IMG/VR virus record: IMGVR_UViG_3300031813_000014
Direction: 5' to 3' (one strand)
Source: an uncultured virus (IMG/VR IMGVR_UViG_3300031813_000014)
Lineage: Duplodnaviria > Heunggongvirae > Uroviricota > Caudoviricetes
DNA: 20,000 nucleotides
This document shows positions 1-20,000 of the stretch, piece after piece (position 1 is the first letter of the stretch; each line of letters starts with the position of its first letter). Both the position numbers and the translations under genes were made by a program. The notes under the pieces were generated by a model. The model ran no database searches, had not been told where the DNA came from, and worked only from the letters and a program-made list of their open reading frames with translations.

Positions 1-1
1 T

Positions 2-469
2 GCTCATCCCTTGGTGAATGGTGGTAACAACGCCAACACTCCTTCTACTCCTGCTGATTTGAACGAGACTTCTCTTGAGAATGCCGTTATTCAGATCGCT
101 GCATGGACAGATGAGCGTGGCCTCTTGATCGCCGCTAAACCCAAGAAGTTGGTTGTTCCTCCTGCACTCATGTTCGTTGCAACTCGTTTGCTCGACACTG
201 AATTGCGTGTTGGTACAAACAACAACGACATCAATGCAATTAAAAACAATGGTGCCGTTCCTGAAGGTTATACAGTTAACCACTTCTTGACCACACCTAA
301 TGCTTGGTTCTTGACCACAGACGTGCCAAACGGACTTAAACACTTCGTTCGTACACCTCTGCAAAACAGCATGGATGGTGACTTTGACACTGGTAACGTA
401 CGTTACAAGTCTCGTGAGCGTTACAGCTTCGGCTGGTCAGATCCATTGGGAATCTACGGTTCCTATTGA
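2..469 (+). CDS. Major capsid protein, Mu gpT-like (HK97 fold), C-terminal part; 5' truncated by the window edge
   Basis: Frame is open from base 2 (AHPLVNGG...). Motifs DLNETSLE, DERGLLIA.KP.KL.VPP.L, NHFLT..NAWFL.TDVPNGLKHF.R and DGDFDTGNVRYK.RERYSFGWSDP are typical of gpT-like phage capsid proteins. Confidence 0.9.
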   Translation, partial: AHPLVNGGNNANTPSTPADLNETSLENAVIQIAAWTDERGLLIAAKPKKLVVPPALMFVATRLLDTELRVGTNNNDINAIKNNGAVPEGYTVNHFLTTPNAWFLTTDVPNGLKHFVRTPLQNSMDGDFDTGNVRYKSRERYSFGWSDPLGIYGSY

Positions 470-473
470 TCGG

Positions 474-502
474 AAAGGGGCCCCCAAAAGGGGCCCTTTT
501 TT
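474..502 (+). terminator. Rho-independent terminator after the capsid gene
   Basis: GGGCCCC(478-484)-CAAAA-GGGGCCC(490-496), extendable by AAAG/TTTT and followed by T6 (497-502), immediately after the TGA at 467-469. Confidence 0.85.
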
Positions 503-506
503 ATTG

Positions 507-536
507 TTGACAACACTAAAAAATAGTGTATATTGT
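507..536 (+). promoter_or_regulatory. Sigma70-like promoter with an operator-like inverted repeat in the spacer
   Basis: Perfect TTGACA at 507-512. Candidate -10 boxes are TATATT (529-534, 16-bp spacer) or TATTGT (531-536, 18-bp spacer). ACACTA-N5-TAGTGT palindrome at 513-529. Confidence 0.65.
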
Positions 537-540
537 GAGT

Positions 541-616
541 GTCTGGGATTTTTTTCTCTTGTTGCGACTGGCCCAGCAGACGATGCAACGATTAACAAGA
601 GACTTTTGCATAAGGA
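541..616 (+). ncRNA. Structured leader RNA, probably the Mu-gpT-DE motif (Mu-like gpT downstream element)
   Basis: Three interleaved complementary pairs: CTGGG(543-547)/CCCAG(572-576), TCTCTTGTT(555-563)/AACAAGAGA(594-602) and ATGCAA(583-588)/TTGCAT(606-611). Core GACTGGCCCAGCAGAC. It lies directly downstream of a gpT-like gene, the defining context of the Mu-gpT-DE motif. No covariance-model search was run. Confidence 0.65.
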
Positions 617-622
617 ATTATC

Positions 623-1345
623 ATGGCACGTTCCACGTTTTCTGGCCCAGTCATATCTGGTGACCAACGCTTTGGCCCCCTCCGTAACATCGGTTACACA
701 GTTTTAGAGCAAGACGCTTACATTGACTTCGCTGTTACCACAGGTAGCGGTACACCCGGTTATGCTGGTGGTTCTGGTCAATTCGTCAACAGCAACACAA
801 TCCCCAATTTGCCTGGTCAGCTTTATACACCCCAAGCTGGTGTGTTTAGCGCTTCTGGCCCCACAACTGCAAATCCTCCCGCAGATACAGCTACTAACGT
901 CTATCGTGGCGTTATCATGTATTTGCCACAGAATTGCCAGATTTTTGACTTTATTGTTGACATGCCAACAGTAATGTCAGGTATTACAGCAACTCCTACT
1001 GGGGTAAACCTGTATATTTCTAGCGGTATTACAGCAAACGGTGGTACTCCCACATACGCTTCTGTTGCCCTTGGAACGACAACTACAGGTTCTGCTGGTC
1101 GTCAAACCGTTACATATTCAGCAACTCAGTTGAATAACCTGTTGTCTACAACTCAAGACATCCAGAACCCCCAAGTTGGTACACAACCCGCATGGTTTTC
1201 TCAGTTGGTATTCACAGTTGGTATTGCTGCAGCATCTGGATTGACTGCTCCTACAGCAGGTCAATTTAATTTTGTCGTACGCTATGTACAACCTGATTTG
1301 AATATCGGTAACACTACAACTTACCCCTACGGTAACTTCGATTAA
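623..1345 (+). CDS. Putative virion protein (capsid decoration or head accessory candidate)
   Basis: 240 aa, SD AAGGA at 612-616. The N-terminus MARSTFSGPVIS recalls proteins encoded directly after gpT-like capsids. T/G/A/P-rich with beta-sandwich-like composition. Confidence 0.6.
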   Translation: MARSTFSGPVISGDQRFGPLRNIGYTVLEQDAYIDFAVTTGSGTPGYAGGSGQFVNSNTIPNLPGQLYTPQAGVFSASGPTTANPPADTATNVYRGVIMYLPQNCQIFDFIVDMPTVMSGITATPTGVNLYISSGITANGGTPTYASVALGTTTTGSAGRQTVTYSATQLNNLLSTTQDIQNPQVGTQPAWFSQLVFTVGIAAASGLTAPTAGQFNFVVRYVQPDLNIGNTTTYPYGNFD

Positions 1346-1350
1346 TTTCC

Positions 1351-1373
1351 TGGGGGCTTCGGCCCCCATCTTT
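1351..1373 (+). terminator. GC-rich hairpin with a cUUCGg tetraloop; weak terminator or mRNA-stabilising stem
   Basis: TGGGGGC(1351-1357)-TTCG-GCCCCCA(1362-1368), followed only by TCTTT. Confidence 0.7.
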
Positions 1374-1392
1374 GAATTTAAAGGAGATTAAT

Positions 1393-2172
1393 ATGGCAAA
1401 TGCTGCTTTATCGTCAATGACCCGCATGGGTAAATACGAGCCATTTGACTTGCAAGTTGCACGCGGGCAAGTTTATGGGCACTCAACACTGAGTCTTTTT
1501 GGGTATCAACCTTCAGTTGGTACAACTTCTATTCCCATTTGGGAAAATGCAACAACATATACCTACCCAGTTTCTGCTGCCGCAGTGACTATAGCGAGTA
1601 GTTCTGCATCTGATGTAGCACCTGCAGCCGTGCTGATTAATGGTTTGGATGCTAACTTTAACCCCATTTCAGAAGTTATTACGCTTACTGGTCAAACAGG
1701 CGTGGTAACTACAAAGTCGTATTTGCGGGTCAACAGTTTGTTTATGGTTGGCGTGGCCTCGGGTCAAACGTCAAATGTAGGTACGATTACTGCTAAAAAT
1801 TCAGGCGGAACTGCGACTTACGCACAGATTAATGCGGCTATTGGTAAAAGCCAAAGCACCATTTACACTGTTCCAGCAGGGTACAGTTTTTATTTGGATC
1901 TCGCAGAAGCTAATACTTCTAACAGCTACACAGGTAGTACGATCGTTACTTACAGTGTGCAGGCTACCAATAATGTAACTGGAGTTACGATTAACGTTTT
2001 GCAACAACCTTTTGTCTCTATTTATACAGTTAATAGAGCTTCTGAACCATTTGTTTATACAGAAAAAACTGATGTTCAATGGCAGTTGAAAGCTAGTACA
2101 GGCACAATTGCTGCTGGTATTGTTATTGCTGGTAAGTTGATTAAGAATTCTGCTGATGCAGGAAGCACCTAA
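1393..2172 (+). CDS. Conserved phage protein, probably structural and beta-rich
   Basis: Start moved from the track's 1372 to ATG 1393 because AAGGAG (1381-1386) precedes it. Contains EPFDLQVARGQ, FGYQPSVG and INGLDANFN..SE.ITL.G; T/S/A/V-rich. Confidence 0.65.
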   Translation: MANAALSSMTRMGKYEPFDLQVARGQVYGHSTLSLFGYQPSVGTTSIPIWENATTYTYPVSAAAVTIASSSASDVAPAAVLINGLDANFNPISEVITLTGQTGVVTTKSYLRVNSLFMVGVASGQTSNVGTITAKNSGGTATYAQINAAIGKSQSTIYTVPAGYSFYLDLAEANTSNSYTGSTIVTYSVQATNNVTGVTINVLQQPFVSIYTVNRASEPFVYTEKTDVQWQLKASTGTIAAGIVIAGKLIKNSADAGST

Positions 2173-2174
2173 TC

Positions 2175-2420
2175 ATGGCAAAGTCACCAGCATGGCAACG
2201 CAAAGAAGGGAAGAATCCGAATGGCGGTCTAAACGCCAAAGGTCGTGCTTCAGCAAAGAAGGAGGGGATGAATTTAAAGCCTCCCCAACCCGAGGGCGGC
2301 TCAAGGAAAAAATCCTTTTGCGCAAGAATGTCAGGGATGAAGGCCAAGTTGACGTCAGAAAAGACGGCAAAAGACCCGAATTCAAGGATTAACAAATCAC
2401 TAAGAGCATGGAAGTGTTAA
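2175..2420 (+). CDS. Small basic phage protein (DUF6321-like)
   Basis: 81 aa, K/R-rich. Motifs AWQRKEGKNP.GGLNAKGRAS, RKKSFCARM.GMK and DPNSRINKSLRAWKC. The family name is from memory. Confidence 0.7.
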   Translation: MAKSPAWQRKEGKNPNGGLNAKGRASAKKEGMNLKPPQPEGGSRKKSFCARMSGMKAKLTSEKTAKDPNSRINKSLRAWKC

Positions 2421-2666
2421 ATGGACACGACGATGTGGAATGCAGTTCTCTCTTTGCTTGTCGCCTTGCTAGGTTGGGTGTTGAGAGAGAAATCAGCAGA
2501 ATTGCAACGCGTAACTATTTTGCTAAATCGGACGAGGGAAGAGATGGCAAAAGAGTATGTGAGCAGAGCCGAAGCCCATGCCGATATAGGCAGAGTGCTG
2601 GATCGGCTGGACCGGTTGGAAGCAAAGATTGATAGATTGATGGAGGCCCAGCATGCCCTCAACTAG
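2421..2666 (+). CDS. Small membrane-anchored coiled-coil protein
   Basis: N-terminal hydrophobic segment MWNAVLSLLVALLGWVL followed by heptad-like VLDRLDRLEAKIDRLME. Starts directly after the preceding stop codon. Confidence 0.7.
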   Translation: MDTTMWNAVLSLLVALLGWVLREKSAELQRVTILLNRTREEMAKEYVSRAEAHADIGRVLDRLDRLEAKIDRLMEAQHALN

Positions 2667-3078
2667 CAAGAAGCAGCATAATTTCATGGAAGCAATTGCG
2701 CACAATGCGCAGTTTGCAAAGAAGGCTGGGGTACCCCAGTCAGTTGGTAAGGACTTTAGCGCCGCCGACAAGGGTAAAAAGTTTGGGAGCGGCGGAGTGT
2801 CCCGTCCGGATTTAGAAGGTGTTAACAAAGCCAAAACGAGACACGGCGCGATGGCTCTCTTTAAAGAAGGTGGACTTATGAAAAAGAAAATGGCTATGGG
2901 TGGCGGCGTTAAAGAAAAGAACGGCCTGACCACAGAGAAAATGGGCGCAGTTCGCACTGGCGCTCCTAGCAAAGACGGTATTGCTGAACGCGGCAAAACC
3001 AAAGGCACAGAAGTCAAAATGAATGGCAGTACCGGCATGAAAAAAGGCGGTATGGCTATGAAAAAAATGAAAAAATAA
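2653..3078 (+). CDS. Basic K/G/M-rich protein with multiple xxGG motifs
   Basis: 141 aa, SD GGAGG upstream. Begins MPSTSKKQHNFMEAIAHN and contains FGSGG, FKEGG, MAMGG, MKKGG and DGIAERGKTKG. Confidence 0.75.
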   Translation: MPSTSKKQHNFMEAIAHNAQFAKKAGVPQSVGKDFSAADKGKKFGSGGVSRPDLEGVNKAKTRHGAMALFKEGGLMKKKMAMGGGVKEKNGLTTEKMGAVRTGAPSKDGIAERGKTKGTEVKMNGSTGMKKGGMAMKKMKK

Positions 3079-3088
3079 GGAGAACTTT

Positions 3089-3286
3089 ATGAAGATGGAT
3101 CATCCCCCACTCATGAAAGAAGAGACCCCCAAGCACATGCATCATGTGCACCATGTGGAAAAAAACCACAAGGCTGGAGGTCATGTTCATCATCACCACC
3201 ACTATGGTCAGCACGCCGCTGGTCATATGAAAGAGCATGAAAAAGTTGAAAAACTTTGCGGCGGTGGAATGGGTAAATACAAATGA
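3089..3286 (+). CDS. Histidine-rich small protein
   Basis: 65 aa with 16 His, including an HHHHH run. SD AAGGAG upstream and an ATGA overlap with the next gene. Confidence 0.75.
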   Translation: MKMDHPPLMKEETPKHMHHVHHVEKNHKAGGHVHHHHHYGQHAAGHMKEHEKVEKLCGGGMGKYK

Positions 3287-3549
3287 AAAAGAAAAAAATC
3301 TCTGGTGTTAGTCCAGCCCTTGTGCAAGCTATGATTGCGCGTAAAAACGCAGTAGCTCCTGCTGGTAATATGCCCGCAGAAGCACCAGCGGTTGGTCCCG
3401 CTGGAGGTCCACCTGCTGGGCCTATGCCCCAAGCTCAACCTGGTGCTGGTGGTCCACCCGCTATGCCTGGTATGAAAAAAGGTGGTTCAGCTCATTCCCG
3501 TGCTGATGGCTGTGCTGAGCGAGGTCATACAAAAGGTACTTACCTATGA
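3283..3549 (+). CDS. Small Pro/Gly/Ala-rich basic protein with MKKGG and DGCAERGHTKG motifs
   Basis: 88 aa, with ATGA overlaps at both ends. Confidence 0.7.
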   Translation: MKKKKISGVSPALVQAMIARKNAVAPAGNMPAEAPAVGPAGGPPAGPMPQAQPGAGGPPAMPGMKKGGSAHSRADGCAERGHTKGTYL

Positions 3550-3794
3550 TGGCAAGTCGTGGCATGGGTGACATCAGCCCGTCAAAAATGCCTGGTAAAA
3601 AGACTATACATCGCAAGGATAAACCCCAAGATGTAGATATGTATAAGCGCGGCGGTGAAGTGTGGGACACACCTAACCCTGCGAAGAAACATAAAAAGCT
3701 GAACCCAGCCAAGAAAGCCGCAGCGAAAGCCGCAGCTAAACGGGCAGGGAGACCGTACCCTAACCTAATTGATAACATGAGGATGTCAAAATGA
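3546..3794 (+). CDS. Small basic protein
   Basis: 82 aa. MMASRGMGDI.PSKMP, YKRGG, and a histone H1-like KKAAAKAAAKRAGRPYPNLIDNM tail. Coupled by ATGA overlaps. Confidence 0.75.
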   Translation: MMASRGMGDISPSKMPGKKTIHRKDKPQDVDMYKRGGEVWDTPNPAKKHKKLNPAKKAAAKAAAKRAGRPYPNLIDNMRMSK

Positions 3795-4189
3795 GTTTAT
3801 TAGCCAGACTAGAAGCCGAAGCCGAGCATTTGTATCAATTGCTTGACCATATGGCAAACTTCCAACGTATAAACTATGGTGGAGTTCAATCCAAAACACA
3901 GGCGTTGTTAGATGATGTTAAAGCACATATGGATGCAACTAGAGCCCCAGATGCAGATCCTATGGTTCTCACCATTTATGGACCTGAAGGCGCTACTGTT
4001 AATAGCCCTATTGAGCCTGCTCCTGCTCCTGCTCCTGTGGACCCTGTACCTGCTCCTACGCCTGACGTGGTGCCTGCAGCACCAGCCGCAGTACAAGAAC
4101 CTGCAGCACTTCCTGCAGCAACAGACACCACTGCACCAGCCGCAGTACAAGAACCTGCAGCAACAGGCACCACTGCACCAGCAGCTTAA
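3791..4189 (+). CDS. Hypothetical protein with a helical N-terminus and Pro/Ala/Thr-rich repetitive tail
   Basis: 132 aa, ATGA-coupled to the upstream gene, with codon usage like its neighbours. Confidence 0.65.
   Translation: MSLLARLEAEAEHLYQLLDHMANFQRINYGGVQSKTQALLDDVKAHMDATRAPDADPMVLTIYGPEGATVNSPIEPAPAPAPVDPVPAPTPDVVPAAPAAVQEPAALPAATDTTAPAAVQEPAATGTTAPAA
4079..4185 (+). repeat. Intragenic direct repeats encoding APAAVQEPAA and PAATxTTAPAA
   Basis: Identical 30-mer GCACCAGCCGCAGTACAAGAACCTGCAGCA at 4079-4108 and 4133-4162. Near-identical CCTGCAGCAACAG(A/G)CACCACTGCACCAGC at 4112 and 4154. Confidence 0.9.
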
Positions 4190-4192
4190 AAA

Positions 4193-5167
4193 ATGAGCTT
4201 AACACCCACGCCCGGTCAATATACCTCTGGTTCGTCTTCGTTCAATCTTCAACTGACAGAGTTGGTTGAGGAAGCATACGAGCGGGCCGGGCGTGAGTTA
4301 CGCACAGGTTATGACTTGCGTACTGCAAGACGTAGCCTCAACATTATGTTTGCTGATTGGGCCAATAGAGGCATCAACATGTGGACGATTGAACCCGGGA
4401 CAATCTCCTTGGTTCAGGGTCAAAACACTTACGCGCTTCCTAGCGATACGATTGATTTGCTTGAGCATGTGATTAGGACTGGGGCAAATGTTGCTTCAAC
4501 CCAAGCAGACTTAACAATTACTCGTATCAGTGTTTCTACATACGCTACTATACCTAACAAGATTCAACAAGCTCGTCCAATTCAAGTTTGGATTCAAAGA
4601 TACGATGCTGCTTCAACCCCAACCGACGGGTTATTGGTGAATAATGGGGTATCAACTACCCCCGGAATTACTGCGACTGACACCACCATTCAGTTATCTG
4701 CAGTTGATATGCTCCCCGCATCTGGGTTTATCCAGCTTGACAACGAGATTATCAACTACAGCTATATAGTAGGGACTACCCTATACAACTGTTTTAGAGG
4801 TCAAGCCAATACAACAGCCGCAGCACATACGGCTGGCGCTGTTGCAGTTTGGGCCCAACTCCCAGCCATTACTGTTTGGCCTACTCCTGACAATGCTCAG
4901 CAGTACACATTTGCCTACTGGAGACTGCGCAGAACTCAAGACGCATCCCAGTATGGTGGCTTGGTTATGGACGTACCTTTTAGATTTATTCCTTGCATGG
5001 CAGCAGGATTGGCTTACTATATTGCTCAAAAAATTCCCGAAGGTATGCCCCGTCTGCAAATGCTCAAAGCTGAGTATAACGAGGCGTGGGGTTTGGCTAG
5101 CGATGAAGATCGAGAAAAAGCCGCTGTTAGATTTGTACCAAGACAACAGTATATTGGTGGGTCGTAA
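4193..5167 (+). CDS. Virion structural protein, head-tail adaptor-like (P22 gp4 / T7 gp11 type), with an internal beta domain
   Basis: 324 aa. ELVEEAYERAG, YDLRTARRSLN.MFADWANRGINMWT, L.QGQ.TY.LP.DTIDLL, VWPTPD and a helical C-terminus (AAGLAYY, LKAEY.EAW.LA.DEDREKA) match the adaptor-type architecture. Confidence 0.65.
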   Translation: MSLTPTPGQYTSGSSSFNLQLTELVEEAYERAGRELRTGYDLRTARRSLNIMFADWANRGINMWTIEPGTISLVQGQNTYALPSDTIDLLEHVIRTGANVASTQADLTITRISVSTYATIPNKIQQARPIQVWIQRYDAASTPTDGLLVNNGVSTTPGITATDTTIQLSAVDMLPASGFIQLDNEIINYSYIVGTTLYNCFRGQANTTAAAHTAGAVAVWAQLPAITVWPTPDNAQQYTFAYWRLRRTQDASQYGGLVMDVPFRFIPCMAAGLAYYIAQKIPEGMPRLQMLKAEYNEAWGLASDEDREKAAVRFVPRQQYIGGS

Positions 5168-5604
5168 TGGGTAATAGATTTGCATCAGGTAAATGGGCAA
5201 TCGCTGAGTGTGATCGGTGTGCGCAAAGGTATCTGTTGAAAGAACTTAGACGTGAGATCATAAAAACAAAAAATTATGATCTTTTGGTTTGCCCAGAATG
5301 TTGGGATCCTGACCATCCACAACTACAATTGGGTATGTACCCAGTTGATGATCCTCAAGGGTTGCGTAACCCAAGACCTGATCGCAGTTATGTGGTGTCT
5401 GGTACAAGCGGATTACAGATTGATACGCAGGTTAATCCAAACGATACATCAATCCTAGGTACGGGTACGAATGAAGGCGGTAGTCGAATTTTCCAATGGG
5501 GATGGAATCCAGTTGGTGGGTCTCAACTTTTTGACCGGGCTTTGACTCCAAACAATCTCGCCTTGACCGTTTCATTGGGTACAGTTACAGTTGCTATTAC
5601 TTAG
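5167..5604 (+). CDS. Conserved phage protein with a CxxC...CxxC zinc-ribbon motif
   Basis: AECDRCAQRY...LLVCPECWDPDHPQLQ...DPQ.LRNPRPD. TAATG overlap with the upstream stop. Confidence 0.75.
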   Translation: MGNRFASGKWAIAECDRCAQRYLLKELRREIIKTKNYDLLVCPECWDPDHPQLQLGMYPVDDPQGLRNPRPDRSYVVSGTSGLQIDTQVNPNDTSILGTGTNEGGSRIFQWGWNPVGGSQLFDRALTPNNLALTVSLGTVTVAIT

Positions 5605-5613
5605 GAGTAAATC

Positions 5614-5784
5614 ATGAAAAAACACGATGACGAAGCACAAGATAAAAAGCTTTTCAATAAGCTCATCAAAAAGGAAGAGAAAAAACTCGCTCCTAAAAAG
5701 ATGGCAAAGGGTGGTGTAACAGGTCAACAAATGCGTGCAGTTGGACGCAATATGGCCCGCGCCAACAATCAAAGGGGTAGATAA
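5614..5784 (+). CDS. Small basic protein with a MAKGG motif (not in the ORF track)
   Basis: 56 aa: MKKHDDEAQDKKLFNKLIKKEEKKLAPKKMAKGGVTGQQMRAVGRNMARANNQRGR. SD AGGAG at 5603-5607. Its stop overlaps the next ATG (TAATG) and it fills the gap exactly. Confidence 0.8.
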   Translation: MKKHDDEAQDKKLFNKLIKKEEKKLAPKKMAKGGVTGQQMRAVGRNMARANNQRGR

Positions 5785-6044
5785 TGGGTAAGTTTAGCAA
5801 AAAAATGGGCGGTAAAGAAGTTGGTCAAGCCGACGTCTATGCCAAGCCCCATACTTCAGGGGGTAAAGACCTTGAAGAAAAAGACATTGGTTTTTCTGTT
5901 GAAATGCCAACCCGTAAGAACTGGACACCTTTGAACGGTACAGTTTCTATTGGGCACATGGACAACATTGAATCAACCGGTATTGAGACTCGCGGTAACG
6001 GTGCTGCTACCAAAGGCCGCATAGCTAGAGGACCGATGGCGTGA
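5784..6044 (+). CDS. Small phage protein ending in GI.TRG.GAATKG..ARGPMA
   Basis: 86 aa, coupled at both ends (TAATG and GTGA). Confidence 0.75.
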   Translation: MGKFSKKMGGKEVGQADVYAKPHTSGGKDLEEKDIGFSVEMPTRKNWTPLNGTVSIGHMDNIESTGIETRGNGAATKGRIARGPMA

Positions 6045-7003
6045 CTTACACTGAACTTGTAACTGCAATACAGTCGTACACTGAGAATCAGTTTCCAGTC
6101 GTCTATTTGGCGGATGGAACAACTGAGTCTACTACTTCGCAGATTAACAGGTTCATTGAGCAAGCCGAACTAGGTATTTACAACACGATTCAGTTCCCCA
6201 GTTTAAGGTCTAGCAAAATAGGTACTTTAACTGCGGGGGTTGGGTATTTGTCTTGCCCAGATGACTTTTTGTCAGTGTATTCTTTGGCTGTATATCCAAC
6301 CACAGGCCCTAATGCCAACACCTATACGTTTTTAATTAATAAAGATGTTAATTTTATACGTGAGGCTTACCCAAATACTGGGTCTCTTTACTATTCAATG
6401 CCGCAGTACTATGCGCTGTTTGGCCCCCAATCAAATAATATTAACGAGCTTAGTTTTATTCTTGGGCCAACTCCAGATCAAGCGTACGCTACTGAGTTAA
6501 ATTATTACTACTACCCGCCATCAATTATCCAAGGTAATGTGACATCTTTGAATTTGGTCACGGCGGGTTCGGGGTACGTAAATGGAACTTATTATGACGT
6601 GCCTCTCACAGGTGGTAATGGTAACTCTTGTATTGCGATTATAAAAGTAACAGCCGGTGCTGTTGCATCTGTGACAGTTACCAGCGGTGGAGCTTTGTAT
6701 ATTGTTGGAGATACGTTGTCCGTAGCTTCATCATATATTGGAGCCAGCGGTTCAGGTTTTACCGCAAGTGTAATTAGTGTTGGTAATGCAACGGGTACTA
6801 GCTGGCTTGGGGATAATTTTGACTCTGTACTTTTGTATGGTTCTTTGGTTGAAGCATACACTTTCATGAAGGGCGAACAAGATTTGCTTGCTTTGTATGA
6901 GACTAAGTACAAAGAATCCCTTATGGAAGCTAAACGTCTTGGCGATGGCCTTGAAAGACAGGATGCCTACAGGTCTGGTCAATATCGTCAACCTGTTACC
7001 TGA
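6041..7003 (+). CDS. Second head-tail adaptor / tail tubular-like protein, with an internal Gly-rich beta domain
   Basis: GTG start with SD GAGG. MTYTELV.AIQSYTEN, FIEQAE..IYN.IQFP.LR, YL.CPDDFLSVYSLAV, KDVNFIREAYP, GPTPD..Y..EL.YYYYP and SWLGDNFDSVLLYGSLVEAY.FMKGE.D. Confidence 0.65.
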   Translation: MTYTELVTAIQSYTENQFPVVYLADGTTESTTSQINRFIEQAELGIYNTIQFPSLRSSKIGTLTAGVGYLSCPDDFLSVYSLAVYPTTGPNANTYTFLINKDVNFIREAYPNTGSLYYSMPQYYALFGPQSNNINELSFILGPTPDQAYATELNYYYYPPSIIQGNVTSLNLVTAGSGYVNGTYYDVPLTGGNGNSCIAIIKVTAGAVASVTVTSGGALYIVGDTLSVASSYIGASGSGFTASVISVGNATGTSWLGDNFDSVLLYGSLVEAYTFMKGEQDLLALYETKYKESLMEAKRLGDGLERQDAYRSGQYRQPVT

Positions 7004-7015
7004 TAGGAACAAACA

Positions 7016-7453
7016 ATGGCTTTTACGGGTAACTGGGTATGTAATACGTTTTTATCGGGCTTAATGAGTGGGGTGTATAACTTCAACACGGGCACGACGG
7101 AGACGTTTTACATTGCGTTGTACACCAACGCAGCAACACTCAACCAAAACACAACAGCATATACTTCCGTAGGTGAAGTGTCTGCAACAGGCTACACAGC
7201 AGGTGGTCAGTTATTGACCATCAACCAGGTACCAGCAGTAGATGTAAATACGCAGATTGCGTATATTTCATTTGCTAACGCTGTGTGGAATGGTGCTTTC
7301 ACTGCAAGGGGAGCTTTGATATACTTAAAGAATGGAACAACAAACCCAACAGTTTGCGTTCTTGACTTTGGGTCTGATAAGACTTCGAACAGTACTTTCA
7401 CGGTTCAATTTCCAGCGCCGACAAGTTCATCGGCAATCATTACAATTTCTTAA
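7016..7453 (+). CDS. Small beta-rich virion structural protein (tail- or fibre-associated candidate)
   Basis: 145 aa. FYIALYT..ATL...TTAYT..GEV...GYTAGG..L, FTARGALIY and VLDFGSDKT are recurrent phage structural motifs. Confidence 0.6.
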   Translation: MAFTGNWVCNTFLSGLMSGVYNFNTGTTETFYIALYTNAATLNQNTTAYTSVGEVSATGYTAGGQLLTINQVPAVDVNTQIAYISFANAVWNGAFTARGALIYLKNGTTNPTVCVLDFGSDKTSNSTFTVQFPAPTSSSAIITIS

Positions 7454-7462
7454 GGAGCTATC

Positions 7463-8086
7463 ATGACTATCGAACATCAAGGATGCGGAGACTTTGCAGT
7501 TGCATCATATCAAGCAAATGCACAGATCGAAAATTCAGTGGGTATTGAAGGTTTTTGGACAATGACTTGTTTAGACGAAAACGGCGACGTTAAGTGGGAA
7601 CAAGGGTTTGAGAACCAAGTCATGCAGGTTGGAAAAATCCTCATGATGAACACAACTTTGTATACTTCTTCAGGCTATACATTGACTGGTCCTTACCTTG
7701 GTTTGATTACTTCAAGCACAGGGTATTCACCTACAGACACAATGGCATCGCATTCTGACTGGGTGGAGTTTACTAACTACACTTACAGTGGTTCTGCTGT
7801 TCGTGCTACGATCGCTTGGAACTCAGGTGGTTCAACAGGTAACAACAGCACCACAGCAGGTTCTAACGTTGTGACTTTGTCCAACTCTTCAGCTCCCGCC
7901 GTGTACACCATCACAGGTGCTGGTGGTACAGTGACAGGTTGTTTCTTGGTGACGGGTTCAGGCGCTTCTAGTGCTCAAAGCTCGACCACAGGAACATTGT
8001 GGAGCGCTGGTGGATTTTCTACTGCTAAGACTACAACAGCAGGTGACACTGTAACTGTTACATACAACACAACAGCTACATCCTGA
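7463..8086 (+). CDS. Beta-rich virion structural protein
   Basis: 207 aa, SD AAGGAG. C.DENG.VKWE...EN.V...GK, YLGLI, DTMASH..W.EFTNY, GCFLV, GTLWSAG.F and GDT.TVTY. Confidence 0.6.
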   Translation: MTIEHQGCGDFAVASYQANAQIENSVGIEGFWTMTCLDENGDVKWEQGFENQVMQVGKILMMNTTLYTSSGYTLTGPYLGLITSSTGYSPTDTMASHSDWVEFTNYTYSGSAVRATIAWNSGGSTGNNSTTAGSNVVTLSNSSAPAVYTITGAGGTVTGCFLVTGSGASSAQSSTTGTLWSAGGFSTAKTTTAGDTVTVTYNTTATS

Positions 8087-8098
8087 TTGGGGTCTTGA

Positions 8099-10093
8099 AT
8101 GGCTCTTCAACTTGCCGATAGAGTCCAAGTAACCAGCTCAACGTACACAACGAGTAGTTTTACTCTTGGGTCCGCTGTTGCTGGCTATCAAAGCTTTACC
8201 GCATTAACAAGCGGAAACACAACCTATTATGCGGCTACTGATGGTAGCGGCAATTGGGAGGTGGGACTCGGCACGTACACTACGGGCGCACTCGCGCGAA
8301 CAACCATTCTTTCGTCCAGTAATTCTGGAAGCGTAGTTACATTTAGTGGAACAGTTAACGTATTTATTACATACCCTGCTGAGTACGCTATTTATACAGG
8401 TGGCCCTCTTGGTACACCCAGTTCAGGCACGCTAACTAATGCAACGGGTTTACCCATATCAAGTGGCGTATCTGGTTTGGGTACAGGCGTAGCAACCGCG
8501 CTAGCAGTTAACACAGGTTCTAGTGGTGCGTTTGTTGTCAATGGCGGTGCTTTGGGTACACCAAGCTCTGGAACACTTACAAACGCTTCAGGATTGCCTT
8601 TAACAACAGGTGTAACTGGAACTTTGCCAATTGCAAATGGTGGAACGGGTCAAATAACTGCTTCATCTGCTTTTAATGCTCTTTCACCAATCACCACTAC
8701 GGGTGATTTGATCATTGGAAATGGTACAAACAGTGCAACAAAACTTGGAATTGGCACTAGCACTTACGTACTTACTTCAAACGGTACAACAGCGAGTTGG
8801 CAGCCAGCTTCTAGTAGCGGTGTATCTACTTTTTCTGCTGGGACAACAGGCTTTACCCCTAGTACTGCAACAAGTGGGGCAGTAACTCTTTCTGGTACTT
8901 TAAATACCGGAAACGGGGGTACAGGTTTAACTACGTTTACTGCTGCAAACTATGCCCTTTATTCAACATCCAGCTCAGCTTTAACAGCAGGTACTTTACC
9001 TGTTGCAGCAGGTGGTACTGGCACAACATCATTAACTGCAGGGTACATACCTTACGGTAATGGCACTTCACCTCATGCATCATCATCTGCATTTACCTAT
9101 ACATCAACAGGTTTATCTCTCACAGGATATACGGCAAATACCGCTACCAGCGTTGGTTGGTTAAACGTTGGTAGCGGTGGGTACAGCAATTCGTTTAGCG
9201 GTCAAGTTGCATCATTTTCTGGTGGCGACACAGGAAACTTAAACGTAAGTTTGGTCAACACCAGCAGCGCAAATACAGCATATGCAGCTTATGCCGTGGG
9301 TAATAATAACTACGGTGCTACATACTATATGGAGATGGGTACTAACTCGTCTGCTTATAGCTACTCAGCAGCAGGTTATCCTAATAATTCTTTTAGTTTA
9401 GCTAATGCTAACTTTATTGAATCTGGTGGTGGCGACTTAGTTATTGGTACTTGGAGCAGTAATCCAATTCATTTTTTGATTAATGGTAATACCAATACAA
9501 CCGATGCAATGACTATTAATACGTCAGGGGCTTTTGCATTTAACGGGTCATATGGTAGTTCCAACCAAGCTTTGGTCTCTGCTGGTAGTGCAAGCCCTCC
9601 AACATGGACTTCAGTGCCTTTGTTAAGCGCTGCAAATACTTGGACTGCCACTCAAACATTTAGTGGATCGACAAGCACTTTTGCTTCCGTGTTACTAAAC
9701 ACCGCTGAGACAGTTAACGTTCAATCTGGCGCCCCAACGTCTACTGATACTTTTTACTTACAAAGCGGAAGCGTGTTGTATTTTCAAACTGCAACATCTA
9801 CTTCATGGACACTCAACGTTTCTTTTAGTAGCGGTACAACTTTAAATTCTGCTTTGGCAGTTGGACAGTCAACCACTTGTGCTTTATTAATTACACAAGG
9901 TTCTGGTGGTGCAAGTTATTACCAAACGGGTTTTCAAATTGATGGAAGCACCTCTGGTGTGACAGTGTATTGGCAGGGTGGGTCTGCGCCTGCAAAAGGG
10001 TATGCGAGCGGTATTGACGTATATACTTTTACCATTATTAAAACTGCAAGTACGCCTACATATACTGTACTTGCTTCACAAACTCAGTTTTAA
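8099..10093 (+). CDS. Tail fibre protein 1
   Basis: 664 aa, S/T/G/A-rich. N-terminal MAL.LADRV...WEVGLGTY...RTTILSSSNSGS.V.F..VFITYPA attachment-like domain, GGTG fibre repeats and a C-terminal ...WQGGSAP..G.ASGIDVYTFTIIKT.S.TYTVLASQTQF domain. Confidence 0.8.
   Translation: MALQLADRVQVTSSTYTTSSFTLGSAVAGYQSFTALTSGNTTYYAATDGSGNWEVGLGTYTTGALARTTILSSSNSGSVVTFSGTVNVFITYPAEYAIYTGGPLGTPSSGTLTNATGLPISSGVSGLGTGVATALAVNTGSSGAFVVNGGALGTPSSGTLTNASGLPLTTGVTGTLPIANGGTGQITASSAFNALSPITTTGDLIIGNGTNSATKLGIGTSTYVLTSNGTTASWQPASSSGVSTFSAGTTGFTPSTATSGAVTLSGTLNTGNGGTGLTTFTAANYALYSTSSSALTAGTLPVAAGGTGTTSLTAGYIPYGNGTSPHASSSAFTYTSTGLSLTGYTANTATSVGWLNVGSGGYSNSFSGQVASFSGGDTGNLNVSLVNTSSANTAYAAYAVGNNNYGATYYMEMGTNSSAYSYSAAGYPNNSFSLANANFIESGGGDLVIGTWSSNPIHFLINGNTNTTDAMTINTSGAFAFNGSYGSSNQALVSAGSASPPTWTSVPLLSAANTWTATQTFSGSTSTFASVLLNTAETVNVQSGAPTSTDTFYLQSGSVLYFQTATSTSWTLNVSFSSGTTLNSALAVGQSTTCALLITQGSGGASYYQTGFQIDGSTSGVTVYWQGGSAPAKGYASGIDVYTFTIIKTASTPTYTVLASQTQF
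8399..8620 (+). repeat. Duplicated fibre motif GGxLGTPSSGTLTNAxGLP
   Basis: Copies begin at 8399 and 8543, 144 nt (48 aa) apart. Confidence 0.85.
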
Positions 10094-10104
10094 AGGGTAA
10101 TCGG

Positions 10105-11190
10105 ATGCCAACGATTATTACCGCCGGAAACGCTGCAGCAAGAGGATATGGGTTTGCAGGCGCCGCTGCCGTTGTACCGGGCCTGTTTACTTTTACAAAT
10201 TTTTCAGCTGTGAACGGTAGTGGTACCGTCAACTATTTGTGCGGTATTAGCTATAACCCATATTATGGTAGATGGGTTATTGGCGGTCGAAGTAGCGGTA
10301 ATTTACCTTCATGGGCTGGTTCGGCTGACGGTGTTACTTGGACAACACCTGCAACTGTTGGGTCTGTTCAGTTACCCAACATGACTGGCGTTAGCCAAAA
10401 CTCCAGTACAACTACTAATTACATGGCAGTTTTTGGAGCTACTGCTACGGGTACTGGGGAATACATATATACAAGTAATGGCGGAACAAGTTTTGTAGCA
10501 TCATCATCTATTATTTCTAACGCTTTTTTAGTTACACCAACGGTTGCTACTAATTCTGCTTCTGGATCGGGTTTTGTAGGTCGTGGTAGTTCTAACGGGC
10601 TGCCATACTTTGTTCAAAGTGGATTCAGTGGCACTGCTGGAAGCTGGGCAGCTATCTCGTCGACCGCGTACACATTTAATTGTGGAACACCCACAAGTAC
10701 TCGTGGAAGTATATTTTATGGAAACAGCCCATCAACGGGTTATGTGTATTACACGCAAACAACTCTCTATTCCACATTTACTGCGCCTGCGATAATAAAC
10801 TCAAATACCGCAGTGGCTCCTATGGTAGCCGCAACAAATAATGGATACTCAAGTGGTACCCAAATGGCAATCTCGTCTAACGGCTATGTTGTAAGTGTGG
10901 GTGCTTCTGGCGGTTTCAGCGGTCCAACATTAGCACTTCCTAGCGGTGTTACTTGGTCTAAACTTGTTTATTGCAGCGTTTCTGGCACTGGGTATTGGGT
11001 GGCTATTGGGATAAATTCTAGTAGTTATCCTGTATATAGCTATTCAAGTAACACGGGTTCTACTTGGTCCGCTGCCGTTGTTGTGCAAGCTACCAACACT
11101 GTGACTGTTACTGGGGCTGCATCAGATGGTTCAAAAATAGTTATAGTTGGATATAATTCTAGCGGTATACCTGTATATTCACATTCATAA
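10105..11190 (+). CDS. Putative fibre-tip or receptor-binding protein with Asp-box/BNR-like repeats (beta-propeller)
   Basis: 361 aa. Short N-terminal MPTIIT.G.AAARGYGF segment, then SADGVTWT, YTSNGGTSF and YSSNTGSTWS. Directly follows fibre 1. Confidence 0.6.
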   Translation: MPTIITAGNAAARGYGFAGAAAVVPGLFTFTNFSAVNGSGTVNYLCGISYNPYYGRWVIGGRSSGNLPSWAGSADGVTWTTPATVGSVQLPNMTGVSQNSSTTTNYMAVFGATATGTGEYIYTSNGGTSFVASSSIISNAFLVTPTVATNSASGSGFVGRGSSNGLPYFVQSGFSGTAGSWAAISSTAYTFNCGTPTSTRGSIFYGNSPSTGYVYYTQTTLYSTFTAPAIINSNTAVAPMVAATNNGYSSGTQMAISSNGYVVSVGASGGFSGPTLALPSGVTWSKLVYCSVSGTGYWVAIGINSSSYPVYSYSSNTGSTWSAAVVVQATNTVTVTGAASDGSKIVIVGYNSSGIPVYSHS

Positions 11191-11205
11191 ATAGGAGGTA
11201 CGTAA

Positions 11206-14200
11206 ATGTTCGGCACCTCCGCATTCGCCCAAACGCCGTTTGCGGCATTAGTAAAAACAAGTACTAACTACGCTCTTAGTATTTCGGAGGACGCTGGTTG
11301 GTCTGAATCTGAAACGGGAACGTTTAGTCTTTTATTTAGCACATCAGAGGATGCTGGTTGGGCTGAAACCGAGTCAGGCGCATTTAGTTTTTTATTTAGT
11401 ACTTCAGAAAACGCTGGCTGGGCTGAATCTGAAACGGGAACGTTTAGTCTTTTATTTAGCACATCAGAGAACGCTGGTTGGGCTGAAACAGATTCAGCTT
11501 CTGCAAACTTTCCGCTCAGCAAATCCGAAGATGCTGGCTGGGCTGAAACAGATTTAGCAACAGCTAATTTCCCGCTAAGCAGATCTGAGGATGCAAGTTG
11601 GGCTGAAACGGATTCGGCTGCGTTTGTTTTTTCTTTTAGTGTTTTTGAAAATACAAATTGGGCGGAGTCAGAATCTGCAAGTATTAGTTTTAGGTTTAGT
11701 ACAACAGAAGATGCTGGTTGGGCCGACGCTGAATCTGTCGCGGAAATATTTTCTGTATCTGTATCAGAGAATGTTGGCTGGGCTGAATCTGAATTTATAT
11801 CAGAAGTATTCTTTGTATCTATATCAGAGAATGCGGGATGGGACGATACCCGAGTTATTTCGGAAGCGTTCTCTTTGTCTGTATCAGAAAGCGTTGGTTG
11901 GATTGATTCAGAATCTGCAAGTATTAGCTTTGTATTTAGTACATCAGAAGATGTTAGCTGGGCTGATACTAAATCTTTAATCGAAGCTTATTTTGTATCT
12001 ATATCAGAAAATACTGGTTGGGCTGATTCTGAGTCTTTAGCCGCTGAGTTTTCTGAATCTATTTCAGAAGATGCTAGCTGGGCTGATTCTGAAACCAATA
12101 CTGCAACGTTAAGTGTATCAATCTCAGAACCCACAAATTGGGCTGAATCAGATTCCGCAACGGCTAACTTCCCACTAAGCAGGTCTGAAAACACGGGTTG
12201 GGCTGAGTCTGAGTCTTTTACAATTTATTTTTCAGCGTCTGTATCTGAAGACGTTGCTTGGGCTGATTCTAATTCTGCTGGCAACAGTATTGCCTTAAGT
12301 ATTTCCGAAGACGCAAATTGGGCTGAATCGGAAACCATAACCGCTTCGTTTGCAGCGTCTGTATCTGAAGACGTTGCTTGGGCTGAAGCTGCAACAACAT
12401 TTGCTGTTATTCTATTCACAGCAGCTGAAGATGTTGGATTTATAGCTTCAAATTCATTCCAAGAGCTTTTACAGTTTTTTATTACTGAGGGGTTGCAAGT
12501 AGATGACTCAGAGTCAAATACTGCATCGCTTAATGTATCAATCTCGGAAGACAGTCAATATAGCGACTCGGAGTCTAGTAGCAATCAATTCACTGCTTCA
12601 ATCACTGAAGACCAACAGTTTGCAGATTTTTCATCGCTTCAGTTCCTGTATTTCCTTAGTGTTACTGAAGATCAACAGTACAACAATTCTGAGTCTAATA
12701 CTGCAAACCTCAATGTATCAATCACTGAAGACCAACAACTCGCAGATTTTTCAGCGCTTCAGTTCCTGTATTTCTTCAGCATCACTGAGGCCAATCAATT
12801 AGCTGAGACTGAAGCTAATATAAACACATTCCCATTTTCAATCACTGAAGACCAACAGTTTGCAGATTTTTCAACGCTGCAATTCTTGTACTTCCTCAGT
12901 ATTACTGAAGACCAACAATACAACAATACTGAGTCAAATGCAGTCGCATATAGCGCTTCAATTGTTGAAGCTCAACAACTCGCAGATTTTTCAGCTCTTA
13001 ACTTCTTGTATTTCCTTAGCATTACTGAGGACAACCAACTAGCTGAAACCGAGTTCAACATTAGTTTCTACACCGATTCAATTACTGAAGACCAACAGTT
13101 TGCAGAAACCGACGTAATTAATTCTTTGTATTTTCTTAGTGTTACAGAAAATGCTCAATGGGCAGATGCTGAAGACGTGCTTGGGGAATTCAACGTTTCA
13201 ATTTCTGAGGACAGCCAATATAACGATAATTCGTCTACATCAAACGCTTTTGTAGCTTCTATTACTGAAAACAACCAACCCGCAGAATTTTCAGCTCTTC
13301 AGTTTTTATACTTCTTAAGTATTACTGAAGATAATGAATTAGCGGATGCAGAATCAAACACTGCAACACTAAACGTATCAGTATCTGAAAATACCCAACT
13401 AGCTGACACAGAAAGCGTTCTTGGTGAATTTTATGTTTCTGTTTTTGAGGATGCTCAGTATGCAGATACTGAATCTAATAACGCGACGCTTGATTTGTCG
13501 ATTACTGAAGACCAACAGTTCACAGATTTCTCGGCCCTTCAGTTTTTGTACTTCTTAAGTATTATTGAAGACAACCAATTGGCGGATTCGGAGTCAAATA
13601 CTGCCACCCTTAATTTGTCAATCACTGAAGACACCAAATGGGGAGACACAGTATTTGTTTCTGCTGGATTTGCCGGTTCCGTTACAGAAGGCCAACAATT
13701 TGCTGAATCTTCAGACCTGCACTTTATATACTATTTGAGTGTTAGCGAAGATGCCCAGTACGCAGATACAAATGCGACAAGGTGGGACTGGGTTAATTCA
13801 ATCGAAGAATCGTACAATATTTATGATGCGCCGTTATACTTAAATTTAGCTGCAATTGCGAGCATAACTGAAAACGCTGGGTGGGCTGAGACTGAATCAA
13901 ATTTAACTAAATTCTATGCTAATGTAACAGAAACCATTACACTTGCAGATGTTTTAAGTTTGATTGTAATTTGGAACGTCACAGATGGCATGTCCATGGG
14001 TGATGCTGTTTTCATATCGGTTGCAACAGCGCTTTCGATTGTTGAAGATTTTCAATCAATTGAGACAATGGATGAGACAGGCTTTGGGACAGTGGTGAAC
14101 GTGCAAAACGCTGATTGGCCTACAGGTAATGGTGGCGCGCCATCCCAGTCTGCTGGTTGGCCTACAGGTGGCGGCGGTGCGCCAGCTCAATCTGCTGGTT

Positions 14201-14268
14201 GGCCTGATACTTTTGGTGGAGCGCCTGCGCAGTCAGCAGGATGGCAAGCGGTTAACAACAGTACTTAG
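11206..14268 (+). CDS. Large acidic repeat protein, putative virion fibre, scaffold or ruler
   Basis: 1020 aa, SD AGGAGG. N-terminus MFGTSAFAQTPFAAL, about 44 tandem 20-aa repeats, only about 10 Lys+Arg and no Cys. Confidence 0.8.
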   Translation: MFGTSAFAQTPFAALVKTSTNYALSISEDAGWSESETGTFSLLFSTSEDAGWAETESGAFSFLFSTSENAGWAESETGTFSLLFSTSENAGWAETDSASANFPLSKSEDAGWAETDLATANFPLSRSEDASWAETDSAAFVFSFSVFENTNWAESESASISFRFSTTEDAGWADAESVAEIFSVSVSENVGWAESEFISEVFFVSISENAGWDDTRVISEAFSLSVSESVGWIDSESASISFVFSTSEDVSWADTKSLIEAYFVSISENTGWADSESLAAEFSESISEDASWADSETNTATLSVSISEPTNWAESDSATANFPLSRSENTGWAESESFTIYFSASVSEDVAWADSNSAGNSIALSISEDANWAESETITASFAASVSEDVAWAEAATTFAVILFTAAEDVGFIASNSFQELLQFFITEGLQVDDSESNTASLNVSISEDSQYSDSESSSNQFTASITEDQQFADFSSLQFLYFLSVTEDQQYNNSESNTANLNVSITEDQQLADFSALQFLYFFSITEANQLAETEANINTFPFSITEDQQFADFSTLQFLYFLSITEDQQYNNTESNAVAYSASIVEAQQLADFSALNFLYFLSITEDNQLAETEFNISFYTDSITEDQQFAETDVINSLYFLSVTENAQWADAEDVLGEFNVSISEDSQYNDNSSTSNAFVASITENNQPAEFSALQFLYFLSITEDNELADAESNTATLNVSVSENTQLADTESVLGEFYVSVFEDAQYADTESNNATLDLSITEDQQFTDFSALQFLYFLSIIEDNQLADSESNTATLNLSITEDTKWGDTVFVSAGFAGSVTEGQQFAESSDLHFIYYLSVSEDAQYADTNATRWDWVNSIEESYNIYDAPLYLNLAAIASITENAGWAETESNLTKFYANVTETITLADVLSLIVIWNVTDGMSMGDAVFISVATALSIVEDFQSIETMDETGFGTVVNVQNADWPTGNGGAPSQSAGWPTGGGGAPAQSAGWPDTFGGAPAQSAGWQAVNNST
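11281..13920 (+). repeat. Degenerate in-frame 60-bp tandem repeat array (about 44 units)
   Basis: Every 60-nt step from 11281 to 13861 begins with x-(S/T)-E-(D/N)-like codons, e.g. ACATCAGAGGATGCTGGTTGGGCTGA and ATCACTGAAGACCAACAGTTTGCAGA. The register is kept without indels. Confidence 0.95.
14107..14244 (+). repeat. 42-bp (14-aa) repeats SAGWPxxxGGAPAQ at the C-terminus of the acidic protein
   Basis: Units start at 14107, 14149 and 14191, with a partial unit at 14233. Confidence 0.9.
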
Positions 14269-14280
14269 TAAGGGGAAAAA

Positions 14281-16146
14281 ATGTCAAGTACATATTCACA
14301 AGATCTTAGAATTCAGTTAATGGGTACTGGGGACCAGGCTGGAACCTGGGGTGCAACCACAAACAATAACTTTCAGTATATCTTAGAACAGGCGATTGCT
14401 GGTTACCAACAAGTATCAATTACTTCAAGTAATCAAGTTCTAACTTACTTGAATGGTGCTTCAAGCACTGCGTCACAAAATCAATCCATCTATGCTGCAC
14501 TTCAATTAATTGGAGCAACAGGCGCCTTTAATGTATTTACTCCTAACTCTGCAACCAAGTTGTACATTTTTAATAATGCAACGTCTTATGCAGCAACCAT
14601 AGCTGTTAGCTCTTCTGGGTCCCCAACAACTCCTGCTGGTACTACGATAACTATACCTGCTGGCCTCACAGCAGCAGTGTATACCGACGGTACCAATTTT
14701 TACACTCAACATAATTATCTGCCCGGTAATGTATCAGTTGGCGGTGTGGCTAGCGCTACTTCTTTTAGTGGGGCTGGTACTGGGCTGACTGGTACAGCTG
14801 CATCGTTGAGTATTGGTGGTAACGCAGCCACTGCAACAACAGCAACTTCTGTAGCCAATCTTTCTGGCGGCGCTGCGGGTGAAGTTCTTTATCAATCAGC
14901 TGCTAATACAACAGCATTTACAACGGTTGGTACTAATGGACAGGTTTTAGCTTCGGCTGGCGCTGGCACTCCATATTGGACAACCAACATAAGCGGTAAC
15001 GCAACTAATGTTACCGGTACTGTAGCAATTGCTAATGGCGGTACAGGTCAAATAACTGCAACTGCAGCTTTCACTGCATTATCCCCGATAACCACAAATG
15101 GTGATTTGATTATTGGTAACGTTTCAAACGTACCAGCCAGATTGCCAATTGGTGCAAACGGTTATGTATTAACCTCCAACGGAACTACAGCAAGTTGGCA
15201 GCCTTCTAGTACAGGCGGCACTGTGCCAATATCTCTTGGCGGTACAGGCCAAACAACCGCAACTGCAGCTTTTAATGCGCTTTCTCCCATCACCACAATA
15301 GGCGATTTAATTATTGGAAACAACACCAATAGTGCGGGTAGACTTGCTATTGGTGCCAGTGGTTATGTGTTAACTTCAAACGGAAGCAGCGCAACTTGGC
15401 AGCCAGTCAGCGTAAGCGGAACCGTACCAATATCTAACGGTGGTACAGGTCAAACAACTGCTTCAGCAGGTTTTAATGCGCTTTCCCCAATCACTACAAC
15501 AGGTGATTTGATTATTGGAAATGGAACCAATAGCGCCACAAGGCTTGGAATTGGTACAAATGGGTACGTACTAACATCTAATGGAAGCACTGCAACTTGG
15601 CAACCATCTTCTGGCGGTGGTGGTGGTGTAACTTATTTCAGTGCAGGAACCACAGGGTTTACACCTAATTCTTCTACTTCAGGTTCTGTAACGCTTGCAG
15701 GCACTTTAAATGTTGCTAACGGTGGTACTGGATTAACTTCAACCCCTGTAAACGGCGCTATCGACATTGGTAACGGTACGGGATTTACACGTACTACGTT
15801 AACGGCTGGTGCAAATGTAACCATTACAAACGGCGCAGGTTCCATCACAATTGCAGCGTCAGGTAGTGGCGGCGGCGGTGTGCCATCGGTTACAGGTACT
15901 GCAAATCAAGTTCTTGTTAACGGTGGTTCCGGCACAGCCGTTACCACTGCGGCTACATTAACTTTAGCTTCTACCATAAACGTTAATACGACTGGTAATG
16001 CTGCTGGTGTTTCAAGCGGCAGCTGGACTATTAGCATAAGTGGTACGAAAATATATTTTGCTTACGGCGGAACTAATAAAGGTTCGCTGGATTCTTCTGG
16101 CAACTTTATTGTGACTGGTAACGTAACAGCATACGGAACACCATAA
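14281..16146 (+). CDS. Tail fibre protein 2
   Basis: 621 aa. N-terminus MSSTYS..LRIQLMGTGDQAGTWGATTN.N...LEQAIAG, G/T/A/S-rich GGTG repeats, and C-terminus K.YF.YGGTNKGSLDSSGNF.VTGNVTAYGTP. Confidence 0.8.
   Translation: MSSTYSQDLRIQLMGTGDQAGTWGATTNNNFQYILEQAIAGYQQVSITSSNQVLTYLNGASSTASQNQSIYAALQLIGATGAFNVFTPNSATKLYIFNNATSYAATIAVSSSGSPTTPAGTTITIPAGLTAAVYTDGTNFYTQHNYLPGNVSVGGVASATSFSGAGTGLTGTAASLSIGGNAATATTATSVANLSGGAAGEVLYQSAANTTAFTTVGTNGQVLASAGAGTPYWTTNISGNATNVTGTVAIANGGTGQITATAAFTALSPITTNGDLIIGNVSNVPARLPIGANGYVLTSNGTTASWQPSSTGGTVPISLGGTGQTTATAAFNALSPITTIGDLIIGNNTNSAGRLAIGASGYVLTSNGSSATWQPVSVSGTVPISNGGTGQTTASAGFNALSPITTTGDLIIGNGTNSATRLGIGTNGYVLTSNGSTATWQPSSGGGGGVTYFSAGTTGFTPNSSTSGSVTLAGTLNVANGGTGLTSTPVNGAIDIGNGTGFTRTTLTAGANVTITNGAGSITIAASGSGGGGVPSVTGTANQVLVNGGSGTAVTTAATLTLASTINVNTTGNAAGVSSGSWTISISGTKIYFAYGGTNKGSLDSSGNFIVTGNVTAYGTP
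15016..15606 (+). repeat. Three tandem 67-aa (201-nt) fibre modules
   Basis: GTVxIxxGGTGQxTAxAxFxALSPITTxGDLIIGNxxNxxxRLxIGxxGYVLTSNGxxAxWQP starting at 15016, 15217 and 15418. A fourth copy lies in fibre 1 at 8618. Confidence 0.9.
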
Positions 16147-16154
16147 GGATTACT

Positions 16155-17609
16155 ATGACACTACCAAGTTACGGAGTCTCTTTGGGGATGCAACAAATTG
16201 CTAACGAGTTTAGCAGTGGTACTGTGTACCCAATGAATCAATATTATGCTGGTGGTAGTTATGTACCTTCAGGTACAAACGGTTACCCAAGCGGTGGCTC
16301 AGCTACCCCAATACCAACAAGCGGAACGATCACCATAAATAATTTTTATGGGTCGGCAAAAAGCACTGCTGTTCGTTGGGAGTATGCATTTGAAGGTATA
16401 ACAGGCGCTGATAGCTACTACAACACCATTAACACTGTTGGGGTTGACACTACTGGTAACTCATATGCGACAGGATTTGCTGCTGGAAATACCTCAAGTA
16501 ATAATATTTCAGGTTTGTGGGTAAAGATTTCACCTTCGGGGTCCATACTCGCTGCTAATAGGCTGACAAGTGCTCAGAATTACCAAGTGGTTGCGGGGGC
16601 AACTGCGCCTTCTGGTAATACTTATGTGGCTATGGCCCAATCAGTTACTTATGCTGGTAATACCTACATACTTAAAATTGATTCTAGCGGTAACATTGTG
16701 TGGGAATATTCAATTATTAATAACCAGCCTCAATTTTTAGGCTTTGTAGTTGCACCATCGTCAGAAAATATTTATTTTTTGACATTTAACACAGTGCCGT
16801 TGTCTATATTTTTAACTAAAGTAAATAGTTCGGGTTCTGTACAGTGGTCTCAAGAGATATACCATGACCCAAATATACTGCAAAATAGTTCCACATTATC
16901 TCTTGATGCAAGTGAAAACGTTAGTGTATTAGTAGCAGCAAATAATTCTACTCATGGCGCGGCTTGGTATTATTTAATATATAACTCAAGCGGTACCCAA
17001 ACAACAGCTCAGTACTACTATACAAGCGCTTCAGGAAGTACTTCAGGTATTGCTGGCGGTCGTTACAGTTTTAATACATATTCGTATATAGACTCCAGTA
17101 CTAATCTTTATCTTTGTTTGCCCCTTACAACAAGCGGTGGTCAAACACAAGTGTATGTTACTAAATATGGGGTTTGGAACTATACATTTAATTTACCCGC
17201 TTACGGAACAATAAACGGCATGACCGTAGATTCGTCTGGCAATACTTATTTAGCGTACGCTTCTAGAAATTATGCGCTTAGTATTATTGTGATTAATGCT
17301 GCAGGAACTTCGTTTACACAATACGTAGCAGGCGCGTACCAGGATAATTTCTCATACGGTATACAGGTGCTTTCAAACGGTCAAATTTTAATTGGGTCAA
17401 ATACAACTACCACTGGGTATTTTTACCAAGCGGGGCTTTCTCAAAACTTTACCGCACTAGGTACTCCTGAAGTAACCACTGGCAGCCTTACTTTAACTGC
17501 GGGTACGGGATCTGCTTTGTATACGTCTGTGTCGTTGTCATGGAGTTCGTCGTCGTTTATCAGCACGAACTCGACGTTGTATGTTTCTACAATAGCGACG
17601 TTACCATAA
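16155..17609 (+). CDS. Putative fibre-tip adhesin with a beta-propeller (SBBP-like repeats)
   Basis: 484 aa. The N-terminal MTLP...I.NEF...YYAGG.YVP...IPTSGTI.I.NFYG docking-like domain is followed by VDTTGNSYATG, KIDSSGNIVW, KVNSSGSVQW, LDASENV and VDSSGNTYLA blades. Confidence 0.65.
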   Translation: MTLPSYGVSLGMQQIANEFSSGTVYPMNQYYAGGSYVPSGTNGYPSGGSATPIPTSGTITINNFYGSAKSTAVRWEYAFEGITGADSYYNTINTVGVDTTGNSYATGFAAGNTSSNNISGLWVKISPSGSILAANRLTSAQNYQVVAGATAPSGNTYVAMAQSVTYAGNTYILKIDSSGNIVWEYSIINNQPQFLGFVVAPSSENIYFLTFNTVPLSIFLTKVNSSGSVQWSQEIYHDPNILQNSSTLSLDASENVSVLVAANNSTHGAAWYYLIYNSSGTQTTAQYYYTSASGSTSGIAGGRYSFNTYSYIDSSTNLYLCLPLTTSGGQTQVYVTKYGVWNYTFNLPAYGTINGMTVDSSGNTYLAYASRNYALSIIVINAAGTSFTQYVAGAYQDNFSYGIQVLSNGQILIGSNTTTTGYFYQAGLSQNFTALGTPEVTTGSLTLTAGTGSALYTSVSLSWSSSSFISTNSTLYVSTIATLP

Positions 17610-17610
17610 T

Positions 17611-18330
17611 GTGGACCCATTTACCCTTGTTGCCCTTGCGTCTGGCGCTTTCAAAATATGCAAAGACGCTTGTGAAATGTACAAAGAAGGTCGGCAAATT
17701 ATTGCTGACGTTGCCCATGAAGTTGATGGAATCGTCAAAGACGTTAAGGATGTACAAAAAAAAGCGAAAGGACTTTTTGGGTTCCTAACGGCAATCTTTA
17801 GCCCTGCCAAGACGGAAGAGCAGCCACAAGCTGCTCAACCCGCCAAGAAGGTCAAAAAGAAAAAAGAGCCACCGCCAGAGTTTGACGAGAACCTCATTTA
17901 CCAACAGGTCAGTGATGCTCTCATTAAGTTCTTTCAAGCGTATAACTCATTGAAGAATTACGTTAAAGAACAAGAAGAATTTGCTCTCCACGCAAACAGC
18001 GACGAAGGTCAAGAAGCTGCAATCAAGATTACGATCGCCAATTTGCAGATGGAGAAGTTGAATCAGGAGCTGAGTGATTACATGATATACCATGTACCTA
18101 ATGAATTAAAGGACTTGTATACTCGGGTCAACCAGCAAATTGGTCACATTGCCAATGTGCAAGCGCTAGCGAGACGAGAGGAAATGTTAAGGGAGCGTCG
18201 GGCAAAATGGCAACGGGAGCAAAAAGCGGATCTAATCAAAGGAAGAATGGCGGCTTCAGCAATTACAGTGCTGATGCTGATGTGGTTATGGCTAATGATT
18301 CTCAGCATGACACACTCGCCATCATATTGA
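17611..18330 (+). CDS. Helical/coiled-coil protein with a C-terminal transmembrane segment
   Basis: GTG start 1 nt after the previous stop. Begins MDPFTLVALASGAFK, is highly charged and helical, and ends in hydrophobic AITVLMLMWLWLMILSM. Confidence 0.75.
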   Translation: MDPFTLVALASGAFKICKDACEMYKEGRQIIADVAHEVDGIVKDVKDVQKKAKGLFGFLTAIFSPAKTEEQPQAAQPAKKVKKKKEPPPEFDENLIYQQVSDALIKFFQAYNSLKNYVKEQEEFALHANSDEGQEAAIKITIANLQMEKLNQELSDYMIYHVPNELKDLYTRVNQQIGHIANVQALARREEMLRERRAKWQREQKADLIKGRMAASAITVLMLMWLWLMILSMTHSPSY

Positions 18331-18449
18331 TTGTTGTGCTTTTGGTCGTGCTTTTGTTGATAATACCGTTGATTGCATGGATGTATGTAGATGTTAGACA
18401 AATGGAGCTTCGTGTAAATAAAGCTTTAACGAGGATTGAAGGAAAATGA
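18207..18449 (+). CDS. Single-pass membrane protein (alternative start at 18288)
   Basis: Strong TM segment LAIILIVVLLVVLLLIIPLIAWMYV followed by a short amphipathic helix. GGGAG at 18191-18195 lies upstream of ATG 18207, and the stop overlaps the next ATG (ATGA). Confidence 0.7.
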   Translation: MATGAKSGSNQRKNGGFSNYSADADVVMANDSQHDTLAIILIVVLLVVLLLIIPLIAWMYVDVRQMELRVNKALTRIEGK

Positions 18450-18625
18450 AATGGTTGCTTTTAACTCTTTTATTGGTGTCCTGTGAAGACAGATACAGAT
18501 ACCACTGCCAAGACCCGAAACACTGGGAAGACCAAGACTGCAAACCTCCCTACTGCGTCGCTACTCAGACTTGCCCTGAATACTTTAACAAGCCAAAGAA
18601 TGCAACAACGCCAACAGACCCCTGA
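18446..18625 (+). CDS. Small Cys-rich lipoprotein (not in the ORF track)
   Basis: 59 aa: MKWLLLTLLLVSC-EDRYRYHCQDPKHWEDQDCKPPYCVATQTCPEYFNKPKNATTPTDP. Signal peptide II with lipobox LVSC, four further Cys, and ATGA coupling. Confidence 0.8.
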   Translation: MKWLLLTLLLVSCEDRYRYHCQDPKHWEDQDCKPPYCVATQTCPEYFNKPKNATTPTDP

Positions 18626-18986
18626 ACAAAAAGATGCCGATACTCGGCGTTTTGTTATAAGAGCCTTTGCAGTAGGGCTGGTGGGTCTTTTGTTTTTATT
18701 TGGTTACAGCATCGTCTATACGGAACAACCCTTATTTAATGAGGCTCCCGCAGACAAAGCCATTTTTGCTGTGCTTACTTTGGTAATTGGTCAGCTCTTG
18801 ACCATCCTAGCCAACTACATATCCCGCACGCCGCCACCAAGCACACAATCCTTTAACCGGTGTCCACCCGAAATTAAAAAAGAAGTGATTGTAGAAGAGA
18901 TTAAAACTCCCACACCGACGGCACCAAAACCAATGTTTTCCCCCAAACCCTTTATGCCCAGCGCTAACGAAAGGCCACCATTATGA
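18600..18986 (+). CDS. Two-TM membrane protein, holin candidate
   Basis: Start reassigned from 18483 to ATG 18600, since the upstream part overlaps the lipoprotein gene. TM1 FVIRAFAVGLVGLLFLFGYSIVY, TM2 IFAVLTLVIGQLLTILANYI, and a Pro-rich tail. Lies directly upstream of the spanins and endolysin. Confidence 0.6.
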   Translation: MQQRQQTPEQKDADTRRFVIRAFAVGLVGLLFLFGYSIVYTEQPLFNEAPADKAIFAVLTLVIGQLLTILANYISRTPPPSTQSFNRCPPEIKKEVIVEEIKTPTPTAPKPMFSPKPFMPSANERPPL

Positions 18987-19459
18987 TTTTTAGCCCCTGG
19001 TTTTGGTTAGCTGCGGCTATCGCAGTAGGTGGAGCTTATGGTGTTGGGCACCATAAAGGCTATGTTGAAAAAGATCAAGAAGACCAAGTCATTATTGCAA
19101 AAGCAAATGAAGATGCCCGCAACAAAGAACAGGCAGCAAATAAAAAAGTGTCAGACATTGAAACCCAACGCAGAAAGGATAACGCCCGTGCACAAACTGA
19201 AATATCTAAGCGTGATGCTGCTATTGCTGATAACAAGCTGCAGCTCTTCATCCGTACCAAAGCTAGCGTACCAACCTCCACAGATGCCAAACCTACCGGA
19301 GGATCTGACACCGGCACAGCCCAACTTGACCCAACGTTTGCTAGATCTATTGTCGCCATCACAGACGACGGGGACACAGCCATCCGTAAACTCAACGCCT
19401 GCATTGCAACCTACAACCAAGTAAAGGAGCTTATAAATGGAAGTCAATCAACTCGCTGA
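18983..19459 (+). CDS. Rz: Inner-membrane spanin (Rz-like)
   Basis: N-terminal TM anchor, long coiled coil, L.L.I linker, and AQLDP..A..IVAITDDGD.AIRKLNAC...Y C-terminus typical of Rz-like proteins. Confidence 0.85.
   Translation: MIFSPWFWLAAAIAVGGAYGVGHHKGYVEKDQEDQVIIAKANEDARNKEQAANKKVSDIETQRRKDNARAQTEISKRDAAIADNKLQLFIRTKASVPTSTDAKPTGGSDTGTAQLDPTFARSIVAITDDGDTAIRKLNACIATYNQVKELINGSQSTR
19188..19424 (+). CDS. Rz1: Outer-membrane spanin lipoprotein (Rz1-like), fully embedded in Rz in the +1 frame
   Basis: GTG at 19188 with SD AAAGGA at 19174-19179. MHKLKYLSVMLLLLITSC lipobox followed by a Pro-rich mature chain (78 aa in total). Same nested layout as lambda Rz/Rz1. Confidence 0.8.
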   Translation: MHKLKYLSVMLLLLITSCSSSSVPKLAYQPPQMPNLPEDLTPAQPNLTQRLLDLLSPSQTTGTQPSVNSTPALQPTTK

Positions 19460-20000
19460 TGCCGCTGGCATTGACCCCGGTCATGCTGAACAATTAATCG
19501 ACGGTATCAATGGGGCCATTCAAACGGCCCAACTAGATACACCTGAACGCTTGGCTGCGTTTATTGCCCAGTGCGGGCATGAATCTGCTGGATTTAAATT
19601 TTTTGAAGAAAACCTCAACTACAAGGCTGAAAGCTTACATCGCACATGGCCTTCCCATTTTCACACCATGGAGATTGCAAATGAGTACGCACACCAGCCA
19701 AAACGCATCGCTTGCAGAGCCTACGCCAACCGCATGGGGAATGGAGATGAAGAGTCTGGAGACGGTTGGTCCTACAGAGGACGAGGAGCCATCCAGCTTA
19801 CAGGAAAAATTGCTTATGAAGAAGCATCACGAGATTTGGGCTTCGATTTTGTTAGCAATCCAGACGCCGCCTCGTCGCCGGAGGGCGGGCTCCTCACAGC
19901 AGCTTGGTTCTGGGTTAAGCACAACCTAAACTATCACGTTGATAATAATGACTTTGAGGGGCTGACAAAAGCCATTAATGGTGGCACAATTGGGTTAGAG
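19437..20000 (+). CDS. Endolysin, glycoside hydrolase family 19 (chitinase-like); 3' truncated
   Basis: ATG 19437 after SD AAAGGAG. Translation includes RLAAFIAQCGHESAGF..FEENLNY, YANRMGNGDEESGDGWSYRGRGAIQLTGK, AAWFW and LTKAINGGTIGLE. The frame is open to the window end. Confidence 0.93.
   Translation, partial: MEVNQLADAAGIDPGHAEQLIDGINGAIQTAQLDTPERLAAFIAQCGHESAGFKFFEENLNYKAESLHRTWPSHFHTMEIANEYAHQPKRIACRAYANRMGNGDEESGDGWSYRGRGAIQLTGKIAYEEASRDLGFDFVSNPDAASSPEGGLLTAAWFWVKHNLNYHVDNNDFEGLTKAINGGTIGLE

Follow-up and report, generated by a model that had tools for sequence, protein, structure and literature searches.

A conserved, doubly pseudoknotted leader RNA adjoins the ribosome-binding site of a probable capsid cement gene in uncultured phages

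RESULTS

Organization of the locus

The window (the whole 20-kb stretch of DNA analyzed here) opens with the 3' part of a gene predicted to encode a Mu gpT-like major capsid protein (Table 1). The encoded fragment was also similar to PHROG family phrog_371, annotated as "major head protein" (E = 1.6e-8), and the reading frame closes with a TGA stop codon at positions 467 to 469. A terminator-like hairpin, a sigma-70-type promoter, a leader element of approximately 70 bases, and a Shine-Dalgarno (SD) sequence were found on the same strand between this gene and a second gene, predicted to encode a 240-amino-acid (aa) protein, which is itself followed by a GC-rich hairpin. The promoter was the best match to the sigma-70-type consensus within the 20-kb window, and no other strong promoter-like site preceded approximately 19 kb of same-strand structural genes. 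This arrangement bears out a first-pass annotation, made from the letters alone, which had placed a structured leader between a promoter and a ribosome-binding site (RBS).

The hairpin 3' of the capsid gene aligned with several weak Rfam small-RNA and terminator look-alikes and was absent from the output of a simple terminator scan. In 95 of 99 distinct relatives, a GC-rich hairpin followed the stop codon of the downstream gene at a distance of at most 90 nt, and 61 of these hairpins were followed by at least five T residues in the next nine bases.

Table 1. Coordinates of the leader element and of neighboring features in the window
Feature	Positions	Strand	Details
Major capsid protein gene, 3' part, Mu gpT-like	2..469	+	Pfam PF10124 (Mu-like_gpT), 27.1 bits versus cutoff of 20.1
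Intrinsic-terminator-like hairpin 3' of capsid gene	474..502	+	Stem 478-484/490-496, loop 485-489, T run 497-502; read from sequence
Sigma-70-type promoter	507..534	+	TTGACA 507-512, 16-nt spacer, TATATT 529-534; 11/12 consensus positions
Predicted transcript start (purine) and 2-nt 5' overhang	541..542	+	Inferred from fixed spacing of -10 box to element
S1 5' strand (CTGGG)	543..547	+	5' tail; partner is mH1 loop
5' linker	548..554	+	Variable, 3 to 9 nt among relatives
S2 5' strand	555..564	+	Long-range helix, 10 pairs here
Junction J1 (CGA)	565..567	+	Last base a near-invariant A
Hairpin mH1	568..579	+	Stem 568-570/577-579, 6-nt loop 571-576
Junction J2 (A)	580..580	+	
Hairpin mH2	581..590	+	Stem 581-582/589-590, 6-nt loop ATGCAA 583-588, the S3 5' strand
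Junction J3 (AT)	591..592	+	First base a conserved A
S2 3' strand	593..602	+	
3' linker (CTT)	603..605	+	
S3 3' strand (TTGCAT)	606..611	+	3' tail; partner is mH2 loop
SD sequence (AAGGA)	612..616	+	Directly 3' of S3
Gene for 240-aa protein, probable jelly-roll capsid cement/decoration protein	623..1345	+	AlphaFold2 model, structural neighbors
GC-rich UUCG hairpin after 240-aa gene, weak terminator or 3' stabilizer	1351..1368	+	

Fold of the leader element

Comparison of related sequences indicated that the leader RNA folds into a three-way junction with a double pseudoknot and that its 3' end falls exactly at the RBS. Three complementary pairs can be read directly from the sequence: S1, in which CTGGG (543 to 547) faces CCCAG in the mH1 loop (572 to 576); the S2 core, in which TCTCTTGTT (555 to 563) faces AACAAGAGA (594 to 602); and S3, in which ATGCAA (583 to 588) faces TTGCAT (606 to 611). 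The three pairings are mutually interleaved. All of them, together with an SD sequence directly after the last strand, had been reported in the first-pass annotation and were confirmed; that description lacked a tenth S2 pair (G564.U593) and the two additional short helices that form the stems of mH1 (568-570/577-579) and mH2 (581-582/589-590). These short helices, with the full S2 (555-564/593-602), make a three-way junction, and both 6-nt hairpin loops are paired with tails of the element, that of mH1 with the 5' tail and that of mH2 with the 3' tail.

Among 2,000 dinucleotide-preserving shuffles of positions 541 to 625, a perfect helix of at least 9 bp arose in 10 and the interleaved set of 5, 9, and 6 bp in none. 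The nested-only energy fold of the leader was unremarkable (z = +0.38; 127 of 200 shuffles folded equally well or better), a value that is uninformative here because the fold is pseudoknotted. An alternative pairing of GTCTG (541 to 545) with CAGAC (577 to 581), previously proposed to compete with S1, does exist in this sequence but was not a conserved competitor: 24 of 136 distinct sequences lacked any contiguous pair of it, and these 24 were the ones in which the mH1 stem had changed on both sides.

Conservation and covariation

At least 134 distinct versions of the element were recovered. Covariation was calculated on 105 distinct sequences aligned with MAFFT without reference to structure, with 500 shuffles as the control. 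In this alignment, 96.7% of paired cells were complementary (86.6% in shuffles), and the value fell to 29 to 43% when partners were slid by one to three columns. Covariation across homologues upheld the proposed pairings: compensatory (two-sided) changes were found in 13 of 27 pairs, and the covariation score (0.329 versus 0.145) was reached by 0 of 500 shuffles. A model-fitted alignment agreed with this picture. Maintenance of pairs by compensation, beyond the controls, is the behavior of a structured RNA.

Across the 134 distinct elements, S1, the mH1 stem, and S3 were complementary in every case and the mH2 stem in 128. S1 occurred as CTGGG/CCCAG (124 elements) or CTAGG/CCTAG (10 elements), with no one-sided changes seen, and S3 occurred as ATGCAA/TTGCAT (130 elements) or TGCAAT/ATTGCA (4 elements). 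The mH1 stem was CTG/CAG in 112 elements, CCC/GGG in 16, CCT/AGG in 3, and CCG/CGG in 3, and the mH2 stem was CG/CG in 113, TG/CA in 11, CA/TG in 4, and CG/AG in 6. S2 was far more variable, with two-sided changes in 8 of its 10 pairs and 74 distinct 5'-strand sequences; its junction-closing pair (564/593) was G.U in 81, A.C in 19, and G-C in 3 of 105 sequences. Junction J2 was read as "A" in 112 and "TCA" in 19 of the 134 elements, with A as the final base in all 134, and CTT closed the 3' linker in 72 of the 81 distinct elements recovered at loci found through the protein. The element was confined to 65 to 72 nt across relatives, and approximately 35 of its bases were invariant, so that a variable, covarying S2 is set amid an invariant core. 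G.U pairs were frequent, which identifies the sense strand as the strand that folds.

Two other sources of conservation were considered and rejected. Conservation of the DNA itself, as an operator or homing site, was discarded as the main cause, since conservation was position specific, S2 covaried freely in the middle of the element, and the G.U pairs mark the sense strand. A leader peptide starting at the ATG at position 583 was likewise discarded, as its frame would cross S2, a helix that varies freely through compensatory changes; no SD sequence lies ahead of this ATG in the common element type.

Promoter, predicted transcript start, and SD sequence

A TAnnnT hexamer, the form used here to recognize a -10 box, was present in 138 of 159 distinct upstream sequences, and in 123 of those 138 its 3' end lay 8 or 9 nt upstream of CTRGG. 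From this spacing, the transcript is predicted to start near position 541, at the first bases of the element. At the other end, AAGG, AGG, GAGG, or AGGG was found directly 3' of S3 in all 134 distinct elements, with a spacer of variable length among relatives between the SD sequence and the start codon (here, ATG at position 623).

No conserved pairing that would sequester the SD sequence was found; pairing of the 5' tail with the SD-ATG region gave a mean z of +0.44, with 0.6% of sequences below -1.5. SD accessibility under a nested-only model was 0.465 for native and 0.460 for shuffled leaders, with the native value being higher in 32 of 70 comparisons.

Lake-water metatranscriptomes (two runs) contained short, near-identical pieces of the locus, including three contigs that begin at position 572 or 573 and extend into the gene; these starts are attributable to a branch of the assembly graph at the variable base 571. 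The contigs gave no coverage over positions 423 to 545 and are uninformative on RNA ends, starts, or levels.

Linkage to the downstream gene and distribution among relatives

A search with the protein yielded 557 relatives. The element was present upstream of the homologue of the 240-aa gene in all 154 relatives with enough upstream DNA, that is, in 154 of 161 loci found through the protein, the other 7 being interrupted by a contig end. Conversely, among the matches listed for a search with the DNA pattern, 117 of 120 loci had the homologous gene directly downstream; two of the other three were cut, and one was a chance match. One strong copy was found in each of five near-complete phage genomes (58 to 67 kb) and one in the 20-kb window, and a distant relative (L347) retained the element at 59.3 bits.

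Linkage to the capsid gene was looser. Upstream DNA of 700 nt or more was available for 138 loci, and in 66 of them no capsid homologue ended within 200 nt upstream of the element; in most of these 66, a capsid homologue ended several hundred bases farther upstream, and in two loci that were read, a nuclease-type gene occupied the gap. The element stayed with the downstream gene where the capsid homologue was farther away. Of 123 loci with over 1,500 nt of downstream DNA, only 44 shared the family of the gene that comes after the 240-aa homologue.

The element thus lies on the sense strand, between the predicted transcript start and the RBS of one gene, and is coinherited with that gene, as expected of a cis-acting translational leader. 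We are nearly certain that the element is genuine and conserved and that it serves the 240-aa gene as a structured leader acting in cis. It had initially been proposed as a cis-acting translational switch; strict gene linkage sustains the first half of that description, and the second half gained no support from the search for a conserved SD-sequestering pairing.

A collection of cultured phages contained no match to the element, with similarity limited to the capsid gene of Planktothrix, Synechococcus, Pelagibacter, and Roseobacter phages. A bacterial genome collection gave 63 pattern matches, only 2 of which were real according to the covariance model, one on a contig of a Nanopelagicaceae metagenome-assembled genome (MAG) (L311) and one on a Burkholderiales MAG contig (L335). 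The protein of one relative was filed under a Ferrovaceae MAG. A distant protein (P0134) was absent from the genome and metagenome contig sets and present in viral contigs.

The downstream 240-aa protein

The 240-aa protein matched no Pfam or PHROG family, a sequence profile search of the PDB returned 0 matches, and a large protein search returned "hypothetical protein" entries only. The AlphaFold2 model (pLDDT, 80.9; pTM, 0.80) had no Foldseek match at an E value of 0.001 or better, uncharacterized phage proteins as its only matches in BFVD, and in Atlas only unnamed viral clusters and a weak row with the Bbp16 family (TM score, 0.36/0.53). Cement proteins were its best structural neighbors (7eel_H, Z = 6.7; 8h89_J, Z = 6.6; 7dou_4, Z = 5.9; 3j4u_H, Z = 5.3), accounting for four of the nine best, at Z scores of 5.3 to 6.7 that are middling. 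On the basis of this model, the product is probably a capsid cement protein with a jelly-roll fold. The N-terminal 25 residues, which include R3, R16, and R21, were disordered in the model yet were the most conserved part of the protein. Homologous proteins diverged by more than half while approximately 35 leader bases stayed invariant.

The known cement proteins to which the model was closest (BPP-1 Bbp16, Pam1, GP4, and KHP40) share the predicted jelly roll and differ from the 240-aa protein in their length (124 to 155 aa), in the absence of a sequence-level match, and in Z scores of only 5.3 to 6.7. The available text on BPP-1 (PMC3863775) and on GP4 (PMC9698820) describes cement and capsid proteins that occur in equimolar amounts and are more abundant than any other virion protein, with cement and capsid genes that carry adjacent numbers (bbp16 and bbp17; gp1 and gp2); here, the 240-aa gene follows the capsid gene. 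By analogy with these cement proteins, the 240-aa product is expected to be very abundant.

Comparison with known RNA families

The element matched no described RNA family in Rfam. At gathering thresholds, Rfam 15 gave 0 matches over the whole 20-kb window, and at E values of up to 10, the only match on the sense strand within positions 541 to 625 was a fragment of a long noncoding RNA (10.2 bits; E = 4.8); no riboswitch, ribozyme, leader, or exoribonuclease-resistant RNA family of Rfam matched. The first-pass annotation had suggested identity with Mu-gpT-DE (RF03012), which is likewise a phage RNA between a Mu gpT-like capsid gene and the start of the next gene, and the element is indeed located 3' of a Mu gpT-like major head gene. 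Membership was nonetheless refuted by the model score: the RF03012 model, which has 53 positions and a gathering score of 49 bits, found nothing in positions 541 to 625 at gathering or at E values of up to 10, and its best score was 12.8 bits, off the element at positions 1348 to 1395 (in a near-identical record). The Mu-gpT-DE consensus is also simpler and of a different design, 53 nt with one outer CCU/AGG pairing that surrounds a hairpin, includes the SD sequence, and is followed by the start codon, and it has neither a three-way junction nor loop-tail pseudoknots. The 66 of 138 loci without a nearby upstream capsid end are a further argument against this assignment.

DISCUSSION

Little is known about structured leaders that regulate structural genes of phages, and the fold described here is unusual and very well supported. 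We read positions 541 to 611 as the 5' leader of the mRNA for the 240-aa protein, in which the yield of that protein would be set at translation initiation, with the gene's own unassembled product as the likely effector protein; we assign this whole reading, protein effector included, a probability of roughly 0.38. The transcript would begin near position 541 and fold cotranscriptionally into the three-way junction, with S2 carrying both short hairpins. Pairing of the tails with the hairpin loops would bury the 5' end of the mRNA, and a rigid, invariant body would be set directly against the SD sequence. Such a gene-specific device could set the yield of a very abundant virion protein, with protection from 5'-end-dependent decay as a side benefit. 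We infer an effector protein that would recognize the invariant core, for which the unassembled 240-aa product is the simplest candidate. The bound protein would hinder the 30S subunit on the abutting SD sequence, so that synthesis would track consumption by capsid assembly, and the strict tie to the downstream gene fits a cis-acting role on that gene.

Pseudoknotted translational operators include those of rpsO/S15, the alpha operon/S4, and T4 gene 32. The present leader has in common with them a pseudoknotted 5' leader beside the RBS of one gene and the feedback logic proposed here; it bears no sequence or model relation to them, and it is built as a three-way junction with two loop-tail pseudoknots, beginning at the first bases of the transcript. 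Autoregulated translation of a head-assembly protein has a precedent in the P22 scaffolding protein, according to the accessible part of a preprint (bioRxiv 10.1101/2022.12.13.520362). The element lends itself readily to structure determination and to a simple test of how the supply of a protein needed at capsid-equimolar amounts is matched to assembly.

Several observations weigh against this reading. No conserved alternative pairing that hides the SD sequence was found, SD accessibility under the nested-only model did not differ from that of shuffled leaders, and the Z scores behind the cement assignment are middling. The approximately 35 invariant bases, set beside proteins that diverge by more than half, look less like a typical protein operator than like a self-contained tertiary core, such as a ligand pocket, a catalytic center, or a mechanical knot, and the strong promoter and the GC-rich 3' hairpin fit a constitutive high-output cassette equally well. 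In that cassette, no effector would be needed; the knotted 5' end and rigid body would yield a stable, heavily translated monocistronic mRNA by shielding it from pyrophosphohydrolase and 5'-end-dependent RNases, while the SD sequence would be kept single stranded or the body would stack on the SD:anti-SD helix. We consider such a constitutive role unlikely, although several findings agree with it: the element begins within approximately 2 nt of the predicted transcript start, the strongest promoter in the window is directly ahead, 95 of 99 distinct downstream regions carry a GC-rich hairpin after the gene, the search for a conserved alternative fold was negative, and cement proteins are required at capsid-equimolar amounts, as the available text on BPP-1 and GP4 indicates (PMC3863775, PMC9698820). 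A simple 5' hairpin would suffice for this purpose, however, and approximately 35 invariant bases with two pseudoknots exceed the need. One would also expect so useful a module to have spread to genes for other abundant proteins, such as that of the capsid protein, whereas the element is single copy and restricted to one gene family. Of the protein-responsive (autogenous) operator and the constitutive device, the former is judged slightly more likely. If the element is a constitutive stabilizer or enhancer, it would be a compact, portable expression element.

It is improbable, yet worth stating, that the invariant core is a self-sufficient machine, which would include a new class of riboswitch or ribozyme and, in the boldest form, the first phage equivalent of eukaryotic viral RNAs that resist nucleases. 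Under the latter proposal, the junction and the two loop-tail pseudoknots would form a knot around the mRNA's own 5' end that would defeat host 5'-end-dependent decay enzymes while presenting the SD sequence to the ribosome. Exoribonuclease-resistant RNAs are found in flaviviruses and plant viruses (PMC12397905). Such RNAs combine a pseudoknot at the 5' end with another formed by a hairpin loop and the 3' tail. The element has such a 5'-end pseudoknot and loop/3'-tail pseudoknot, a likeness of secondary-structure topology alone, and it resembles the viral examples in its length of approximately 70 nt and its three-way junction. Its 5' tail pairs with a hairpin loop, not with the junction, and it occupies a bacterial-type mRNA 5' terminus next to an SD sequence, whereas those RNAs are located in 3' untranslated regions; as noted above, no Rfam family of that kind matched. 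A literature search joining exoribonuclease-resistant RNA, RNase J, and phage returned nothing. A core that binds a ligand, cleaves, or resists nucleases would constitute a new functional RNA class.

Taken singly, a riboswitch is very improbable. The junction and pseudoknots would there form a pocket for a small molecule whose binding alters ribosome access to the SD sequence, and the conservation is aptamer typical, with a variable, covarying S2 (74 versions) around an invariant core and a tightly bounded length (65 to 72 nt). Neither an expression platform nor a conserved, mutually exclusive pairing was found (z = +0.44; the alternative helix was lost in 24 of 136 sequences), the regulated gene encodes a structural protein of the virion and has no link to metabolism, and no Rfam riboswitch family matched at E values of up to 10.

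The put RNA of phage HK022 is a promoter-proximal antitermination RNA. A comparable RNA at this locus would modify its own polymerase to read through the hairpin at positions 1351 to 1368 and later terminators of the structural operon, and the location of the element at the start of the only strong promoter-like site before approximately 19 kb of same-strand structural genes, the terminator-like hairpins after the first gene, and the single copy per genome would suit it. The chance of this is slight, since the invariable SD contact (134 of 134 distinct elements) would have no role and the linkage is to the 240-aa gene, not to the next gene, whose family is shared by only 44 of 123 loci. Less probable still is a new class of self-cleaving ribozyme: size, a double pseudoknot, and many invariant bases are shared with small ribozymes, and three RNA-library contigs begin at position 572 or 573, but those ends are explained by the graph branch, no Rfam ribozyme family matched, and a transcript start near position 541 leaves nothing upstream to remove.

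No description of this leader motif was found in a literature search, and a 2026 genome-language-model preprint does not treat it in its accessible text. Fremin et al. (2023) screened IMG/VR contigs for covarying intergenic motifs, some within 25 bases of a start codon, and mention the gene 32 pseudoknot in this survey (PMC10690425). The element may be among their 8,495 numbered candidates; the available text does not describe this motif, and two searchable tables held no matching string (PMC10690425). Their analysis of downstream genes, as presented there, used proteins with known domains (PMC10690425), and the 240-aa protein has none. Strict linkage to one gene also allows the element to serve as a marker of a large group of uncultured phages from lake water.

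Fold of the leader RNA

Comparison of relatives showed that the leader element (approximately positions 541 to 611) folds into a three-way junction with two pseudoknots and that this fold is conserved and strand-specific. The first-pass annotation had listed three interleaving complementary pairs between 541 and 625, and all of them were present where it had placed them. Perfect helices of at least 9 bp arose in 10 of 2,000 dinucleotide-preserving shuffles of the 85 bases 541 to 625, and the interleaved set of 5, 9, and 6 bp arose in 0 of 2,000. The energy of the nested fold was unremarkable compared to that of shuffles (z = +0.38), as is expected for a pseudoknotted structure.

Features in and around the leader element (positions in the window)
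Feature	Position	Strand	Description
Major capsid gene, 3' end	upstream of element	+	Pfam Mu-like_gpT, 27.1 bits (cut-off 20.1); phrog_371
GC-rich hairpin and T run	478-502	+	After capsid gene; read from sequence
Promoter	507-534	+	TTGACA-16-TATATT; 11 of 12 matches, best sigma-70-type site in 20 kb
S1	543-547/572-576	+	CTGGG/CCCAG; read from sequence
S2 core	555-563/594-602	+	TCTCTTGTT/AACAAGAGA; read from sequence
mH1 stem	568-570/577-579	+	Junction arm, tiny hairpin with 6-nt loop
mH2 stem	581-582/589-590	+	Junction arm, tiny hairpin with 6-nt loop
S3	583-588/606-611	+	ATGCAA/TTGCAT; read from sequence
Shine-Dalgarno	612-616	+	AAGGA, directly after last S3 strand; ATG at 623
240-aa gene	623-1345	+	
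Hairpin	1351-1368	+	GGGGGC-UUCG-GCCCCC, after 240-aa gene
SU10-adaptor-like gene	4193-5167		PF24175, 30.7 bits
SU10-adaptor-like gene	6041-7003		PF24175, 69.7 bits

The comparative fold contained five helices, versus the three in the annotation. S2 (555 to 564 with 593 to 602 in the window) closes the junction, and the loops of the two arms form the pseudoknots: five of the six mH1 loop bases pair with the 5' tail (S1), and all six mH2 loop bases pair with the 3' tail (S3). The length of S2 was 7 to 13 bp in 132 of 134 relatives, with 74 distinct 5'-strand sequences. Among the 134 distinct elements, S1 was CTGGG/CCCAG (124) or CTAGG/CCTAG (10); mH1 was CTG/CAG (112), CCC/GGG (16), CCT/AGG (3), or CCG/CGG (3); mH2 was CG/CG (113), TG/CA (11), CG/AG (6), or CA/TG (4); and S3 was ATGCAA/TTGCAT (130) or TGCAAT/ATTGCA (4), the latter a register shift compensated in both strands. 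Most rows behind these counts were recruited with a search pattern in which the S3 strands were fixed, and selection therefore explains part of the constancy of S3 among them; in loci found by protein search, which are unbiased for S3, the two types made up 77 and 4 of 81 distinct versions.

Covariation among homologues, which the annotation had named as a check on the fold, was found when 105 distinct sequences were aligned with MAFFT without structural information. Paired cells amounted to 96.7%, compared to 86.6% in shuffles and 29 to 43% with partners slid by 1 to 3 columns. Both sides had changed in 13 of 27 pairs (8 of 10 in S2, 2 of 4 in mH1, 2 of 2 in mH2, and 1 of 5 in S1), and the covariation score (0.329 versus 0.145) was reached by 0 of 500 shuffles. 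The figures were the same when 100 of the 105 sequences were aligned by fitting to the model. The junction-closing pair of S2 (564/593) was G·U in 81, A·C in 19, and G-C in 3 of the 105 sequences, a swap between look-alike wobble pairs suggesting that a specific local geometry or a metal site may be maintained there. The frequent G·U pairs indicate that the sense strand is the folding strand. An A was kept in each junction strand, the 3' linker ended in CTT, and element length was confined to 65 to 72 nt.

The pair GTCTG (541 to 545)/CAGAC (577 to 581), proposed in the annotation to compete with S1, exists in the window, but 24 of 136 distinct sequences had no contiguous competing pairs. These were the sequences with altered mH1, in which mH1 itself stays complementary; the competing helix is a by-product of the occurrence of CTG in both S1 and mH1.

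Three further sequence features were observed. Base 548, directly 3' of S1, covaried with base 571, which opens the mH1 loop and is unpaired (T/C in 76 and A/G in 43 of 134 distinct elements); this correlation may be a tertiary contact or may merely reflect two clades. An additional 5-bp complement, GTTGC/GCAAC (561 to 565/585 to 589), connects the mH2 loop with the 3' end of the 5' strand of S2 and was limited to element versions with S2 reading ...TTGTTGC. The 10 invariant bases of mH2 (581 to 590) are letter-identical to Escherichia coli 16S rRNA positions 962 to 971, a stretch in the loop region of helix 31, close to the P site; the chance of a 10-mer shared between the element and rRNA is roughly 1 in 4 to 10, the closing pairs differ, and the identity is a curiosity only.

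Distribution and linkage to one gene family

A search of viral contigs with the 240-aa product returned 557 relatives, from which 80 loci were taken; a search centered on distant family members added 80 loci, and one very distant relative contributed locus L347. In these 161 protein-found loci, selected independently of the RNA and containing 81 distinct element versions, the whole element was just upstream of the gene in 154, and the other 7 ended at a contig edge. A DNA pattern from the 3' half of the element recovered at least 120 loci. Among the 120 matches listed, 117 had a homologous gene directly downstream, and the exceptions were two cut loci and one chance match without the remainder of the element. 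A covariance model built from the alignment found one copy in the window (86.5 bits) and one strong copy in each of five phage genomes (58 to 67 kb, 97 to 100% complete). The element was not found in the cultured-phage collection, and in the bacterial genome collection it occurred in only two contigs, from a Nanopelagicaceae MAG and a Burkholderiales MAG, which are probably phage contigs binned with bacteria.

Position between promoter and Shine-Dalgarno sequence

The annotation's placement of the element, downstream of a promoter and with AAGGA abutting the 3' strand of S3, agreed with the sequence. A TAnnnT hexamer was present in 138 of 159 distinct upstream sequences and ended 8 to 9 nt before CTRGG (the 5' strand of S1) in 123 of the 138. 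Given this fixed spacing, the predicted transcription start is the purine two bases before S1, from which the fold would begin at the 5' end of the transcript. The Shine-Dalgarno sequence directly followed S3 in all 134 distinct elements, and its spacer to the ATG varied in length and sequence. Three contigs from a single metatranscriptome run of lake water, representing different phage variants, started at 572/573 and ran into the gene; a graph branch at variable base 571 probably accounts for these starts, and a real RNA 5' end is the other possible reading.

Upstream DNA reached at least 700 nt in 138 loci, and in 72 of these the capsid gene ended within 200 nt of the element. In the other 66, no capsid homologue ended within 200 nt; its end mostly lay several hundred bases farther upstream, and 6 of the 60 listed among them lacked a capsid match. 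In both loci inspected, L014 (603 to 1193) and L211 (485 to 1096), a gene of approximately 200 aa filled this gap, with its 3' end running into the promoter and overlapping the -35 box. It matched phrog_1035 "endonuclease VII" (E = 3e-15) and, weakly, phrog_144 "HNH endonuclease," had no Pfam match in either locus, and has the appearance of a free-standing homing-type nuclease situated next to highly conserved DNA. The element thus belongs to the downstream gene and not to the capsid tail. Of 99 distinct downstream regions, 95 had a GC-rich hairpin 3' of the gene, and in 61 of the 95, T made up 5 or more of the 9 bases that came next. Promoter, leader, gene, and hairpin form a self-contained cassette, beyond which lie approximately 19 kb of same-strand structural genes, two of them for SU10-adaptor-like proteins. 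The C-terminal parts of both SU10-adaptor-like products resemble tail-fiber or baseplate PHROGs.

The 240-aa gene product

The 240-aa frame had no Pfam or PHROG family match. The compact family to which it belongs has 97 representatives at 50% identity and 1,175 clusters at 90%, and its sole name is "hypothetical protein." An AlphaFold2 model predicted a beta sandwich with disordered ends (pLDDT 80.9, pTM 0.80). The N-terminal approximately 25 and C-terminal approximately 20 residues (positions 623 to 700 and 1270 to 1345) were the most conserved yet had pLDDT values of <50; these ends are likely arms gripping the capsid or another partner. Foldseek of the model against the PDB gave no match at an E value of 0.001 or better. 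With an exhaustive structure aligner, the top neighbors were jelly-roll capsid cement proteins of cyanophage Pam1 (7eel_H; Z = 6.7, rmsd 3.4, 118 aligned), Ralstonia phage GP4 (8h89_J; Z = 6.6), Helicobacter phage KHP40 (7dou_4; Z = 5.9), and Bordetella phage BPP-1 (3j4u_H; Z = 5.3). The modeled protein is thus a probable jelly-roll cement protein, an assignment that is not firm because the Z values are middling. No virion proteins of BPP-1 are more abundant than cement Bbp16 and capsid Bbp17, with 7 copies of each per asymmetric unit (PMC3863775), and GP4 carries 540 copies of each (PMC9698820); a strong promoter of its own, together with a specialized leader, would fit so abundant a protein.

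Proposed function

The fold starts at about the predicted first transcribed base and extends to the Shine-Dalgarno sequence of a single gene family, with one copy in each genome. Its unvarying Shine-Dalgarno contact points to translation initiation, its strict one-gene linkage despite proteins more than half diverged points to a gene-specific rather than a general function, and the burial of its 5' end suggests shielding from 5'-end-dependent decay. On these three facts, the element is read as a leader that would determine how much of the probable cement protein is made.

The simplest effector would be the free gene product, which could bind the invariant core and thereby hinder the 30S subunit. 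Pseudoknotted operators of S15, S4, and T4 gene 32 are precedents. Another is translational autoregulation by the P22 scaffolding protein (bioRxiv 10.1101/2022.12.13.520362). Three points count against a product-binding operator: no conserved alternative pairing hiding the Shine-Dalgarno sequence was found among relatives, its accessibility in the nested model was not unusual, and an invariant core of such great size is more suggestive of a tertiary machine that works by itself. A constitutive stabilizer or enhancer is nearly as likely; a riboswitch, an antiterminator, or a ribozyme is possible.

Comparison with known RNA families

The architecture of the element, a structured cis-acting leader, is unusual and has very strong support. 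In the nuclease-resistant RNAs of eukaryotic viruses, a three-way junction is combined with a 5'-end pseudoknot and a loop-to-3'-tail pseudoknot, as in the element. The element is reminiscent of these RNAs in topology (PMC12397905). The literature search found nothing joining nuclease-resistant RNA with phages and RNase J, and no description of the motif was found in the literature searched. An IMG/VR intergenic survey (PMC10690425) does not describe it in its text, and its searchable tables hold no matching string; the motif may be among its 8,495 numbered candidates.

No Rfam 15 family matched the element in the scan that the first-pass annotation had suggested, and the annotation's tentative match of the element to Mu-gpT-DE (RF03012; PMC7657543) did not hold. 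RF03012 had no match on 541 to 625 at the gathering threshold or at E values up to 10, and its best score in a 100%-identical record was 12.8 bits (gathering, 49), at the place corresponding to 1348 to 1395. Membership is ruled out by this score and by design, the Mu-gpT-DE consensus being a CCU/AGG pairing round a hairpin, then a start codon, unlike the element. The closest Mu-gpT-DE look-alike in the window is 1348 to 1395 itself (CCT, the GC-rich UUCG hairpin, and then AGGAGATTAATATG), which at its score is not a member either; in both, the outer pairing takes in the Shine-Dalgarno sequence of the next gene.
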